Source: Blastocatellia bacterium
GTDB taxonomy: Bacteria; Acidobacteriota; Blastocatellia; UBA7656; JADIYM01
DNA length: 64,000 bases
Direction of reading: 5' to 3'
Assembly (NCBI GenBank): GCA_016705245.1
Contig: JADIYM010000004.1
Coordinates: 175,167 to 239,166, forward strand
In this document: one piece after another, positions 1-64,000 of the stretch
Numbering within the stretch: position 1 is the first letter of the stretch
Layout of the letters: every line of letters starts with the position of its first letter
The notes under the pieces: model-generated
The model's database searches: none
Seen by the model: only the letters and a program-made list of their open reading frames with translations
What the model was told of the DNA's origin: nothing
Made by a program: the position numbers and the translations under genes

Positions 1-55
1 GCGGAGGAGCCGCAGCAGCCGCAGCTCCCCGCCGCTACACCGGCGAAGTGACTGC

Positions 56-466
56 GTGAGCGATCAGACTTCGGTCGAGGCTACGACGCCGTACGATCAG
101 TTCGGGGGCGCGGATGCTGTCCGCGCCCTCGTTGATCGCTTCTACGACCTGATGGATTCGGATCCGGCGTATGCCGGCATCCGGTCTCTCCACGCGGCGA
201 GCCTCTCCGGCTCTCGAGAGAAGCTCCACCTATTCCTCTGCGGATGGCTCGGCGGGCCGCCGCTGTACGTCGAGCGGTACGGACATCCGAGATTGCGCGC
301 GCGGCACCTTCCGTTTCCGATCGGGGTCAGTGAACGCGATCAGTGGTTATCGTGCATGAAGCGCGCGCTGGCCGATGCGGACATCGACGACGCGTTGCGG
401 CGCCACCTGGAAGGCGCGTTCGCCCGCACTGCGGATCACATGCGGAACGCCGACATCCAGGGCTGA
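56..466 (+). CDS. glbO: group II truncated hemoglobin (2/2 Hb, GlbO-like)
   Basis: 136-aa ORF with GTG start. Motifs YDQFGG..VRALVDRFY..LHLFLCGWLGGP..RHLPFPIG..RDQWLSCM are typical of trHbO globins. Confidence 0.8.
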   Translation: MSDQTSVEATTPYDQFGGADAVRALVDRFYDLMDSDPAYAGIRSLHAASLSGSREKLHLFLCGWLGGPPLYVERYGHPRLRARHLPFPIGVSERDQWLSCMKRALADADIDDALRRHLEGAFARTADHMRNADIQG

Positions 467-480
467 TCCCGAGTAGACCT

Positions 481-550
481 CTGCGCCTTTGCGCCTTTGC
501 GTGAACCTCTCTGGAGTCGTGAAGAGTGTCGCGCAAAGGCGCAAAGGTGC
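481..550. repeat. imperfect hairpin, arms of tandem cctttgcg units (hairpin family copy A); candidate bidirectional terminator between convergent glbO and pntB
   Basis: gcgcctttgcgcctttgcg ... cgcaaaggcgcaaagg inverted repeat read directly, lying between two convergent stop codons. Confidence 0.6.
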
Positions 551-587
551 CAAGAAAAGCGGGCAACAGGTCAGGGTCGGTCGTTGC

Positions 588-1964
588 TCAGCCCTTGAAC
601 TGACTCACCACCGCCTGAATGCTCGCCTTCGCGTCTCCGAACAGCATCCGGACGTTCTGCTTGAAGAAAAGAGGGTTCTCGAGCCCCGCGAACCCGGCCG
701 CCATCGAGCGCTTCAGGACGTACACCGTTCTGGCGTGGTCGACGTTGATGATCGGCATCCCGTAGATCGGACTCGTTTCGTCATCGCGCGCCGAGGGGTT
801 CACCACGTCGTTCGCGCCGATGACGACCGCAAGATCGACGGTCGGCATTATCGGATTGATGTCGTCCATCTCGACGAGCTGCTCGTAAGGCACATCGGCC
901 TCGGCCAACAGCACGTTCATGTGACCCGGCATTCGCCCGGCAACCGGGTGGATCGCGAAGCGCACCTCGCAGCCATTCGCCTCGAGCAGCATGCCGAGCT
1001 CCTTGACCGTATGCTGCGCCTGCGCGACGGCCATTCCGTATCCCGGCACAAACACGACGGACCGCGCCGACTCGAAAACGTAGAACGCATCCTCGGCCGT
1101 AACAGCGGAAACCTCTCCACCTGCGCCCGATGCCGCTCCGGCAGTCGGCGCTGCGCCAAACCCGCTGAACAAAACGTGCCCGAGCGACCGGTTCATCGCC
1201 TTGCACATGATCTGCGTCAGGATGATCCCGCTTGCCCCGACCAGACTGCCGCTCACGATGAGCACCTTGTTGAGGATCACGAACCCCGCCGCCGCCGCGG
1301 CAAGGCCCGAGTAGCTGTTCAGCAGCGATATCACGACAGGCATGTCGGCTCCGCCGATCGGTATGACCGACATTACGCCCAGGACGAGTGAGAGCACGAT
1401 CGCGGCTATGACGTATGGATACGCGTTCACCGGATCGACGCACACGAGCACGCCGAGAACGACGAGAGCCGCCACGAGGAACCCGTTGGCGATCTGCTGA
1501 CCACGGAAGAGGAACGGCTTCCCCGACAGCACCGTTTCCGCCAGCTTGGAATACGCAACCACGCTTCCAGTGAACGTGACGGCGCCAATGAGCACCGCCA
1601 GATAGATCGCCACCATCGTCCCGACCGGGCTGTCGGGGTGTCGATGGTATTCAACCCAGCCGACGAGCAGGCTCGCCAGTCCTCCGAGGCCGTTGAACAG
1701 CGCGACCATCTCGGGCATCGACGTCATCTTGACCTTGTAGGCCGACACGGCCCCGATGGCCGAACCGATGACGACGCCAACCGCGATCCACTCGAACGAG
1801 ATCCCCTTGACGAGCAGCGTCGCAACGACGGCAATGAGCATGCCGACCGCCGACAGGCCGTTGCCCTTTCGAGCCGTCTCGGGCGAGTTCATCATCTTGA
1901 GACCGACGATGAACAGCACGCTCGCGACGATATAGCCCCAATCGATGATCGTCTCGAAACTCAT
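588..1964 (-). CDS. pntB: NAD(P) transhydrogenase subunit beta
   Basis: 458-aa ORF with a multi-TM N-terminus and a C-terminal NADP(H)-binding domain (GYGMAVAQAQH...GANDVVNP). Stop overlaps the upstream pntA alpha-2 gene. Confidence 0.9.
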   Translation of the reverse strand: MSFETIIDWGYIVASVLFIVGLKMMNSPETARKGNGLSAVGMLIAVVATLLVKGISFEWIAVGVVIGSAIGAVSAYKVKMTSMPEMVALFNGLGGLASLLVGWVEYHRHPDSPVGTMVAIYLAVLIGAVTFTGSVVAYSKLAETVLSGKPFLFRGQQIANGFLVAALVVLGVLVCVDPVNAYPYVIAAIVLSLVLGVMSVIPIGGADMPVVISLLNSYSGLAAAAAGFVILNKVLIVSGSLVGASGIILTQIMCKAMNRSLGHVLFSGFGAAPTAGAASGAGGEVSAVTAEDAFYVFESARSVVFVPGYGMAVAQAQHTVKELGMLLEANGCEVRFAIHPVAGRMPGHMNVLLAEADVPYEQLVEMDDINPIMPTVDLAVVIGANDVVNPSARDDETSPIYGMPIINVDHARTVYVLKRSMAAGFAGLENPLFFKQNVRMLFGDAKASIQAVVSQFKG

Positions 1965-2248
1965 CGACGTCCGCTCCCGCCTCTCTTGTGGAACATCGCC
2001 AGCATCCGGTCGGTCACCAGGTAGCCGCCGACGACGTTGACAGTAGCCGCTGCGACGGCGACGACGGCCATCACCGTTGCGAACGTCGAAGGCTCTCCCG
2101 CGGTGGCTAGCAGCGCCCCCACGATCGTGATTCCCGATATCGCGTTCGAGCCCGACATGAGCGGAGTGTGAAGCTGCGACGGGACCTTCGCGATCAGTTC
2201 GACTCCAAGGAAAATCGAGATCACGAATATGAAGATGAGCATTGTCAC
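1961..2248 (-). CDS. pntAB: NAD(P) transhydrogenase subunit alpha part 2 (membrane)
   Basis: 95-aa hydrophobic protein (LMSGSNAISGITIVGALLATAG) between pntAA and pntB, in the usual three-gene arrangement. Confidence 0.85.
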   Translation of the reverse strand: MTMLIFIFVISIFLGVELIAKVPSQLHTPLMSGSNAISGITIVGALLATAGEPSTFATVMAVVAVAAATVNVVGGYLVTDRMLAMFHKRGGSGRR

Positions 2249-2260
2249 GGTTCTGTCCCC

Positions 2261-3385
2261 CTACTCGCGAAACCGCTCGTGGACGATGCGGCCCCCGTGA
2301 GTGACGAGACAGCCGCGGACGATTTCGTCTTCGAGGTCGAGCCGCAGCCTGTTCGCCTCACGATCCCAGAAGTGCTCGACGAAGTTCACGACGTTCGCGG
2401 CATACATCTGACTCGCGTGGGCCGCCACCCGCCCAGAGAATCCGCGATGTCCGACGAGTCGAACTCCCTCGACGATCGTTTCCTCGTCGGCGACGATTCC
2501 CTCGACGTTTCCGCCGGAGTCGACGCTCAGGTCGACCACGATCGAACCGGGACGCATCCGGCGGATCATCTCAGAGGTCACGAGGATCGGCGCCTTTCGG
2601 CCGAATACCTGCGCCGCGGCAATGACGATGTCGGACTCGGCGCACTTCGCGGCCATGACTTCTCGCTGCTTCGCGAGTTGCTCGTCGGTGAGTTCGCGGG
2701 CGTAACCCTGTGCGGTCTCGCCAGTCTCGCCCAGGTCGACGCGCACGAACCTGGCTCCAAGCGACCTGACCTGCTCCTCTACCGCTGGCCTCGTATCAAA
2801 TGCCTCGACGCGCGCGCCGAGCCGCCTCGCCGTCGCGATCGCCTGCAGCCCAGCCACACCCACGCCCATCACGAAGACGCGCGCCGGCTGAATCGTGCCC
2901 GCCGGCGTCATCATCATCGGCAATATCCGGTCGAGTCGCTCCGCCGCCAGCACGACGGCCGCGTAACCCGCGAGATTCGCCTGCGAGCTCATGGCGTCCA
3001 TCTTCTGTGCGAGCGTCGTCCGCGGGATCATCTCCATGCTGACTGAAGAGACGTTCTGTTCCGCAAAGGACCGTGTGAGCTCCGCGTCATTGAATGGGTC
3101 CGTGAAGCTGATGTGCACGGACCCGCTCGAGAGTTTTGCGACGTCGGCGACGGCGGGTTTGTTGAGCCGCACGACGAGATCGGCTCTTCCATCCGGGGCG
3201 GCAGTGTCATCCGTCAGCGAAGCACCCGCGGCTTCGAACTCAGAATCCGGAACACGAAGCGCCTCTCCAGCACCGGTCTCGACCGACACGCTTGCGCCGA
3301 GCTTGACGAGCCGTTTCACGGCATCCGGTACGACGGCAACACGGGCGTCGCCGGCTCGAGTCTCTTTCGGGAAGTGAATGTGCAT
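2261..3385 (-). CDS. pntAA: NAD(P) transhydrogenase subunit alpha part 1 (alanine dehydrogenase-like dI domain)
   Basis: The ORF runs to 3436. The likely start is MHIHFPKE at 3385. Rossmann motif VMGVGVAGLQAIATARRLGARVEAFD is present. Confidence 0.85.
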   Translation of the reverse strand: MHIHFPKETRAGDARVAVVPDAVKRLVKLGASVSVETGAGEALRVPDSEFEAAGASLTDDTAAPDGRADLVVRLNKPAVADVAKLSSGSVHISFTDPFNDAELTRSFAEQNVSSVSMEMIPRTTLAQKMDAMSSQANLAGYAAVVLAAERLDRILPMMMTPAGTIQPARVFVMGVGVAGLQAIATARRLGARVEAFDTRPAVEEQVRSLGARFVRVDLGETGETAQGYARELTDEQLAKQREVMAAKCAESDIVIAAAQVFGRKAPILVTSEMIRRMRPGSIVVDLSVDSGGNVEGIVADEETIVEGVRLVGHRGFSGRVAAHASQMYAANVVNFVEHFWDREANRLRLDLEDEIVRGCLVTHGGRIVHERFRE

Positions 3386-3453
3386 GCTGAGCTGGTCTTG
3401 CCGCGACATCTTCGGCAATTCCTGACGCGCGAGCAACTCCGAACCGTGCGGTC

Positions 3454-3717
3454 ATGTACAATCCGGCAACGCGATCGACTATCCCAGGGAGTATCACGGT
3501 GGAAATCGACTTTGACGACATCCGGCATCTGATACCGCCGTTCGTGTTCAACGAGTACGGGCAGATCACCGGAAACTTCGTTCGTCGGGACGAAATCGTC
3601 TGCGTTCACGAGGACGGACGGGTGCAGGTGTGGTTGAACCGCGCGCTGTACGAAGAGCGCGACTCGAACGGGCTCATCGTGGACTATGACGAGCGGCGAC
3701 TCTTTCCGGAAACTTGA
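3454..3717 (+). CDS. hypothetical small protein
   Basis: 87-aa ORF in a short intergenic slot. No recognisable motif. Confidence 0.35.
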   Translation: MYNPATRSTIPGSITVEIDFDDIRHLIPPFVFNEYGQITGNFVRRDEIVCVHEDGRVQVWLNRALYEERDSNGLIVDYDERRLFPET

Positions 3718-3740
3718 GGGACCCAGGGCAAGGAGGAGCG

Positions 3741-4058
3741 ATGAGCTGGCTGCTTTTGGCGATTGCGGGATTGTTCGAGGTCGGGTGGGCTGTCGGAATG
3801 AAATACTCGGAGGGGTTCACGCGTCCAGTGCCGACGGCCCTCACCGTCGTCGCCCTCATCATCAGCATGGTGTTGCTGGCTCTCGCCGTCCGCGACTTGC
3901 CGGTTGGCACGGCTTACGCCGTATGGACGGGCATCGGCGCCGCGGGGACGGCGATCCTGGGTATGTGGCTATTCGACGAGTCACGCGATCCCGTCCGGCT
4001 CATCTGCCTCTCGCTCGTCGTCGTCGGCGTCCTCGGGCTTAAATTCGCAGCAGATTAG
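3741..4058 (+). CDS. sugE: SMR-family small multidrug/guanidinium exporter (SugE/Gdx-like)
   Basis: About 105-aa four-TM protein (MSWLLLAIAGLFEVGWAVGMKYSEGF ... AYAVWTGIGAAGTAILG), typical of SMR proteins. Confidence 0.75.
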   Translation: MSWLLLAIAGLFEVGWAVGMKYSEGFTRPVPTALTVVALIISMVLLALAVRDLPVGTAYAVWTGIGAAGTAILGMWLFDESRDPVRLICLSLVVVGVLGLKFAAD

Positions 4059-4059
4059 G

Positions 4060-4140
4060 AGTTGACAGGATTACAGGATTCTCAGGATTGACAGGATTCT
4101 CTGCGCTTTTTCCATCCTGATAATCCTGTAATCCTGTCTA
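4060..4140. repeat. nested palindrome built from caggatt heptamers (hairpin family copy F); candidate bidirectional terminator between sugE and cls
   Basis: gacaggattacaggatt ... aatcctgtaatcctgtc is a perfect 17-bp inverted repeat. Inner tcaggattgacaggatt / atcctga copies and a gcgcttttt centre are also visible. Confidence 0.6.
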
Positions 4141-4151
4141 TTCTCCGATTC

Positions 4152-5651
4152 TTACGCACCTTCATCCTCGTCGCCGTCGTCCTCCGCCGTCATTGGCACC
4201 TTGCGCTCTGACTTGCCCCCGGTCCACCACAGTCGAGCCGCCTTCGCCACGAGCGAGAGCGCAATCCATCCGGCCATCACGGCAATAGGAACCGTCACGA
4301 CGCGCGGCCACAACAACCCGACGGTGGTGAGCGCCGCCAGCACGGCCGACGCAATGAACATCGGCCTCGCCTCCGCCGCTCCGAGCGTCCGGTGATTCGT
4401 GATTGCAGCACCGACGGCATTTCCGATTCCGATGGCTCCTGCGGCCGCGCGCCCGGCGCTACCCCGGCCGATCGGACGTACGCGGCCGAGTCGCTGGCGC
4501 GGACGGATCGGACGCACCCGGTGCTTATGGCTCAGGACGATCTCAGTCGCGTTCTCGAGATCATCCAGGTACATCTCCTCCATCGCCGCCGCAAACTCGG
4601 CCTCCGCGACGACGACGTCCAGCTCCCAGTTTCCGACCCAACTCGCAAGGTTCAGGTTCGTCGACCCGACCCGCGCGTATATGCCGTCCGAGACGGCTGT
4701 TTTCGCGTGCAGCATCGGCCCGTTCCACTCGAAGACCCGCACGCCGGCTTCCAGCAGAGTTCGATAGCCCGTCCTCGAAATCGCTCCGACTAACGGGACG
4801 TCGCTCGCCCTCGGTACCAGCAGACGCACGTCCACTCCGTCGAGCGAGGCCGAGCGCAGCGCCTGAATGTAGCTCGTCGTCCCGACGAAATACGCGTCCG
4901 TCAGCCACAGCGACTCACGAGCGCTGGCAGCGACGATCTGATCTAGCCGGTACAGCCCTCCCATCGCCGGCATGCTCGGGACCACCCGCATGCGGACGTC
5001 GCCCGCAACGGGAATGTCGGCGCGCGCGGGAATCTCGCTCCCTGGAAGCTCGGACCCGGTCGCGTGCCACGTTTGCGCAAAGGCGCGAACGATGTCCGCA
5101 ACAGCCGGCCCCTTCACTACGACGCCCGTGTCGCGCCAGGGATCGATGCCTCGCTCCGGGTATCCCACCCAGCGCTCTCCGACGCACAGGCCCGTGACGA
5201 ATCCGATTCGATTGTCGACGGCGATCATCTTGCGATGATCACGCTCGATCCACCCGATAGGACTGTCGAAGCGCGGTGGATTGAAGCATCGGACCTCGAC
5301 GCCGGCCGCGCGCATCGTTCGCCAGAGTCTCCGTGACGAGCTGCCGATCGCTCCGACCCAGTCGTAAATGACGCGGACCCGGACCCCTGATCGGGCCTTT
5401 TCAGCCATGAGCTCGGCAAACTGCCGGCCGACCGAATCGTCGTGGATGATATAGCTCTCGAAGAGGATCGATGATTCGGCCCCGCCGATGGCCTCGAGCC
5501 ACTCGGGGTAGTTTTCGTCGGCATCCTTGAGGATCCGGACTTCGTTCCCTTCGACGAGATCCGACCCGGTGATCCGCGTGAAAGCCCGCTCGGCCAGCGA
5601 GTCGAGCAATCCCTGGCCCCTGCGTTGCTCGAGCGCCGACTCTCTCGTCAT
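4152..5651 (-). CDS. cls: cardiolipin synthase (PLD superfamily, two HKD motifs)
   Basis: 499-aa ORF with HRKMIAVD and [12 protein letters not shown] motifs. TM helices at the C-terminus. Confidence 0.85.
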
Positions 5652-7701
5652 GCGTCACGTATTGGCCCGGCGAGAACGATGGCAATCGTCCGAAGCAACC
5701 GGTCAGAGCCGCGGTTTCGACCGCGTAGCCGTATTCTTCGAGCGTCCGTCTCGTCACGTCGCGAACAGGCGACTCGTCGTCGACGACGAGAATCCGTTCG
5801 CCAGTGCCCCGCGGCAACGGTTCGTCACGGACGGCCGTCGACTTGATCGCCACGTCGGCAGCCGGAATGTAGACGCGGAACGTGGTTCCCCGCCCGGGCT
5901 CGCTGTAGACGTTTATGAACCCCTCGTGGCCCTTCACGATACCGATGACCGTAGACAGGCCGATTCCCGTCCCCTTTCCCTGCTCCTTCGTCGTGAAGAA
6001 CGGATCGAAGATCTTCCCGATGATGTTCTCCGGAATTCCGACGCCCGTGTCTTCGACCGAGATGGAAACGAATCGGCCCGGCCGGGAATCGATGTTCATT
6101 CGCGAGTAGTTCTCGTCGACCGTCACGTTCGCCGCCGACACGATGAGCCGTCCGCCGTGCGGCATCGCATCGCGCGCGTTGACGCTCAGGTTCATGAGGA
6201 TCTGGTAGAGCTGCGTCGGGTCGCCCCGCACCGTCCAGAGATCCGAACCGATCGACTGCGATATCTCGATCGACTTGGGAAGCGTGTCCCGGAGGATCTT
6301 CACAGCCTCCTTCACAATGTGCTTTGGCTGGAGAACCAGGCGCTCGCCAGACGCGCCGCGCGCGAACGTGAGCACCTGATTCACCATTTCCGAGCCGCGC
6401 TGTGCGCTTGCCTCGAGCGTTTCGAGAAGCTCGAGCGACGAAGCGTCGGCCGTCCGCGTCTGCAGCAGCTGGATGGACATCAGGATCGGCGAAAGTACGT
6501 TGTTCAGATCGTGCGCGATGCCGCCGGCGAGCGTGCCAATGCTTTCCATACGCTGCGCGCGCAGGAACTGAGCCTCGAGCCGCTTCTTTTCAGTCAGGTC
6601 CACCATCGCCGTCAGAATGCACTGCTCGCCTCCGACGTCGATCACCTCCGCGGACGCCAGGACAGTCCGTATCACGCCCTGCCGGTTGCGAAGTCGCGTC
6701 TCGTAGTTCTGGATCGACCCCTCGGCCTTCAGCCTCGTGACGTATTCGCTGCGCATTTCAGGTTCGGTCCAGATTCCGATGTCGCCCGAGTTCTTTCCGA
6801 TGACTTCCTCACGCGTCGCCCCGACGAGCTGCAGAAAGCAATCGTTCACGTTGATGAAAGTTCCGCTGTGCAACTGCGTGATCGCCATCGGATGCGGGCT
6901 TCCGTCAAACGCTCGGGCAAACCGCTCTTCGGACCGAATAAGTTCCTCTTCGTACGCCTTGCGACCACTGATGTCGTAACGGATCGCGACGAAGCGGAAC
7001 GGTTCTCCGTTGCCATCGAGACTCGGGACGATCGTCGTGTCGACCCAATAGAAGCTGCCGTCCTTCGCACGATTGCGGATATCGTCGCGCCAGATCTTTC
7101 CCGAGAGAATCGTCTGCCACATCTCGCGAAAGAACTCTTTCGAGTGGTGACCACTGTTGATGATCCGGTGGTCCTGGCCGATCAGCTCGGCCTCCGAGTA
7201 CTTCGAGATTTTGCAGAATTTGTCGTTTACGAAGAGGATCTGGCCGCGGCGGTCGGTCATTGCAACGATCGCGGAAGCATCAAGCGCTCGGTTGATCTCG
7301 CTCAGCTCGAGCTCCGAGGCCTCGAGGGCGAGTCCCTTCGACAACAGCTCGGACGCATCGCGCGCAATGAGCACACGACCGGCGCCGTCGATGTCCTCCG
7401 ACACTGCGACGTCGCACTCGACGGTCCCGCCGCGAGACTGGAGAAACGTGATCGGACGCCGCGACCGGGTACCCGGCGCGGGAAGCACCGATGCATCGCT
7501 TTCGCGCAGAAGGCGAGCCACGGGACGGCCGACAATCGTGGCTCTACGCCGGCCGAGGAGCCGCACCGCAGCAGGATTGGCGTCGACGACGATGCCATCG
7601 CGGTCCAGAACGAGCACCGCGTCGAACGAGAGCCCGAAGACAGCCTGAAAAGGCGTAGCCGTCGTCGCTGTAATCGTCGCAGACGGAGCTGCCGGCTTCA
7701 T
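5401..7701 (-). CDS. PAS-domain hybrid sensor histidine kinase (3 PAS, HisKA, HATPase_c) ending in a truncated receiver stub
   Basis: Likely start MKPAAPS at 7701. H-box [11 protein letters not shown] and N/G boxes present. The REC start [29 protein letters not shown] is lost after about 30 aa. The ORF then runs without a stop to 5401, overlapping cls in another frame. Confidence 0.7.
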
Positions 7702-7714
7702 CGCTGCCCTCGGA

Positions 7715-8863
7715 TCATTTGGCAACTCCGTGACGGGTAAAATCGACCAGGTCGGGATCACGCTTCTCGAGCAGTTCCTCGAAGACCTCCCAACCCTTCT
7801 TCTCGACGAACTTCGCCTCGGCATAGGTCACCGGAACGAGCCACACGACGGCGGTTGCGGGATCGGATCCGCGCCAGACCGCAAGCTTCTCGTCGTGATA
7901 CACGGGGTAGGTGGCGTAGAGCGCGACGAGCCTGGACCCAGGCGCGATCGGCTCGTCGAGAGACAGAACCGCGCCGCGCATCAGGCCAAAACTGCTTTCG
8001 AGGATCTGCTGCGCCGCCCACCTCAATAGACCTGCCGCGTCGAACGACTTGTCACAGCAGAGCAACAGCTCCTGCCGCGTGTCGCCCTCGTCGAAGCGCC
8101 GAAGCGCGCCGGCAGCCAATCCCCGCGTAACGAACGTCGACGTGCCCTCGAACGGCTGGTCATCGAATCGCAGAACGTCGACCGAACCTTCGCTCGCACT
8201 GACGTCTCCTGACGCGTCGATGCCAGCAGGCGGGCCGAGCGACTCCTCGAGAAAGGCGTCGAACGTCGTGGCGCACTCCGCTGGACCGAGGCCTTCCCAC
8301 GTACCGTCGAGGTCGTCTTCGTCGAGGAACTCGATGTCGTCACCAAGCGCCCGCTCGTAGGCATCCGCCGCGTCCTGCGAGTAGCAGACGAACACGACGC
8401 GGTCGATGCCTTCGACATGGCTGAGGTATCCGCATACGGTTTCGAGGGCGACACCGGCGGCCTCTTCGATCGGATAGCCGTAGACGCCCGTGCTGATTGC
8501 CGGAAATGCAATCGACCTGGCACCGAGCTCGATGGCCAGCTCGAGACTCCGGCGGTAACAGGAGGCCAGCAATTCGGCCTCGCCAGCCGTCCCGCCTCGC
8601 CACACTGGTCCGACCGTGTGTATGACGTGCTTCGCGGGCAGCGCGTATCCGCGCGTGGCTTTCGCGTCGCCGGTGGCGCAGCCGCCAAGCGTGCGACACT
8701 CCGCGAGAAGGTCAGGACCCGCCGCGCGATGGATCGCGCCGTCGACGCCTCCGCCTCCTAGCAGCGATTCATTGGCTGCATTGACGATCGCATCGACGTC
8801 GAACGTCGTGATGTCGCCAACAGCGATTTCCAGACTTACCGAGGATTCGGGCGATTCGCTCAT
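7715..8863 (-). CDS. macro-domain (ADP-ribose/O-acetyl-ADP-ribose hydrolase-like) protein fused to a C-terminal domain of about 210 aa, possibly SUFU-like
   Basis: N-terminal motifs [25 protein letters not shown] and [13 protein letters not shown] are classic macro-domain motifs. The C-terminal half (VTRGLAAG ... [26 protein letters not shown]) has no macro motif. Confidence 0.7.
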
Positions 8864-8914
8864 TCCAACAAACTATGCACGCGGAATCGCGAACTGCATA
8901 GGGCAGGCTCTCGT

Positions 8915-9022
8915 TGCTCTTTTGCGTCTTTGCGTCTTCCTCTGCGCCTTTGCGAGAACTTCTTTCTACGGATTGGAGAATTTCTCGCAAAGGCGCAGAG
9001 GAAGACGCAAGGCGCAAGATGA
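8915..9022. repeat. long imperfect hairpin (hairpin family copy B) in the divergent macro-gene / permease intergenic region
   Basis: tttgcgtctttgcgtcttcctctgcgcctttgcgagaa ... ttctcgcaaaggcgcagaggaagacgcaaggcgcaaga. Core is homologous to copy C at 32110. Confidence 0.6.
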
Positions 9023-9233
9023 GCAGTGAGCCGGCTCGAGGCACGGCAGGGATCCGTAGTTCGCGCCGGGACCTTGATCGAAAGTGACCCACTACCCTCG
9101 GCACGCGCTGCTTGACACGCTGATCCGAACAATCGTCTGATGGAGCGATTTCTTCGCTCGACAGCGCCTTCCTCGAGGTTCCCACGGTGACCCGTCTCGC
9201 AGCCGTCCAACGCCGGTTGATCAACGTGAGCCG

Positions 9234-10550
9234 ATGACGGCAGCGCCCGAGTCACTTCGTCGAGACCTGACGCGCACTGGCATTGCGTTGCTCGTCGTCA
9301 ACGGCATCATCGGCGCCGGAATCTTCGGCCTTCCGTCCGAGGCGGCGCGTCTCGTCGGCACCTTCAGCCCGTGGCTCTTTGTCATCTGCGGCATCATCAT
9401 GGCGACCGTGATGCTGTCCTTTGCTCAGGCCGCGAGCTATTTCGATGCGACGGGCGGCCCGATTCTCTACACGTGGACGGCATTCGGACCCTTCATCGGC
9501 TTTCAGACCGGTTGGATTCTCTATGTCGGCCGGGCAACGAGCATCGCCGCGAACGTCAACCTGCTCGCCACCTATCTTGGCAGTCTGATCCCGGGCGCCG
9601 ACGTCGGCCCGGGACGCCTCACGGTCATCGTCCTCACGGTCGTCGTCTTTACCTGGATCAATTTCGTCGGCGTTAAGTCGAGCGTCGGAGCTATCGCGGC
9701 AATCACGATCGTCAAACTCGCCCCGCTTGCCGTCCTCGTCCTCGTCGGTATCACCTGGATTCGGGGCGATGCCGTGGTACCGGAAGGTCTTCCGGGTTAT
9801 GCGAACTTCGGAGAGGCGATGCTGCTGGTCGTCTACGCCTTCATCGGATTCGAAGGAGCGCTGATCCCCGCCGGCGAAACGCGCCATCCCGAGCGGTCGA
9901 TACCGATTGCGCTTCTGGCTACGGGCCTGATCACGACGGTGTTCTACGTACTCGTCCAGTCGGTGGTCGCGAGCGTCCTTCCAGACCTCGGTACGTCGAA
10001 GCGACCGCTTGCCGATGCGGCCGGAGTGATCTTCGGGACCGTCGGCGTCCTGGTCATCACCGCTACCGCCGCGGTCTCGATCCTGGGAAACACCGCGGCA
10101 TCGATGCTGACCGCGCCGCGCATGACTTACACGATGGCACGGTTCGGAACGCTGCCGACTCCTCTTGCCAGAGTCCACGATCGGTACCTCACGCCGCACT
10201 TGTCGATCCTGCTCTACGGCGCGCTGTCGCTCGGGCTGGCGCTGTCAGGCACCTTCGCCTGGCTTGCGGGTATGAGCTCGCTCGCGCGCATCCTCGGCTA
10301 CATCCTCTGCATTGCCTCGCTGCCGCGCCTGAAGGCCCGATTTGGCGACCGGCCCGGCGCCCTTCGACTGCCGGGCGGCATGACCATTCCCGTGATCGCG
10401 CTGCTCGTTTGCGCGTGGCTGGTCATGCAGACCAAGCTCGACGCGGTGCTCGTGACGGCGGGCTTCATCGGCGGGGGAATACTTCTGTATGGATTCTCGA
10501 AGCGGGGAGGCCGGACCGAGCCCGCCGAGCACGCGGACGCTTCGACGTGA
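9234..10550 (+). CDS. APC-family amino acid permease
   Basis: 438 aa, 12 predicted TM segments. N-terminal motif [11 protein letters not shown] is typical of amino acid/polyamine transporters. Confidence 0.8.
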
Positions 10551-10617
10551 GCACCGTTCGGTGCTACACAATCGAGCCTCGCACAGATTTCAATACCGGG
10601 AGGGTGAAACCGTGGGA

Positions 10618-11007
10618 ATGATCGGCGAATTCAAGGAGTTCATCAGTAAGGGCAATGTGCTCGACCTTGCAGTCGGAGTTGTCATCGGAAGCGCGTTCGG
10701 CAAGGTGACGTCGTCGTTCGTTGCGGATGTCCTGACGCCGCCGCTGGGGCTCGTGCTCGGCGGCGTCGACTTCAAGGCCCTGAAGATCGCAATTGGCGGA
10801 TCGGCCGAGGCGCCCGTCACGATCAACTATGGCGTGTTCGTCCAGAGCCTGGTCGATTTCGTGATCATCGCGTTTGCGATCTTCCTCGTCGTCAAGGCTG
10901 CGAACGCTCTTCGACGGACGAAGGACGAAGCTCCGGCGGCGCCAGCTGCCGAGGAGGTTCTTCTTATCGAGATACGCGACATACTCAAAACGCAGAAGGC
11001 GTCTTGA
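10618..11007 (+). CDS. mscL: large-conductance mechanosensitive channel
   Basis: [28 protein letters not shown] is a canonical MscL N-terminus. The ORF's upstream extension from 10489 was rejected. Confidence 0.9.
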
Positions 11008-11019
11008 AGCGCCGGTGAA

Positions 11020-11690
11020 GGTGGGTGGCCGAGCATCAGTACCGCGAGCGGTAGCGAGCTGGCCGGCGGACGGTCGTACGAAGCATTGAGCGTTCTGCGT
11101 CTGGTGGGAGGGGAACCCGCTCGCTCTCGCTCGCGGTACTGATCCTTTGTCAGTCGACTGTGCCTCGCAGGACGCGTCCGTCACTCTCACCTCTCTGACC
11201 TCGTTCGCTTTCAGTCGTACGACCCGCTCGCTCTCGCTCGCGGTACTGATCCTTTGCCAGTGGACTGTGCCGTGCAGGACGCGTCCGTCATATCGCCATG
11301 CATCTTGTGGCGGGATCAGTACCGCGAGCGATAGCGAGCGGGTCGATTTGGAGGCGGGATACGCCGGTGGTCGAGTGCGCTCGTTACCTATCGCGCAGCG
11401 ATTTCGTTCAGCGGACGTGTGTCCGCTGGCCGGGCCCGCTCTCGCTCGCCGTACTGATCCTTTGCCAAAGGACTGTGCCTTGCAGGACGCGTCCGTCATA
11501 TCGCCATGCATCTCGTGACAGGATCAGTACCGCGAGCGATGGCGAGCGGGTCGCACTGGAGGCGGGATACGCCGGTGGTCGAGTGCGCTCGCTACCTACC
11601 GCGCAGCGCTTTCGGTCAGCGGACGTCTGTCAGCTGGCCGGGCTCGCTCTCGCTCGCGGTAGTGACACATGCGGTGTCGGTGCTCTCCAC
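11020..11690. repeat. repeat region: one palindromic MITE/REP-like copy followed by about 2.5 tandem copies of a 208-bp unit carrying the same inverted-repeat core
   Basis: atcagtaccgcgagcggtagcgagc / gctcgctctcgctcgcggtactgat arms. Near-identical units begin around 11222 and 11430. Predicted ORFs here give the same peptide in shifting frames, so they are spurious. Confidence 0.75.
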
Positions 11691-11732
11691 GATGGGCGAC
11701 CGCACCCCCAGGCCGAGTCCCTTCCCCCGCTT

Positions 11733-12449
11733 TCACATCGTTCGGTTCGACAGCTCTAAGAAAAGCTCGCGGAGGTCGACTCTTCGATTCCCTTCGGAAT
11801 CAGACGCACGCTGAATGCGGACGAGTCGCATCTCCGCCGGTCCGATCGTCCAGCAGTCCGACTCAGCGATCTCCTCGATCGGGTCGCCGTGGTCGTTCAG
11901 CGGACAGATGTCGCGATACTCGACGACAGTGCCATCGTCGGCCTCGTCCAACCAGCGCAATGGCATTCCCTGCGTTCGGCAGACATAGGGTCGCGCCTCG
12001 TAGATCCTGCACGCACCCTCCGAATCGAGAAATGCGCATGCCCCAGCGGGATGCGCTTCGGCGCCGACGAGCCGGTCTCCTGCATCGCGGCGTATCCGGT
12101 CCGCCTCCGCCCCGAAAACCGTCAGATGGTCCACGCAGCAGTCCGAGCAACCGCGCCGGCAGGTGATCCGGGCGCCCAGCCGGAGTGTTATCGCCTGGAC
12201 CTCACCGTCCACGCAGGCGTGGAGTGACTCGACACTGTCGATACCAACGGCGTCGGGCTCAGTTAACTGGCCGGGCGGGCTCTCTTCGCTCTGCACTCCA
12301 CCACGATACGCGCCCGTGTGCCGATGCGGCGAGCGTCCCTCCGGCCCGCCGGTCAAAGTCTCACAAGTCACGGTGAAAAGATCGCTGCATCGATCGTCGG
12401 ATCGTACGCGATTCCGGTGATGACCATTCCGAGGTCCTTGCCATTCCAC
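11733..12449 (-). CDS. YkgJ/UPF0153-family Fe-S/zinc cluster protein (CxxCxxCC)
   Basis: CRRGCSDCCVDH and CAFLDSEGACRIYEARPYVCR cysteine clusters. Start uncertain; the N-terminal approximately 80 aa are low-complexity and overlap the next gene. Confidence 0.55.
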   Translation of the reverse strand: MEWQGPRNGHHRNRVRSDDRCSDLFTVTCETLTGGPEGRSPHRHTGAYRGGVQSEESPPGQLTEPDAVGIDSVESLHACVDGEVQAITLRLGARITCRRGCSDCCVDHLTVFGAEADRIRRDAGDRLVGAEAHPAGACAFLDSEGACRIYEARPYVCRTQGMPLRWLDEADDGTVVEYRDICPLNDHGDPIEEIAESDCWTIGPAEMRLVRIQRASDSEGNRRVDLRELFLELSNRTM

Positions 12450-13162
12450 TTGCCGGTTACCCGGGTAGGACCGTAGGAACCATCGACCACCTTCCAGTCG
12501 AAGAACTCCATCTGTGCCGCACGCCCGGGACCCGACGAATCGGCCGAGAGCAGTTCGTATGACTCCACGTCGAAGTACATTTTCGCGACGACACCGGATT
12601 CCGGTCGATGTTCGACGATGAAGGCTTCCTGATCTCGGACCTTCATTCGACCGATGAACTTCAGGTTCGAACTCGACGCCATGGTTTTCTCGGTATAGTC
12701 GAGAATGCCCAGTCCGTTCTCCCTGCGTTCAAGAAGCGATTCCTGCTTCACGAGCATGCCGTTGACTTTCCCCCACTCCACCGACCCGTTCCATCCGGCT
12801 GAGAGCACCATCGACGGCGGCATTGCACGGTTTCGCACGCCAGGGCCGGTCGCCGCATCGGCCTTGCCCGAGAACTGGAGCGCGTAGTGGCCGGCTTCAT
12901 TCTGGGTCAAAGTGAAGTTGCCGAGGTAGGTATCCATTCGCATCGAGCCCTCGATGCGAATCCGTTCAGTCGCTGTGACCACAGACTGCTTCCGCATGTG
13001 GTCGAAGTGCCGCTGCAGGATTTCGTTCGCGTCGGGTTCGCTCCACAGTTCCTTCACGCCACCGGGTCCGCATCCGAGGCCAACCGAGACGGCCAGCATC
13101 CCAAGCATCAGGCCGATTCGCCAGCTCGATCTCCGTCCGCGGCCGCAGAACACATCGAGCAT
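12368..13162 (-). CDS. hypothetical lipoprotein (signal peptide plus lipobox LGC)
   Basis: Likely start MLDVF. Lipobox LGCGPGG, and the remainder is soluble and beta-rich. No catalytic motif. Confidence 0.5.
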   Translation of the reverse strand: MLDVFCGRGRRSSWRIGLMLGMLAVSVGLGCGPGGVKELWSEPDANEILQRHFDHMRKQSVVTATERIRIEGSMRMDTYLGNFTLTQNEAGHYALQFSGKADAATGPGVRNRAMPPSMVLSAGWNGSVEWGKVNGMLVKQESLLERRENGLGILDYTEKTMASSSNLKFIGRMKVRDQEAFIVEHRPESGVVAKMYFDVESYELLSADSSGPGRAAQMEFFDWKVVDGSYGPTRVTGKWNGKDLGMVITGIAYDPTIDAAIFSP

Positions 13163-13211
13163 GGGGCTCACCTCCAGCGAAATTACCCAGAGCGTGCCCC
13201 TCAACAACGCC

Positions 13212-13922
13212 CTACCAGTCCGTTGAGGCGAGAACATACGACCTGATCATTGCACTTGCAAGCGCGAGCTGTACCAGGACCGTGGCGAGCGGGAGCATCT
13301 TCGGTCCGCCCCCGAACATCAACGCGACCTTGTAGGCCAATGAGACCCCCAGGACGGCGATTGCGAGCCCCAGGGCCCGCTTCGATCCCTGGCGCACGAG
13401 CGCCCCGAGGCCGAGCAGGACCGCGCCGGCGGCAACTACGTCGAGCGACGTCGGTCCGTACCACAGAACGGCAATCTGCCCCGCCACGAGATTGATGACG
13501 CCGATCGCAAAGACCATCGGCGCCGCGTCTGCGATGTCCGGATGAACCTCGGATCCACCTCGCACGACGACTCCGTTTACCTGGATACGGAAGCTCGTTG
13601 TCGCCTCGACCCACCACGCATCGATATATGCGTTCCGGCCAAGTTCGAATCTGGCTCCTCCGACAAGGTCTTCGCATTCGGCGAATTCGCCGAGCAGCGT
13701 GCCATCGAGCTCGATGCGAAGGTCGCGGCGCGGCGACGACCATCGAAAGGCAATCTGCTTGGGCCCCCCGGACCGGAGTGGAAAACGCTGCTGCGGCACC
13801 GGACTCTCCTCCACCCCGTCAGCGTTCTCGTCCGCGAGCCTCGCGCAATCGGCTCCACGACCTGAAACCGGCCCACGCGTCAGAAGTGATCGCCCATCGT
13901 TCGTGATCGCACCATCGGCCAC
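13212..13922 (-). CDS. hypothetical membrane protein
   Basis: The C-terminal half has 3-4 hydrophobic helices. Start uncertain. Confidence 0.4.
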   Translation of the reverse strand: MADGAITNDGRSLLTRGPVSGRGADCARLADENADGVEESPVPQQRFPLRSGGPKQIAFRWSSPRRDLRIELDGTLLGEFAECEDLVGGARFELGRNAYIDAWWVEATTSFRIQVNGVVVRGGSEVHPDIADAAPMVFAIGVINLVAGQIAVLWYGPTSLDVVAAGAVLLGLGALVRQGSKRALGLAIAVLGVSLAYKVALMFGGGPKMLPLATVLVQLALASAMIRSYVLASTDW

Positions 13923-14451
13923 AGATCTTCAGATACCCCGGCGAGAAGCCCTCGAGCCGGAAACCGAGCGCCTTGGCGATAGCGATCGACGGCAAATTCC
14001 CCGGCTGAATGTTCGCCTCGATGCGATGCAGCGCAAGCCTGTGAAACGCGTGCTGAACGAGGAGGGCCACGCCCTCCGTCATCAGTCCGCGGCCGGCGAA
14101 AGGCTCGCTCCCGATGTAGCCGAGGTACGCGTTCCGAAAGTTGCCCAGTGCGATCTGACCGAGCGTCGTATAGCCCACAATCGCACCCGAGTTGCGTTCG
14201 GTAACGAGAACGGCGCAGCTCGACGGGTCGCGGTTGCGATCCACGAGTGCGACGAATTGCTGTTCGGTCGCCGGCGGTGACGCAAGCCCCCGGTAGAGGC
14301 TGCGGCTTGCGTGAACCATCCGAACGAACTCTCGTGAGTCTTCCGGCTCGGGCCATCGGATCGCCGCCCGACGTCCCTCGGCTATGATCAACAGTCGCGC
14401 CGGATCGTCAGGCGCCAAGTTCCTCCGCGAGGCGATGCGACCTGCGCACAT
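13819..14451 (-). CDS. GNAT-family N-acetyltransferase (RimJ/RimL-like)
   Basis: Acetyl-CoA binding region RGLMTEGVALLVQHAF and C-terminus NIQPGNLPSIAIAKALGFRLEG. Confidence 0.7.
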   Translation of the reverse strand: MCAGRIASRRNLAPDDPARLLIIAEGRRAAIRWPEPEDSREFVRMVHASRSLYRGLASPPATEQQFVALVDRNRDPSSCAVLVTERNSGAIVGYTTLGQIALGNFRNAYLGYIGSEPFAGRGLMTEGVALLVQHAFHRLALHRIEANIQPGNLPSIAIAKALGFRLEGFSPGYLKICGRWCDHERWAITSDAWAGFRSWSRLREARGRER

Positions 14452-14547
14452 CAGTTCGTCACCTCCCCATCCGGCTCGAAGTCAGAGCGCCTTGCCACCC
14501 GATGCGGCGGCGACAATCGTCGTGCCGGGCGGGCCCGTTCCCCTCCG

Positions 14548-14862
14548 TCACGGGGAAACGGGCCGCGGGAACCTGATCGACGGCTTCTCTGGATCCCGAC
14601 GGTAGAGCACCACCGTCCGACCAATGACCTGCACCAGGTGCCCTCCGGATACGCGCTCGGCCAGCACATCGCCCGCATTTCGCGCACTTTCGGGCGACGT
14701 GTCCAGGACCTTGATCTTGATCAGCTCACGCCCGTTGAGCGCCTCTTCTACCGAGCGGACGGCGTTGTCGGTCACACCCTCCTTGCCGATATGGATGATC
14801 GGCTTGAGCGGATGCGCCAGCGCACGCAGGTGCGCGCGTTGCTTCGTCGAGAGCGATTCCAC
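14548..14862 (-). CDS. yhbY: CRM/YhbY-family RNA-binding ribosome assembly protein
   Basis: LSTKQRAHLRALAHPLKPIIHIGKEGVTDNAV...LIKIKVL matches the YhbY fold signature. About 100 aa. Confidence 0.8.
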   Translation of the reverse strand: MESLSTKQRAHLRALAHPLKPIIHIGKEGVTDNAVRSVEEALNGRELIKIKVLDTSPESARNAGDVLAERVSGGHLVQVIGRTVVLYRRDPEKPSIRFPRPVSP

Positions 14863-14999
14863 GGTGACCTCCGATGTCCTTCGAACAGCGATGGCGCGGC
14901 CTGCGTCGGGAACGACCGCGCGAATATCGACAGCCTAGGACCGAGGGAACCACCTGCGCAATGCGATTGGTGCGTTCGACCGGAACCCATTCGCAACAG

Positions 15000-15362
15000 T
15001 CAGATAGTCACGCCGCTCGGCGCGGTGAGCCGGTCGTCGACTACATTGCCGGTGTTCCGTGTCTCGACCGCTTCAAGCAGCAGCACTTCCACCTCCTCGT
15101 CGGCCACGGGCCGATGCTCGACGCCGCGTGGAACAACCACGAGGTCGCCCGGACCGAGCGTCACGGTGCGATCGCGAAACTCGATGCGAAAAGAGCCTCG
15201 CCAGACGAGGAAGACCTCGTCGGTCTCGTCGTGTTGATGCCAGACGAACTCGCCGCAAAACTTGACGAGCTTGATGTCCTGGCCATTGAACGAAGCGGCC
15301 ACCCTGGGCCGCCAATGTTCCGTGATGCCGTCGAAACTCGGTGCGAGTGATACTGCTTCCAT
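15000..15362 (-). CDS. cupin-domain protein
   Basis: 120 aa. WHQHDETDEVFLVWRGSF...PRGVEHRP two-His cupin motifs. Confidence 0.7.
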   Translation of the reverse strand: MEAVSLAPSFDGITEHWRPRVAASFNGQDIKLVKFCGEFVWHQHDETDEVFLVWRGSFRIEFRDRTVTLGPGDLVVVPRGVEHRPVADEEVEVLLLEAVETRNTGNVVDDRLTAPSGVTI

Positions 15363-15375
15363 ACAGATCGAGCCG

Positions 15376-16017
15376 CTATGCCGAGTACATCAGCACTGCG
15401 AAGAAGTGGCACGTGGTTCCGGTCAGCACGCAGAGGTGCCACACGAAATGCGCGTATTTCACCCGGTCGAGAGCGTAGAAGGCCACTCCGGCCGTATAGG
15501 ACAGGCCGCCGGCGACGAGCAGCGCGATTCCCGCCGGCGCCACGAGGTCGATCAACGGCCGGATGGCGATGACGATCAGCCATCCCATCCCGAGGTACAG
15601 CACCATCGAGACGCGACTTGCATACCGCCATCCGGACGCCTCGCTCGCAATTCCGACTGCTGCCAGCGTCCAGATCATGCCGAACAGCGTCCATCCCCAC
15701 GGTCCGCGCAGCACGCCGAGCGTGAACGGTGTGTAGGTGCCCGCGATCAGAAGAAAAATCGCCGCGTGGTCGATGGTCTGGAACAGGTTCTTGAGCCGGC
15801 CGGGCCGGCAACCGTGGTAGATGGTCGAAGAGAAGTAGAGAAGGACTACGCTCGTCGCAAAAACGGCAGCGCTGAGGAGGGCCCACGCGTCGCGGTCGCT
15901 CGCCGCGATGACGAGAATCGGCGCACCGGCGAGCATTGCAACGAGACCGATGCCATGACTGAAGGCATTGGCAAGCTCTTCGCGAAAGGTCTGCTCACGG
16001 CGATTCCGTTTCGTCAT
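15376..16017 (-). CDS. hemolysin III / PAQR-family channel protein
   Basis: Start MTKRNRREQ. 7-TM. Motifs NAFSHGIG and FYALDRVKYAHFVWHLCVL. The ORF's upstream extension to 16467 was rejected. Confidence 0.8.
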   Translation of the reverse strand: MTKRNRREQTFREELANAFSHGIGLVAMLAGAPILVIAASDRDAWALLSAAVFATSVVLLYFSSTIYHGCRPGRLKNLFQTIDHAAIFLLIAGTYTPFTLGVLRGPWGWTLFGMIWTLAAVGIASEASGWRYASRVSMVLYLGMGWLIVIAIRPLIDLVAPAGIALLVAGGLSYTAGVAFYALDRVKYAHFVWHLCVLTGTTCHFFAVLMYSA

Positions 16018-16103
16018 CGGTCGTAGTCTACTCCTGTCCGTCGCTGCGCCGAAAGTGTCGAAGCCGGACCCGGGGGCCTCGTTCGCGGCCATTGCGGGTC
16101 CGG

Positions 16104-16676
16104 TCAGCCGTCCACGCGGACCTTCGCCCCCCATTCGCGTCGCAGCAAACCGAAGAAGGCCGAGTCCTGCACTTCGCCCCCGACGAGCCATCGCTCGCGC
16201 AGCGTGCCTTCGCGGACGAAACCGAGTCGTTCGAGGAGGCGTATCGACGAGTCGTTGCGCGGATCCGCGTCGGCTTCGACTCGATGCAGGTCGAGCGTCT
16301 GGAACGCGAAGTCGAGCAGTGCCGTCACGGCCTCCGCGGAGTAGCCGTGTCCCCACGACGACCTGCCCAGGGCAAATCCGAGCTCGGCACGACGATTCCG
16401 TTCGCTGACTTCGGCCAGCGTACAGGTGCCGATGATGCGGCCGGACTCGAGATGCTCGATGCCCCACTGAAAGAGGCTCTTTTCACTGAAGAAGCGATGG
16501 ATCTCGTCGACGAGCTCGCGCGCCTCGTCACGGTTCTCGAATGCCGGGCAGCTCCAGTACCGCATGACCTCGGGATCGCCGAAGACCGCGAAGAGATCGT
16601 CGACATCGGCGAGGGTGAGCCATCGAAGCCGGACGCGCGAAGCGAAAATGTCGGGGAGCTGCTTCCCATCAATCAT
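16104..16676 (-). CDS. GNAT-family N-acetyltransferase
   Basis: 190 aa. RIIGTCTL...ELGFALGRSSWGHGYSAEAV...ADADPRNDSSIRLLERLGF. Confidence 0.75.
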   Translation of the reverse strand: MIDGKQLPDIFASRVRLRWLTLADVDDLFAVFGDPEVMRYWSCPAFENRDEARELVDEIHRFFSEKSLFQWGIEHLESGRIIGTCTLAEVSERNRRAELGFALGRSSWGHGYSAEAVTALLDFAFQTLDLHRVEADADPRNDSSIRLLERLGFVREGTLRERWLVGGEVQDSAFFGLLRREWGAKVRVDG

Positions 16677-16744
16677 GGTGTCTTCTCATCCTCGGCCGCC
16701 ATCGACCGCGTCGCCATCATGCTGAAGTAACTCATCAACGACAA

Positions 16745-17190
16745 CCAATAGCATCAGAACCGCGAGCGGTAGCGAGCTGGCCGGCGGACAGTGTTCAGGA
16801 CCACCCGCATCGTGCACTACCATGCAGGCCTGGTCCCGTTCCTTGAGCCGCGAGCGGTAGCGAGCGTCCCACGGACGGTGCCTGAACTCGCAGACTCCTC
16901 CTTGCGGAAGGACGGAAGTAATCGGAACCGGTCGACTGTCCGTGGGACGCTCGCTACCGCTCGCGGCTCAAAAAATCGGGGAAAACCGCAATACCAGGCA
17001 AGCGGAGCGGGCGGGGGGGGGCAAGGACGGCATAATCGGAACCGGTCGACTGTCCGTGGGACGCTCGCTACCGCTCGCGCCTCAATAAACGGGAAAACGG
17101 GGATAACGGGGATCACCCGCATCGTGCACTACCAGGCAGGCCTGGTCCCGTCCCTTGAGCCGCGAGCGGTTACCTACGAGAAGCACCGAT
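16745..17190. mobile_element. cluster of MITE/REP-like repeat copies (composite: type-II segment cacccgcatcgtgcactaccaggcagg plus TIR-bounded type-I units)
   Basis: The TIR gagccgcgagcggtagcgagcgtcccacggacgg and its reverse complement occur three times here. The same units occur at 25500, 40010 and 11030. Confidence 0.75.
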
Positions 17191-17785
17191 AATGGCCGGT
17201 GATCTTCCACGCGAAGAGCACATCCTCGAGCGCCGCGCCCTGTCCGATGTTGTGGACGACGAGTCGGCGCGATGTCGACGCGTCGACCGCATCGGTAACA
17301 ATGCCGATGTGCGGGACGCCTCCTCCGAGGTCCCACGCAACCACGTCGCCGGCCGCGTACCCGGCCGGGTCGTCTCCGATCCCGACCGACGCCCGCTGGC
17401 GCTCGAAATACACCGCGAGGTTCGGGACACGTCGGTGATCGATGTTCGAATCCGGTCGCGAAAGTCCCCACCGCTTCGGATATGCCTTGAAATTCCTACG
17501 CATGTCCTCGTGAACGGCCTGCTGTAGATCCACGCCCGCCGAACGAAACGCGCGAATGACCACGTCCGTACAAACGCCCCGGTCGCTGGGAACGTCGCCT
17601 CCGGGATACCCGATTCGCACGTAGGCAGGATCGTAGATCGTGGTCACACCGATCTGGCTCATCGCCGCCTCGACCACGATGCGGACCGACTGAGATCCGA
17701 TCGGCTCGGTCCGACGCGCCGCATCCGCGGGCGAACACGCCAGCGTCAACACGGCCGCAAGCACTGTCGCGATTCCAGATCTCAC
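17174..17785 (-). CDS. secreted DUF1287-like protein
   Basis: Signal peptide MRSGIATVLAAVLTLACS. The VCTDVVIRAFRSAGVDL segment resembles DUF1287, from memory only. Confidence 0.45.
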   Translation of the reverse strand: MRSGIATVLAAVLTLACSPADAARRTEPIGSQSVRIVVEAAMSQIGVTTIYDPAYVRIGYPGGDVPSDRGVCTDVVIRAFRSAGVDLQQAVHEDMRRNFKAYPKRWGLSRPDSNIDHRRVPNLAVYFERQRASVGIGDDPAGYAAGDVVAWDLGGGVPHIGIVTDAVDASTSRRLVVHNIGQGAALEDVLFAWKITGHYRCFS

Positions 17786-17971
17786 GATTCACATTCTGGC
17801 TGCCAACGCCGGCGATCGACAAGCCCGCGACGCGCAACGGCTGCGAGGAACATAGCGATCGCGCCGACGCGGCAACACCAGGCCCCGTTAGTCCCAGGCG
17901 AATGACAGTCGCGGCGCGGGCAGCATGCTCCAGGTGCGGCGAGCCTGCCGAGACGGGTACACTCTGCCGCG

Positions 17972-18874
17972 ATGCGGCTCAGCTACACGCCCAGGTACTG
18001 GTGCGACATTGGCGAGGGTCATCGATTCCCGATGTCGAAATACGAACGGGTCCGGGACCGCCTCGTCGGTGAAGGGTCGGTGTTGCCCGACGACCTCGTC
18101 GAGCCCGAACCCGCCACCGATGACCTGCTGCGCCTCGTGCATACCGACGATTATCTCGAACGGCTATCCGCAGGACAGTTGTCGGATCGCGAAATCCGCC
18201 GGCTAGGATTTCCGTGGTCACGCGCCCTGGTTCAGCGCGCGCGCTGTGCTGTCGCCGGCACGCTCGCGGCTGCACGTTGCGCGCTCGAGACAGGCGCGTC
18301 CGCCAACCTGGCGGGCGGCACGCACCACGCGTTTCCCGATCACGGCGAGGCGTTCTGCACGCTCAACGACATGGCCGTGACCATTCGCGTGCTTCGGCGC
18401 GAGCGGCGCGTCCGGCGTGTCGCCATCGTCGACTGCGACGTGCATCAGGGCAACGCAAACGCCGAGATTTTCGACGGCGACGACGACACGCTGACGTTCT
18501 CGATGCACGGGGCGGGCAACTATCCGCTCTTCAAGAAAACGAGCGACATCGACATCGAGCTGCCAAAGGGCGCCGGCGACGGCGAGTTCATGGCAGCGCT
18601 CGATTCGGTCGTGCCCGGAATGCTCGACCGATTCAAACCGGACCTCGTGCTTTATCAGGCCGGCGTTGATCCGCACGAGGACGACCGACTCGGTACGCTT
18701 GCACTCACGATCGACGGCCTTGCCGCGCGAGATCGATTCGTGTTCGACGCGTGCCGCCACGTCGGAGTTCCGGTCGTCTCAACGATGGGTGGTGGCTACG
18801 GACGACGGCTGGAAACCACCATCGAGGCGCACTGCAACACGATCCGAGTCCTGAAGGACGTCTTCGAGGGATGA
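17972..18874 (+). CDS. histone deacetylase-family amidohydrolase (AcuC/HDAC-like)
   Basis: GGTHHAFPDHGEAFCTLND ... DCDVHQGNANAEIF ... are the conserved HDAC zinc/catalytic motifs. Confidence 0.8.
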   Translation: MRLSYTPRYWCDIGEGHRFPMSKYERVRDRLVGEGSVLPDDLVEPEPATDDLLRLVHTDDYLERLSAGQLSDREIRRLGFPWSRALVQRARCAVAGTLAAARCALETGASANLAGGTHHAFPDHGEAFCTLNDMAVTIRVLRRERRVRRVAIVDCDVHQGNANAEIFDGDDDTLTFSMHGAGNYPLFKKTSDIDIELPKGAGDGEFMAALDSVVPGMLDRFKPDLVLYQAGVDPHEDDRLGTLALTIDGLAARDRFVFDACRHVGVPVVSTMGGGYGRRLETTIEAHCNTIRVLKDVFEG

Positions 18875-19459
18875 ACCGAGCGGCGTGACGACTCCGGCTT
18901 CGAGTTCCGGAATGCGACGCGGTGGAACAATCGAGGACTGCGCCGGCGGCGTGACCCAGCCATACGTCGCGATACACCGCGACCGGATCGCGGGCCAGCC
19001 ATTTCCGACTGCCAGCCACTGTAGCGAACCGACCACGACGAAAAGCGATTGCCCGATCGCCATCCGGGTCGAATAGTCGAGCAAGTCGAGGATGGGCATG
19101 ACGAGCCCGCACAGAAAGTTCACAACCATCCACGAAGGCGCCGACACCACGGCGTACAAGCCGCCGATCAGGGCATTCGCGAGCTCCAGAGCGGGCCAGG
19201 GATGCTGGAGACAGTAACAATCGTCCAACCTGGCGAGCGACTCGCGGGCTGCCTGCGCCGCAAACTGCCTGCCCACAAGGAGCAGGTTCACGAACAGCAG
19301 CAGGTTGCCAAGCGGATTCCGAAACCAGGCAATGACCGCCTCGGCGCGCGATGCCGTGCGAAACTCGCCTTCGCAATCGACTGCTCGACGGGCCGGCGCT
19401 TCAACGCTATACAGGCCGAGGCCCGTCGCTGTCTGGTGCCTGCTGGTGTGCGTGTCCAT
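18779..19459 (-). CDS. hypothetical membrane protein (weak call)
   Basis: ORF with 3 hydrophobic segments, convergently overlapping the HDAC gene by about 95 bp. May be spurious. Confidence 0.3.
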   Translation of the reverse strand: MDTHTSRHQTATGLGLYSVEAPARRAVDCEGEFRTASRAEAVIAWFRNPLGNLLLFVNLLLVGRQFAAQAARESLARLDDCYCLQHPWPALELANALIGGLYAVVSAPSWMVVNFLCGLVMPILDLLDYSTRMAIGQSLFVVVGSLQWLAVGNGWPAIRSRCIATYGWVTPPAQSSIVPPRRIPELEAGVVTPLGSSLEDVLQDSDRVAVRLDGGFQPSSVATTHR

Positions 19460-19504
19460 ACCGCCTTGGACACACAACCGGGGCCGTGGTTCCCGCCGCG
19501 GCCG

Positions 19505-20043
19505 TCAGCCCGCCTGGCCCGGTCCCAGCCGCTCGACGAACGACTCCGCAGCCGGTGTGACCTTCCGCTTCCCTCCCGGCCCAGGCTCGGTGAGCAAGCC
19601 TTCCTCGGCCATACGCTCGACGAATCCGGATGCACGATCGAAATCCAGATGGAGCCGGCGCTGGATCGCCGGTATCGACACGCCGCCGAGCTCCACCGTG
19701 ATTCGTACCACCGAGACGTAGAGTTCATCGCCGGACCGCTCATCGCCATCGATCGGGGCAGCCTGCTCGAGCAGATTCGCAATCGCCGCATCCACGACTC
19801 GCCGCGGCGGATCGTCGACCTCCGGGCCATGCCCGGCGAGATCGGCTGGACCGGCTCCTCGAGTCCCTCCGCGCTCCAGCGCATTCGTCGCACGAGTCGA
19901 AACGCGACAAAGGCGGCGACCGCCAACAGAATGATGCCGATAACGACGAGCGTCAGTAACTTGACCTGGCGCTGGGTGATCGCGAGCCACGGAGTCAAGT
20001 CCGCGGCCGTGACGCGTAACAGCGCGTCGTCGAGTTTGCTCAT
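19505..20043 (-). CDS. membrane-anchored FtsK-gamma (winged-helix) domain protein, apparently frameshifted
   Basis: Frame 1 (from 20043) carries MSKLDDALL plus the TM helix LLTLVVIGIILLAVAAFVAF. Frame 2 (to 19505) carries DELYVSVVRITVELGGVSIPAIQRRLHLDFDRASGFVERMAEEGLL, which matches the FtsK gamma domain. A 1-nt shift lies near 19840-19880. Confidence 0.45.
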
Positions 20044-20079
20044 CGTACGTTCCACTCCGTCAACAACAGTCACCCGCCG

Positions 20080-20973
20080 TCACCGCACCGAAATGTCAAT
20101 GTCGAAGTAGGCCTCGGTCGAGTCCGCACCCGTGGTCGACTCGATGGCGATGGTAACGTCGCCTGACTCCGGCAATAGTCCGGACCATTGCTCGTTGGGC
20201 CGAAGTGTCATAAGCCGCTTCCCGCTCGCCGTGGTGATTTTCACCGTCGATCGGGCGTCCTTCGAGGCAAACGCCACGTCGAGCGTCTGATTCGCGCGCA
20301 CGCCCAGCACGTAGCGTTCGCCGCCGTTCGTCGAGCCCGACAACGCCGCCGATGACGTTCCCTTCAGGAATCGGACGCGCATCGGCCCCGGAGTGCTCTC
20401 GCGCGTCAGCGACAGGAAGATGCGACGAACCGGTCTGCCTGTCTCGACGAACCGCTTGCCGTCGTATCGGAGGCGATAGCTCTCGACGTACTCCGGGCAG
20501 CATGCTCCGCTGCTCTCCTGGCCGTAGCGATCCACGACGAGCAGCCCATCGTCGATCCGGATCGCGTGGATGCCGCCATCCGCCCGATCGCCCATTCCGA
20601 GCGTCGCGACGGCGGCGGGTTTGCCGCCGCGCATCGTGAAGACGATGCCATCGGAGAACTGACCGGTCCCGCCCGTGTTGCAGATGGTCTGAACGACCGC
20701 CTCGTCAATGCCGTCGCGGGTCAGGTCACCATAGACCACTCTCTGAACCTCGAAATACATCGGATCCTCGGGGTCGGATCGCTCGTAGGTCCCGCCGGTG
20801 ACCTTGACCGTCGCTCCCTGCTCGACGCACGCAGGACTGTAGGTGTAGTTGCGGAAGTCGACGTTACGGATCGAACGCTGCGCGTCACCGACCTGCCCCG
20901 CTCCGGCCGCGGCACAGGCCGCGCACACCACGAGCATCGACAGCGACCAACGGAATAGCCTCGTGTTCGTCAA
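20080..20973 (-). CDS. hypothetical secreted protein
   Basis: Signal peptide MLVVCAACAAAGAG. No known motif. Confidence 0.5.
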   Translation of the reverse strand: MTNTRLFRWSLSMLVVCAACAAAGAGQVGDAQRSIRNVDFRNYTYSPACVEQGATVKVTGGTYERSDPEDPMYFEVQRVVYGDLTRDGIDEAVVQTICNTGGTGQFSDGIVFTMRGGKPAAVATLGMGDRADGGIHAIRIDDGLLVVDRYGQESSGACCPEYVESYRLRYDGKRFVETGRPVRRIFLSLTRESTPGPMRVRFLKGTSSAALSGSTNGGERYVLGVRANQTLDVAFASKDARSTVKITTASGKRLMTLRPNEQWSGLLPESGDVTIAIESTTGADSTEAYFDIDISVR

Positions 20974-20974
20974 A

Positions 20975-22891
20975 CTACAGGTCCTCCGTTACGTGGTCGT
21001 CAATGTTGACGTCCGCCTCGAACTTGAAGATGTGACGGCCGATGATGAACACATCGCCGTCGCCCAATGGTCGATTCGACGTCAGCCTCAGGAACGTGCC
21101 ATTCCGGCTGCCACAATCGACGACATAGCATTCGTCGCCGCGTCGCTCGATTCGCGCGTGAACGTCTGCCATCGCCGCGTCGTCCGCGAAGCAGATCTCG
21201 CCTTGCGTTCGACCGATCGTCGTCGCGGGCCGAGTCAACTCGTACGTCGCGGCCAGATCACCATTGTTGAGCTGCAATCGAAGCCGCGGCTGCTTTGTGA
21301 CCGGGTCGTGCTCGAATCTCAGAAGCTGCTGTCCCGCCAGGACGATGTCGTTTTCATGCAGTTTCGAATCTTCGCGAATGCGTAGGAACGTCCCGTTCCG
21401 GCTGCCGGCGTCGTCGAGCCAGTAACCGTCATCCGAGTACTGGACCTTCGCGTGGCGGCCCGACATGAACGCGTCCTGCCGGAAAATGTAGTCCCCGGCG
21501 GACCGTCCGAGTGTCGTGACTTTCGAACAAATCAACAGCATTCGCCCAGGCTCTTCGCCCTCGAGGACGAGCAGTCGCGCAAGCGGCATCGTCGCGTCGC
21601 CAGACAATGGCGTGCCCTCGGCCGTACGAAGCGGGTCCGAGTTGCGGCGAACCTCGGCGCGGCCGATGAACGGCGAGACCGGGCGCGTTGCATCCGGCCT
21701 GGAGTGGGCCAGATCGGACGGAAACGTCTCCTGATTGCGGTCGACCACCGTGACGGGCGCTGCAGGATTTACGGCGGCCGCCACCGGCATTACGACGGGC
21801 GCCGTCGGCGGCAGGTCGTGCTCCGGCTCACGCTGCTGAAACGGCGAGACGACATCGAGCGTTGAGGGACGCCGGTCCGACCGCAGCAACGAACCACAGT
21901 GCGGACAGAAGACCCTCGTCGCCTCGTTCGTGTTGCCGCACGTCCGACACACGATCGTCGCAGTGTCGGAGACGAACGCATCAACAGGCGTAGTTGGACC
22001 GTGGGCAAAACTGCCGAACGCGTCACCCGAGCCAATCGGCGAAGCGGACGTCAACGCCTCAGCGGCAGCGGGCAGCTTTCGGACGGGAGCCGTTGCGGTT
22101 CCCGCGGCAACGAGCTCGAGTCGCAGCTCGGCCGCCGAAGGCTGACGGTCCTCGGGACGCATCGCCATGGCGCGATCGATGACCGAGGCAAGCGGCTTCG
22201 AGATAACGCGCGACAGTTGGTCGAACGGATTGAACTCGACGCCACCTTTCGTCTGCTCGCGCTCATGCGGGCTCAACGGCCGCTGGCCGAGCAGCAGCTC
22301 GTACGCCGACGCCGCAAACGCGTAGAGGTCCGCGCGCACGTCGATCTCGCGCCCCTCCATCTGCTCGATTGGCGCGTACGGATAGGTCCATGCTAGAGAC
22401 TTGCCTGGCCCCTCGAGCGCCATCTTGAAATCCGTCACGAAGACGTTTCCACGAGCGGACATTTCGATCGAGCCAGGCGAGATGTTGGCGACGATCACCG
22501 GTGTCCGCAGTCCGTGAAGGTATTCGAGCAGATCGAGGATCGCGTCGAGCCACGGCAGCACGAGGATCGGCGCAAAGGGCTTGCGGTCGCGTTCGAGAAG
22601 GCTCGACATCGGCTCGGCCGGGATCTTGCGCTCGACGAGGTAGAACGCCTCACCGGCGGCGAACGCATCCGTGACTACGGGCATTGCCACGTGCTGACAA
22701 CCGTTGAGAATCCTGGCCTCTCGAACGAATGCCTCGCGGAAAGGACGGGGCTTCGACCGTTCGCATTCGCGGATGTGCACGTGCGTACCGAATCGCCCGT
22801 CGATCGCATCGTACGATCTCGCCGTACGGGTCAGACCTGCGAAGGCGACAATTCGGTATCGGTCGTGGAGGACTGCGTCCTGAGCGAGCAC
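20975..22891 (-). CDS. pseudokinase (degenerate Hanks kinase fold) + zinc ribbon + two FHA domains
   Basis: The kinase-like N-terminus lacks the VAIK lysine and the HRD catalytic aspartate (VIVANISPGSIEM replaces HRDLKPEN). CRTCGNTNEATRVFCPHCG zinc ribbon. Two FHA cores: GRSAGDYIFRQDAFMSGRHAKV...SRNGTFL and GRTQGEICFADDAAMADVHARI...SRNGTFL. Confidence 0.7.
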   Translation of the reverse strand: MLAQDAVLHDRYRIVAFAGLTRTARSYDAIDGRFGTHVHIRECERSKPRPFREAFVREARILNGCQHVAMPVVTDAFAAGEAFYLVERKIPAEPMSSLLERDRKPFAPILVLPWLDAILDLLEYLHGLRTPVIVANISPGSIEMSARGNVFVTDFKMALEGPGKSLAWTYPYAPIEQMEGREIDVRADLYAFAASAYELLLGQRPLSPHEREQTKGGVEFNPFDQLSRVISKPLASVIDRAMAMRPEDRQPSAAELRLELVAAGTATAPVRKLPAAAEALTSASPIGSGDAFGSFAHGPTTPVDAFVSDTATIVCRTCGNTNEATRVFCPHCGSLLRSDRRPSTLDVVSPFQQREPEHDLPPTAPVVMPVAAAVNPAAPVTVVDRNQETFPSDLAHSRPDATRPVSPFIGRAEVRRNSDPLRTAEGTPLSGDATMPLARLLVLEGEEPGRMLLICSKVTTLGRSAGDYIFRQDAFMSGRHAKVQYSDDGYWLDDAGSRNGTFLRIREDSKLHENDIVLAGQQLLRFEHDPVTKQPRLRLQLNNGDLAATYELTRPATTIGRTQGEICFADDAAMADVHARIERRGDECYVVDCGSRNGTFLRLTSNRPLGDGDVFIIGRHIFKFEADVNIDDHVTEDL

Positions 22892-22976
22892 CCGTGGCCT
22901 CCGAAAGTTCGTTCACTGCAGCAGCGGGTAGTGACTCTACCAAATGCTCAGAGGCGAGACTACGAAGACATCGCCG

Positions 22977-24083
22977 TCAACGCGGCGGAGGCGCCGCAAA
23001 GACCGACTCGGCGAGGAGCATCGTGAACCGCTCTGCGCCAGCGGCATTCAGGTGACCGACGTCGAACCGGAGCTCGGGATCGTAGAGCTCCGGGTATCTA
23101 TCCGGGTCGTTGAACGCCAGCACCGTGGCTCCGTCGATCTCGCGAGCGCGGCGGATCAACTCGGCTCGGGTCGAGAGACAAGGCGGGACAACGAGGATGA
23201 CGCGTGCCCCGGTGGCGCGGACCCGGTCAACGACGTTCCGGAGGAGCTCGATCTCGAAGTCGATGACACGCCCCTCGCCGTCTTCGTTCTCGACACCGGC
23301 GCGCAGCTCGGCGAGCTTCTCTTCGTAGCGGTCCTCCTCGAACGCACCGAACATGTCGCGACGCAGGGCAAAGACCTTTGCCTGCTCGTCGTCGAGCGAG
23401 ACGTAGCCGTCGGACAGCATTCCAAGCGGCGGCGCCTTCTCAGTGCCAGCGTCGTCGAGCAGTGGCGCACCGAGGAGGCCGCGGCCACGACCGATGAATG
23501 CGGCACGTCGAACGAAGGCCTCGATGTGCGACGCGACGTCCTTGATCTTCTTGCCGCGCGAGGTATCACCGGCTGCGACCCCGCGAATTGCCGCAAGCGT
23601 GCCCGCGGCATCGTGCCACGCGTCGAATCGGCGCGTATGCAAGTTGGCCGGACGGACTCGAGAGTGCAGCGAATCGAGCTCGATGAAGACGAACCGGAAG
23701 CGATGATCGCCGGATGCGAGAGCCCGGTCGACAAGCCAGTACGTCTCGGGCGGATCCATTCCCGGTATGCCCATGTTGAACGAGGAAGTCGGCGCCCCGG
23801 CCCCGGCGGCGAAGGAATCGAATCGGGCCGGAACGAACTCGCGATAGACGTAGCTCGAGCCAATGAAGACGGCGTCGTAACGCGCCGGGTTCGCTTTCAG
23901 GTGCGCCAGCTTCTCGCCAATCACCGGGACGTCGCCCTGAACGTCTAGCGCGTGCAGCACTCCGAGTGCCGCCAACACGAGGGCGAGCACGATCGCAAGT
24001 CGCGTGACGAACCGAACGAAGCTAGAACTGGAAGTAGATGAAGGCACGTTCGTCGAACCGTCCGAAAAGAAGAATGACCACAA
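22977..24083 (-). CDS. membrane-anchored periplasmic accessory protein partnered with the MBOAT (AlgX/AlgJ/DltD/PatB-like, SGNH-type; tentative)
   Basis: N-terminal TM anchor LAIVLALVLAALGVL. Directly downstream of, and overlapping, the MBOAT gene. Homology is inferred mainly from context. Confidence 0.45.
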   Translation of the reverse strand: MWSFFFSDGSTNVPSSTSSSSFVRFVTRLAIVLALVLAALGVLHALDVQGDVPVIGEKLAHLKANPARYDAVFIGSSYVYREFVPARFDSFAAGAGAPTSSFNMGIPGMDPPETYWLVDRALASGDHRFRFVFIELDSLHSRVRPANLHTRRFDAWHDAAGTLAAIRGVAAGDTSRGKKIKDVASHIEAFVRRAAFIGRGRGLLGAPLLDDAGTEKAPPLGMLSDGYVSLDDEQAKVFALRRDMFGAFEEDRYEEKLAELRAGVENEDGEGRVIDFEIELLRNVVDRVRATGARVILVVPPCLSTRAELIRRAREIDGATVLAFNDPDRYPELYDPELRFDVGHLNAAGAERFTMLLAESVFAAPPPR

Positions 24084-25571
24084 TGAGCGCGGCGTACAAC
24101 GCGAGTCGCGCGAGATCGGGCAGCTTTCCGAGCCAGGCAGGCACGCTGCCGCGCTCCTGAACGAGCTGCACCGCCTCGAGCAGAATGACGAAAGCGACGG
24201 TCAGCGCGAGCTCGATCCCGTCGAATCCAGGGACCGCGATAGGCTGCGCGGCGTCCGCCCAACTCGCAATCCGCATTATGACCGCGCTCGCGTCGCCGAC
24301 CGACTCAGCGCGGAAGAAGATCCATGCGAACGTCACCAGGTGGAACGTCGCGAGTCCGGCGACGAGCGGCCGCAGTCGAGCTGTCGCCGTGCCGGCCGCG
24401 GACCATGCCCTCTCGCGCAGACTGGATGAAGCGAGAGCCGCCACCATGAACCCGCCGTGCAGCGCTCCCCAAACCAGGTAAGTCCAGTTTGCCCCGTGCC
24501 AGAAACCGCTGACCGTGAAGACGATCATGAGATTCGCAGCGAGCCGCCACGCGCCGACCCTGCTGCCGCCGAGCGGTATGAACACGTAATCGCGAAACCA
24601 CGTCGAGAGCGAAATGTGCCATCGCCGCCAGAAGGCGCGAATCGAGGTTGCGAAGTAGGGCCGCTCGAAATTTCGCGTCAGGTCGAATCCGAGGACTCGA
24701 GCGGCACCGACGGCGATATCCGAGTACCCCGAGAAGTCGCAGTAGATCTGATAGGCGAAACAGTACGTTGCCACCGTCAGTCGCAAGCCGGATTGCGACG
24801 ATGGATCGTCGTAGACGGCATTCACGAAAACCGCCAGCCGGTCGGCGATCACGAGCTTCTTGAAGAAGCCCCACAACATGAGCCGGAGGCCCGACGCCGC
24901 CATCGCCGGATCGAATCGATGCTCGACGAGGAATTGCGGCAGAAGGTGTGCCGCTCGCTCGATCGGGCCGGCAACAAGCTGCGGAAAGAAGGCAATGAAG
25001 AGTGCGAAGCGTCCGAGATGACGCTCGGGCTCGCGCTCGCGACGGTAGATGTCGATCGTGTAGTTGAGAGCCTGGAACGTGTGGAACGAAATGCCGATCG
25101 GCAGAATGACGTCGAGATCGGGAATGCCATAAAGCACGTCGAACGACTCGGTGACCGAACGGAGCGTGTCGTTGACGAAGTTGAAGTACTTGAAGAAAAA
25201 GAGCAGTCCGAGATTGGACGCCAGACTGATGCCGAGGAAGAGCCGGCGGCGGGCCTCCGTCGATGCCCCGGCAATCACCCGCCCGGCAATGTAGTCTACG
25301 ATCGTGAGCAGCCAGATGACCGCTACGTAAGCGGGCTTCCAGCTTTATCAAAGTAGTAGGAGGCGACGAGCAGCCACGCCCATCGCACGCGGTGCGGGAT
25401 CAGGAAATAGACCACCGCGACGATCGGGAAGTAGACGAGAAAGTGGAGTGAGTTGAAGAGCACGAGATCGTGTGGTCTGGCGACGGGGGCGCTGCCCCGC
25501 GTGGATTCTCGCCGCGAACGCCGATCAGGCCAAGGGCGCATCAGAACCGCGAGCGGTAGCGACCGTCCCAC
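24022..25571 (-). CDS. MBOAT-family membrane O-acyltransferase (AlgI/DltB/PatA-like) with a 1-nt frameshift near 25345-25352
   Basis: N-terminal piece LHFLVYFPIVAVVYFLIPHRVRWAWLLVASYYF (frame 1, stop at 25323). Continues as SWKPAYVAVIWLLTIVDYIAGRVIAGAS...HTFQALNYTIDIYRRE...FPQLVAGPIERA (frame 2). The junction is at gataaagc (A-run). Confidence 0.75.
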
Positions 25572-25835
25572 GGACGGTGCCTGAAATCGCAGACTCGTCG
25601 TTGCGAAAGGACAGAAGTGACCGGAACCGTTCGACCGTCCGTGGGACGCTCGCTACCGCTCGCGGCTCATAAAACGGGGATCACCCGCATCGTGCACTAC
25701 CAGGCAGGACGCTCCGCCGGTCCCCGTTCCTCGTCCCCGTTTTTCGAGCAGCGAGCGGTAGCGAGCGTCCCACGGACAGTGCCTGAAACCGCCAGCGCCC
25801 TACTCATCGACGCAGCCTCGCCCGGCAAAACCTCT
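25500..25835. mobile_element. MITE/REP-like composite repeat copy (full type-I unit plus type-II segment plus extra left TIR)
   Basis: gaaccgcgagcggtagcgaccgtcccacggacggtgcctgaaatcgcagactcgtcgttgcgaaaggacag...ccgtccgtgggacgctcgctaccgctcgcggctca, then gatcacccgcatcgtgcactaccaggcagg. Confidence 0.75.
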
Positions 25836-25842
25836 CAGTCTC

Positions 25843-27228
25843 TCAGCTCGTCAGGTTCTCCACATCGCGGTACTCCGGCACGATCGCAGTCCATCCAAGT
25901 TCCCTTTCGATTCGCTTTCGAAGTCCCTCGGCCTGATCCGGCTCTCCGTGGGTGATGAACACGCGTCTCGGTTTCCCGTGAAAGCCGCGCAGCCACGCCA
26001 TCAATTCGTCGGTGTCGGCGTGTGCCGAAAGATTCGACACGGATCGAACCTCCGCACGCACGGGCACCAACTCGCCATGGATCTTCAATTCGGACGTTCC
26101 CGACACAAAGTCCGCGCCTCGCGTGCCGCCCGCCTGGTATCCAACGAATACGATCGAGTTCGCCGGATTCGGGGCGAGGGAGTGCAGGTGGTGAAGTACA
26201 CGACCGCCCGTGGCCATGCCGCTCGCCGAAATGATGACCTTCGGACGGTCGTCCGCCGAGAGTCGCTTCGAGTCTTCGACGGAGTTGATGTAGCGGGCTA
26301 CCCCGCACATGGAGGACGCTTCGCTGGCTGTCAGGCGATGTTGTCCCTCGGAGCGGACGAACAACTCCGTCGCGTTGACGGCCATCGGCGAGTCGAGAAA
26401 GACCGGAACGTCCGGAATTGCGCCCTTCGTCTTGAGCTGCGACAGAAACCAGAGAACCGATTGCGCGCGGCCGACGGCGAACGCCGGAATCAGCACCGTT
26501 CCACCGCGCTTCACGGTGTCGCGCACGATGTCGCCCAGCTCAACCATCGGATCGGTTTTCGGGTGACGCCGTATTCCATATGTAGATTCGACGACGAGAT
26601 AGTCGGCAGCCTCGATCGCCGACGGGGCGTTCATCAGCGGATCGTTGATGCGACCGACATCTCCCGAAAAGACCACGGTGGTTGTCTGACCGTCGTTCGA
26701 TACATCGTGCGATCGCTCGAAGACCGCGTGCCCCGCCCCGAGAATGTGGCCGGCGGGCACGAGCTTCACGCGCAACTCGCCTGTCAGTTCGAGCCACTCG
26801 CCGAACCGGATCGCCTGGAGCCGGTCTAACGCGCGTTCCGCGTCCTCAGTCGTATACAGCGGCTCTGCCGGGTGGTGTTTCGAATACCCACGCCGGTTTG
26901 CATAACGCGCCTCCTCTTCCTGCAGCTTCGCCGCATCGGGCAGCAGGATTCGACAGAGGTCACGGGTCGATTCGGAGCAGTAGACGGGACCCGAAAAGCC
27001 GTTCCTCACAAAAAGCGGCAGGTAGCCGCTGTGATCGATGTGCGCGTGAGTCAACACGACCGAGTCTACGGTCGACGGATAGATCGGCAGGTCGGCACGA
27101 TTCCGCAACCGGAGTTGCTTGTAGCCCTGAAAGAGGCCGCAGTCGACCATGACGCGGGTATCACCATCGACGAGAACGTGCTTCGAACCCGTGACGGTTC
27201 CGTTTGCTCCCAGAAACATGATCTGCAT
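25843..27228 (-). CDS. MBL-fold beta-CASP family RNA-processing hydrolase
   Basis: VLTHAHIDHSGYLP metal motif plus beta-CASP and C-terminal RNA-specificity regions. 461 aa. Confidence 0.8.
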   Translation of the reverse strand: MQIMFLGANGTVTGSKHVLVDGDTRVMVDCGLFQGYKQLRLRNRADLPIYPSTVDSVVLTHAHIDHSGYLPLFVRNGFSGPVYCSESTRDLCRILLPDAAKLQEEEARYANRRGYSKHHPAEPLYTTEDAERALDRLQAIRFGEWLELTGELRVKLVPAGHILGAGHAVFERSHDVSNDGQTTTVVFSGDVGRINDPLMNAPSAIEAADYLVVESTYGIRRHPKTDPMVELGDIVRDTVKRGGTVLIPAFAVGRAQSVLWFLSQLKTKGAIPDVPVFLDSPMAVNATELFVRSEGQHRLTASEASSMCGVARYINSVEDSKRLSADDRPKVIISASGMATGGRVLHHLHSLAPNPANSIVFVGYQAGGTRGADFVSGTSELKIHGELVPVRAEVRSVSNLSAHADTDELMAWLRGFHGKPRRVFITHGEPDQAEGLRKRIERELGWTAIVPEYRDVENLTS

Positions 27229-27354
27229 CGGGCTCCCTCCAATGTCGAGGGCGTCCTCTCCGGACGCCTCGCTGGTCTCGCTTCACGATCGAGAGTGGCG
27301 CTGACCGGCTCCGAGTGGGTCAATCTTAGACGCTCAAGGGATTGTATTAAACGA

Positions 27355-27430
27355 CAGAGCCGGCGCGATTGCCGTACGCATTCAGTACCGTGCGCGGTAG
27401 CGCACGGGTCACACTCCTGGCACGGACAGC
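27355..27430. repeat. short degenerate copy of the MITE/REP-like inverted repeat
   Basis: cagtaccgtgcgcggtagcgcacgggtcac ... ccggcatcagt. Confidence 0.4.
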
Positions 27431-27435
27431 CGGCA

Positions 27436-28290
27436 TCAGTCTTCCTCACCGGTCGCTATCGGCCGGCCGGGCTCCGAGATCCATTCACTCCACGAGCCCG
27501 CATAGAGCTTCGCGCCGGTTAGCCCGGCGTGAGCCATGGCAAGCAGATTCTGGCACGCCGTGACGCCGGAACCGCAGTAAGCAACCGTCGCTTCCGGAGT
27601 CACCGCACCGAGGACGTGTCGGAAGTCTACGGCGAGCTCGGACGCAGGCCGCATCGTCCCGTCCTCACGAACGTTCAATTTGAAGAACCGATTGCGCGCG
27701 CCCGGAATGTGTCCGCCCACCGGATCGATCGTCTCGTTTTCGCCCCGGAAGCGATCGGGTGCCCGCGAATCGAGCAGCAGCCGAGACGGATCCCCGCGCA
27801 TCGCGCCGACGTCGGCGGCGCTGGCCAGCATCTCGTGCCGGGGCGATGCCACGAACTCGACCGGCGTCGGCGCCGGGGCGTCCGTCGAGACGGCGCGTTG
27901 CTCCGAAATCCACTTCGTCACGCCGCCGTCGAGCACTGCCACCCGCTCGTGTCCCAGGAACTTCAGCATCCACCAGAGGCGCGACGCATACATTCCATCC
28001 GCGTCGTCATAGGCGACGACGTGCGACGCACTCGAGATACCCAGTCTCCCGAGCGTCGTCGCGATCGTTTCGACATCCGGCAGCGGGTGCCTTCCGCGCC
28101 CGCCGCCCGGCGGGTCCGAAAGGTCCCGGTTGAGATCGGCGTAGACCGCGCCCGGAATGTGACCGGCCGCATATGCGTTCCGCCCGTAGTCCGCGTCGGC
28201 CAGTGACGATCGGACGTCGACGACGACGAGTGACGGCCGGCCAAGCAATTCTGCAAGCTCATTCGTGGAGAGGATGGTCGAGAAACTCAC
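27436..28290 (-). CDS. sseA: 3-mercaptopyruvate/thiosulfate sulfurtransferase (tandem rhodanese)
   Basis: Two rhodanese domains. Catalytic CGSGVTA cysteine loop. Probable GTG start near 28290 (VSFSTILSTNELAELLG). Confidence 0.8.
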   Translation of the reverse strand: MSFSTILSTNELAELLGRPSLVVVDVRSSLADADYGRNAYAAGHIPGAVYADLNRDLSDPPGGGRGRHPLPDVETIATTLGRLGISSASHVVAYDDADGMYASRLWWMLKFLGHERVAVLDGGVTKWISEQRAVSTDAPAPTPVEFVASPRHEMLASAADVGAMRGDPSRLLLDSRAPDRFRGENETIDPVGGHIPGARNRFFKLNVREDGTMRPASELAVDFRHVLGAVTPEATVAYCGSGVTACQNLLAMAHAGLTGAKLYAGSWSEWISEPGRPIATGEED

Positions 28291-28381
28291 GCGTCGGGTC
28301 CTCCTGACGTTGAACGACGAAGCATCATCGTCTACGCTGCGCGATACCGCGCGCAAGCGTCGCAGGGCCGAGGCGCGTGCG

Positions 28382-29250
28382 ATGATCCGTACAAAGAAGG
28401 GTATGCAGGGAAAAAACGTCGTCATCACGGGGGGAAACTCCGGCATCGGACTCGAAGCCGCCGTTGCGATTGCCTCCGCCGGAGCCTCCGTGTGGATCGT
28501 CTCGCGCGACGCGCGCAGGGAAGCTCGCGCGCGACTCCATTCGACGGCGGAGCGGACAATCGGCCGTCGAACTGTTCGTTGCTGACCTCTCTTCCCAGGC
28601 CGAAATCCACAAACTTGCAGACCGGATCGTCGCGGACGTGGGCCGCCTTGACGTGCTCGTCAACAACGCGGGACTCACGATCGGCGATCGCATCACGACT
28701 GTGGACGGACTCGAAACGACCTTCGCCGTCAACCATCTTGCCTATTTCCTGCTGACGGGCCGTCTCGTCGGCGCGCTCAAACAGAGCGCGCCATGTCGCA
28801 TCGTCAATGTCGCCTCACAGGCACATCAGCGCGGCACGATGCACTGGGACGACCTTCAAGGAGAGCGCGGTTACAGCGGATGGAGCGCATACTGTCAGTC
28901 AAAACTGGCGAATGTGCTCTTCACGTTCGAGCTGGCGAGACGGCTCGAGGGCACGGGCGTTACCGCGAACTGCCTTCATCCCGGGGTGGTCGCGACCAAC
29001 TTTGCGACCAAGGGGCCGGGCTTTATCCGCTGGGTCTTCAAGCTCCTGCGGCCCCGTCCTCACGACGCCTGAGGACGGCGCGAAGACGACCATCCATCTG
29101 GCAACGAGCGAAGACGTCGCTGGCGTAACCGGCGAGTACTTTGAGCGTTGCCGCGTGGCGCGCGCATCGGCGGAAGCTCGGAACCCTGACAACGCGCGGC
29201 GCCTGTGGGAGGTGAGCGAGCGGCTCACGGGTTTCTCCTGGCCCGGATAG
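28382..29250 (+). CDS. short-chain dehydrogenase/reductase (retinol-DH-like), interrupted by two 1-nt frameshifts
   Basis: TGGNSGIGLEAA Rossmann motif (frame 1), NNAG...YCQSK (frame 2), and the C-terminus LTTPEDGAKTTIHLATSEDVAGVTGEYFE (frame 3). Shifts are at ctcgcgcgcgac (about 28533-28544) and at the cccc run (29052-29055). Confidence 0.7.
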
Positions 29251-29344
29251 TGTAGGCACGCTTCGGCGTCGTGCCGCGCCAGCCGGTTCGATCTCGACAC
29301 AACGATTCCGCAGCCAATGATTCGATCGAAAAGGACTCCAGTTC

Positions 29345-30739
29345 GTGGCCAGATCCAAAGTACTCATCGTCGATGACGAGCCGCTCCTGCGACACACCCT
29401 GGCGGAGGCGCTCAAGGGCTGGGGGTACGTGACGAGCGAGGCCGAAGACCTTCAGGCCGGCCTCGCGATTCTCGACTCCGATCCACCGGACGTCGTGCTG
29501 CTCGACGTCCACCTTCCGGATGGTTCTGGGATCGACCTGCTCGGAACGATCAAGACGCGCGACGGCGATGCCGTCGTCATCATGATGACCGGCAGCGTCC
29601 AACTCGACGACACCATCGCCGCCCTGCGAGGCGGCGCCTACGACTTCGTTACCAAGCCAATCAACCTCGAAGAGTTGCGGATCACGATCCGCAATGGCAT
29701 CGAGGCCACCACCCTTCGCACCGAAGTCGGCAGGCTCCGCTCCGAGCGGGCGCAGCGGTTCTCGTTCGACCAGATCATCTGTGACTCCGACGCCATGCGC
29801 GAGATTCTCATGCTGGGACGGAAAGTCGCCGAGAGCGAAGTTGCGAACGTCCTGCTGCAGGGTGAATCCGGGACCGGCAAGGATCTCGTCGCGAAAGCCA
29901 TCCACTACGCATCGCGTCGATCGTCGGGACCGTTCGTGGCGATCAACTGCGCTGCCCTTCCAGCGACTCTTATCGAGTCTGAGCTGTTCGGATACGAGAA
30001 GGGCGCGTTCACGGACGCCAAGGCTCGCAAGGAAGGCCTGTTCGAGCAGGCCGAGGGCGGCACGATCTTTCTCGACGAAATTGGCGAGCTCGAACACGCG
30101 CTCCAGGCAAAACTGCTCCGCGTCTTCGAAGAAGGCGCGTTTCGACGGGTCGGCGGTCTGAAGGACATTCCCTTCGACGCCCGGATCATCGCAGCGTCGA
30201 ACCGCGATCTGCGCGCGGAGAGTGAGGCGGGCAAGTTCCGACTCGATCTCTACTACCGCCTGGCCGTCATCCAGATCGATATCCCGCCGATGCGCGATCG
30301 CGGCGACGATGTCATCCTGCTGGCGAATTACTACATCTCGTCGCTTGCGACGCCGCTCCGACGCAAGATAAAGGGCCTCGACCGCGAGGTCGTACGGATC
30401 TTCAAGTCATACCCGTGGCCGGGAAATGTTCGAGAACTGCGCAACGTGATCGAGCGATCGATCATTCTCGAGGACGGCGACATGATCACGACGCGGTACC
30501 TGCCGCCGACGCTTGGTCGAACGACTGGCCCGGTCGGTGCGGAAAACTCGCAGGATCTGTTCGCGCTGCCGAAATCGGGTATCTCACTCGAGGCGCTCGA
30601 GAAGTCGCTGGTCCGCCAGGCGCTGGATCAGTGCGGTGGGAACCAGACCCGAGCAGCCGCGATGCTTGGAATCAGCCGCGATCAGCTCCGCTATCGGATG
30701 AAGAAGATGGACGAGGACGTCGCACCGGTCGACGAATAG
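29345..30739 (+). CDS. sigma-54-dependent response regulator (REC + AAA+ + Fis HTH, NtrC family)
   Basis: [13 protein letters not shown] domain. [15 protein letters not shown] Walker A. GAFTDA ESGAFTGA-like motif. C-terminal [22 protein letters not shown]. Confidence 0.85.
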
Positions 30740-30752
30740 TCGGGATAGGGCC

Positions 30753-31919
30753 TTAATCGGGCCGCCTGGTCACCGTCAGCCAGTCATCCGTCCAACGCAT
30801 CTTCCGGAAACCGAACAAGTGGAAGAGCTGCAACGGGAAGAACCGGGCCATCCTCGTGTTCACGAACAGGACGTTCGGATTGTCGATCTGGCGTCTGACG
30901 CCGGGCAGAAGGTGAAGAACTCCGGCCGCGCCCGACCTGCGCATCACGCGCGATACTCCCAGCCAGAAAGGCCTCACCACCCGTGCCACGAAGAATCCGT
31001 CGTCGCCGAGCGCCTGATAGAGCGGCATGAGCATCAGGCCGGACTCGTCGGCCCGGATCGGACCTCGCCAGTCCGAGGCAAGCGTCTCTCCTCGCGCGAT
31101 CGGCTGAAAGTTGACGTAGCCGGGTCGCATCTCGAATCCATCTCCCGGCCGAACGGGATGTCGATGCCGGATCTCGACGAATCGACGTCCGCCCCCTGCC
31201 AACTCCAGCCTGCGACGATGCTCCGAAAGGTCCGGGACGTCAGCCGGCTCGAGCATTCCGGCGGTAACGAGCGCGATCCAGATGGCGGCGATGTCGTTGG
31301 CGAGGGAAGCTGGATCCTCGTGTTGCCCGGCCTCAAAGCCCAGCGTCACCATGCCCTGTTCGTTGAGGTTCGAGAGCATCGTGCCTTCGAGTTGCTCTTC
31401 GATGCCAAGGATGATGGTGACGGGAAAGGCCATTGCGAATTCGCGGTTTCGCAGCGTATCGCCGAGCGTGACGAACGGCGCGCCGGGAGCCGACGTGGAA
31501 TGGAGATCGATGACGAACATGTCTCCGCGCGAGCGCGCCCTTGCGTCATGGAACTCCTCGATGAGCTCGCACTTATCAGCGTCTTCCGAGACCGTGTCGC
31601 CGTCGCCCGACGCGACACTTTCGAGCCGGTTGGGAGTCCAGTGACGATTGAGATCTACGTCGACGTAGCGCCTCGACCTGGCTAGCGCCCGCGTGTTTCC
31701 CACTAGCAGCACGACATCGCCGCGGAGCCGTTCGGCGAGCTGGCGCAGGAGCGGCGCGATCTGTCGCCCGGCGGCGACTCCGGCCGGTTCGTTCCCGTGC
31801 AGGCCTCCGACGACGACGAGGGTCGGTCCGGGGGCAGCTCCCTCGATACGCGCAATGCGATGATCGGCGGCCCTCGCGGCCGCGCTCTTGACCTCGGAAT
31901 TCATGCTCGCCTGTAGCAC
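30753..31919 (-). CDS. succinylglutamate desuccinylase / aspartoacylase-family zinc hydrolase
   Basis: N-terminal LVVVGGLHGNEPAGV zinc-binding motif. Confidence 0.7.
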   Translation of the reverse strand: MLQASMNSEVKSAAARAADHRIARIEGAAPGPTLVVVGGLHGNEPAGVAAGRQIAPLLRQLAERLRGDVVLLVGNTRALARSRRYVDVDLNRHWTPNRLESVASGDGDTVSEDADKCELIEEFHDARARSRGDMFVIDLHSTSAPGAPFVTLGDTLRNREFAMAFPVTIILGIEEQLEGTMLSNLNEQGMVTLGFEAGQHEDPASLANDIAAIWIALVTAGMLEPADVPDLSEHRRRLELAGGGRRFVEIRHRHPVRPGDGFEMRPGYVNFQPIARGETLASDWRGPIRADESGLMLMPLYQALGDDGFFVARVVRPFWLGVSRVMRRSGAAGVLHLLPGVRRQIDNPNVLFVNTRMARFFPLQLFHLFGFRKMRWTDDWLTVTRRPD

Positions 31920-32109
31920 GACTCCGTATCCAGCAAGCCGAATGCCGCTGCGGACTTCGTCCCATTCGGGCCAGATCTGCCAGTTTCCGGCTTCCCGACC
32001 GACAAAAACGTGTGGAGAATCGCCCTGCCAGTGGGAAACGTAACCCAGCAGGACTGTAGCAGGCTCACTTCAGGCATCACGGGTAGTGGGGTCACCTTCG
32101 ACCAAGGTG

Positions 32110-32196
32110 CACCTGCGCCTTTGCGCCTTTGCGCCTTTGCGAGAACTTCTTCGACGGCTTGAAGAGTTTCTCGCAAAGGCGCAAAGGCGCAAGAGA
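32110..32196. repeat. long hairpin with three tandem cctttgcg units per arm (hairpin family copy C); terminator-like, downstream of the 32226-33926 operon
   Basis: ctgcgcctttgcgcctttgcgcctttgcgagaacttcttcgacggcttgaagagtttctcgcaaaggcgcaaaggcgcaagag. Confidence 0.6.
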
Positions 32197-32225
32197 GCAA
32201 CTGACAGATTGACCCACTACAGGCA

Positions 32226-32783
32226 TCACGGCTCCGTCTGCCGCCGACCGCTGACGCCGGGGTGCTGCCTGGCCAGCTCGTCGAGCGCGGCCTGCACGCG
32301 CACGCGGACCTTTTCGTCGTGGTCCGACAGTGCACGCTCGAGCCACGGAATCGTGGTCTCGGCATCGGGGCGGTTCAAGTCCGTCGACAACGTCACGAGT
32401 GCGAGCGCCGCGCGCCGTCGCAGGTACACGTCGTCGTTCTGAAGCTCGACGACCCAGTACGACGCCGGACGGCTGTCGTATTTCGGCTCACCGAATGGAT
32501 ATCGATTTTCGACGGCCCACGAGAGGCCTACCCATCCGCCCAAAAGGAAAGTCACGACCACCCCGGCAACGAGCGCGATCTTCTTCCAGGGTATCGGAAT
32601 CCGGCCGGGCTCTATCGAATCCGGTCGCGCGGGCCTCGCAGGCTTCGGCATTCGCGGGCCGATCGGACCCGTTCCGAGCAGCGACGCCCCGCAGCGGGCG
32701 CACGCATAAGCCGCGATCGTGTTCGGCACGCCGCATTTCGGACAACGAATCGACTCGCCTGGGCCGGCCGACATCATCAACAC
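32226..32783 (-). CDS. hypothetical zinc-ribbon / single-TM / HEAT-like repeat protein
   Basis: CPKCGVPNTIAAYACARCG ribbon, one TM helix, and a C-terminal HEAT-like stretch DHDEKVRVRVQAALDEL. Confidence 0.45.
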   Translation of the reverse strand: MLMMSAGPGESIRCPKCGVPNTIAAYACARCGASLLGTGPIGPRMPKPARPARPDSIEPGRIPIPWKKIALVAGVVVTFLLGGWVGLSWAVENRYPFGEPKYDSRPASYWVVELQNDDVYLRRRAALALVTLSTDLNRPDAETTIPWLERALSDHDEKVRVRVQAALDELARQHPGVSGRRQTEP

Positions 32784-33926
32784 GTCGACGGCTCCGGGGC
32801 CGTCTCATCGGTCGGCGCCGGCAACTCGGGCGGAGACTCGCCCGTGCGGAAGAACTCAGAGTCGCGATAAATCGCGTCGGCGAGGCTGAAGACCACCTTG
32901 AGGCCCGCAAGGACGGGAATCGCGAGTACGAGGCCGAGCAGCCCGAACAGTTCGCCCCCGATGATGAGCGCGATGAAGACGAGCATAGGATGAAGTGCGA
33001 GCCGATCTCCGATGAGCTTGGGCGTCAACACGTAATCCTCGACGATCTGCGCAATGATAAAGACCACGACGACGCCGCCGAGCTTCGCCAGGCTGGCGCC
33101 CGAGAGCGCCGCGAACGCCAGGGCAAGCACGGCGCCGCTCATGACGCCGAGGTATGGGATGATCCCGAGGAATCCGGCGATGAGCCCGATACCCGCCCAT
33201 AGGGGCACGCCGACGATCCACAAGCCGATCGCATACGTCAGCGACATGCCGATTGCGACCAGAAAGCGTCCACGAACGTAGCCGCGCATCACCGTCCCGA
33301 GATCGTCGGCGAGGCGCGTCCATCGAACACGGAAACGGTCGGGGATTCGCCGATCGAATCCCCGTCGGATATCGTGCAGGTCGACGAGCAGGTAATACAC
33401 GAAGAACGGCACGATGAGCAGTCCGAGCGCAGTCGAGCCAAGGTTCACGATGCCGAAGAATCCACCCATCAGCCACTCGCCAACCGTGGTCGTGATGGCC
33501 GAAGGATCATTGGCGACGCCCTCCATCGCCTCTCTCACACGGGCGAGAATCGCCGAGTCCACGTGCGTTTCGAGATAATCGAGCCCGTTTCGCGCGAGCT
33601 CGCTGCCCGCCTGCAGCGCCAGCGGGACCTGGCGGATCGACTCCTGCAGCTGGTGCCAGATACTCGGAAGCAGCACTCCGACGAGGAGGATCACGCCGAG
33701 AGTCGCGGTGGTCATTGCCGCGAGCACCGAGAGGTTACGCGACAGTTTGCGGCGCTCGAACCATTCGACGAAAGGCTCCATCATGTAGACGAGCGCGATG
33801 CTGACGAGAAAGGGGACGAGGATCGGACGAGAGAGGCGGACGAGAACAACGAGCGCAAGGACCACGATGAGCCCGGCCGGCACCCATCGGATCCACCAGA
33901 ACTGGGAAGAGCGAAGCGAGCTCATG
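32777..33926 (-). CDS. AI-2E family transporter (UPF0118/PerM-like)
   Basis: Start MSSLRSSQFWWIRW. 8 TM helices with the typical AI-2E topology. The low-complexity upstream ORF extension was rejected. Confidence 0.75.
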
Positions 33927-34068
33927 CGCCTTCCCCCGCTCGGGAACTCCGCCGGGCGGGAGTGTGAACCTCCGGTCGTCGCGTGGTCGTCGTGTGGGTC
34001 AGCAGGATCGAACGACGCGCAATGCCGCGCCGCCGCCGGCGAGTGTACCACGCCGGCGGCGCCGCGAT

Positions 34069-36597
34069 TCAGTCCTCGCGCCGGAGTACCGCGAGGGGAC
34101 GCAACAGGAGAAGATCCGCGGACGAGGCGAGCCCGACGAGCGTTGTGAGAGCCATCGCAAGACCGACGGCGATGACCACGGGGGCGGCCTCGGGCGTCCA
34201 CGGCATCTTGAACACCCACTTGCACGCAGCCCACGCGAGCCCGAGACCGAGGACCGAACCGACGGTCCCTGCCAGTCCTCCGAGAATCGCATGTTCCGCG
34301 ACGAGCACTCCAAGAAGCGTCTTCGTTCGCGCACCAAGCGTCTTCATCACCGCGATCTCGTACTCCCGGACGTACCGCGCCATTGCGACCGATCCCGCCA
34401 GAATCAACAGACCCGCGGCGAGCACGATCGAGCCGACTACCGAGATGGCGAGCGTAATGCTCGAGAGGACCTTCGAGACGTTCGCGATGATGTCGCGGGC
34501 ATCAATGACCGAGACGTTCGAGAACTGATCCGAGAGCTTTCGCGCGAGCCTGCCGCGTTCGGCGGGATCAATCGGGCCTCGCACGGCGCCGTTCGCGACG
34601 ACGTGCACGCTGTCGAGGCCGCCTGGACGGACAACGAACATGAACCCGAGCCGCGCATTCTGCCAGTCGACAGTCCGGATGTTCGCAATGCGCATCGGGA
34701 TCTTCTTTCCCTGGACGTCGAACGTGATCGACCGGCCGACCGAAAGATTGAAGTCATTGGCCAGTCCCTCCTCGACCGAGACTTCGGGATCGAGGGAGGC
34801 TTCTGCCGGCCACCACTCTCCGGCCGCAACGACTTCGACCGACGTGTCGAGCTCGGGTCTGGTCGCGACCGTGAACTCGCGCCCGAGCCGCCCGCGATCA
34901 CGCGGATCGGCAAGCTGTTCCGGCTCGAAAGGCACTCCATCGATTTCAGCAACGCGCGCCCGGACGGTGCCAACGAGAATCGGTTCGGAGCCCGTTTCGT
35001 TTCGCAGCAGCTCGGTCACTCCATCGATCTGGTCCGTCTGCACGTCTAGCAGGTACATATCCGGAAGATCGTCGTATTGTCGCTGGTCGAGTGCACGACG
35101 GATCGTCCTCTCGACACCGTTCACCCCGACGAGGAAGAACACGCCGAGGCCGATCGCGACGAGGATGGCGCGTGTCTGATTTCCCGGGCGGTTGACGCCA
35201 AGCGCCGCGTGCCTCAGCGAGAAAATCGGGATGCGGCCGACGGCCCGAACGATCCGCACGAGCAACGAGCCCGACAGCGCCGAGGCCCCGCCCGCGATGA
35301 GCAGTCCACCGAGGAACATTCCGCCGATGCGAATCGATCCTCCCTGCCAGCTGGCCACGGCCAGCAAACCTGCGATGACGATGACGGCTGATGCGACCCG
35401 CGAGAAGTTCCAGCGCGTCGCGCGCCGGGGATCCGCTGCGCGAAGCACGAGATTCGGCCGTATGTCGCTGACCCCGAGCAACGGCGTCAGAGAGAAGAGC
35501 AACGCGACGAGCACGCCGACGGCGACGCCCTGACCGACGGCCGACCACGTGAGGCCGAGCGAGATCGCGCCGAGCGGACCGTCGGCAAGCGTCGACCGCA
35601 CGACCAGAAGTGTTACGCCGGCGACGACAACTCCGACGACTGCCCCGGTGAGGCCGACGATGAGCATCTGCAGCGTGTAGGCGAAGACCGCGACGCGATT
35701 CGTGCAACCGAGACACTTGAGCACGGCGATCGACTTCCAGCGCTCCGAGATGTAGACGCGGGTCACGCTCCAGATGCCGACGCCGCCAAGCACGAGAATG
35801 GCAAGGCCGACGAGGCTCAGGAAATCGGCTGAAGTCGACAGCATCGACGAGATGCTCGCCTCGGTATCCGTGTAGCCGCGAACCGTGATCTGCTTCGAGT
35901 CGAATTCCTTCTTGAGGTCGGCGATGGTTGACTTGTACTGGTCCTCGGGTACACGGAGCATCGTCACGGACCGGGCTCGCACTGGCCGGTCGAGTAGCTT
36001 CGTCGCCGTGAGATCCGCCTTTGCGATTATGGCTCGCGACCCGACGTTGAAATTGGCGATTCCATTGTCGGGCTCGCGCTCTATGAGGCCGCGGATCGTG
36101 AAAGTCGTCTCTCCGACCTTGACCACGTCCCCGACGCCGACGCCGAGCTGAGCTGCGAGCGTCGGCCCGATGAGAATGCCGCGGTTCGCGAGAAGCTCGG
36201 GCGCGTACGCGACGCCATCGGTCAGCGCAAGACGGCCATAGAACGGATAGCCGACGTCCACGGCTTTCAGCTCGATGAGCTTCGAGGAGGATCCACTCGC
36301 ATCACCCATCATCGTTGGAAGCTCGATGAACTCGCTCTGCTCCGAGATGCGCCCCGAGCTGCTGAAGCGCTCGATGACGGGCGAAACGACGGTTGAAGCC
36401 TTCGTGCTCGAGCGAACGACGATGTCGCCCGAATTGATCGCGCGCGATTCGTTCGCCGTGAAGGCGTTGACGCTCTGAATCGTCGACCGGAGCACCACGA
36501 TGGCGCCAACGCCGAGCGACAGGCAGATCGTGAAGAACGCAAGTCGGCGCCACGAGGATCGAAGTTCGCGATAGGTGAGCAGCAGCGCGAACTTCAC
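34069..36597 (-). CDS. ybbP: ABC transporter permease with two FtsX-like domains (YbbP family)
   Basis: 842 aa, two 4-TM FtsX modules. The stop overlaps the ATPase gene. Confidence 0.8.
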   Translation of the reverse strand: MKFALLLTYRELRSSWRRLAFFTICLSLGVGAIVVLRSTIQSVNAFTANESRAINSGDIVVRSSTKASTVVSPVIERFSSSGRISEQSEFIELPTMMGDASGSSSKLIELKAVDVGYPFYGRLALTDGVAYAPELLANRGILIGPTLAAQLGVGVGDVVKVGETTFTIRGLIEREPDNGIANFNVGSRAIIAKADLTATKLLDRPVRARSVTMLRVPEDQYKSTIADLKKEFDSKQITVRGYTDTEASISSMLSTSADFLSLVGLAILVLGGVGIWSVTRVYISERWKSIAVLKCLGCTNRVAVFAYTLQMLIVGLTGAVVGVVVAGVTLLVVRSTLADGPLGAISLGLTWSAVGQGVAVGVLVALLFSLTPLLGVSDIRPNLVLRAADPRRATRWNFSRVASAVIVIAGLLAVASWQGGSIRIGGMFLGGLLIAGGASALSGSLLVRIVRAVGRIPIFSLRHAALGVNRPGNQTRAILVAIGLGVFFLVGVNGVERTIRRALDQRQYDDLPDMYLLDVQTDQIDGVTELLRNETGSEPILVGTVRARVAEIDGVPFEPEQLADPRDRGRLGREFTVATRPELDTSVEVVAAGEWWPAEASLDPEVSVEEGLANDFNLSVGRSITFDVQGKKIPMRIANIRTVDWQNARLGFMFVVRPGGLDSVHVVANGAVRGPIDPAERGRLARKLSDQFSNVSVIDARDIIANVSKVLSSITLAISVVGSIVLAAGLLILAGSVAMARYVREYEIAVMKTLGARTKTLLGVLVAEHAILGGLAGTVGSVLGLGLAWAACKWVFKMPWTPEAAPVVIAVGLAMALTTLVGLASSADLLLLRPLAVLRRED

Positions 36598-37337
36598 GAG
36601 CGATCACCCGCAGGCGCGAACGCGACGTCGAGCGATGGATCGCCAGCAGACCTGGAGGCGTCTTCGACCACGTGGCCGCCTTCGAGCGCGATGCGGCGCG
36701 GCGCGAGTGCCGCGAGCTCGCGATCGTGCGTGACCAGGACGAGCGTCGTCCCGCGCGATTCGTTGAGCCGCAGCAACAGCTCGATGATCTGGTGTCCCGT
36801 GGCCGTATCCAGGTTTCCAGTCGGCTCGTCGGCGAGGAGGATCGGCGGGTCGTTCGCGAACGCGCGTGCGATGGCCACGCGCTGCTGCTCGCCCCCCGAG
36901 AGTTGCGACGGATAGTGCGTCCGGCGGGAGCCGAGCCCCACCTGGTCCAGCAGTTCCCTTGCCCGAGTCATGGCCCCGCGGCGTCCGGTGATCTCGATTG
37001 GAAGTGCGACGTTTTCGAGCGCGGTCAACGACGGGATCAGGTGAAACGACTGGAAGACGAAGCCCAGCGACGCGCTCCTCAAGCGCGCGAGCGCATCCTC
37101 GCCGAGGGCCGTGACGTCGCTGCCGTTCACGATGATGGTGCCGGTGGTTGGGGCGTCGAGTCCCGCAACGAGCCCGAGCAGCGTCGACTTGCCGCTTCCA
37201 CTGGGTCCGACGACCGCTAGAATGTCGCCGGCCCCGATATCGAGGTCGAGTGGATGAAGGATCGTGAGGCTGCCCTCCGCGGACGGCACGGTCTTTGACA
37301 CGCCACGAAGGCTGATGATGGTTGGGCTCATGGACAC
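36594..37337 (-). CDS. ybbA: ABC transporter ATP-binding protein (YbbA/LolD-like)
   Basis: GPSGSGKST Walker A, LSGGEQQRVAIARA signature, ILLADEPT Walker B. Confidence 0.85.
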   Translation of the reverse strand: MSMSPTIISLRGVSKTVPSAEGSLTILHPLDLDIGAGDILAVVGPSGSGKSTLLGLVAGLDAPTTGTIIVNGSDVTALGEDALARLRSASLGFVFQSFHLIPSLTALENVALPIEITGRRGAMTRARELLDQVGLGSRRTHYPSQLSGGEQQRVAIARAFANDPPILLADEPTGNLDTATGHQIIELLLRLNESRGTTLVLVTHDRELAALAPRRIALEGGHVVEDASRSAGDPSLDVAFAPAGDRS

Positions 37338-37354
37338 GAATGGTACCCTTTCGT

Positions 37355-38065
37355 ATGACTGATCGCTGGAATCGCCGCCTTGCCGCGTGTTTCGCCTTGC
37401 TCGTTCCCTTCGCTGCCGTCCTCGCCGTTGGATGCAGCCAGCCCGACCGCGAGAGCGCCGTAGCCCCGTCCGGCCCGGTCGCAGCGACAGCTCCGGCGCG
37501 AGCCCCAGGCGCTTCTCGTCCGCGGATTCTCGCGTTCGGCGACAGTCTGACGGCCGGCTACGGAATTCAAAAGAGCGAAAGCTATCCGTCGGTGCTTCAA
37601 CGCATGCTCGACGAACGCGGGTATGTTTACGAGGTGGTCAACTCCGGAGTTTCCGGAGAGACCACGGCTGGCGGGCGCCGCCGCATCGATAAGGCGCTCG
37701 ACGGTGACGTCCGGATCGTTGTCATCGCGCTCGGAGGCAACGACGGACTGCGCGGGCTTCCGCCGGCGGATCTGAAGGTGAACCTCGAGGCAATGGTGGA
37801 CGCTGCAAGGGCGAAGGGCGCGAAGGTGCTGCTCGCCGGCATGGAGGCGCCGCCGCAGATGGGTGACGCGTACACCCGTGAATTCCGCGACGTCTATCGC
37901 GCCGTCGCGAAGCAGCGTGGAGTGGAGCTGCTTCCGTTCCTGCTCGAGGGTGTCGCCGGCGAGGCCGAACTGAACCAGGCGGACAGCATTCACCCGAACC
38001 CGGAGGGCGCCAGGTTAGTGGCCAGGACCGTGTTCGGCGCGCTCGAACCGATGCTCAAGCCCTGA
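37355..38065 (+). CDS. tesA: GDSL/SGNH arylesterase-thioesterase I / lysophospholipase L1
   Basis: ILAFGDSLTAGYG catalytic Ser block and GGNDGLRG block. Divergent from ybbA, as in the conserved ybbA-ybbP/tesA neighbourhood. Confidence 0.8.
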   Translation: MTDRWNRRLAACFALLVPFAAVLAVGCSQPDRESAVAPSGPVAATAPARAPGASRPRILAFGDSLTAGYGIQKSESYPSVLQRMLDERGYVYEVVNSGVSGETTAGGRRRIDKALDGDVRIVVIALGGNDGLRGLPPADLKVNLEAMVDAARAKGAKVLLAGMEAPPQMGDAYTREFRDVYRAVAKQRGVELLPFLLEGVAGEAELNQADSIHPNPEGARLVARTVFGALEPMLKP

Positions 38066-38133
38066 CAACCGCCGCCCGTGACTTTGGCATCACAGCTCCG
38101 TCCGGAATGCGTGGTCCGGATGGGAGGCGAGCC

Positions 38134-38460
38134 ATGGAGAAGGTCACGACACTGGTGATTGGCGATCTCGCGATCGGCGACTGTGTCGAGTTTCGGACCG
38201 CGCACAGCCACTATCGTTTCTGGGTCGAATTTCCGGACCAGGCCGTCGGGATTCTCTTCGGCGGCCGACTGCCCGGTCCGACGCGGGTTCGCCTGTCAGC
38301 GGATCCGGCGACTGCGACGGACGCGCCGACGCGACCGATTCACCCCGGCGAGCACGCTCGACTCGTCCTGCTGGCGCCGGACGGAACGGCAATTCGCTGC
38401 ATCGTGACGTCGACGATCGTCGAGATCATGGTCGTCAAGAACGGACGCGCCGCTGCCTAG
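38134..38460 (+). CDS. hypothetical protein
   Basis: About 108 aa, no known motif. Confidence 0.35.
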   Translation: MEKVTTLVIGDLAIGDCVEFRTAHSHYRFWVEFPDQAVGILFGGRLPGPTRVRLSADPATATDAPTRPIHPGEHARLVLLAPDGTAIRCIVTSTIVEIMVVKNGRAAA

Positions 38461-38559
38461 CGGTTTCCCGGCTCATGCGCGAATCGTTTGGAGTGCGGCG
38501 TGAAGCGCCGCTTTGGATCTACAGAGATGACCATAGGTTCGAAATGACCACTGCCAAGG

Positions 38560-38695
38560 ACGGGCGGTCCACGCATCAGTACCGGGCGCGGTAGCGCTCG
38601 GGTCAGCCTCTCCGTTAGCCCGCTCCTGGTGTCGTCACACGCGCTCGGGATCGACCCGAGCGCTACCGCGCCCGGTACTGATGCGTGAGGCGTGC
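38560..38695. repeat. variant copy of the MITE/REP-like palindromic element
   Basis: catcagtaccgggcgcggtagcgctcgggtc ... gacccgagcgctaccgcgcccggtactgatg. Confidence 0.7.
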
Positions 38696-38847
38696 GATGC
38701 ATTCGTCTTAGTCAATCATGTGACACGTCCGTGAACGGCTCTGTAATTCCCGAGACGCGAAAGTCGGAATCCAAAGCGGCGCTGCGCGCCGCACTCCAAG
38801 GCGCTTCGCGCAAGACTCTTCAAGGCAGTTTGGCGTACGATTCCGGC

Positions 38848-39687
38848 ATGCGAATCATTCGAGCCGCCGCGGCGCTCATAACCTGCCTGTTCCTTCTCGG
38901 CATCGGCACCCCGGTGACCTCCACGACTGCGCAACAGAAGTCCGACGCCTTTGTACCCCCGACTGCGCTCGAGCTCGCGATCGAGCCGATGGCGCCGATC
39001 GGCGACTCGGTCTGGGTGGCGAAGATCGGAGAGGGGCTGTGGGTATTCACCGCAACGGGCGCGATCTCGAGCGGCGCTGTGTTTCCGGCGAACGGCATGC
39101 TGCTCGAAACGAAGACCGGCTCGGTGGTCGTCGATCCGGGCTGGACCGCGGCTCAGTCGAAGGCGCTGATGCGATGGGCCCGCGAGACGCTTCACAGGCC
39201 AGTCGCGAAGGCCGTGGTCACACACTCGCACAGCGACAGGATGGGAGGAATCGAGCCGCTCGCGGAGGCGGGCATTCCGGTGCTCGCGCTCGGGCGAACA
39301 CGCGAGTTGGCGCAAAAAGCCGGGCACACGATTTTGCCGATCGCTGTGGCCGAACTTGAAACGAAGCCTTATCGCGATCCGGACGGCTTCGAGCTGTACT
39401 TTCCGGGCGCTGGTCATACGCCTGACAACATCGTGGTCAATTTTCCGGCTCACTTTCTGGTCTTCGGCGGCTGTCTGGTCAAGTCAGTGACGTCGGCCGA
39501 CCTCGGGAATCTCGCCGATGCGGTGATGACCGAGTATCCCGGCAGCATCGAGCGGGTAATGCGGGCGTATCCGAAGCGCCGGATCGTGGTACCGGGTCAC
39601 GGCTCGATCGCCGGCGATCCACTTGCGCACACTCTGAAGTTGCTGCGGGATCTCGGGGCTGCGACGCCGCCGGCACGTGAGCGGTAG
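38848..39687 (+). CDS. secreted MBL-fold metallo-hydrolase (possible class B beta-lactamase-like)
   Basis: Signal peptide MRIIRAAAALITCLFLLGIG. VTHSHSDRMGG metal motif, GHTPDN, and PGHG. Confidence 0.65.
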   Translation: MRIIRAAAALITCLFLLGIGTPVTSTTAQQKSDAFVPPTALELAIEPMAPIGDSVWVAKIGEGLWVFTATGAISSGAVFPANGMLLETKTGSVVVDPGWTAAQSKALMRWARETLHRPVAKAVVTHSHSDRMGGIEPLAEAGIPVLALGRTRELAQKAGHTILPIAVAELETKPYRDPDGFELYFPGAGHTPDNIVVNFPAHFLVFGGCLVKSVTSADLGNLADAVMTEYPGSIERVMRAYPKRRIVVPGHGSIAGDPLAHTLKLLRDLGAATPPARER

Positions 39688-39737
39688 TCCGTGACCTGTC
39701 AGCGCAATCCAGTGCGCTGTCTAGGTATAATCCCGGT

Positions 39738-39998
39738 ATGGCGCGCGGATGGGACAGCAAGGCGATCGAGGACCAGATCGCGGAGGCGGAAGCGGCAAAG
39801 GCCAATCGCGATAAGCCGGTAGTATCGCGTGACGAGCGTGAGTCGGTTGCACGACTCAGGTCGCTCGAACTGTCTCGCGTGAACGTGCTTAACCGACTGG
39901 AGGCTGCCCGCGACGAGCGGTATCGCGTTCAGCTGAGCGCGGCATTGGACCACCTTGAGAACGAAATCCGTGAGCTGAACGAAACCGCTGCGCGGTAG
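39738..39998 (+). CDS. hypothetical small coiled-coil protein
   Basis: 86 aa, charged and heptad-like. Confidence 0.4.
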   Translation: MARGWDSKAIEDQIAEAEAAKANRDKPVVSRDERESVARLRSLELSRVNVLNRLEAARDERYRVQLSAALDHLENEIRELNETAAR

Positions 39999-40009
39999 AC
40001 AGCGGGCGA

Positions 40010-40205
40010 CGGGGTGCCTGGTAGTCCACGATGCGGCTGTTCCCCGCTTCTCCCCGTTTTTCGAGCCGCGAGCGGTAGCGAGCGTCCCACGGACGGTCGT
40101 TCGGTTCGATCACTTCCGTCCTTCCACAACGACGAGTCTGCGATTTCAGGCACCGTCCGTGGGACGCTCGCTACCGCTCGCGGCTCAAGGAACGGGGAAC
40201 GAGGA
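40010..40205. mobile_element. MITE/REP-like composite repeat copy (opposite orientation)
   Basis: gagccgcgagcggtagcgagcgtcccacggacgg ... ccgtccgtgggacgctcgctaccgctcgcggctca. The internal segment is the reverse complement of the 25548 copy. Preceded by a type-II segment in reverse orientation. Confidence 0.75.
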
Positions 40206-40244
40206 ACGAGGAACGGGGAAGCATCCTGCCGCCGATCGCGTCTC

Positions 40245-41703
40245 TCACCGCGTAACCGGCAACCTCAGCCGTCCAACACACCCCCGCGCGTCCGCCCGAT
40301 TCTCGAGCGTCAGCGTCCCGCCGTGCGCTTCGACGATCTGCCGGCTCAGCACCAGGCCGATCCCCGATCCACCCGGCTTTGTCGTGAAAAACGGAACGAA
40401 CAGATTCGCCGTGTTCGCGATTCCCAGCCCGTCGTCCTCCACGAACAGCTCGAGCCAGCCCCGTTCGCACGTCCATCCCACTACCACCCCGCCATCGGTC
40501 TCGACGACCGCGTCCGCCGCATTCCGAATGAGGTTGATGAGCGCCTGCTCGAGCTGGTCACCATCCGCCTGTACCGTCACCAGCGGTCCCGGCCGAACCA
40601 CCACCGGAGCCGCTCTTCAACAGCGATTGCCCGCCGGACCAGCGTCTCGACGTCCAGCTGTTGCACCTTCGGCTCCGGCAGCTTCGCGAGTGCGGCATAC
40701 GCCTGCATGAACCGGTTGAGCGCCGCGGCACGCGATCCGATCGTCGACAGTCCCCTGCGCGCGTCGTCGCGCCAGTCATCCGCGAGGGGCCCGGCAGCGA
40801 GCAGCGACTCGAGACTCGCGGCGATCGACTTGATCGGCGCAAGCGAGTTGTTCAGTTCGTGGCCAATGACGCGGATGATCCGGCGCCACGCGAGCCGCTC
40901 CTCCTCGCGAAGCTCGCGGCTCAGGTCCGGAACGACAAGCAGATGATGCGGCCGGCCGCCTTCGCGGAAGGCCCCGCGACGCACGCTCCATCGACCGCCG
41001 CCTTGCGCCGCCGATTCGATGGTCCGAACCGGATCCCCCTCGAGGCAGTCGTCGAGCCCCAACTCATCGGCGGTCTGACCGATGGCGGCCTCGGTCGTTC
41101 GACCCAGGAACCGTTCGCCCGCGCGATTCAGCAGCCGTAGCCGCTTGTCGAAGTCGAACGCGAAGATCGCGACGTCGATCTCCGAAATCACCGTCCGCAG
41201 GAGCGTCGTGGCTTCCATCGCGCCGAGCCGCTGCTCGCGCAAGGTCTCGCTGAGCGCGTTCACCTCGAACAGCGCCTCGCCCATCGCGTCGTCGAGCCCG
41301 GCGCCCCGCGCGCGGATCGAGTAGTCACCCTCCCGGATAGCCGCAAGAAGATTCGAGAGCGACTGGATCGGCCGCACCACCCGCTCGCGCAACGAAAACG
41401 CAAATCCGAGCCAGAAGCCCACAACCAGAAGCATCACGGTCCATTGCAATTTCGCGCTCGCTTCGCTGGCGATCAGCAACACCAGACAGGCCACCACACC
41501 TGGCAATCCCGTCAGCAAGGCGAGCCGCAGCACGTCCCGTTCGACCGTGACACGTCGCTTCCGCCGTATCCTGTCGAGCCGCAACTTCCGCCAAAACCCG
41601 ACAATCGCGAAAGTGACCGAGCCGGCGCTGTCGCGCAGCGCGGCCATCGGCGACCTCGATGCCGACGACTCCGAATGCCGTCCGATGGTCTTCAGCACGT
41701 CCA

Positions 41704-41704
<1 letters not shown>
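40245..41704 (-). CDS. NtrY-like sensor histidine kinase (TM-HAMP-PAS-HisKA-HATPase) with a 1-nt frameshift near 40608-40614
   Basis: HisKA box IGHELNNSLAPIKS (frame 1, ends 40577). HATPase region LINLIRNAADAV...DDGLGI...GSGIGL (frame 2, 40245-40604). The ATG overlaps the ntrX-like stop (ATGA). Confidence 0.7.
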
Positions 41705-43053
<1,349 letters not shown>

Positions 43054-43191
43054 GTCGTCACCATCCCGGGAGTCGGACCCCGCCGTACCCTTGGCGCGCC
43101 GACGTCCTCGAACATACATCATCCTGAAACGGCACGGTGACTGGAAGGATCGGCGGTGTGATCCGGGGACAATCCTGCCAGAGAGGGAAGA

Positions 43192-43292
43192 GCACGCGGA
43201 TCTTGCGGATCACAGCGGATCGAGCGGAACTGATTGATGCCCGGATCCGCCTGACCCGCAACATCCGCACGATCCGCGTGCTCTTCTCTTTT
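43192..43292. terminator. approximately 30-bp inverted repeat hairpin downstream of the macB-like gene (minus strand); T-rich tail on the plus-strand side
   Basis: gaagagcacgcggatcttgcggatcacagcgg ... ccgcaacatccgcacgatccgcgtgctcttc, followed by tcttttc. Confidence 0.4.
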
Positions 43293-43302
43293 CGCCCATC
43301 AT

Positions 43303-44010
<708 letters not shown>

Positions 44011-44023
44011 TCCTTTCGCGTCA

Positions 44024-45278
44024 TCACTTCAATCGGATTCGTTCGAAGCCGTCCCAGGCGGACGTATCCGAGAGAATGATCTGATCCCCGGGCGAGAGTC
44101 CCTCGACCACCTCAACGGTGTTCACGGACGCGCGACCGAGTCGAACCTGAACGCGGACGGCCGCGGCGCCATCCTCGACGAGCTTGAAAAGACCGACCGT
44201 GCTCTGCGACTGGGCGTTGATCGGCCGATTGACGAATACGATGTCGTCGAGTCGCTCGATCTCAATCGTGCCGTCGACGGTCAGGTCGGGCCTGGCGCCC
44301 GACGGCAGCGGTTCGGAGAATGCCACATCGACCGTTACGGTTCCCTGCTGCGCTGCGGGATCGATTCGCGAAACCGTACCGGCGACGATGCCGTTCCGAG
44401 TGTCGACGAGTGCCTTCTGTCCGAGGGACGTCCTTCACCTGGGTCTCGGGCACTTTCAGCTCGGCCTTGAGCCTCGTCGGCTCGGCGACTCGCGCGAGCG
44501 GGGCGCCCGACGTCACGCGCTGCCCGACCTCGATCTCGACCCGCTGGAGGACTCCGGAGATGCCCGCCCTGACATTCAGGGCGCCAATCTGCGCACGCCG
44601 CAAATCTCTCGCAGCCTTAAGCTGATCGATGACGGCGCGCTGCGAAGCGAGTTGTGACTCCATGGACTGGCTCGCGAACTGGAGCCGCTCACGGGCGATC
44701 CGGAACCGGTTCGCCAGTTCATCTGCCGTTACGCGGGAAAGCTTCTGATTGAGTGGCGAGATCAGTCCCTTGGCAATCAGGACATCGTCGGCGTCGGCCC
44801 GGAGCTTCGCCTGCTTGAAGTCCGACTCGACTCGCGCGGCTTCGGCTTCCTGGGCGAGTATCTCGCTCTGAAGCTGGACGGACTGCCGGTCGAGATCGGC
44901 CTCGGCGGCCCTGAGTTTCAGGTCCGCGTCCTGCGCGGCGAGTTGAAGCTCCGGATTGCTCAGTTCGACGATGACGGTGTCAGCCTGGACCGTCGTCCCC
45001 GGCTGAACGGCGATGCGCTCGACCTGTCCGTCGGATCCAGCGGGGATTACGCGGATGTCGACGGGGACGAGCGTGCCGGTACCTCGTACCTGGCGCAGCA
45101 TCGGACCGCGCTCCACCTTTCCCGTCCATACGGCCGCTGCGTCCATCATCGGGTCCGCGGGCTTCAGGCGTGCCAGCGCGACGGTGATCGCCGCGACGGC
45201 GATGAGCCCGATCGCGGTCAAAGCGAAAAAACGGACCTTGCGGGCGCGTCTGGCAGACGTGGGTTTGACGATGTCCAT
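44024..45278 (-). CDS. HlyD/MacA-family periplasmic adaptor (membrane fusion protein) with a 1-nt frameshift near 44422-44428
   Basis: N-terminal TM anchor plus a coiled-coil hairpin (frame 1 to about 44425). C-terminal beta-barrel VDVAFSEPLPSGARPDLTVDG...VNRPINAQS (frame 2, 44024-44326). Junction at the ccc run. Confidence 0.7.
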
Positions 45279-45444
45279 GGCGGATCCGGACGAGAACAGT
45301 GCCACCCGCGTGCCAGAGCCGGCAGACAACGAAATCCCGCCATTCAAAGGCATTTCCGGTCGTGCCAGTGCGTCGGATCTTCACCAACCGTCCGAAAATG
45401 GGACGACCCGTTGCCGGAACCGGTCGGCGACCTGATCTCCTTCT

Positions 45445-45530
45445 GACTGCGTTTCTGCGTCTGCACTCCGCGTCTCTGCGAGAAGCAGTTTCTCGCAGAG
45501 ACGCGGAGTGCAGACGCAGAGACACTGAAT
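45445..45530. repeat. long hairpin (hairpin family copy D), terminator-like
   Basis: ctgcgtctgcactccgcgtctctgcgagaagcagtttctcgcagagacgcggagtgcagacgcag. Confidence 0.6.
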
Positions 45531-45575
45531 CGAGATGCCGCTGACCCGGAGCCGTGGATGGAAGCCTGTACGCCG

Positions 45576-46112
45576 CTAGATCTCCACCTTCATCCGCGCG
45601 GCCTTACGCTGGATGAGGTCACGGCGCTGACCGATCTTCTCCATCGTCCTGGAAATCTCGCCCGTGTGGGCCTCGAACGCCGCCTTTCGCCGACTATGCG
45701 CCGAGAATGAGGCCACCGCTACGAGTAGTCCGAACCCCGCGAGCGTCGCCCCGACCGCCAGACTCCAGATCATCACGATCAGGCCACCGAACAAGATGAC
45801 CACACCAAAGATCCCCCGGCGGAAATTGCCCGCTCCCGGCTTCTTCGCCATCTCGACAAGATACCGCTTGTGCAACTCGTCGAGCTCGGCGACGAGCTCC
45901 GCAGCCTGGGCCTCATAGGCCTGGTACGTCGGGTCATCTTCGACCGACTTGCCTACCACCTTGAGCGCGATGCCATCATCGGTCCCAATGACCTTTATTA
46001 TTGCGTCGCACGATCGGCAGATGAACGATCGAGTGGATTTCGGGACCGGCAGCTCCGTCGCGCAGTTGGGACACGGCTGCACTTCAGCCGACGATTTCTT
46101 CGCATTTGACAT
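45576..46112 (-). CDS. hypothetical zinc-ribbon + TM protein
   Basis: Start MSNAKK. CPNCATEL...CRSCDAI ribbon. C-terminal TM helix VVILFGGLIVMIWSLAVGATLAGFGLLVAV. Confidence 0.4.
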   Translation of the reverse strand: MSNAKKSSAEVQPCPNCATELPVPKSTRSFICRSCDAIIKVIGTDDGIALKVVGKSVEDDPTYQAYEAQAAELVAELDELHKRYLVEMAKKPGAGNFRRGIFGVVILFGGLIVMIWSLAVGATLAGFGLLVAVASFSAHSRRKAAFEAHTGEISRTMEKIGQRRDLIQRKAARMKVEI

Positions 46113-46206
46113 ACTTCGACCTCGATCGGACCGTTGGAGCGTCTTTGGCACTCCGTCCGAACCGACGGTTGGTACCACAGCGGCGCGAATCGGCGCAAGG
46201 CTGGCC

Positions 46207-48968
46207 TCAGACCTCCGTCTGTCGCCGCGCGCTACTCAGCGCCTCAGAGATCTCGTCGAAGCCGTAAGCCCGCACGAGACGACGTAGATCCTCTGCGAGC
46301 ACCGCGTCGAGTTCCGCGATTCGATCCGCGACATCGATCGCCGCCTCGGCATCGCCCTGCTGCACTGCCTGATCGAGCATCGCGACCCATTCGGGAGGCA
46401 ACGTAGCCAGCGCCTCCACGTCCAGGGGGACCGAACCCGCATCGATCAACGCGTCGTCAACGTTGTCGTCGGTTTCCTCGGCATATGCGTATCGAACTCC
46501 GAGGTGTTCCGCCATCTTCTCGAATATCACACGGTCGCGGAATGGCTTCGACACGAAGTCGTCACAGCCGGCATCGAGGATCATTGCGCGGTCCGTGTCG
46601 AAGGCGCTCGCCGTCAGCGCGATGATCCTGCAGCGACGGTCCGAGTCGCGTTCGCGCTCGCGTATCATTCGCGTCGCCTCGATTCCGTCGATCCCGGCCA
46701 TCCGAATGTCCATCCAGATCAGGTCGGGCTTCCAGGTCTCCCACTTTGCGATTGCGTCGCGTCCCGTTGACGCCTCGCACGCGGTAAAGCCGGCATCGGT
46801 CATCAGCGCCGAGAGCAGATGCCGGTTCTCCGTGACGTCGTCCACCACGAGCACGCGGACCGCCGGATGCCCCGACTCGAGTCCGACAACCCGCCTGGAC
46901 CGATTGCCGGCCATTGGCTTCGTCATTACACGGAACGGCAGTGAGACCGTGAACGTCGTTCCGACACTGAGCTCGCTTTCGACCGAGATGTCGCCGCCCA
47001 TGAGTCGCGCATTGGCCCGGCTGATCGCGAGTCCGAGTCCCGTGCCTTCCTTGGCGTGCATGCCGCTCGTGGTCTGCGAGAACGCCGTGAAGAGCCGGCC
47101 CTGTTCCTCGGGCGCGATGCCGAACCCCGTGTCTCGCACCCTGAAGTTCGTGCGATCGCCGACCAGTGAAGCCTCGAGGTCGATCGTTCCCGACTGCGTG
47201 TAACGAAGGGCGTTGCCGAGAAGATTGATGAGGATCTGACGAAGCTTGCCGTCATCGCCGCACACCTGGCGAGGTACGCTTGCGTCGCAGCGGACCGTCA
47301 AGACGAGTCCCTTCGCTTCTGCCCGCGGTTGGAACGTCTCGTAGAGGTCATCGAGCAGGTGGTGAAGGTCAAAGGGTTCCTCCTTCAGCGTCATCTGGCC
47401 TGCCTCGATTTTCGTGATCGAGAGAATGTCGTTGATTAGGGAGAGAAGGTGCTCGCCGCTTCGCATGATGACCGACAGTCCGTGCCGCGTTTCTTCGTTG
47501 AGCGAATGGCGACGCCGCAGAAGCTGGACGAATCCGAGGATCGCGTTGAGCGGCGTCCTCAGCTCGTGGCTCATGCTCGCCAGAAACAGGCCTTCTGATT
47601 CGCTGGCCACTTGCGCCGCCTCACGGGCCTCATTCGCCAGACGCTCGGACTCACGGAGCTGCGTCACGGTCTCCGCCAGTTCCTGCGTTCGTTGCGCGAC
47701 CTTGCCTTCGAGGTCCTGGTTGAGCGCATCGAGATCGCGATAGACCCGGCTGAATCGATTCGACAGCGAAACCGCGATCGACAGGAGCAAGGCAAAGAAA
47801 CCCCAATGGACGAAGTTCTGCATTGGCACGAAGCCGAGCCCGCCAAGCAACTGCCAGAGTCGTGCCGTCGCGAGGAAAATGAGCCCCACGCAGATGGTCC
47901 TGGCCTCGCGATTGCCGCGCAGTGCCTGCACCGGGATGACGCCGAACCACAGGAAGAACGTCACGATCAGGATGAGCACCGGCCGATCGCCCAGTGTCAC
48001 GAGCACGAAGACCGGCACCGTGATATTCAACAGGATCAGCACGCCCTGCAGCGCGACGTAAGCTCTGGCCAGCGGACCGAACCGCCACCCGAAAATCTTC
48101 CACAGGAAACCGAGCCACGCCGCGCCGGCGACGTGCAGCGCGGTCCGTGAGATGAAGAACGCGATCAGTGGATCGAGCGTCTGCTTTCCCCACGGGCTCG
48201 AGAAGATCATGTTGAGCGCCGCGGCGACAGCAATCGTTCCGAACCACAGGTACTCCGTCTGCTCGCGCCGCCGGCTGAACAACTGGATGTGGTAGAGGCC
48301 GGCAAGAATGAACACAACGCCGAGAACCAGAATGTCGACGCTTTCCAGAAGGCCGGACTTGTAGCTCAGATCCGCGCGCACGCGCAGGTCGTCGATGTGA
48401 CCAATCTGCACGTCCGCAACTGCCCGGCGGTCGAGCTCGACTGGAACTCCCGCGTAGGCAGGATCGCGCCACACCCGCACGGCTATCTCGAGCGCACCCG
48501 TGGCGTCGATCCCCTCCGTCGGGATCGGAAATGTCACAGTCGAAGCAACGACGCTCTTCTCGTTCGTCGTGCGCGGTCCGAAAGATCCGCACTCGCGGCC
48601 GTTGACGACGACCACCACCCCGCCATAGTCGACGGGTCCGACCGACACTCCGAGAGCCGAGCTCGAGGCGGCTGCCGGCAATTGCAGACGCAATCTAAGC
48701 CACGTGAGACCGGCAAAATCGACGGAGCCTTGTGCACCGAGCACGTTTTCGACCGAAACTTCAGTCCATCGTGGGTCATCTGCCGAAGGCTGAGCCGAGT
48801 CATCCGGAGCACGTATCGCCTGCCACCCCACGTACGAGACGCTGCGGGGTGTCGGTCGACGAAACGACCGTCGCGCTCGGTGCGGCGAACGCCGTGGCCA
48901 CCCCGCCACAGCACCAGAGCAGGCACACGGCGGCTATAACATCGAGCTTGGGGGCGAATCTCGGCATT
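46207..48968 (-). CDS. 7TMR-DISM hybrid sensor histidine kinase (signal peptide, DISMED2, 7TM, HisKA, HATPase, two REC), 1-nt frameshift near 48846-48849
   Basis: Signal peptide MPRFAPKLDVIAAVCLLWCCGGVATAFA (frame 1, stops at 48800). Continues as SVSYVGWQAIR...7 TM...HELRTPLNAI...two receiver domains (frame 2). An extra C/G in a 4-nt run restores the reading SSTDTRSVSYVGW. Confidence 0.7.
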
Positions 48969-49187
48969 CTACTGTTGAGTGGCCGCCGGTCCGGACCGGC
49001 TGATGGACCCTTCCGCCCCATATTATCGGCAGCAAAGCGGTTGGGCATTACCGGTCTCGGCCAGACTCTTTCGCCGCTCTCTCCGGGGCACGGGCAAATT
49101 GACGGCTCACCGCGGCTGCAAGCGGTTGACCCACATTGGGCGCGCCTGCGATCATTACGGGCTTGACGGGTCCCCGTCATTCGCAGG

Positions 49188-52008
49188 TTGTGCGCACTGG
49201 AGGTCTCTGTGGTTCGTGCCGTCGCCCGTCCGTTCCTTTGCCGTCGCTTCGTATCCACCGGGCTGACGCTGGTTTTCGCTGTGACATTCCTGAATCCGGT
49301 GTTGGCTTCGTCCGACGAATCGGGCCGGACAACCGTAGATTCGGCAGTTGCGGCACGGTTGAACGGCGGATGGTTCAAGCTGCCTCACGTGCCCGGCGAG
49401 CTCATCGTAAAGGTCCGTGAAGGCTCCTCGAAGGCAGGACTTGACGCCATCGAGCAGAGTGGAATGTTTGTCGTCGAGTCCGCGAAGGCGGCTCCCTCCG
49501 TCAAACTGGTCCGAGCGGCCACTGCATTGCAGGCAGAAGCTGCACTTGCGGCGCTCGTCGAGAATCCGGCCGTCGAATACGCCGAACCGAACTATCTGCT
49601 CGAGACCAGCGCGACTCCGAACGACCCTCGATTCAGCACGCAGTGGGGACTCGAGAACGGTAACGGCCCGGACATCAACGCGCCGCAGGCATGGGACCGG
49701 ACGACCGGTAGTGACGACGTCGTGATCGGCGTCATTGACTCGGGAATGGACATCACGCACGTCGATCTCAAGGAGAATCTCTACAAGAACCAGGGTGAGA
49801 TCGCCGGCAACAGCATCGACGACGACGGCAACGGCTATGTCGACGACGTCAACGGCTGGGACGCGGTGACCGACACTGGACGGATGCGCGACGAGGACGG
49901 GCACGGAACACACGTATCGGGAATCGTCGGGGCGAGAGGCAACAACGGCGAGGGCGTCGCCGGCGTGAACTGGCGGGTCAAGCTGCTTCCGCTCCGCTTC
50001 ATCACGGTTCGCAGCGGCGCGACCTTCGATGCGCTGCAGTGCATCGACTATGCCACCAACCTCCGCAATCGCGGTGTCAACATTCGGATCCTCAACAACA
50101 GCTGGGGCGGTGGCGGATATTCGACCGCGCTTGTCGAAGCGATCAAGCGAGCAAACTCAGCCGGGATCCTGTTCGTCTGCGCCGCGGGCAACGAGAGTAC
50201 GGACTCGGATGCGGTCCCGTCATATCCCGCGTCGTACGAGGTCGCAAACGTGATCTCCGTGGGCGCAATGACGCGCAGCAACTTCCAGGCGGGCTTCTCG
50301 AACTTTGGACGACGGTCCGTTGACGTTTTTGCGCCGGGCGACGGAATCCTCAGCACGACGCCTGGCAACAGCTACGCGTCCTTCAACGGCACGTCTCAGG
50401 CTTCGCCGATGGTCGCCGGAATCGCCGGGCTGATTCTTGCCGAACATCCGGAGGCAACCGTCCCTGAGATGAAGGCGCGGATCCTCGGATCGGTGCAGCG
50501 CGAGAGTTTCGCGTCGTCGCTCTGCCTGACTGGTGGCCGGGTCGACGCTCAGTCCGCCATTCGCAGCGAGTCGACGGCTCCTGGGCCCATCTCTGATTTC
50601 CGTTTGACGACCGTTTCGCGTTCAACGATCGTGCTTGCATGGTCGGCGGTCGGCGACGACGGCACGACGGGCTCGGCTGCCTACTACGACCTGCGATGGT
50701 CGACCGACGAGATCACGACATCGAGTTTCGACGTCGCGAACCAGATAAGCGACACGCGGATGCCGCTGCGCGCCGGCGAAACCGAAACCGCCGTGATACG
50801 TGGCTGTTTCACCGATGGCCAACCCGTCCACATCGCACTCCGCGTTTACGACAAGGCCGGGAACCGCTCGCAGTCCGACACGCTTACGGCCGTGCCCGCC
50901 GGCGCCATTCTCAACTTCACGCTCGAGCCGGGTCCGGACGATTTCGTCCTCGGCACTCCGCTCAATCTGAAGGGTGACGACAAGGCAGCCACGGTCGATC
51001 TGCCTTTCGACTTCCCGTATTACGGCGCGACATATCGCACGGCCTATGTCTCGACGAACGGCGTCGTGGCATTCGACGGGCCATTCGTTACTCCGACAGG
51101 CTCGCGGAGCGACCTTGCGACCCTAAACGGTCTCGCGCCGCTCTGGTTCGACCTCAGAACCGACGGCAGTCAACCAGGCGAGGACGTCTACGTCACGTCA
51201 TCCGGCGACGAGTTGACGCTGCGCTGGGTGGCCGAGCCGTTCTATCCATCAGGAGAGGCGCCGAAGAGATCCCCAGGTCTCGTTCGCCGTCACGTTGCAC
51301 GCGAACGGCCGGGTGGATTACGTGTATGGCCCCGGCGGTAACGACGGATTGCGCGTTGATTCGAGCACGCCGGTCGTTGGAGTCTCGGACGGCGGCTGTG
51401 CGAGCCTCGTGCTCGAGGCATATTCCGGGCGCGAGTCGCTGAAGAACGCTCCTGCAGTGACATTCGTTCCCGGTATGGCGACGACGGGCATCGAGCCGGT
51501 ATTCGCGTCGCAGACGCTTTCGAGCGCCACAGAGGGATTACTCAAGCAGTTCACGATTACCGCCTCCGACCCGGATGGCACTGCGGTCACCGTCATTGCT
51601 GCGCTGCCACGGAACGCGACCTACGATCAGGGCACGGGTGCTGTGCGGTTTACTCCCGACAGCGCGCAGGATGGCATCGTGCAGTTCGCGTTCACGGCAA
51701 CGGACGCTTCCGGCGCTTCGACGTCCCGGACGTATGCTCTGACGGTGCTCGACAACGGCAACCTGCCGGAGATCAACTTCATTACCACTAAGAAGAAGAT
51801 CACTTTCACCGGAATCGGCTTCCGCGTCGGAGCCCGCATCGAAGTCGACGGCACGTTCCTCACCGACGCCAGGAACAACAAGAAATCGCCGGCGACAAAG
51901 ATCACGAGTGCATCGGCCAAGGCTGCTCTTGCGGCTCCGGGATTGCACACCGTGGTCGTCGAGAACCCGGACGGCACTCGAAGCGGTCCTTTCTACACAA
52001 TCCGATGA
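49188..52008 (+). CDS. secreted subtilisin-like S8 serine protease with I9 propeptide and C-terminal Ig/cadherin-like domains; 1-nt frameshift near 51262-51276
   Basis: Catalytic triad blocks VIDSGMDITHVDL, HGTHVSGIV, GTSQASPMVAGIAGL. Frame 1 ends at 51341. The C-terminal domains (DPQVSFAVTLHANGRVDYVYG ... ITASDPDGTAVTV) continue in frame 3 to 52008. Confidence 0.75.
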
Positions 52009-52048
52009 CGTCGTGGCGTCACCGACAATTCCACAGAATCGAGATTTC

Positions 52049-52390
52049 ATGTCTGACACGCTAGCCCATCAAGCATTCAAGAACGTCAAGACGGAGGCGT
52101 TCCTCGACCTGCCGCCCAAAGCTCGTCTCGATGCGTTCGCGTGGGCCTACTGCTGCGCGGTTTCGGAAGCCTCGTCTGAGCAACTCACTGCAGAGGCTGC
52201 GGCGCTTGGAGTCCCCGCCGACTACCTTACCGGGCTCCGCGACATGAAGGAGTCCGAGCACACGCGCATAGTCGCGGAAGTGCTCAGGATTTTCTGCGAC
52301 CGTCCGGCGGGTGCTTCGGCTTCGGCCGTCGACTCGCTGCTCGACGACGTAATGGGCGTCGGCGGGCACGAAGGCACGATCCCCGGTTAA
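52049..52390 (+). CDS. hypothetical protein
   Basis: About 113 aa, start MSDTLAHQ. No motif. Confidence 0.35.
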   Translation: MSDTLAHQAFKNVKTEAFLDLPPKARLDAFAWAYCCAVSEASSEQLTAEAAALGVPADYLTGLRDMKESEHTRIVAEVLRIFCDRPAGASASAVDSLLDDVMGVGGHEGTIPG

Positions 52391-53277
52391 TCGTTGGCAG
52401 CGATCGGGCCCGGATCGATTTCCGGCACGAGCGTCTCGAGGTCCCGCGCGAAGGCTCGACCGTCTACGTATCGGTCTGCCGGCTGCTTTGCGATCGCTCG
52501 AAGTACTACCGTGTCGACGTCGGCGCCGAGGTCGGGACGCAGCGACGACGGCGGAGCCGGCGTTTTCGAGAGGTGCTGCAGAAGGATGGCACCGACGGTT
52601 GGTCCCCTGAACGGCGTCGTTCCGGTCAACATCTGGTACGCAATCACTCCGAGCGAGTAGATGTCGGCGCGACCATCGGCTGTCGCGCCTTCGATGATCT
52701 CCGGAGCGATGTACTCCGGAGTCCCAAGGATGTTCTTGCCGGTGAGCTTCGACGCATTGCTCTCGGTCATGCGTGCGACGCCAAAGTCCACGATCTTGAT
52801 TGTCGATGGCTGCGCGGCCGAGTCCGGAAAAACGAGGTTCTCGGGCTTGAGGTCACGATGCACGATGCCCGCATCGTGAAACAGCGACGCCGCCTCGCAG
52901 ACGGGCACGAGGAGCGCGGCGAGCAGCCGCAGCGACACCGTGCCCTCAATGGCGAGCCAATCGGCGAGCGTCGGTCCGGTCAGCAATTCCTGAACGATGC
53001 CGGGCCGTCCGTCCGGCAGCACGACGAGGTCGAGAATCTGTACCACATTCTGATGGCTCAGCGCCGAAAGGGCCTGCGCCTCGCGTTGGAAGCGCTCGAG
53101 GTACTTCGGTTCACCGGCGAGGTCGTGAAGCAGGATCTTCATCGCGACCTCGCCGCCCGTTCGTGAGTCGATCGCGAGATACACAGAGCTCATGCCGCCG
53201 CGACCGAGGAGCCGGTCGATGGCGTAATGCGAGACCTGCGTCCCGACCAGAGTGGAGCGTTTTAATTCGTCGGTCAA
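52387..53277 (-). CDS. Hanks-type serine/threonine protein kinase (catalytically intact)
   Basis: GRGGMSSVY G-loop, VAMKIL lysine, HRDLKPENLVF, DFGVARM, GTPEYIAPE. Confidence 0.85.
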   Translation of the reverse strand: MTDELKRSTLVGTQVSHYAIDRLLGRGGMSSVYLAIDSRTGGEVAMKILLHDLAGEPKYLERFQREAQALSALSHQNVVQILDLVVLPDGRPGIVQELLTGPTLADWLAIEGTVSLRLLAALLVPVCEAASLFHDAGIVHRDLKPENLVFPDSAAQPSTIKIVDFGVARMTESNASKLTGKNILGTPEYIAPEIIEGATADGRADIYSLGVIAYQMLTGTTPFRGPTVGAILLQHLSKTPAPPSSLRPDLGADVDTVVLRAIAKQPADRYVDGRAFARDLETLVPEIDPGPIAAND

Positions 53278-53316
53278 GAATGCGATGCCGGCAGCGGCCG
53301 AAGCCTCGAGCGAGGC

Positions 53317-54349
53317 TCAGCCTTCGGCCTCCTCCGTAAGCTTCGAGGCAAGCGGCAGCGGCAACTCCTCGATTCGATCGATGTGAAAACACGCCGCGCG
53401 GTGACCGGGCCTGATCTCGACGAGCGGCGGACGCGAGTCGGCACACTCGGCCGTTGCGAGAGGGCAACGCGTTCGAAAGTGGCACCCGCTCGGCGGATTG
53501 ATTGGCGACGGGACGTCACCCTTCAGCGGAATGTGTGTCCGCACGCGCTTCGGCACCGGCACGGGGATCGCCGAAAGCAGGGCCCGCGTGTACGGGTGGA
53601 GGGGATGCGCGAACAAATCGTCGGTTTCCGCTTCTTCGACAATCTGTCCCAGGTACATCACTGCAATGCGGTCCGAGATGTGCCGAACCACCGCGAGGTC
53701 GTGCGCGATGAATAGGTACGCTAGGTTCATCTCGCGCTGCAGATCCGAGAGAAGATTGAGAATCTGCGCCTGGATCGAAACGTCGAGCGCCGAGACCGCT
53801 TCATCGCAGACAATGAACTCGGGCTCGACAGCCAGGGCGCGCGCGATGCCGATGCGCTGACGCTGCCCACCCGAGAACTCGTGCGGATACCTGTTCACGT
53901 AGTTGCGATTGAGCCCGACGCGTTCGAGCAATTGCGCCACCCGGTCACGGCACGCTGCTCGTGACGTCACGAGCCTGTGAAGCCGCATCGCGTCGCCGAC
54001 CGTTTCGGCGACCGTGTGGCGCGGATTCAGGGATGAATAGGGATCCTGAAAGATGATCTGCATTCGACGCCGAAGAGTCCGAAGGCCGCCGGCCGACATT
54101 GCGAGCACGTCGGCGCCGTCGAAGCTCACCTGCCCTCCGGTCGGTTCGATGAGTCGCAGGACGCAACGACCCACCGTCGTCTTTCCGCAACCCGACTCGC
54201 CGACGAGCCCGAGGGTTTCCCGACGCGTCAGTGAAAACGACACGTCGTTGACCGCCTGCACGTTTCCAACGACGTGTGGGATCAATCCCTTCCGGATCGG
54301 ATAGAACTTCTGGAGGTGCTTGACCTCGACGAGCGGACGCGTATCACCG
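53317..54349 (-). CDS. oppF: oligopeptide/dipeptide ABC transporter ATP-binding protein (OppF/DppF-like)
   Basis: [23 protein letters not shown], and the C-terminal oligo_HPY region [11 protein letters not shown]. Start MKHGDT overlaps the oppD stop (ATGA). Confidence 0.85.
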
Positions 54350-55227
54350 TGCTTCATGACGCCTCGCTCCCGGCGGTGCTGAACGGACACGCCACTTTGT
54401 GACCAGGCGCGACCTCGACGAGCTCGGGTTCAAACGACGCGCATTCCGCCCGGACAATGGTGCAGCGCGTGCGGAATCGGCACCCGGTCGGAAACTCGAG
54501 CGGGTTCGGTACATTGCCGGGAATGACGTTCAGGGTCTCGCCGCGGTGCTCGAGCGACGGCAGCGACTGGAAGAGGGCTCTCGTGCATGTCGAACTCTTC
54601 CCGGAGGTCGTGCAGCAGGTCGAGAATCTGCGACTGAATCGTGACGTCGAGCGCGGTCGTCGGCTCGTCGGCGATGAGCAGCTTCGGCCGGCACACGAGT
54701 GCCATGGCGATCATCGCCCGCTGTTTCATCCCGCCCGAAAGCTGATGCGGGTATTCGTCGACACGCTTCTCCGGCGACGGAATACCGACGCGGGAGAGCA
54801 TTTCGATGGCGAGCCGGCGTGCGTCGGCCTTCGACGCGCTCGTGTGGCGCAGGATGGCTTCCGTGATCTGCCGGCCGATAGTGAGGATCGGGTTGAGCGA
54901 CGTCATCGGCTCCTGGAAGATCATCGAAATATCGTTGCCGCGGACGTCGCGCATCTCCGCTTCCGAGAGTTTCAGGAGGTCCCGGTCCTCGAAGACGATC
55001 TCGCCGCTCTCGACGCGTCCGGGCGGCACCGGGATGAGACCCATGATCGTAAAAGCCGTGACGGACTTTCCGCATCCCGACTCCCCGACGACCGCGACCG
55101 TCTCGCTCGGGAATACCTCGAACGACACCCCGTCGACGGAACGCGCGACGCCGTCGGATGTGTGGAAATACGTCCGAAGATCCCGAATCGCGAGCAGCGG
55201 CTGTGTTGCCGGTTCGGGGCTGGTCAT
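54346..55227 (-). pseudogene. oppD: OppD/DppD-like ABC ATP-binding gene with an internal deletion of roughly 40 codons plus frameshift (H-loop region missing)
   Basis: The N-terminus through Walker B and [13 protein letters not shown] is intact. The expected ITHDLGVVAE...AGRIVE...HPYT block is absent. The C-terminal region [34 protein letters not shown] resumes in another frame. Confidence 0.6.
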
Positions 55228-56375
55228 CGCTGCGTCCTCGGGTCAGCGGCGTCGCGAAGGCCATCGCCGAACACGTTCCAGGCCATCACGGCGAGGAAGA
55301 TGAAAACTCCGGGCGTCAGGATCCACCAGTAGTCGGTCAGATAGCGGAGGTTCTGCGCGGCCTGCAGCATGTTGCCCCACGAGGCTTCCGGCTCCTGCAC
55401 ACCGACGCCGAGGAACGACAGCGCGACCTCGCCTAGAATGTAGAACGGTACGCTCAGCGTCGCGGTCACGATGACGAACGAAAGCGTGTTCGGAAGGATG
55501 TGCTTCATCACGATCCACATCCGGCTGAACCCGAGCGCCTGCGCCGCGATGACGTACTCCAGTTCCTTGATCGAGAGGACCATGCCGCGAATGACGCGAG
55601 CTATCGAGGCCCACCCGATGAACGAGAGGATCAGGATGATAATGAGGTAGAGCTGGGTCGACGAGAGCTCGGCGCCGAAACTTTGCCGCAGGACGAGTAT
55701 GAGGTACAGGCTCGGCAGTGCGAGGATCAGCTCGACGAGTCTCATCAGGCCGAAGTCGATGGCCCCGCCAAAGTAGCCCGCCACTCCTCCGATGAGCATT
55801 CCGATCGACGTCGAGATGAGGATGCCGATGATGCCGACCGAGAGTGAGATGCGTCCGCCGTAAAGAATCCTCGAGAGGACGTCTCGGCCGAACTGATCGC
55901 CACCGAACAGGTAGAGTCGGCCAGGCTCGTCCACACCGAACAGATGCGTCCGTACCGGGAGAACCCAGAGCAGGTCGCATTGGGCGCCCTGCACGAAGAA
56001 GCGGATCGGATAGATCTTGGACGTGTCCTCAGCGTAGACCGTGTTGTACGGATCCGAGATCCTCGACTCGGAGATGAAGGGCCGCCGCCAATTGCCCTCA
56101 GAGTCACGGATGTGAATTCGACCGAGAATGTGCGGAGGATGGAATGAGCGGTAAGAGTCCTGCGTCTCGTAGGTGTACGGAGCGACGAATCCCGCCAGGA
56201 TCGCCAGCCCATACAGCGCGACGAGAACCCAGAGTGCCGTCATCGCCGTGCGATTGCGTCGGAGCTTGAGCCAGAGTATCTGCCACGGGCTGCGGTTGAC
56301 GACAACGGACGACGTGCCGTCGCCGGCGTCAGGCGGCGCGATCTGCGGCTCGATCGGCGTGAGGTTCGCGGCCAT
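55224..56375 (-). CDS. oppC: oligopeptide ABC transporter permease (OppC/DppC-like)
   Basis: 383 aa, 6 TM, N-terminal extension typical of OppC. Stop overlaps the oppD start. Confidence 0.85.
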
Positions 56376-56378
56376 CGG

Positions 56379-57368
56379 CTACTCCAGTCGGATTCGCGGA
56401 TCGACGACCGCGAGCAGGATGTCGGCGAGCAGGTTTCCAACGACGAGCATTACGGTGACCATCACGATCGAGGCCATGACGAGCGGCTCGTCCTTGTTGA
56501 TCAGTGCATCCACCGTCAGGCGGCCCATGCCTGGCCACGAGAAAACGAACTCCGTGATGAACGCGCCCGACAGGAGGTACGCGAACGAGAAGCCGAATAG
56601 CGTGATGAGCGGATTGATCGCGTTGCCGAGCGCATGACGGAAGAGCACCGTTCGGAGCGAGAGGCCCTTGGCTTTTGCCGTCCTGATGTAGTCCTGCGAG
56701 AGCGTCTCGATCATCTCGGCTCTCATCTGCCGCATGTACTGCGCCATGCCGATCGTTCCGAGCACGGTCGCCGGAAGACAGAGATGCCACAGGACGTCGA
56801 CCGTCTTCTGCCACGGCGACATGAAGTCCCAATACACCTGATCGTGGAGTCCCCCGGCCGGAAACCAACCCGTTTTCGCCGCAAACAGCACCATCAGGAG
56901 CGAGAAGAAGACGCTCGGAATCGACAGGCCGACAAACGAGACTCCGCCCGAAATGCGGTCGATGAGGCTGTCCTTTTTCAGTGCCGAGAGAATACCGAGC
57001 GGGATAGCCAGTCCCCACGAGATGATCAACGCGCCGACCGCGAGCAGGAGCGTGTTCAGGATGCGATCGCCGATAAGCGACCATACACTCGTCTGGAACT
57101 TGAACGAATATCCGAAGTCGCCGGTAATCACGCCGGATAGCCAGTACCAGTACCGAACGAAGACGTTCTCGGTGTCGAGGTGGTACTTGGCGCGGAGGAA
57201 CTCGAGTCGGTCCGGCGTCATGCTCGGACTCTCGGACAGCGTGGTGAAGTAGTCTCCCGGAGACGCGATGAGAAGAGCCTGCGTGATGAACGTCACCGCG
57301 AGGATTAGCGGGAAGATCGCGAGCACGCGGCGAAGCAGAAACGTCTTCATTGGCGTTGCGGCCCCCAC
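56379..57368 (-). CDS. oppB: oligopeptide ABC transporter permease (OppB/DppB-like)
   Basis: 329 aa. The MKTFLLRRVLAIFPLILAVTFITQALL N-terminus is typical of DppB/OppB. Confidence 0.85.
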   Translation of the reverse strand: MGAATPMKTFLLRRVLAIFPLILAVTFITQALLIASPGDYFTTLSESPSMTPDRLEFLRAKYHLDTENVFVRYWYWLSGVITGDFGYSFKFQTSVWSLIGDRILNTLLLAVGALIISWGLAIPLGILSALKKDSLIDRISGGVSFVGLSIPSVFFSLLMVLFAAKTGWFPAGGLHDQVYWDFMSPWQKTVDVLWHLCLPATVLGTIGMAQYMRQMRAEMIETLSQDYIRTAKAKGLSLRTVLFRHALGNAINPLITLFGFSFAYLLSGAFITEFVFSWPGMGRLTVDALINKDEPLVMASIVMVTVMLVVGNLLADILLAVVDPRIRLE

Positions 57369-57399
57369 GCGCGCGTTTGCACGCGCGGGGACATACGGT

Positions 57400-59223
57400 C
57401 TACTTCTTCAGGTAGAGCTCTTCGATGTTCCAGTAGGTAAAGAGCGGCAACGACGACGGTCGCAGGTTCCCCACCTTGTTCTTGACCGCCACGAAGTAGT
57501 TGGGGACGAGAAGGTCGATCTCTGGAAGATTGTCGGACCAGAGGCGCTGTACCTGGGCGAACTGCCTTTTCCGCTCCGCAAGATCGAGCGTTCGGGCATT
57601 CGCCGACATCAGGTCGTCAATCTGCTTGCCCCATTCGGTCGCGGGGGTCTTCTGAAGCGGGTAGCTGTAGAAAAGCATGCCGCTCGTCGTCACGATGTTC
57701 TTCATGAGTACGGGGTCCGGTGGATTGCCCGACTGCCACCCTCCGATCACGGCAGCCCAGTCGAACGTATTCTGCAAGGCTTCGACCATCGAATTGAACG
57801 GAATGCCTTGGAAGTTGACGTCGATCCCGACGGCCCGAAGGTTGTCCTTGATCACCGTGGCGGCACCGACGCGTGACGAGTTGTTGCTGTTCGTGACGAG
57901 TCGGAACGCACACTTGTGGCCGCTCGAGTCTTCGGCGATGCCGTCACCATCGCGGTCCTCGAGGCCGATTTCCTTCAGCAACGCCTTGGCCTTTTCGACC
58001 GAATAGTCGTATTCGATCGAGGCCTCTTTGTCGTACCACACCTTGTTCGCTGGCGGGCAGAACGTAGAGACGGGCGTACCAAGCCCCTGATACGAGGTGT
58101 TGATGATCGCCTGCCGATCGATGGCATGCGCGATGGCCTTGCGGAACTTCACATTGCGGAACCACTCGCCCAGGACGGGATCCACGTAGTGTTTGCCAGT
58201 CTTATCCTTGTTGGGATTCTGGTTCACCATGATGTAGAGCACGTTGTAGCCCGGTCCGAGCTCGTGGACGGTGTAGTCGCGTGCCTGTTCGTCGCGCTTC
58301 AACAAGCCGAATTCCTCCGGTCGTACGTTCCAGTGCATATCGACTTCGCCGTTCTGGAAGACCGTGAGCATGGTGTTCATGTCGGGAACGATCCGGAAGA
58401 TCACGCGATCGAGGTAGGGCAATCGCTGACCCTTCTTGTCGACCTTCCAGTAGTACGGATTGCGCTCGAGGACCACCCGCTGCTCGGAAGCGAACTCCTT
58501 GAGCCGGAAGGGTCCGAGGCCGACGACGTCTTCGGGCTTTGTGTCGATTGTCAGAGCTCGCTCGGCGAACTCGCCCTTCTTGTAAGACTCTTCCCACTTG
58601 TGCTTCGGAACGAGGTACGTCGATCCGACATTGTCGAGAAAGATCGCATTGGGCTCGGTCAGCGTGAATCGGAACGTGTGGTCGTCAATCACCTCGACCT
58701 TGGGCAACGTCTTGTCGGTCTGCATGAAGGCGCTCTTCATGGAGCTGTCGATCTTTTCGTCAAAGGCCACGTCGTAGTTGAACTTCACGTCGTGAGCCGT
58801 GAACGGAGCTCCGTCGGACCACCGTACGCCCTTCCGCAGCGTGAACGTCCAAACGAGGTTGTCGTCCGAATGCACTATCGACGTGCACAGCCCGTTGTCG
58901 ATCTTCTGCTCGACGTTGTCGAATCCAAGCAGCGTCGTATACATCGGACCGTTCGTAATTCCGGTCGTCGACGTCTCACCGGCGAGGAGACCATTGAACG
59001 ATTTCGGGTCCTGTGCGGTCGGGATGACGAGCATGCCGCCGTACGTTCCGGGCTCTCCCTCGAAGATGAATGGCTCATCAGGCTTTTCACCTTCAAAGGG
59101 CGGATTTGGAACTCCCGTCGGTCCCATGGCAGCCGGACCAGTGGGGCCAGCTGTCGGACCCGTGCAGCCGGTCGCTACGCAGAGCGTGGTCGCGAGAGCA
59201 AACGCGATTGCGCGCATGTTCAT
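57400..59223 (-). CDS. oppA: ABC transporter substrate-binding lipoprotein, family 5 (OppA/DppA-like)
   Basis: Start MNMRAIAF. Lipobox ATGC. About 600 aa SBP_bac_5 architecture. Confidence 0.8.
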   Translation of the reverse strand: MNMRAIAFALATTLCVATGCTGPTAGPTGPAAMGPTGVPNPPFEGEKPDEPFIFEGEPGTYGGMLVIPTAQDPKSFNGLLAGETSTTGITNGPMYTTLLGFDNVEQKIDNGLCTSIVHSDDNLVWTFTLRKGVRWSDGAPFTAHDVKFNYDVAFDEKIDSSMKSAFMQTDKTLPKVEVIDDHTFRFTLTEPNAIFLDNVGSTYLVPKHKWEESYKKGEFAERALTIDTKPEDVVGLGPFRLKEFASEQRVVLERNPYYWKVDKKGQRLPYLDRVIFRIVPDMNTMLTVFQNGEVDMHWNVRPEEFGLLKRDEQARDYTVHELGPGYNVLYIMVNQNPNKDKTGKHYVDPVLGEWFRNVKFRKAIAHAIDRQAIINTSYQGLGTPVSTFCPPANKVWYDKEASIEYDYSVEKAKALLKEIGLEDRDGDGIAEDSSGHKCAFRLVTNSNNSSRVGAATVIKDNLRAVGIDVNFQGIPFNSMVEALQNTFDWAAVIGGWQSGNPPDPVLMKNIVTTSGMLFYSYPLQKTPATEWGKQIDDLMSANARTLDLAERKRQFAQVQRLWSDNLPEIDLLVPNYFVAVKNKVGNLRPSSLPLFTYWNIEELYLKK

Positions 59224-59427
59224 GGCATCGATCTCCCGTTCGGTTGAGGTGAGGTGGTGTGAACCGAAATCTGTCGCAAGATACCACAGCGTCCAAACGA
59301 GCGCCAAAAGCCGTGATCGCGCCTTTGGAACGCCTCGCGCGTTGACTCCACGGACCGAATGGAAGTATCAACGGCAACCAGAGGGCGCCTTTTTCCTCAT
59401 CTCATCCAATCCCATGCGAGTATCGCC

Positions 59428-61038
59428 ATGACTGACGACGTAACGTTGGACGGCCCGGACGGTCAGGATGCGGGACTTCGCGCACGGAGCAACTTCCTCG
59501 ACTTTCTCAATGACGTGCGTCCGTCAATGTTCGTCGAAGAGTCGTTGACGTGGCTCTTGAGGACTCAGCCGCCCTTCCACGTGCAGGCTTCCGATGTTGC
59601 CGAGCTCATTGCGGCGTGGGGTGAGGAGCGCTCCAGGCTCTCGCATCAGCCACGAAGCGTCTACTTTCTGAATGCGCTGCAACGTATCGTCGATGCGCAT
59701 CGCACGAACGCAATCCACGACTTCGATCCGGACGCGTTCCTCGCTGCAGTCGGTCCGAGTCTGGCAACGCTGTGTCCTTCGTCGGAAGTTGGCGGCCTGC
59801 ACGCGGGAATTCGCGACCTTCGGACGGCGATTTCGCGTCCGGCTGCTGTCGCGCCCGACGAGTCCGCCGGCGGTGACTCGATCGTGATCCAGGGGGCCAG
59901 CTATCCCCTCAAGGTCGGGCAGGAGATGGCGATAGCGCGGCTCGAACACGAGGCATACATGACGGACGACGTCTTCGAAGATGTCTTTCGCGATGTGCAG
60001 TCGGCGCTTTCCACGCGGGTCGGGATCCCCGTCCACACGGCGCTTCAGAGGATTGCGCGTGCAGCGGCGAGCATCTTCAACACCGGTCGCGTTCCGCAGG
60101 CGCTGCGGTTGTTCGCCTTTGTCGACGAGTCGTTCGGCCGTCTCAAGATCTCGCCGGAAGGACGGCTCGAGGTTCAGGCCGCGGTGCGAGAGTCGGACAT
60201 CAACGAGGGGCTGCTCGCGAAAGTCCTGCAGGACTCGGAGCGACGAGATGCCTCGGCGCCGATGGTCCGGACGCTGGGGTATCTGAACCCGTTCGATGCG
60301 TTGCTCGTGTTGGCCGAAGAGAAGCGTCGCGACCGCCGCCGCCTCTACCTCAATGCGTTCGAGGTGTACGGTGCGGACGCCATGCCGCTGCTCGTCGACC
60401 GGCTCGCGCCATCGGTCGTCAGTGCGCAGCCTTGGTACCTGACTCGCAACCTGCTCTACCTTCTGTCACGGATCGACGCCCCGGACGAGGGGACGCGGCG
60501 TCGCGCAATCGAGGCAGTCGGTCGCTTCGTGACGAGCGATCAGCCTCAGCTGAGGACCGCGGCGCTCGCCGCGCTCAAGCACCAGGGGGGACGCGAGGTC
60601 GTGCCTTACGTGGTTCGCGCCCTCGATCCGTCGGCTTATCCCGCGGGATCGATCGACGATACGGAAGCGCTCAAGCGCCATCTGTTTCAGGCCATGGACC
60701 TGCTCATCGAGAGCGGCAACGAGACGGCCATCTCAATCGTGGCGGAGCTCGCGACCGGCCATCGCGGCGCCGAGTTCGACCTCGGTGCCGCGCTCCGTGA
60801 TGAAGCATGTGTTGCGCTGTCGCGACGCAAGGCACCACTTCCGCGCCGCGCCGCGCTCGTCATCGCGAATCAACTGTCGTCTCAGGTCGGGAAGCGGTTC
60901 AAGTTCGTGACGGGCAATTTCTCGCTCGGCATCGATGCCCACGCGTGCAAGCAGCTCAGTGCGCTCATTGCCGACTCGCCGGAGCCAGAGGCTCGGGACG
61001 TGCTCGCCCATCCGCTGATGCTGAGGTTCCTGGAGTAG
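59428..61038 (+). CDS. hypothetical protein with C-terminal HEAT/ARM-like repeats
   Basis: About 536 aa. Repeated alpha-helical units near RRRAIEAVGRFVTSDQPQLRTAALAALKHQGG. Confidence 0.45.
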   Translation: MTDDVTLDGPDGQDAGLRARSNFLDFLNDVRPSMFVEESLTWLLRTQPPFHVQASDVAELIAAWGEERSRLSHQPRSVYFLNALQRIVDAHRTNAIHDFDPDAFLAAVGPSLATLCPSSEVGGLHAGIRDLRTAISRPAAVAPDESAGGDSIVIQGASYPLKVGQEMAIARLEHEAYMTDDVFEDVFRDVQSALSTRVGIPVHTALQRIARAAASIFNTGRVPQALRLFAFVDESFGRLKISPEGRLEVQAAVRESDINEGLLAKVLQDSERRDASAPMVRTLGYLNPFDALLVLAEEKRRDRRRLYLNAFEVYGADAMPLLVDRLAPSVVSAQPWYLTRNLLYLLSRIDAPDEGTRRRAIEAVGRFVTSDQPQLRTAALAALKHQGGREVVPYVVRALDPSAYPAGSIDDTEALKRHLFQAMDLLIESGNETAISIVAELATGHRGAEFDLGAALRDEACVALSRRKAPLPRRAALVIANQLSSQVGKRFKFVTGNFSLGIDAHACKQLSALIADSPEPEARDVLAHPLMLRFLE

Positions 61039-61062
61039 GCCGGGCGAGCCACCCGCGCGACT

Positions 61063-61163
61063 CCGTGTCTCTGTGACCCTGTGCCTCTGTGTGCGAAGCT
61101 CCTCAGATCGTCTCAAGAGCTTCGCACACAGAGACACGACGGCACAGAGGCACAGAGATCACG
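61063..61163. repeat. long hairpin (hairpin family copy E) between convergent genes; arms of ctctgtg / cacagag units
   Basis: gtgtctctgtgaccctgtgcctctgtgtgcgaagctcctcagatcgtctcaagagcttcgcacacagagacacgacggcacagaggcacagagatcac. Confidence 0.6.
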
Positions 61164-62382
61164 GAGTCGATGCTCCCGATGCCTTCGCCCGATCCGTCCA
61201 CCGAGCCGCCACACCCGCCAGTCCCTCGAAGGCCGCCTCGAGCACTGGCACGTCCGGCAGGTAGACGATCCGCATGAACCCGTCCTTCGGATCCATTCCG
61301 AATCCCGACCCGTGAACGAATAACACGCCAGCGGATTCGAGCACGTCGAGCACGAACGTCTCGTCCGTCTCTCCGCCGAGGTTGCCGAACTTCGCCATTA
61401 CATAAAAGGCGCCGGCGGGCTCATCGCAGCTGAACCCCGGTATCGAGTTCAGTCCGCTTACGGTCGCCGCACGTCTGGCTCGAAGCTTCGTCATCGCCGC
61501 GTCGAGATGCGAGCCGTCCGAAGCGAGCGCCACGGGAATCGCGAACTGCGGCGGCGTCGGGCTGCACAGCCGCGCGTCGAGTATCCGGCAAAGCGCCGCC
61601 TTGTACTCGCCCTGCAGGGCCTCGCCGTGCAGCGATAGCCAGCCAACCCTCCAGCCAGTTGCAAGAAACGCCTTCGAAAGGCTGTCGAATGCCACTACGG
61701 GCACGTCTCCGGCGATAGAGGAAATCCGCGGAGGCCGAGGACCGTACGTCAGCGTGTGGTACACCTCGTCGGCGAAGATGACGAGCTTGTGACGGCGCGC
61801 AAACTCGATCACCGAGAGAAGCGTTGCTTCGTCCCACACCGCGCCGGTGGGGTTGCTCGGGTTGATGATGACGATCGCGCGCGTCCGCTCATCGACGAGC
61901 GATTCGGCCTGTTCGAGATCCGGCTTCCAATGATCTTCGGGCACCTGTCGATACTGACGCTCCTCGGCATTGAGCTTGCACAACACTGCCGAGTAGAGCG
62001 GATAGCCGGGCATCGGCGTCAGCACATTGTCGCCAGGTTCGAGCATCGCCGTCATCGACGCCTCTATTCCCTCGCTAGCTCCCGACGTCACAAAGACGTC
62101 ACCCGGCGCGACGTCAACGTTCTGAACCTCCAGCGAGTTTGCGATCGCCTCGCGCGCGATCGGGACGCCATAGGACGAACCGTAGTAGTTCTTGCCATCG
62201 CGCATCGCCTGCACCGCGGCCTCGACGAGCGCCGGAGGCGTCTCGAAATCGTAGAGCAGCGGATCGCCGATGTTCAGATAGAGAATTCGACGCCCCTTGG
62301 CTTCGAGGGCAGCCGCCTTCGTGGCGATATTGCGTATGGCATACTTCAGGCCGGCGATACGAGAGGCTGGAGATACGTGCAC
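61159..62382 (-). CDS. alaA: pyridoxal-phosphate-dependent alanine aminotransferase (class I/II)
   Basis: About 408 aa from a probable GTG start (VHVSPASRIAGLKYAIRN). PLP-lysine block SLSKAFLATGWRVGW. The long upstream ORF extension to 63051 was rejected. Confidence 0.8.
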   Translation of the reverse strand: MHVSPASRIAGLKYAIRNIATKAAALEAKGRRILYLNIGDPLLYDFETPPALVEAAVQAMRDGKNYYGSSYGVPIAREAIANSLEVQNVDVAPGDVFVTSGASEGIEASMTAMLEPGDNVLTPMPGYPLYSAVLCKLNAEERQYRQVPEDHWKPDLEQAESLVDERTRAIVIINPSNPTGAVWDEATLLSVIEFARRHKLVIFADEVYHTLTYGPRPPRISSIAGDVPVVAFDSLSKAFLATGWRVGWLSLHGEALQGEYKAALCRILDARLCSPTPPQFAIPVALASDGSHLDAAMTKLRARRAATVSGLNSIPGFSCDEPAGAFYVMAKFGNLGGETDETFVLDVLESAGVLFVHGSGFGMDPKDGFMRIVYLPDVPVLEAAFEGLAGVAARWTDRAKASGASTP

Positions 62383-62478
62383 GTTACGATCCTTTCGGAA
62401 TTGAGCTGCCGAACTCGGCGATTGTAGATGGAAATCAAGAGAACGGAAACTCGCGCGATCGATCGGGCTCGCGAACGG

Positions 62479-63264
62479 ATGGCCTTGACCTCTGTCCTGG
62501 CATTCCTGCTCGTGACGAGTGTCTCCTGCACGACCGGGACCGAGCCGGCTCCTCAAACCAACGCGAACGAGAACTCCACGGCGACCAACACCGCCGCGCA
62601 ACAGGCCGATACCGGTGAGCAGGCCTACGGACGCGCGGCCATGCGACTCCAGATCAAGTACATCCCGAAGCGCACCGTAACCGGCGGCGTGGCATTCGCC
62701 ATCGACGCGCCAGGCGGGCCGATCGTGCTCACGTCGGCGCACATCATCGCGACTATGGGCAATGGCAAGAAGCTCGAGTCGGTTTCGATCGTGGATGGCG
62801 TGACGCGCGAGCCCGTCTGCAAGACACTCGGGGTCGTCTGGGCGGGCAAGACGTTCGAAGGATTCGACTTTTCGAAAGACGTGACCGCGCTGGCGGTCGA
62901 GGATTTGCCCGAGTCGATCGTGAGGCTGAAACTCGCCACCGATCGACCGGCAATTGGAACGCGTGTCCGAATTCTCGGGATTCCGTCTGACGGCTCGACC
63001 ACGCAGGTGTCGATCGACGGCGTCGTCACCGTCGCCACATCTCTTCGCCACGAGATCGACATCGATCCGACGGTGAAGGGCCGGGGGCTTGCCGGCTCAC
63101 CAATCGTGCTCGAAGCGACGGGCCAGGTCATCGGAATCGTGCAGGCCGTCACGGCGAAGCAGGGCCGTGCATTCGTGATCGCCACGCCCGCCGAGGCCAT
63201 CCTCAGGCTCGTGCCGACGGCCAAGCCTGAGATCCAGCCCATCTCGGTCTGGACTGGTCAGTAG
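62479..63264 (+). CDS. trypsin-like (S1/chymotrypsin-fold) serine peptidase lipoprotein
   Basis: Signal/lipobox MALTSVLAFLLVTSVSC. LTSAHII His block. GLAGSPIV is a GDSGGP-like Ser block. Confidence 0.6.
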   Translation: MALTSVLAFLLVTSVSCTTGTEPAPQTNANENSTATNTAAQQADTGEQAYGRAAMRLQIKYIPKRTVTGGVAFAIDAPGGPIVLTSAHIIATMGNGKKLESVSIVDGVTREPVCKTLGVVWAGKTFEGFDFSKDVTALAVEDLPESIVRLKLATDRPAIGTRVRILGIPSDGSTTQVSIDGVVTVATSLRHEIDIDPTVKGRGLAGSPIVLEATGQVIGIVQAVTAKQGRAFVIATPAEAILRLVPTAKPEIQPISVWTGQ

Positions 63265-63308
63265 GCGCAACAGTCCGTCGCGGCATCCGGCGAGTACGAC
63301 GCAGCGAG

Positions 63309-63692
63309 TCAGCTCGTGCGGTGCACGAACGTCCGGTCATTGCCGTCTGAGAACCTCACGTCGACGCGATTCCCGCGCACTTCGATCACCCGACCTCGTC
63401 CGTATCTCGTGTGGCTGATCACTTCGCCCTTGTCGAAGTGGACATCCGGCGAGTAGGTGCGAGCCGGCGATGTTTCGTCGGGCATCTGCGACGCCGCGGT
63501 TCGACGCGTCCTCGTAGTTCCCGCCGCCTTCTTCGCGGTCGTCGCTGGATCCTTGTAGGCCCGCGTCGACTGACAGTAATCACACTGAACGCGTTCGATG
63601 CGGCCGTCCGCACTGATGGCCGCAACGGTGTGGTACCGCTCGACCTTGCATCGTCCGCAATAAACGTCAACTTGTTGCCCGAGCTTCGCCAT
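63309..63692 (-). CDS. hypothetical zinc-ribbon protein
   Basis: Start MAKLGQQVDVYCGRCKVERYH. Second pair CDYC. About 127 aa. Confidence 0.4.
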   Translation of the reverse strand: MAKLGQQVDVYCGRCKVERYHTVAAISADGRIERVQCDYCQSTRAYKDPATTAKKAAGTTRTRRTAASQMPDETSPARTYSPDVHFDKGEVISHTRYGRGRVIEVRGNRVDVRFSDGNDRTFVHRTS

Positions 63693-63705
63693 ACCCGGGA
63701 TTCTG

Positions 63706-64000
63706 TCAGTTATCGCGCGGAACCGCCAGCATCCGTTCGAGAGATCGTCGCGCGCCGACGAGATCGTCCTCGGGCACGGTGACTTCGTGCTCGAGATTGA
63801 CGAGGGCATTTTTCACGTCCTCGAGGGTCGTGACCTTCATGTACGGGCAATGCAGGCGGCATCCGATGCAGCCATCGGCCATGACGAATTCGCGTCCCGG
63901 GTACCGCTTTCGAAGCTGATGGATGATGCCGTTCTCGGTGGCGATGATGAACGTTTTCGCCTCGGGATATTTTGCGGGCACTCCCATCATTGCCGTGGTC
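63706..64000 (-). CDS. nadA: quinolinate synthase A, C-terminal part (gene continues beyond the window end)
   Basis: FIIATENGIIHQLRKRYPGREF...CIGCRLHCPYMK matches the NadA C-terminus. The N-terminus lies past position 64000. Confidence 0.7.
   Translation of the reverse strand, partial: TTAMMGVPAKYPEAKTFIIATENGIIHQLRKRYPGREFVMADGCIGCRLHCPYMKVTTLEDVKNALVNLEHEVTVPEDDLVGARRSLERMLAVPRDN

Follow-up and report, generated by a model that had tools for sequence, protein, structure and literature searches.

The 725-bp gap between mscL and a convergent CxxCxxCC gene in a Blastocatellia genome is filled by an array built on a 208-bp tandem unit. This array is real, non-coding DNA and, with a probability that we put at roughly 70%, a BIME-like cluster of REP-type repeats, in other words intergenic hairpin DNA of a selfish or near-neutral kind. 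The reading is based on its anatomy, which matches the REP clusters and BIMEs of the literature, having arms of alternating orientation, linkers that recur and a block reiterated in tandem. The arms belong to a REP-like family that seems to be undescribed, and the kind of element is an ordinary one. Throughout the text, the window is the whole stretch of DNA that was analysed, with a length of 64 kb.

Structure and Coding Status of the Array

The tandem repeat is recovered by TRF with a period of 208 at 11229-11665 (2.1 copies, 91% matches, 0 indels, score 741), and the repeat search of the window delimits two full units with 91% identity, at 11226-11433 and 11434-11641, with two partial unit copies upstream of the stretch called by TRF. 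A piece of 69 nt is present three times (11115-11183, 11222-11290 and 11430-11498; 86-94%), and four copies of a 24-nt core, all directly oriented, were found (11119, 11226, 11434 and 11642). The 31-mer core GATCAGTACCGCGAGCGATAGCGAGCGGGTC has four matches at up to two mismatches, compared to none in 100 shuffles, and the shorter core CAGTACCGCGAGCG has seven within 11037-11664. The original prediction had described tandem units of about 208 bp 3' of mscL, built around this 31-mer and starting at 11120 (partial), 11222, 11430 and 11640 (partial). Units, core and starts were all recovered, the latter agreeing with the positions of the 69-nt and 24-nt repeats; the unit identity, given as 90-95%, was measured as 91%, and the left boundary near 11120 had to be moved, as the array extends further left, to an arm at 11032.

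Regarding the coding status, the unit length is not a multiple of three, as had been stated, and the Pfam search of the array ORFs returned no matches; the array is thus considered non-coding. The same conclusion had previously been drawn from a peptide said to appear in three frames. This peptide, MHLV.GSVPRA.ASGS.WRRDTPVVECARYL, opens two ORFs, at 11298 and 11506, in two different frames, so that the conclusion stands and the number of frames does not.

The array is composed of seven good and two decayed copies of an arm of ~31 nt, with the consensus (G/A)RTCAGTACCGCGAGCG-NNN-GCGAGCGGGTC, which in the array itself reads GGATCAGTACCGCGAGCG-ATA-GCGAGCGGGTC. Written as a single-stranded oligonucleotide, the arm is TCAGTACCGCGAGCGGTAGCGAGCGG. 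Arms on the given strand are named F and those on the complement R, and along the array they follow one another as F R R F (r) R F (r) R, with (r) standing for a decayed arm (Table 1). This mostly alternating orientation is a point absent from the original prediction. Each 208-bp unit is made up of two arms that are intact and one that is decayed, plus two linkers, one of 60 nt lying between arm tags that point towards each other and one of 94 nt. Both linkers recur; between paired arms, the spacers of the array measure 53, 60 and 94 nt. The first arm lies 24 nt after the stop codon of mscL. R1 is followed by an extension of 38 nt that is common to R2 and R4, R2 and F1 form an inverted repeat of 33 nt that is 97% complementary, and R6 is directly followed by the conserved right flank tgcggtgtcggtgct. 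The counterpart in unit 2 of the decayed arm at 11377 lies at 11586-11603, as an inverted repeat of the F arms that is weak in the arm profile. The interval given for the CxxCxxCC gene is that of the maximal ORF, the true start being probably further inside; its orthologue in the sister-species locus L133 was called as 175 aa.

As the original prediction had stated, the array is not a CRISPR. It lacks the directly repeated units of 24-48 nt, with unique spacers of similar size in between, that define such arrays, as the arms alternate and the 60-nt and 94-nt "spacers" are themselves repeated.

Table 1. Arms, units and neighbouring genes of the array and the other arm sites of the window (positions in the window).
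Feature	Position	Strand	Evidence or remark
mscL (large-conductance mechanosensitive channel)	10618-11007	+	Pfam PF01741, E 3.4e-42; gene call at 11385-11774 of L125
Arm F0 (AGCATCAGTACCGCGAGCGGTAGCGAGCTGG), left arm of ancestral doublet	11032-11062	+	Collinear with the F arm of the single L133 doublet
Arm R1	11115-11145	-	Head-head doublet with F0, 53-nt spacer
Arm R2, start of full unit 1	11221-11252	-	Tail-tail pair with F1, 60-nt spacer
Tandem unit 1, 208 bp	11226-11433		Repeat search, TRF
Arm F1 (GGATCAGTACCGCGAGCGATAGCGAGCGGGTCG)	11313-11345	+	Exact match to core GATCAGTACCGCGAGCGATAGCGAGCGGGTC
Decayed arm (CGCTCGTTACCTATCGCGC...) in 94-nt linker of unit 1	11377-11405	-	Read from sequence
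Arm R4, start of unit 2	11434-11460	-	Head-head pair with F1, 94-nt spacer
Tandem unit 2, 208 bp	11434-11641		91% identical to unit 1
Arm F2	11520-11553	+	Core match, repeat search
Decayed arm in linker of unit 2	11586-11613	-	Inverted repeat of F arms; arm profile
Arm R6, last arm, right arm of ancestral doublet	11642-11668	-	Repeat search, arm profile
Convergent CxxCxxCC (YkgJ-type) zinc/iron-chelating family gene	11733-12449	-	Pfam PF03692, E 2.3e-9
Second cluster, five arms, 114-bp internal repeat	16748-17170		Core and arm profile
Third cluster, three arms	25537-25770		Core and arm profile
Single variant arm, perfect local hairpin (CCGTGCGC GGTA GCGCACGG)	27382-27410	+	-12.1 kcal/mol, z = -5.5
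Head-head doublet, variant arm (CCGGGCGC GGTA GCGCTCGG)	38570-38690		Core/profile search
Head-head doublet, GAGCCGCGAGCGGTAGCGAGCGTCCCACGGAC subfamily	40066-40183		Core and arm profile

History of the Site

The relatives of this genome, ordered by the identity of the neighbouring permease, differ in what they carry at the site. In L141-144 (permease 75% identical), mscL and the CxxCxxCC gene overlap and there is no element; in L129 and L139 (85-86% identical), a spacer of about 20-30 nt without any arm separates them; and in the sister species, L133-138 (87% identical), the 189-nt spacer holds exactly one doublet of 136 nt. A metagenome scan with the same permease retrieved distant relatives only, with at most 48% identity, except for one short partial match (55% over 114 residues).

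By BLAST, the window is collinear with L133 on both sides of the array: 10900-11077 corresponds to L133 6426-6600 at 82.6%, 11623-11688 to 6650-6713 at 80.3%, and 11727-11900 to 6717-6890 at 83.9%, and 49 nt of the L133 doublet loop (6601-6649) are replaced by 11078-11622 of the window. Because the flanks are collinear, the first F arm and the last R arm are the two arms of the ancestral doublet. The comparison of these sequences thus shows that the array grew in place, from no element through one doublet, as in the sister species, to the present array. The linker after R1 has a marginal similarity to the right flank (39 of 2000 shuffles), and the other two linkers have none. The second cluster follows this pattern: L133 has its first arm at the orthologous position, and nothing is present there in L141.

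The Dispersed Arm Family

Counted over the whole 64-kb window, with the array included, the core GCGAGCG-NNN-GCGAGCG occurs 15 times, compared to 0.9 expected, and the arm profile gives 15 copies at E<=0.01, plus weaker variants. These arms are grouped in about six clusters or sites, four to five of them apart from the array, and each is located between long ORFs. A scan with the pattern TCAGTACCGCGAGCGNNNGCGAGC, using one genome per species, retrieved at least 111 loci in at least 28 assemblies. Among the matches listed, nearly all are from Blastocatellia, Pyrinomonadaceae or unclassified Acidobacteriota, the remainder being two Planctomycetota MAGs and a few entries that bear the label Clostridia or Heliomicrobium. 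One "Clostridia" MAG, CAZXLQ01, is syntenic with a Blastocatellia contig around mscL, so its label is doubtful. A search for the arm in viral contigs gave no matches. The high-copy, dispersed and extragenic occurrence expected of REPs is therefore found here, with 15 arms in 64 kb and at least 111 loci in at least 28 assemblies.

Among the matches listed, the arms usually form inverted doublets (F-spacer-R) whose TCAGTA ends lie on the outside. The spacers are variable in sequence and come in two sizes, 17-25 and 32-35 nt, 30 of the 31 doublets being within 17-35 nt; their first few bases are often complementary, and the hairpin runs 0-3 nt past TCAG. Arms also occur alone and as tail-tail pairs, and a "mini" form, TCAGTACCGCGAGCGGTAGCGAGCGGTACTGA, in which one arm is closed by both tags, was found in two genomes among the matches. 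The tail-tail unit has 71% similarity to locus L111, mostly in the arms, and for this reason it is not counted as evidence that such units are mobile. Dimers with spacers of 20-100 bp and their reiteration in clusters, as described for REPs, have their counterparts in the spacers of 17-35 nt among doublets and of 53, 60 and 94 nt in the array, and in the 208-bp reiteration.

The search for a cognate enzyme covered the window and roughly 1 Mb of retrieved loci, a tiny and biased genome sample, in which neither tblastn nor a scan for the HUH...Y motif found a Y1/HUH transposase; the tblastn queries, sequences of E. coli RAYT and IS608 TnpA, serve as leads only. No transposase was found by Pfam among the ORFs bracketed by arms, and the clustering of all ORFs in the at least 111 listed loci returned no recurrent transposase ORF beside the arms. 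Among the retrieved loci, there was also no long element bounded by arms and no full-length insertion sequence with the same ends. As the searched sequence is a tiny, biased part of these genomes, a mobilising enzyme is something that we infer.

These features bear on the explanation nearest to the original prediction, which had proposed a satellite created by repeated MITE insertion and duplication. In its general form, the array would consist of nested or duplicated MITEs, non-autonomous derivatives of an insertion sequence with a DDE transposase, and the arms would be its terminal inverted repeats. The arms do act as terminal inverted repeats of about 26-31 nt around short variable interiors, and the site is empty in relatives. 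However, the inverted arms of MITEs come with a target-site duplication, and none beyond chance was detected in 31 doublets at any of the offsets 0-4 and lengths 2-8, which is also what is described for REPIN-RAYT systems. The arms are found alone and in tail-tail pairs, and the listed loci contain neither the recurrent transposase ORF nor the long arm-bounded element of such a family. Moreover, the interiors differ widely among the copies of one genome, whereas a MITE would copy a master, and the covariation within the arm stem-loop, presented below, is not needed by a double-stranded transposase-binding site. We consider this explanation unlikely. What is retained from the prediction is a dispersed inverted-repeat element with local duplication; the classical MITE footprint is lacking, and in place of many insertions there was growth within one doublet.

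Folding of the Arms

The arm starts with a 5' tag, (R)TCAGTA, then C, next to a small stem-loop, CCGC-GA-GC / 4-nt loop / GC-GA-GCGG, with a stem of 8 bp containing a conserved tandem G·A/A·G. The loops are of GNNA type (GGTA, GATA, GAGA, GTGA and others), those of the array's own arms being GATA, GATG and GAGA, and the predicted local hairpin of F1 is ((((..((....))..)))). The hairpin of the consensus arm has an unremarkable energy (-5.7 kcal/mol, z = -0.8), because the G·A pairs count as an internal loop in the nearest-neighbour model.

The fold was evaluated by covariation, with 50 distinct arms, 500 shuffles and slid-partner controls. The pair 10-23 is CG in 40 arms, GC in 4, UA in 3 and GU in 2, and the pair 8-25 is CG in 38, GU in 5 and UG in 2. 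Changes on both sides were counted in 16 cells, compared to 3.4±1.4 in shuffles, none of the 500 reaching 16, and the covariation score was 0.157, compared to 0.055 when shuffled and at most 0.080 with slid partners; this signal is carried by a few sister subfamilies, and counts of this kind can be inflated by kinship of sequences. Of the 50 arms, 45-46 keep the tandem G·A/A·G, and 4 have G-C/C-G instead. Variant subfamilies preserve the pairing through compensating changes, as in CCGTGCGC-GGTA-GCGCACGG (27386), CCGGGCGC-GGTA-GCGCTCGG (38580) and CGGGGAGC-GTGA-GCGACCTG, the latter at several loci. The joint folding of 18 doublets was uninformative, as their sequences had been chosen by the exact core pattern. 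Since covariation backs the stem-loop fold, the arm is REP-like; REPs in the broad sense are short imperfect palindromes of 20-40 nt that fold into a stem-loop, and the arm, of ~31 nt, has an 8-bp stem and a 4-nt loop.

Inverted pairs of arms, folded as single strands, have predicted energies between -36 and -52 kcal/mol and z values between -4.4 and -10. Within the array, the predicted hairpins are 11029-11149 (F0/R1; -36.4 kcal/mol, z = -5.3), 11217-11348 (R2/F1; -52.5 kcal/mol, z = -10.1) and 11312-11461 (F1/R4; -49.3 kcal/mol, z = -5.7).

The most invariant part of the arm, GCGAGCG-N3-GCGAGCG, could also be read in the duplex, as two half-sites for a host DNA-binding protein, the array then being a loading platform between convergent genes. 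The start-to-start phasing of 10 bp, which places both half-sites on one helix face, favours this possibility. However, the variants with GGTA loops quoted above lose the direct repeat and keep the local complementarity, which fits a hairpin, and no candidate protein is linked to the arms. Protein sites of this kind are thus very unlikely to explain the array.

Variation between Strains and Possible Expression as RNA

The window is 99.3% identical to a separate sequence, the contig JADIZP010000032.1 (115 kb; locus L125) from the Blastocatellia MAG GCA_016704725.1, in which the neighbouring permease is identical. Its array has the same arm order and the same number of units, with substitutions and almost no indels. 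The first 311 aligned positions are identical, and in 11300-11670 there are 21 differences in 371 nt (5.7%), compared to about 0.6% over the other 20 kb, an excess of about ten-fold (odds ratio 9.6, p = 2e-13). The units are 91.3% identical to each other in the window and 97.1% in JADIZP01, and the loop of the last arm is TCT in the window, like its neighbours, and TACC in JADIZP01, like the ancestral type. The loop switch and the unit identities fit gene conversion among arms. The second cluster also varies, by about one doublet, between the window and JADIZP010000032.1.

This variation is relevant to the proposal that the array is a functional RNA, consisting either of tandem small RNA genes or of a structured element in the 3'-UTR under selection for the regulation of mscL or of its convergent neighbour. 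The whole array (721 nt) has a very strong predicted structure on either strand (-219 kcal/mol, z = -7.9) and is located directly after two stop codons, and effects at the RNA level are reported for REPs (PMC3733652). Nevertheless, the search of the whole window against Rfam 15 gave no matches at the gathering score, and at an E-value threshold 10950-11800 returned only chance-level matches to miRNA-type hairpins (E>0.03); promoter-like and terminator-like sites were not found in the array. Furthermore, relatives that possess both genes carry either no element or a single one between them, copies of this arm are dispersed over unrelated intergenic regions, and divergence within the array is about ten times as fast as around it. 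A selected RNA function is accordingly highly improbable, and the tandem sRNA array once considered for this locus is not supported, on the same grounds: no Rfam family, no promoter-like or terminator-like sites, absence in near relatives and the fastest divergence of any stretch between the two near-identical genomes.

An assembly artefact, i.e., a collapsed or expanded repeat, is largely refuted and has a negligible probability, because the array of the independent assembly agrees in its arms, their order and the number of units, although short-read assemblies do break at arms, as the contig JBATCU010001035.1, which belongs to the same species, stops within the first R arm and that of the sister species, L133, in an arm of the second cluster. 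Wastewater samples that contain the species include ERZ27280354 and ERZ965206.

Proposed Origin and Significance

For the BIME-like cluster, the following course is proposed. It would have started from one inverted head-head doublet between the convergent mscL and CxxCxxCC genes, inside the loop of which about 500 bp of further arms and linkers would have gathered in the lineage of the window, the first internal arms arising either by insertion or by inverted duplication. Then, the 208-bp block, with its two intact arms, one decayed arm and two linkers, would have been duplicated head to tail, most likely through unequal recombination or replication slippage between directly oriented arms, and the array would be continually reshaped by gene conversion among arms. 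By analogy to REP and REPIN systems, the spread of the arms may depend on their recognition as single-stranded hairpins by a RAYT/TIRYT-type Y1 (HUH) transposase. The inverted head-head doublets, the normal form of the arms, can fold into one long hairpin as well. If transcribed from either flanking gene, the array would form very stable hairpins, possibly acting as a transcription barrier or as a 3'-end stabiliser; any such effect would be a by-product and not the cause of its existence.

A literature search with the core sequence on both strands found no paper, and the RepRanger paper and its supplements contain neither the core sequence nor detail on Blastocatellia. A bolder and doubtful proposal is that the family is an undescribed third kind of REP, with the TCAGTA tag and an obligatory tandem G·A, near-constant across Blastocatellia and with traces in Planctomycetota MAGs, the clusters of which would be recombination hot spots between near-identical strains and the enzyme of which would be either an acidobacterial TIRYT-type Y1 or a new one.

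The locus itself is of little import, being intergenic repeat DNA that is absent in near relatives and for which no gene or regulator is indicated. The arm, in turn, is a compact sequence signature of a very abundant Blastocatellia repeat, which accounts for contig breaks in short-read MAGs, and its clusters mark sites of rapid structural change between strains. With a tag other than GTAG or CGTC and a conserved tandem G·A mismatch in its stem, the family is also a test case outside Proteobacteria for the recognition of REP-type hairpins.

Comparison with Known Systems

The REPs and BIMEs of E. coli, studied by Gilson, Bachellier and colleagues, are short imperfect extragenic palindromes, often between convergent genes, whose linkers or REPs are bound by IHF, DNA gyrase or Pol I. 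In BIME-2, a block of two REPs is reiterated head to tail, with a copy number that varies between strains. The array resembles them in its alternating imperfect palindromes, extragenic location between convergent genes, recurring linkers and reiterated two-REP block, and strain differences in copy number are likewise a common feature. However, there is no sequence similarity, the tag is TCAGTA instead of GTAG, a tandem G·A is present in the stem, and the linkers are longer (60 and 94 nt), one of them with a decayed arm.

Correia/NEMIS-type MITEs of Neisseria duplicate a TA target and have conserved interiors. They are similar to the doublets in having about 100-150 bp, inverted ends of about 26 nt and an intergenic location, the Correia elements being co-transcribed with their neighbours, and they differ in the two former features, as the doublets have variable interiors and no target duplication.

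REPIN populations are usually species- or genus-specific, whereas the same arm sequence is found here across at least 28 species-level genomes. In addition, no RAYT gene is tied to the arms in the window and the ~1 Mb of loci, a tiny sample. Meanwhile, the likeness to the REPIN-RAYT systems of Pseudomonas and enterobacteria (Bertels & Rainey 2011; Nunvar 2010; Ton-Hoang 2012; summarised in PMC3733652) includes the inverted doublet that makes one long hairpin with a variable spacer, hundreds of dispersed copies, the lack of target-site duplication, singletons that look like decayed doublets and a conserved stem mismatch.

As described by Di Nocera et al. (2013, PMC3733652), in the part of the paper cited here, GTAG/CGTC repeats are tagged stem-loops with stems of 5-13 bp. 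Their palindromic dimers are arranged head-head, tail-tail or head-tail, with spacers of 20-100 bp, and can be reiterated together with flanking DNA; the sites of REPs are mostly downstream of genes, between convergent or unidirectional ORFs, and in E. coli the stem mismatches are needed for cleavage by RAYT (PMC3733652). The family shares with these superfamilies the sequence of tag, stem (8 bp here) and loop, the dimers and the reiterated clusters. Nevertheless, neither GTAG nor CGTC was found as a terminal tag beside the stem, and with TCAGTA as its tag, which has GTA in common with GTAG, the family lies outside both; within the family, GTAG is confined to the loop of the GGTA-loop subfamily, and the arms of the array itself lack it. 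Among the phyla with GTAG repeats named in the same source, which is a partial list, there are no Acidobacteriota (PMC3733652).

The acidobacterial systems of that paper are RAYT-like "TIRYT" Y1 transposase genes flanked by long inverted repeats (PMC3733652). According to the part cited, these TIRYT/TIRtron families are defined by the flanking transposase gene, some having GGGGWSAS, neither of which is seen here; they nonetheless share with the arms the same phylum, moderately abundant inverted-repeat families and a proposed spread by Y1 transposases.

Tandem Arrays and Cluster Variation

The repeat arm on which the array is built, a hairpin-forming sequence of about 31 nt, also underlies different tandem arrays in other genomes. 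At positions 1-330 of L013, a locus of the Blastocatellia genome DTUACD2, an 87-bp unit carrying one reverse-complement arm is repeated at least 3.5 times, and at positions 4925-5135 of the locus L054 a repeat of about 62 bp is enclosed by a tail-tail pair of arms; local amplification around these arms is therefore recurrent.

The second arm cluster of the window (cluster 2) is unlike in the two genomes sharing 99.3% identity, comparing window positions 16986-17023 with 17748-17869 of the near-identical contig L125. The latter possesses one additional, intact doublet (inverted arm pair), whereas the window has a degraded stretch, about 90 nt shorter and containing nine consecutive G residues (GGCGGGGGGGGGC), which may reflect either true decay or a local assembly error.

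Regarding the sequences flanking the doublets, short purine-rich repeats (AAACGGGA/GGGATAACG at 17087-17113, and 4.7 copies of AGGAACG at 40188-40220) lie on one side and CCCGTT-type runs on the opposite side, and together they may extend the hairpin. In addition, a conserved motif of about 30 nt, TA(G/T)AGCGG(A/T)TTGCAA(T/A)TG..TGTACGG, was observed in the Blastocatellia loci L009, L027, L030, L037, L063, L079 and L103, often no more than some 20-60 nt from arm doublets and from a sister hairpin family (CAGTACGGGGAGCGTGAGCGACC).

Features of the window beside or apart from the arm repeats
Feature	Position	Strand	Remarks
Octamer hairpin repeat	478-550, 8914-9029, 32114-32192		Unrelated to arm family
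Hairpin, arms of 8-9-nt units	4065-4137		CAGGATT. opposite ATCCTGTA
Hairpin, arms of 8-9-nt units	61054-61163		GTGNCTCT... opposite ...CACAGAGN
289-aa ORF	12368-13237	-	Between CxxCxxCC gene and next conserved gene
Purine-rich tandem repeats	17087-17113, 40188-40220		Directly beside arm doublets

Other Hairpin Repeats

The octamer hairpin repeat is composed of (CCTTTGCG)x3 in one arm and (CGCAAAGG)x2-3 in the opposite one, separated by a loop of about 30 nt, and one of its copies is located in the 370 bp that separate the Macro/SUFU gene from the permease. The Blastocatellia locus L052 has a related copy, with 81% identity over 84 nt. As for the hairpins made of 8-9-nt units, the one nearer the end of the window is also present, at 77%, in L006, from the sister-species MAG, and hairpins of a similar CACAGAGG type were seen in L002 and L030.

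289-aa ORF and Related Genomes

The 289-aa ORF has no Pfam match; its counterpart in L125 is called as a gene of 264 aa, and none is present in the sister species (L133) or the more distant relative (L141). It may be a lineage-specific insertion beside the array.

The Blastocatellia arm is also carried by loci of MAGs labelled as Clostridia or Heliomicrobium, namely CAZXLQ01 (L133 and others), CAZQBW01, JAJNQA01 and CAZRXE01. These labels look wrong; CAZXLQ01 shares with the Blastocatellia contig a synteny of more than 10 genes and a permease identity of 87%.

Follow-up and report, generated by a model that had tools for sequence, protein, structure and literature searches.

The intergenic DNA at 16745-17172 raises the question of whether its inverted repeats are the ends of a miniature transposon or single-strand hairpins of the REP type. 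The original prediction left room for both, as it described a dispersed intergenic MITE/REP-like family. In the 64-kb stretch of DNA from a Blastocatellia MAG that was analysed (the window), the 34-nt arm GAGCCGCGAGCGGTAGCGAGCGTCCCACGGACGG has eight matches at up to three mismatches, located at 16845(+), 16936(-), 17050(-), 25544(+), 25635(-), 25746(+), 40063(+) and 40153(-), compared with no match across 100 dinucleotide-preserving shuffles. The shorter core ACCGCGAGCGGTAGCGAGCGG gives 14 matches in the window against 0.03 expected, a pattern search for the structure type added variant arms at 27388, 38582 and 38656, and with a looser core about 19 arms are found in the window. They fall into six sites, all intergenic as judged from Pfam-supported flanking genes, which confirms the predicted dispersed intergenic family; its share of the window is about 1.7 kb (2.7%) and not the roughly 2.5 kb estimated before.

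The first site, cluster 1 (11026-11665, assigned to neither strand), lies between the convergent mscL gene (stop at 11007) and a CxxCxxCC gene (stop at 11733). It contains seven arms of the type CAGTACC-GCGAGC-[GGTA/GATA/GAGA]-GCGAGC-GGGT, at 11032-11074(+), 11111-11144(-), 11218-11251(-), 11314-11348(+), about 11430-11460(-, degenerate), 11522-11555(+) and 11638-11665(-), and a 208-nt tandem duplication (11226-11433 and 11434-11641, 91% identical). The second site starts with a single plus-strand arm of subtype CAGAACC...GCGAGC-TGGCCGGCGGAC (16750-16792; 20.5 bits with the covariance model), followed on the same strand by the linker module 2 (CACCCGCATCGTGCACTACCATGCAGG) with the lead-in to the next arm (16793-16834) and by a complete 146-nt unit (16835-16980) that is composed of arm A (16835-16879), an asymmetric 55-nt spacer and the inverted arm B (16935-16980). 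Folding of this unit as DNA, a check suggested with the original prediction, yields a stable single long hairpin (-61.6 kcal/mol, z = -11.8). Downstream are a minus-strand half unit (17023-17094) with the B-side part of the spacer and arm B (17050-17083), and a plus-strand element (17105-17172) consisting of module 2 (17105-17140) and a truncated arm A (17141-17172), at which the cluster abuts the stop codon of a DUF1287 gene (17174-17785, minus strand).

Another complete plus-strand unit (25537-25680) has an arm with a CAGAACC foot (25544-25577), the spacer and an inverted arm (25635-25668); it is accompanied on the same strand by an element (25673-25792) in which module 2 (25673-25708) precedes a third arm A that stands alone (25734-25792), just downstream of the stop of a beta-CASP gene (25843). 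The variant previously placed at 27355 exists as a single arm, its true position being 27380-27416 on the plus strand (CAGTACC-GTGCGC-GGTA-GCGCAC-GGGT; 19.9 bits with the covariance model). A doublet of the variant CAGTACC-GGGCGC-GGTA-GCGCTC-GGGT spans 38570-38687 (assigned to neither strand), its two 35-nt arms being 100% complementary around a 48-nt spacer. The last site (40012-40230, minus strand), between convergent stops at 39998 and 40245, holds a complete unit (40051-40198) that is turned the other way round, with its arms at 40063-40096 and 40153-40186; on one side of it is an inverted module 2 (40013-40046), on the other are GGAACG-type short repeats (40199-40230).

The full units (16835-16980, 25537-25680 and 40051-40198) are thus 47-nt inverted repeats flanking a spacer of 54-55 nt. 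The reversed unit at 40051-40198 bears out the suggested insertion in either orientation, and relative to the genes the units likewise lie either way round; however, the internal segment at 40063 is not, as was stated, the exact reverse complement of that at 25548: complementarity amounts to 93% across 80 nt, or to about 90%, with a single indel, if the spacer is taken alone. The description as REP-like and composite with a second module also stands: module 2 (CACCCGCATCGTGCACTACCAGGCAGG) occurs in four copies in the window, typically 18 nt past one particular arm, and the same arrangement of module and arm recurs in another MAG.

The basic element is considerably smaller than these units. It comprises about 26 nt with an unpaired foot, a 9-bp stem that a tandem G·A/A·G mismatch interrupts and, as its loop, the tetranucleotide GGTA, in the layout foot CAGW/YYGA, stem ACC-GCGAGC, loop GGTA, stem GCGAGC-GGT; arms in the window read CAGA/CAGT-ACC-GCGAGC-GGTA-GCGAGC-GGT. 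The foot of the main window subtype is TCGA/TTGA (YYGA), others being CAGA and CAGT, and the string GTAG is found in the arms only at the junction of loop and stem (GGTA-GC). Among 83 distinct arms the stem covariation score was 0.138, compared with 0.070±0.008 in shuffles, none of 500 reaching 0.138, and it was at most 0.047 with slid partners. Compensatory stem variants include GCGAGC/GCGAGC, GGGAGC/GCGACC, GTGCGC/GCGCAC, GGGCGC/GCGCTC, CCTGC/GCGGG and ACCACC/GGTGGT. For a lone arm of the G·A type no stable hairpin is predicted with nearest-neighbour DNA parameters (z = 0.05), so its status as a hairpin is based on covariation and not on predicted stability; in the arm at 27380-27416 Watson-Crick pairs replace the tandem G·A, so that the hairpin has 8 bp and no mismatch (-12.1 kcal/mol, z = -4.3), and doublets fold into long hairpins of 115-150 nt (z = -6 to -14). 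Arms are seen singly, as inverted doublets and in mosaic clusters with the linker module, and adjacent pairs are arranged +/- in 31 cases and -/+ in 11.

These observations bear on the reading of the units as classical MITEs, i.e., deletion derivatives of a DDE-type IS with terminal inverted repeats of about 32-47 bp that move by cut-and-paste and leave target-site duplications. Full units with long inverted termini, a conserved internal segment, both orientations and the lack of a transposase nearby are what such elements would show. However, no target-site duplications were found at the unit boundaries, where apparent 2-nt matches are continuations of the inverted repeat; for many metagenome doublets the CAG foot is the wrong boundary for this test, because the inverted repeat continues outward. 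Furthermore, arms are found on their own, as head-to-head and tail-to-tail pairs separated by about 20-125 nt of unrelated sequence, and in tandem arrays, and every arm is itself a co-varying hairpin. Clustering of ORFs near the repeats at 74 repeat-bearing loci and in the window revealed just common signalling families and no recurrent transposase ORF, and the sole gene family associated with the hairpins in relatives encodes single-strand transposases of the Y1 HUH type and not DDE enzymes. The TIR-bounded MITE of the original prediction is not borne out, and we regard it as very improbable.

In related contigs, eight Y1_Tnp genes for proteins of about 170 aa have the hairpins as close neighbours, at distances of about 10-100 nt. 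The genes of L103, L157 and L038 were reached via the repeat and those of L196-L200 via the protein alone, the latter being hairpin-flanked in five of five cases, and the stem variant of the hairpin differs from one Y1 clade to the next. PF01797 (Y1_Tnp) was matched with 29.2-29.5 bits (cut-off 23), and 40 of 40 proteins match it; they carry an invariant RTNHVH (NHVH, HUH) together with a Y-V-x3-Q (Y-x4-Q) motif. An AlphaFold model (pLDDT 77.8) matches best to 4ER8, the complex of the E. coli RAYT with a REP hairpin, and next to the TnpA enzymes of IS200, IS608 and ISDra2; every one of the top 30 Foldseek matches is a RAYT or an IS200/IS608/ISDra2 TnpA. The Y1 profile detected no matching chain among the PDB sequences, the proteins score 23-28 bits with NF047646 (NCBIfam REP_Tyr_transpos), below its cut-off of 80, and the RAYT signature Y-I-x2-N-P is absent from them, Y-V-x3-Q being present instead.

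Within the 64-kb window no Y1 homologue was detected by tblastn or phmmer, and in this respect the description of the units as non-autonomous, with no transposase in the window, holds for the cognate Y1. In the window and the first 74 loci, motif regexes (Y-x3-N-P, then those of class 3) and a phmmer search that used E. coli RayT as query returned nothing; the regexes were too stringent to catch the L038 Y1 gene, which a search with the L103 protein did detect. Among the recovered related contigs no Y1 gene is flanked by the exact TCGA/TTGA subtype. A covariance model (R1) built from 15 Y1-flanking hairpins, all from outside the window, identified 14 arms in the window at E<0.01, all in the six sites, with no other hit below E = 0.1. 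The Y1 profile has matches in at least 6,900 clusters of proteins (90% identity), and a single genome can carry several Y1 paralogues.

A described, though little-studied, class of REPs corresponds to this pairing. The class-3 TnpA-Y1 REPs listed in Table S1 of PMC6006769 (Quentin 2018) include CAGAGCCGCGACCGTTAGGGAGCGTCCCG of Solibacter usitatus, the REP of the Ellin6076 REPtron (ABJ83664.1) with about 600 copies per genome, and CCGAGCCGCGACCGTAAGGGAGCGGA of Legionella; class 3 is further found in Legionella pneumophila and Planctopirus limnophila (PMC6006769). Both listed REPs have foot, stem, 2x2 G·A loop and tetraloop in common with the window arms, and of 29 positions the arm TCGAGCCGCGAGCGGTAGCGAGCGTCCCA shares 23 with the REP of Solibacter, the 3' GTCCC extension included. 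In the supplements of PMC3733652 the motif was not found. The window arms possess the hairpin with a 2x2 G·A loop, the 4-nt loop and the CnGA-type foot of class 3, and the same hairpins flank a Y1 gene in eight related contigs. We conclude, with a probability of roughly 80%, that the repeats are REP hairpins in BIME/REPIN-like arrangements of the class-3 TnpA-Y1 HUH type, the partner gene being putative in this genome.

An alternative is that the Y1 gene and its hairpins constitute an autonomous IS200/IS605-like IS and the units PATE-like miniatures of it, instead of REPs of a domesticated, immobile RAYT-like gene. The Y-x4-Q motif is as in IS200 TnpA, the NCBIfam scores for IS200 and for REP tyrosine transposases are equally weak, the L103 gene has hairpins in direct orientation on either side, resembling the two ends (left and right) of IS200/IS605, and genes of the L103 type occur in differing neighbourhoods; moreover, class 3 was placed as an intermediate between IS and REPtron (Quentin 2018, PMC6006769). 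On the other hand, the hairpins are vastly more numerous than the genes, several flanking hairpin arrangements are inverted and not direct, and one Y1 clade is fixed at a housekeeping locus, between nusA-infB-rbfA-DHH (nrnA) and cobO, in at least four contigs. There the Y1 proteins are 74-79% identical, with 82% for infB and 85% for rbfA, which points to vertical inheritance rather than transposition. The autonomous IS is considered improbable.

The units might also be functional RNA or regulatory elements, i.e., a structured RNA, an mRNA 3'-end stabiliser or a terminator/attenuator, that are maintained by the host and not transposed. They are always intergenic, often directly downstream of stop codons, and have very stable folds; in the stems there are 34 G·T pairs and 16 A·C pairs (about 2:1), an excess that indicates a structure selected on one strand. 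This bias would be equally expected if a Y1 enzyme recognised single-stranded DNA. A search of Rfam 15 gave no family match at the gathering score, permissive E-values yielding only miRNA-precursor matches, well under the threshold, on the long hairpins, and no tRNA or tmRNA origin of the repeat was found. The orientation of the units to the flanking genes varies, and they are built as TCCCCGTTTTT-hairpin-AAAAACGGGGA, with a T-run 5' and an A-run 3' on both strands, which is the reverse of an intrinsic terminator and led us to reject this candidate. The small structured RNA considered in the original prediction is an unlikely candidate, to which Rfam and the variable orientation lend no support. 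In addition, the same junctions occur without units in syntenic relatives, and we judge a host-maintained RNA or regulatory role to be very unlikely. Integron attC sites, which have R''/L''...L'/R' boxes and form same-orientation arrays with one site per cassette, were rejected from reading the sequence, as a GTTRRRY core is missing and the repeats lie in both orientations, dispersed between ordinary long genes; CRISPR was rejected by inspection.

The proposed search of relatives for further copies revealed the repeat family to be widespread among Acidobacteriota MAGs, one of which has 42 stretches, many at contig ends. In the syntenic relatives L201 (71-77% nucleotide identity) and L204 no arm is present at the same junctions, where the intergenic spacers are 56 vs. 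497 nt and 33 vs. about 370 nt in relatives and window, respectively, and overlapping genes face a spacer of 207 nt. Such empty orthologous sites in genomes about 25% diverged are to be read as gain or loss, and not as a clean insertion event.

For the class-3 REP hairpins a mechanism can be proposed. A Y1 enzyme of about 170 aa, presumably encoded elsewhere in the genome, would recognise the hairpin together with its foot while the DNA is single-stranded, the replication fork being the most plausible place, and the conserved tandem G·A may be a determinant of this recognition. We know of no biochemical study of a class-3 Y1 enzyme; by cleaving and rejoining at these sites it could excise singlets and doublets and insert them without target-site duplication, if it is catalytically active and the elements are currently mobile. 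Clusters would then expand through local tandem duplication, and any influence on the host, for instance through pausing or through more stable 3' ends of mRNAs, would be secondary.

It is conceivable, and put forward here tentatively on the basis of the number of Y1 clusters, the fixed locus, the paralogues and the clade-matched stem variants, that the class-3 Y1-REP pairing is more than an oddity of a few genomes and forms a major system which soil Acidobacteriota share across the phylum and inherit for the most part vertically. If true, the REPIN-RAYT 'within-genome replicator' systems would have an independent counterpart outside Proteobacteria. Practically, the hairpin family yields spurious ORFs (e.g., 40014-40946) and fragmented assemblies with many contig breaks in related MAGs, so that genomes of Blastocatellia and Pyrinomonadaceae become easier to annotate and bin once it is named. 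A candidate class-3 substrate is defined by foot, tandem G·A stem and GGTA loop, and the natural compensatory variants, the clade-matched hairpins and the conserved locus make hairpin recognition and the dynamics of REP populations testable beyond Proteobacteria.

Compared with known systems, IS200/IS605 elements and PATEs share with the repeats described here the Y1 HUH enzyme with its Y-x4-Q motif, the subterminal hairpins that are recognised, here putatively, as single-stranded DNA and the lack of target-site duplications. They differ in that the Y1 gene here occupies, in several genomes, a conserved locus among housekeeping genes, that hairpins far outnumber genes and that the flanks have neither defined left and right ends nor a fixed cleavage tetranucleotide. 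The class 2 (TnpA-REP) REPIN/BIME-RAYT systems of E. coli and Pseudomonas are similar in having palindromes that are short and imperfect and leave a tetranucleotide foot unpaired, in inverted doublets forming long hairpins, in intergenic mosaic clusters with linker motifs and without target-site duplications, and in a Y1 HUH gene with its own flanking REPs at a fixed chromosomal locus; the RAYT-REP complex (4ER8) is also the top structural match of the Y1 model. In contrast to their canonical GT[AG]G (GTAG) 5' foot, the hairpins described here have CAGW/YYGA without a GTAG foot and a conserved tandem G·A in the stem, and the Y1 protein lacks Y-I-x2-N-P and scores below the REP_Tyr_transpos cut-off.

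The closest likeness is to the class-3 REPs, with the common architecture of a CnGA-type foot, 3-5 bp, a 2x2 tandem G·A loop, 2 bp and, at the tip, a loop of four nucleotides (GTTA, GTCA or GTAA in the published REPs, GGTA in the window arms), with intergenic location and high copy number and with a protein of about 170-180 aa carrying NHVH and Y-x4-Q. The TCGA/TTGA foot of the main window subtype is a relaxed form of CnGA, and the apical stem is G-C/C-G in the window arm and C-G/C-G in the Solibacter REP, a compensatory change. The window units differ by their long doublets, the conserved 54-nt asymmetric spacer and the linker module, which are undescribed in PMC6006769, and the host belongs to Blastocatellia (subdivision 4) and not, as Solibacter, to subdivision 3. 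Since both the hairpin and its pairing with a Y1 gene match a described REP system, the repeats are a lineage-specific case within a known class: the REP class has been described already, and the Blastocatellia repeats are a new, otherwise ordinary example of it.

The dispersed repeats of the window are best explained as a REP/BIME-like family of a class-3 Y1 system (Y1: the HUH single-strand-DNA transposase family Y1_Tnp, PF01797). The 34-nt arm of the original prediction recurs eight times in the window at ≤3 mismatches (16845+, 16936-, 17050-, 25544+, 25635-, 25746+, 40063+, 40153-) and in none of 100 dinucleotide-preserving shuffles. The shorter core ACCGCGAGCGGTAGCGAGCGG has 14 matches in the window (0.03 expected), and the pattern CCNNNNGCGGTAGCNNNNGG brings in variants at 27388, 38582 and 38656. 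Three complete units were delimited with a repeat finder (16835-16980, 25537-25680 and 40051-40198), each with 47-nt inverted arms enclosing an asymmetric 54-55-nt spacer; beyond these there are half units, single arms and a dissimilar-looking cluster at 11026-11665 that holds a 208-nt tandem duplication. The family covers 1,701 nt, i.e., 2.7% of the window and not the 2.5 kb first estimated, at six sites (11026-11665, 16750-17172, 25537-25792, 27380-27416, 38570-38687, 40012-40230). A variant placed at 27355 lies at 27380-27416, and the 40063 copy, described as the exact reverse complement of the 25548 copy, is only about 90-93% complementary to it.

The window is ordinary chromosome with 63% GC and no tRNA was found in it. 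As predicted, all six sites are intergenic; flanking genes include mscL, a GNAT acetyltransferase, DUF1287, a beta-CASP RNase, a rhodanese and histidine kinases. The cluster at 11026-11665 and the 40-kb unit each lie between convergent stop codons and the cluster at 16.7-17.2 kb begins immediately past the DUF1287 stop codon. The MBOAT/AlgI-like gene adjoining the 25.5-kb site appears to be split into two reading frames (24022-25571, minus strand), with its N-terminus (...LFNSLHFLVYFP...) in ORF 25323-25571 and the remainder in ORF 24022-25278, the cause being a frameshift or a misassembly. Spurious long plus-strand ORFs cross repeat units at 40014-40946 and 16791-17192; since such ORFs of different loci group together by BLASTP, annotations of these MAGs likely contain repeat-derived "hypothetical proteins". 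Long intergenic hairpins of another, unrelated family are present at 478-550, 8910-9030, 32114-32199, 45451-45523 and 61061-61157, with arms of degenerate 7-8-nt tandem units (TGCGCCTT, TGCGTCTC, TGTGCCTC) and the centre ...TGCGAGAAnTTCT-loop-AGAAnTTCTCGCA...; in Rfam they gave miRNA-hairpin matches alone, all sub-threshold.

The element common to all copies is a module of ~26 nt and not a 32-47-nt "TIR". Its foot reads CAGA or CAGT and, in the main subtype of the window, TCGA or TTGA; then come ACC-GCGAGC as the 5' half of the stem, the loop GGTA and GCGAGC-GG(G)T as the 3' half. Within the stem, both GCGAGC blocks pair antiparallel with a central tandem G·A/A·G mismatch. The helix is preserved in the window variants CCGTGCGC/GCGCACGG (27388) and CCGGGCGC/GCGCTCGG (38582) and in the variants CCGGGAGC/GCGACCGG, ACCACCTGC/GCGGGTGGT and ACGGCCTGC/GCGGGCCGT of related contigs. 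For 83 distinct arms, anchored solely on foot, 5' half and loop, the helix covariation score was 0.138 compared with 0.070±0.008 for shuffles (0/500 as high) and ≤0.047 for slid partners, and seven of nine helix pairs showed double changes. Thermodynamic folding predicts no hairpin for a G·A-type single arm (z = 0.05), a hairpin for a Watson-Crick variant arm (z = -4.3) and long hairpins for full doublets, i.e., two inverted arms (z = -5.9 to -14.3). These stable folds and a surplus of G·T pairs relative to A·C pairs (2:1) in the stems would fit an RNA or regulatory element, for which nothing else speaks; the G·T excess is equally predicted by recognition of single-stranded DNA, and Rfam returned no match for the family.

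Adjacent arms in the window and 74 related loci are mostly convergent (+/- 31, -/+ 11, ++ 7, -- 7) and spaced by about 60 to 125 nt, with spacer sequences unrelated from subfamily to subfamily; the inverted repeat of many metagenomic doublets runs on past the foot. The accompanying second module proposed originally, CACCCGCATCGTGCACTACCAGGCAGG, is real: in the window, as in another MAG, it lies 18 nt past one specific arm (the "B side") and often precedes the next arm. The arrays are therefore mosaics, as are those of BIMEs.

Scanning one genome per species for the exact pattern gave at least 74 stretches, and a metagenome scan at least 120, so the family is dispersed, as had been suggested, and lineage-wide, and not confined to this region. 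Among the 74 stretches listed, 42 belong to the single MAG CAZXLQ01, which carries the label "uncultured Clostridia"; they often sit at the ends of contigs and share arm, spacer and flanks with the window. The others are mostly from Blastocatellia, Pyrinomonadaceae and further Acidobacteriota MAGs with the generic form ACAGWACCGCGAGCGGTAGCGAGCGGGT...inverted copy. Many CAZXLQ01 contigs end inside arms, and contig L198 ends (5409-5602) in a poly-G artefact right after TTACAGAACCG, the beginning of a REP arm; the repeats break short-read assemblies. The 16-nt core GCGAGCGGTAGCGAGC recurs with identical flanks inside the loci L009, L010 and L045 (Thermoplasmata MAG) and inside L005/L052 and L018/L047 (Phreatobacter, Rhizobiaceae, Hyphomicrobiales MAGs). 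One example from these unrelated MAGs is CCTCATCCTGAGGTGCGAGCGGTAGCGAGCCTCGAAGGAC, and the recurrence suggests that related hairpin repeats exist outside Acidobacteriota.

No arm is present anywhere in the related contig L201, which shares synteny with window 30087-14555 (71-77% nucleotide identity). Its DUF1287-GNAT spacer is 56 nt vs. 497 nt in the window, and its rhodanese and beta-CASP genes overlap, whereas in the window they are separated by 207 nt containing one arm; in a further contig, L204, beta-CASP and MBOAT are 33 nt apart vs. about 370 nt with repeats in the window. As these junctions are short or overlapping and free of arms, the repeats are gains or losses at otherwise conserved junctions, a clean insertion not being visible at this divergence. 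A conserved regulatory sequence is ruled out by the missing repeats at the syntenic junctions of L201 and L204. Between the beta-CASP and Ser/Thr kinase genes the window (22903-25862) carries a ~2.9-kb block (MBOAT and a 348-aa gene) as in L204, which is missing from the closer relative L201 (4049-4203).

The predicted lack of a transposase in the window was borne out for Y1 genes: motif searches and E. coli RayT as query found none there and none among the first 74 loci. The metagenome locus L103 encodes a 168-aa ORF with NHVH and YVQYDQ motifs scoring 29 bits against Pfam Y1_Tnp (cut-off 23); the arm TTACCGAACCGCGAGCGTTAGCGAGCGGATGCTA precedes its ATG by 12 nt, and more arms follow about 100-370 nt downstream. 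With this protein as query, Y1 genes were found in L157 and L038, each product being 49% identical to it, flanked by the co-varying hairpins CAGAACCACCTGC-GGTA-GCGGGTGGT and CAGAAGCCCGAGC-GTGA-GCGAGGGC. A Y1 profile search yielded at least 6,944 proteins of ~170 aa at E≤1e-10, named RayT by JGI and assigned by NCBI names to Pyrinomonadaceae and Acidobacteria MAGs. Five contigs chosen by protein identity alone (L196-L200) all carry hairpins of the family close to the Y1 gene ends (within about 10-100 nt), three L103-type orthologues (about 70% identity) with the GCGAGC/GCGAGC stem of the window and the other clade with CCTGC/GCGGG stems; in 60 kb of control sequence, six contigs fetched via an unrelated gene, there was no arm. 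A covariance model trained on 15 hairpins that flank Y1 genes outside the window found 14 window arms at E<0.01, every one inside the six sites, and nothing below E = 0.1 elsewhere in the window. No Y1 gene that would partner the main subtype of the window arms (TCGA/TTGA foot) was recovered among these genes. A DDE-type MITE is disfavoured, since target-site duplications, looked for at the unit boundaries, were not seen, single arms occur as modules and the associated gene is a Y1. The original observation holds, as does its reading as REP-like, non-autonomous and composite; "MITE with TIRs" does not.

All 40 Y1 members examined match PF01797, and NCBIfam models for IS200 and REP-associated tyrosine transposases (RAYTs) score equally weakly, both under cut-off. 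A PDB sequence search gave no match; the structure closest to the AlphaFold model (pLDDT 77.8) is 4ER8, E. coli RAYT bound to a REP hairpin, and the remaining significant fold matches are all IS200, IS608 or ISDra2 TnpA. One clade occupies the fixed locus nusA-infB-rbfA-DHH(nrnA-like)-Y1-cobO in at least four Acidobacteriota contigs (L196 5540-6049; L197 10001-10513; L157 775-1272; the JGI contig of protein P0062). This locus and the L196-L197 identities (Y1 74%, infB 82%, rbfA 85%) point to vertical inheritance, as for RAYTs. Another paralogue, P0065, from the same sample as P0062, lies between prmA and rsmE. An autonomous IS200-like element with the dispersed units as miniature derivatives is possible for some clades, yet the fixed locus disfavours it. 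By analogy to RAYTs and IS200/IS605, the Y1 enzyme of the REP/BIME-like family would presumably recognise the foot together with the hairpin on single-stranded DNA; we infer such recognition, current mobility and a Y1 partner gene in the window's genome.

The repeats represent a newly recognised, lineage-specific family within the already described but poorly studied class-3 REP kind. Class-3 TnpA-Y1 proteins are known from Acidobacteria, Planctomycetes and Legionella; atypical hairpins bearing a CnGA foot on their 5' side flank the genes, and Solibacter usitatus has ~600 copies of them (Quentin et al., 2018, PMC6006769). The invariant residues of the Y1 proteins found here include RTNHVH and Y157...Q162, which are the published class-3 signatures (PMC6006769). 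Table S1 of that study gives the REPs CAGAGCCGCGACCGTTAGGGAGCGTCCCG (Solibacter), CCGAGCCGCGACCGTAAGGGAGCGGA (Legionella) and CACGAGCCGGAAGCGTGAGCGACGGGT (Planctopirus) with the structure (((..((....))..))), the same architecture as that of the window arm (PMC6006769). The Solibacter REP agrees with the window arm TCGAGCCGCGAGCGGTAGCGAGCGTCCCA at 23/29 positions; the differences include a compensatory change from C-G to G-C.

Follow-up and report, generated by a model that had tools for sequence, protein, structure and literature searches.

Gene-end palindromes with tandem-unit arms in a Blastocatellia bacterium look like REP/MITE-type elements and are probably transcript-end hairpins

Correia elements (CREE) of Neisseria and the similar MITEs ERIC, RUP and BOX are non-coding transposons of 100–200 bp whose transcript forms one long hairpin; they are found near gene ends, may act as a terminator or RNA-processing site, and possess inverted ends and target duplications (TA for Correia). 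A G+C-rich stem-loop directly past the stop codon is the layout of intrinsic terminators. REP/BIME/REPIN sequences are multi-copy extragenic imperfect palindromes, located mostly past coding regions between convergent or co-directional genes, with complementary stem changes in their subfamilies and mobility in some cases, and roles in mRNA 3'-end stabilisation and termination have been proposed for those of E. coli and Pseudomonas (PMC3733652). Intergenic tandem arrays of 7-nt units are known from the cyanobacterial heptamer repeats (STRR, TAACTGA); among the long simple repeats of bacteria heptamers are the most frequent and are attributed to polymerase slippage, and their patchy cross-phylum distribution suggests horizontal spread (extract of PMC4679880, citing Mrazek 2007). 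Finally, template switching between the arms of inverted repeats is well established as a process that homogenises the arms and inverts the spacer, and in quasipalindromes it changes two arms simultaneously (extracts of PMC8604942 and PMC7202029).

We describe here a set of hairpins from a window of 64,000 nt, the whole stretch of Blastocatellia DNA that was analysed, which in their architecture look like REP/MITE-like palindromes with tandem-unit arms. In Correia-type elements the long terminal repeats pair, whereas the mobile copies found here carry a separate internal tandem-arm palindrome between short 12-bp ends; sequence, host range and duplication differ as well, and most family members are without any ends. 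Intrinsic terminators share the G+C-rich stem-loop directly past the stop codon and, in the Bacteroidota members of the family, the flanking A- and T-runs, but the window copies have no U-tract, their stems are three to five times longer and their quality is symmetric on both strands. With quasipalindrome template switching the hairpins have simultaneous two-arm changes, arm homogenisation and spacer inversion in common; this is however a mutational mechanism and not an element family, and we know of no description in which it builds genome-wide gene-end hairpins with tandem-unit arms. All traits of REP sequences listed above recur here, but REP stems measure 5–13 bp and carry a GTAG or CGTC tag (PMC3733652), compared to arms of 28–54 nt made of 7–8-nt tandem units in the window, and the hairpins themselves bear neither tag, GTAG occurring only in the transposon ends around two of them. 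REP sequences also depend on RAYT tyrosine transposases and make no target duplication, in contrast to the inverted ends and 8–11-bp duplications of the mobile copies here, duplications that speak against RAYT-type movement, and the same core is in our case found across phyla. Heptamer repeats share the intergenic tandem 7-nt arrays, but these are direct arrays, often just upstream of starts (extract of PMC4679880), while here they are mirrored as inverted arrays past stops. Our literature search returned no description of hairpins built from inverted tandem-repeat arms, and matches to the hairpin sequence strings were unrelated primers and shRNAs only. The reading we prefer, with a probability of roughly 60%, is that of REP/MITE-type palindromes in intergenic DNA whose symmetry is maintained at the DNA level and which work as transcript-end hairpins, and not that of one conserved RNA gene.

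An inverted-repeat search of the window recovered all six hairpins of the original prediction at their places, together with a seventh of the same style that had been overlooked (H7, 43184–43289). Arms across the window hairpins range from 28 to 54 nt and are 81–97% complementary, and RNAfold energies lie between −47 and −95 kcal/mol on either strand, in a window of 63% G+C where any 120-nt piece of such DNA folds at −45 to −60 kcal/mol. The proposed comparison with shuffled sequence, made here for the window, gave 12 long hairpins in a gapless hairpin scan against none in 30 dinucleotide shuffles. As the 481 copy falls just below the gapless threshold, these 12 include five of the six predicted copies and H7; the remaining six, whose spacers measure about 55 nt, are members of a separate, unrelated repeat family. 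Tandem units of 8–9 nt were detected by Tandem Repeats Finder in both arms of the first, second, third, fourth and sixth copies and of H7. It detected no such units in the 45445 copy, where the periodicity of the arms is loose (0.39), so that the description of arms made of tandem 7–8-nt units fits five of the six copies and is weak for that one. A hairpin at every gene 3' end of the window was considered and is not demonstrable with crude gene calls and the high background folding; several convergent gene pairs within the window have none. We also observed a second repeat family, unrelated to the hairpins, at 11032–11665, 16760–17170, 25544–25780, 38570–38687 and 40051–40198, with 15 occurrences of its motif CCGCGAGCGGTAGCGAGCG (≤3 mismatches) against 0.2 expected, inverted pairs 50–60 nt apart, one stretch forming an array with a 208-nt period, and GTAG within it; it looks like REPIN/BIME-type clusters.

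The flanking genes are real by Pfam, and the gene context had been read correctly: the copies at 481, 4060 and 61063 lie between convergent genes, those at 32110 and 45445 just past a stop codon in co-directional pairs, and the 8915 copy between divergent genes. H1 (476–557; arms 483–510/523–550, 28 nt, 86% complementary) is a palindrome of CCTTTGCG units with a tandem period of 8, situated between the convergent genes for a globin (56–466, plus strand) and PntB (588–1964, minus strand). H2 (4059–4147; arms 4059–4091/4111–4143, 33 nt, 88%) has four ACAGGATT units in its left arm and three in its right, begins one base past the stop of the SMR gene (4058) and ends 8 nt short of the stop of the convergent PLD/cardiolipin synthase gene (4152). 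The H2 unit ACAGGATT, repeated four times at 4065–4101, resembles the GGA-containing CsrA binding motif; the GGA motifs sit in the stem and not in loops, and the likeness is therefore probably a coincidence. H3 (8914–9096; hairpin 8910–9030, arms 8910–8963/8977–9030, 54 nt, 81%) is the one-ended remnant of a MITE between divergent genes, and H4, the flagged copy (32082–32220; hairpin 32114–32199, arms 32114–32152/32161–32199, 39 nt, 87%), a complete MITE with CCTTTGCG units past a stop codon in a co-directional pair. H5 (45451–45523; arms 45451–45484/45490–45523, 34 nt, 97%) is a near-perfect 34-bp palindrome of TCTCTGCG units, 52 nt past the stop of the gene at 45576–46178 (minus strand) in a co-directional pair. 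H6 (61061–61166; arms 61061–61107/61111–61157, 47 nt, 81%) consists of CTCTGTG units between the convergent gene 59359–61038 (plus strand) and an aminotransferase gene (61159–63051, minus strand). H7 (arms 43184–43210/43263–43289, 27 nt, 93%, the stem running on inwards; −73.6 kcal/mol), with GCGGATC units and a tandem period of 9, follows the stop codon of an ABC ATPase gene (43303–44010, minus strand) by 13 nt and lies upstream of a co-directional sigma-54 activator gene (41704–43122, minus strand). Altogether, six of the seven window copies have a stop codon 0–52 nt ahead of the stem base, which bears out the view of the hairpins as gene-end features. As a side observation, the HlyD-family adaptor gene at 44027–45278 (minus strand; its true start is 45278, not 45353) shows a frameshift near 44427/44428 relative to 418-aa homologues, with residues 1–284 in one frame and 285–418 in another (tblastn), and is either a pseudogene or affected by a sequencing error.

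The family core reads GCGCCTTTGCG-WGAA...TTCW-CGCAAAGGCGC, in full (N)CTYTGYG units, W-GAA, a loop, TTC-W and CRCARAG units. In a pattern scan for GCCTTTGCGNGAA-N(10–40)-CGCAAAGGC with one genome per species it was carried by at least 113 loci, so that related genomes do share the family. Among the loci listed, most belong to Pyrinomonadaceae, Blastocatellia or other Acidobacteriota, and further ones to Bacteroidota (Sediminibacterium, Terrimonas ferruginea, Flavitalea, Flavobacterium hercynium, Cytophagales), Planctomycetota (Gemmataceae, Planctomycetia), Armatimonadota (Fimbriimonadaceae) and Sphingomonadaceae (Sphingomonas, including Sphingomonas floccifaciens, and Sphingopyxis). Several of these non-acidobacterial carriers are cultured isolates, and binning artefacts are thus no explanation. 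CTTTGC units extend into both arms at nearly all loci listed. A covariance model trained on 58 copies from other genomes only, and run on the window without filters, found five window copies at 30–69 bits: 32116–32197 (H4, 68.7 bits), 8929–9011 (H3, 67.9), 45455–45519 (H5, 63.6 and 63.5 on the two strands), 476–557 (H1, 53.0 and 51.8) and, as a distant member, 61066–61152 (H6, 30.3, E about 2e-6); the same model also recovers orthologues in relatives. H2 (13.3 bits, E 0.28) and H7 (9.9 bits, non-significant) share the architecture only. The five found by a model trained on foreign copies therefore represent a cross-phylum family, and the notion that all six predicted hairpins form one family has to be given up for the caggatt copy, H2; the homology asserted between the 8915 and 32110 copies is real and reaches the 481 copy too.

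No Rfam family matched the hairpins at the gathering threshold, and the sub-threshold matches were only to eukaryotic miRNA-precursor models, on both strands, which means merely that these are long hairpins. It is very improbable that they represent structured small RNAs or cis-regulatory RNA elements, for instance 5' UTR switches: the folds are very stable and H3 lies upstream of two divergent genes, as such a role would suit, but besides the Rfam result neither loops nor bulges are conserved, the loop being variable and even invertible, and H3 is an insertion absent from relatives (see below). Plasmid BLAST of the hairpins yielded zero matches and a pattern scan of IMG/VR a single one, so that a phage or plasmid origin is unsupported. 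Slippage does not account for a stem that is nearly identical in Sphingomonas, Flavobacterium/Chitinophagaceae, Planctomycetes and Acidobacteria; this cross-phylum identity needs either a tiny element that is passed on horizontally or a recognition factor that these groups share.

The attC consensus of integrons is the loose RYYYAAC/GTTRRRY pattern. We observed a sharply bounded 99–103-bp subfamily, CTCAACCCTTTGCG...CGCAAAGGGTTGAG, that is near-identical across several Pyrinomonadaceae genomes (loci L025, L026, L032, L055, L065–L067, L070, L086 and L113); no target duplication is visible at its copies, and its ends ACTCAAC...GTTGAGT, found in this one Pyrinomonadaceae subfamily only, fit the attC-type pattern. 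They speak for a reading in which the palindromes are recombination sites, or binding sites in DNA or RNA, for a factor that reads CTYTGYG units, be it a BIME-like nucleoid- or gyrase-type binder, an attC-like folded site or a dedicated transposase. In line with this, at least two tandem CTTTGC units are kept in almost all of the 113 loci listed, across phyla, with outer pairs 1–6 Watson-Crick in 77–95%, and the unit types CTTTGCG and CTCTGTG recur in distant phyla. However, no recurrent neighbour gene, integrase or transposase was seen at the loci inspected, copies are scattered singly and not in cassette arrays, the same architecture is built from many other unit sequences, and the consensus is weak enough for chance matches. 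The window copies themselves have no RYYYAAC...GTTRRRY ends and stand singly, flanked by ordinary genes, with no cassette array. We consider a dedicated factor of this kind quite unlikely.

Two of the hairpins, H3 and H4, are contained in a non-coding element of about 140–230 bp with 12-bp ends GGTAGTGGGTCA and target duplications of 8–11 bp, varying between 8, 9 and 10–11 bp. The left end of H4 (GGTAGTGGGGTCA, 32082–32094) and its right end (TGACCCACTAC, 32210–32220) are flanked by the target-site duplications AGGCATCACG(G) of 10–11 bp (32072–32081) and AGGCATCACGG (32221–32231), in reverse-complement view CCGTGATGCCT on both sides, the right one holding the stop codon (32226–32228, minus strand) of the gene at 32226–32783. 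In the 93% relatives L119 and L120 the H4 element has one unit less, and it is absent in the 77% relatives L123 and L125, where the flank is too diverged for a clean empty site. H3 retains its right terminal inverted repeat (TGACCCACTACC, 9085–9096) and one copy of the target duplication (CTCGGCACG, 9097–9105) and has lost its left end with about 60 bp deleted in the window; in the 95% relative L114 the element is whole, its two ends being present as well as the direct repeat CTCGGCACG, and in the 82% relatives L115 and L118 the site is empty, with a spacer of 43 nt, exactly the length predicted once the element and one copy of the repeat are taken out. The same ends recur in independent copies on a metagenome contig (L133), with a decayed 11-mer duplication, and in another Pyrinomonadaceae genome (L108), with a perfect 8-bp duplication CAGTCGAA. 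By their inverted ends and target duplications, and in the case of H3 a clean empty site, H3 and H4 are classed as MITEs. Transposition also explains the placement of H3 in a divergent promoter region, and the additional promoter or 5' UTR role that had been suggested for this copy is unneeded. The flanks of H1, H2, H5, H6 and H7 show neither terminal inverted repeats nor a target duplication. No autonomous transposon with matching ends was present among the fetched loci, only ordinary genes and no transposase lie between the paired copies in L029 and L026, scanning metagenomes for one MITE end turned up just one further copy, and a loose search for GTAGTGGGTCA with two errors allowed returned mostly noise. 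A solo sequence GAGTGGGTCAATCT at 27313–27326, in the spacer of the genes 25843–27228 and 27436–28446, is like one end of the H3/H4 transposon.

By its protein homologues the window stems from a Blastocatellia/Pyrinomonadaceae-like acidobacterium. Comparison of syntenic contigs from relatives at 93–95% and 76–82% protein identity revealed that the hairpins are kept at orthologous sites over this whole range (76–95%). In the globin/PntB spacer (IG1, H1) a hairpin is present in all three lineages compared, including L114 and L115/L118, with three versus four units per arm and with both arms altered together, reading TCTCTGCG/CGCAGAGA in one lineage and TCTTTGCG/CGCAAAGG in another. The H3 units CCTTTGCG/CGCAAAGG are CCATTGCG/CGCAATGG in the 95% relative, and the seven central bases, ACGGATT in the window, are inverted to the reverse complement AATCCGT in L114. 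H4 is one unit longer than in the 93% relative L119. The H5 orthologues in L127 and L128 are hairpins with CTTTGCG-type arms, four double changes separating H5 from L127; in one strain (L128, 1943–2057) the orthologue has an insertion of about 60 nt in the loop and has retained the tandem-unit arms. The H7 orthologue in L127, at 76% identity, is a hairpin with rearranged GCGGAT units, so that this architecture was already present in the one relative compared. A sister copy of H6 in the 95% relative L130 has identical ends CGACTCCGTG...CACGGAGTCG in a different gene context and is nested within a further palindrome. At the H2 site the stem of the 82% relative measures 7 bp, GAGTGGA...TCCACTC (GAGTGGAcaatcctTTCCACTC in L115); the 95% relative L114 has a single GACAGGAT/ATCCTGTC unit and the window four and three units per arm, with the outer stem base unchanged. 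According to this series, the long H2 stem has grown in place from a short one. Between the near-identical strains L115 (18862–18940) and L118, which have the same protein and come from different samples, a unit of the 3' arm has changed from CGCCAAGGACT to CGCAAAGGTCT; this brings the unit nearer to the consensus but leaves it unpaired, a hint that the tandem units of an arm may convert one another.

Pairwise mapping of orthologous and sister copies gave about 14 pairs altered on both sides, transversions included, and in the outer arms of the family (58 foreign copies) 182 cells carry double changes compared to 92 ± 8.5 in shuffled and 46–69 with slid partners. That the stems are kept by paired changes, as originally stated, is thus well borne out; as evidence for an RNA made from one strand, however, this covariation fails. 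The covariance-model scores are near equal on both strands for each window member, and among 57 co-directional loci the stabler fold is that of the sense strand in 28 and that of the antisense strand in another 28, each strand having 57 predicted G-U pairs; furthermore one loop is inverted. Strand symmetry, loop inversion and paired changes together fit template switching between the arms at the DNA level. In a palindrome, 'compensatory changes' are therefore no proof of a functional RNA, and the lineages compared here provide natural cases of palindromes that are lengthened unit by unit, homogenised and loop-flipped.

These results bear directly on whether the hairpins are conserved factor-independent bidirectional RNA terminators, the covariation then reflecting selection on the RNA stem. 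Six of the seven window copies lie just past stop codons, three of the hairpins between convergent genes, double changes preserve the stems, hairpins are kept at orthologous gene ends, and Bacteroidota members, with an A-run before and a T-run after the stem, have the classic layout of a bidirectional terminator. Such flanking runs are however confined to the Bacteroidota members of the family. A stem-plus-T-run scan found no U-tract 3' of the stem at any window copy, and in the window hairpin-plus-T-run sites are not enriched (13 versus 8.9 ± 2.7), which contradicts an assignment to canonical factor-independent terminators; no acidobacterial copy has a U-tract, and the mean over 57 family members is 2.7 T in the 12 nt past the stem. 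The absence of any sense/antisense asymmetry in stability and G-U pairs, arms of 28–54 bp that are several times longer than terminator stems, the transposon origin of H3 and H4, the former of which landed in a divergent promoter region, and a spread over gene-pair types that equals background all argue in the same direction, and we regard such conserved RNA terminators as unlikely.

The position of the hairpins relative to genes can be read in two ways. The hairpins of the 57 co-directional loci follow the upstream stop at a median of 35 nt, and in 36 cases the next start is farther away than this stop. Over 88 loci of other genomes the gene-pair types are 22/65/14% convergent/co-directional/divergent, equal to a background of 19/64/17% by crude ORF calls, as expected of a neutral mobile element. 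The palindromes might accordingly do nothing for the host and be selfish or neutral mobile elements and by-products of mutation, found at gene ends only since insertions elsewhere are lethal. The transposon ends, target duplications and empty site of the H3/H4-type copies, the H6-type copy in another gene context in L130, the strand symmetry and the near-identity of the 99–103-bp subfamily across several Pyrinomonadaceae genomes would all be in keeping with this. On the other hand, H1, H2, H5 and H7 are fixed at the same gene ends down to 76–82% protein identity with their stems maintained. Long palindromes are normally unstable, and these have nonetheless persisted. The long H2 stem was made from local sequence, so that H2 did not arrive as an element; H7 is outside the family as well; and in a stretch of the Sediminibacterium chromosome a hairpin stands at nearly every gene end. 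We find an absence of any host function doubtful, though less so than conserved RNA terminators.

Based on their position, the palindromes probably act as U-tract-less transcript-end hairpins on either strand, and this role is, given position and long persistence at gene ends, the most likely function. In the transcript-end reading that we prefer, the arms would lengthen through replication slippage of the 7–8-nt units, and template switching or recombination between the arms would keep them complementary at the DNA level, which makes the element strand-symmetric. Transcribed from either side, the stem of 28–54 bp would form 0–52 nt past the stop codon, where it could stop or pause RNA polymerase in spite of the missing U-tract, block 3'-to-5' exonucleases, or both, and so give a stable mRNA 3' end in the manner of REP and Correia elements. 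The host would tolerate or favour the palindromes for this effect. To our knowledge, Acidobacteriota and other phyla largely lack hairpin-plus-U terminators and the ending of transcripts in them is poorly known; a dense and easily recognised class of gene-end palindromes would offer concrete sites for 3'-end mapping.

The tandem-unit architecture extends beyond the sequence family. Of the 152 long hairpins with short loops in some 1 Mb of fetched sequence, 48 have arms that are periodic at 7–8 nt, a periodicity shown by 0.3% of shuffled arms, and the units concerned are many and unrelated (GAACGAT, AATCGTG, AGTGCTG, AAGGTTC, AGTTCCG, AATGTTC, CTCTGTG). The Sediminibacterium stretch with a tandem-arm hairpin at nearly every gene end spans 8 kb of a chromosome of 45% G+C. 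It is tempting to speculate, and we offer this tentatively, as possible but falling well short of our preferred reading, that Blastocatellia, Chitinophagaceae and some further soil and freshwater bacteria share an undescribed route to gene-end hairpins, in which 7–8-nt units are duplicated in mirrored fashion from the inside out via template switching at the DNA level, and in which the units CTTTGCG, CTCTGCG and CTCTGTG have either spread horizontally as a mobile hairpin or are read by a shared factor. If so, the palindromes would constitute a distinct, self-extending class of transcript ends and not ordinary REPs, MITEs or terminators.

The palindromes also leave traces in assemblies. Two independent short-read contigs, L121 and L122, both start exactly in the loop of the H4 orthologue, and hairpins of this kind thus break short-read assemblies. 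Separately, assembly GCA_964641945.1, the source of L044 and L119, is titled 'uncultured Clostridia bacterium', yet its contigs are syntenic with the acidobacterial window at 93% protein identity, and the label looks wrong.
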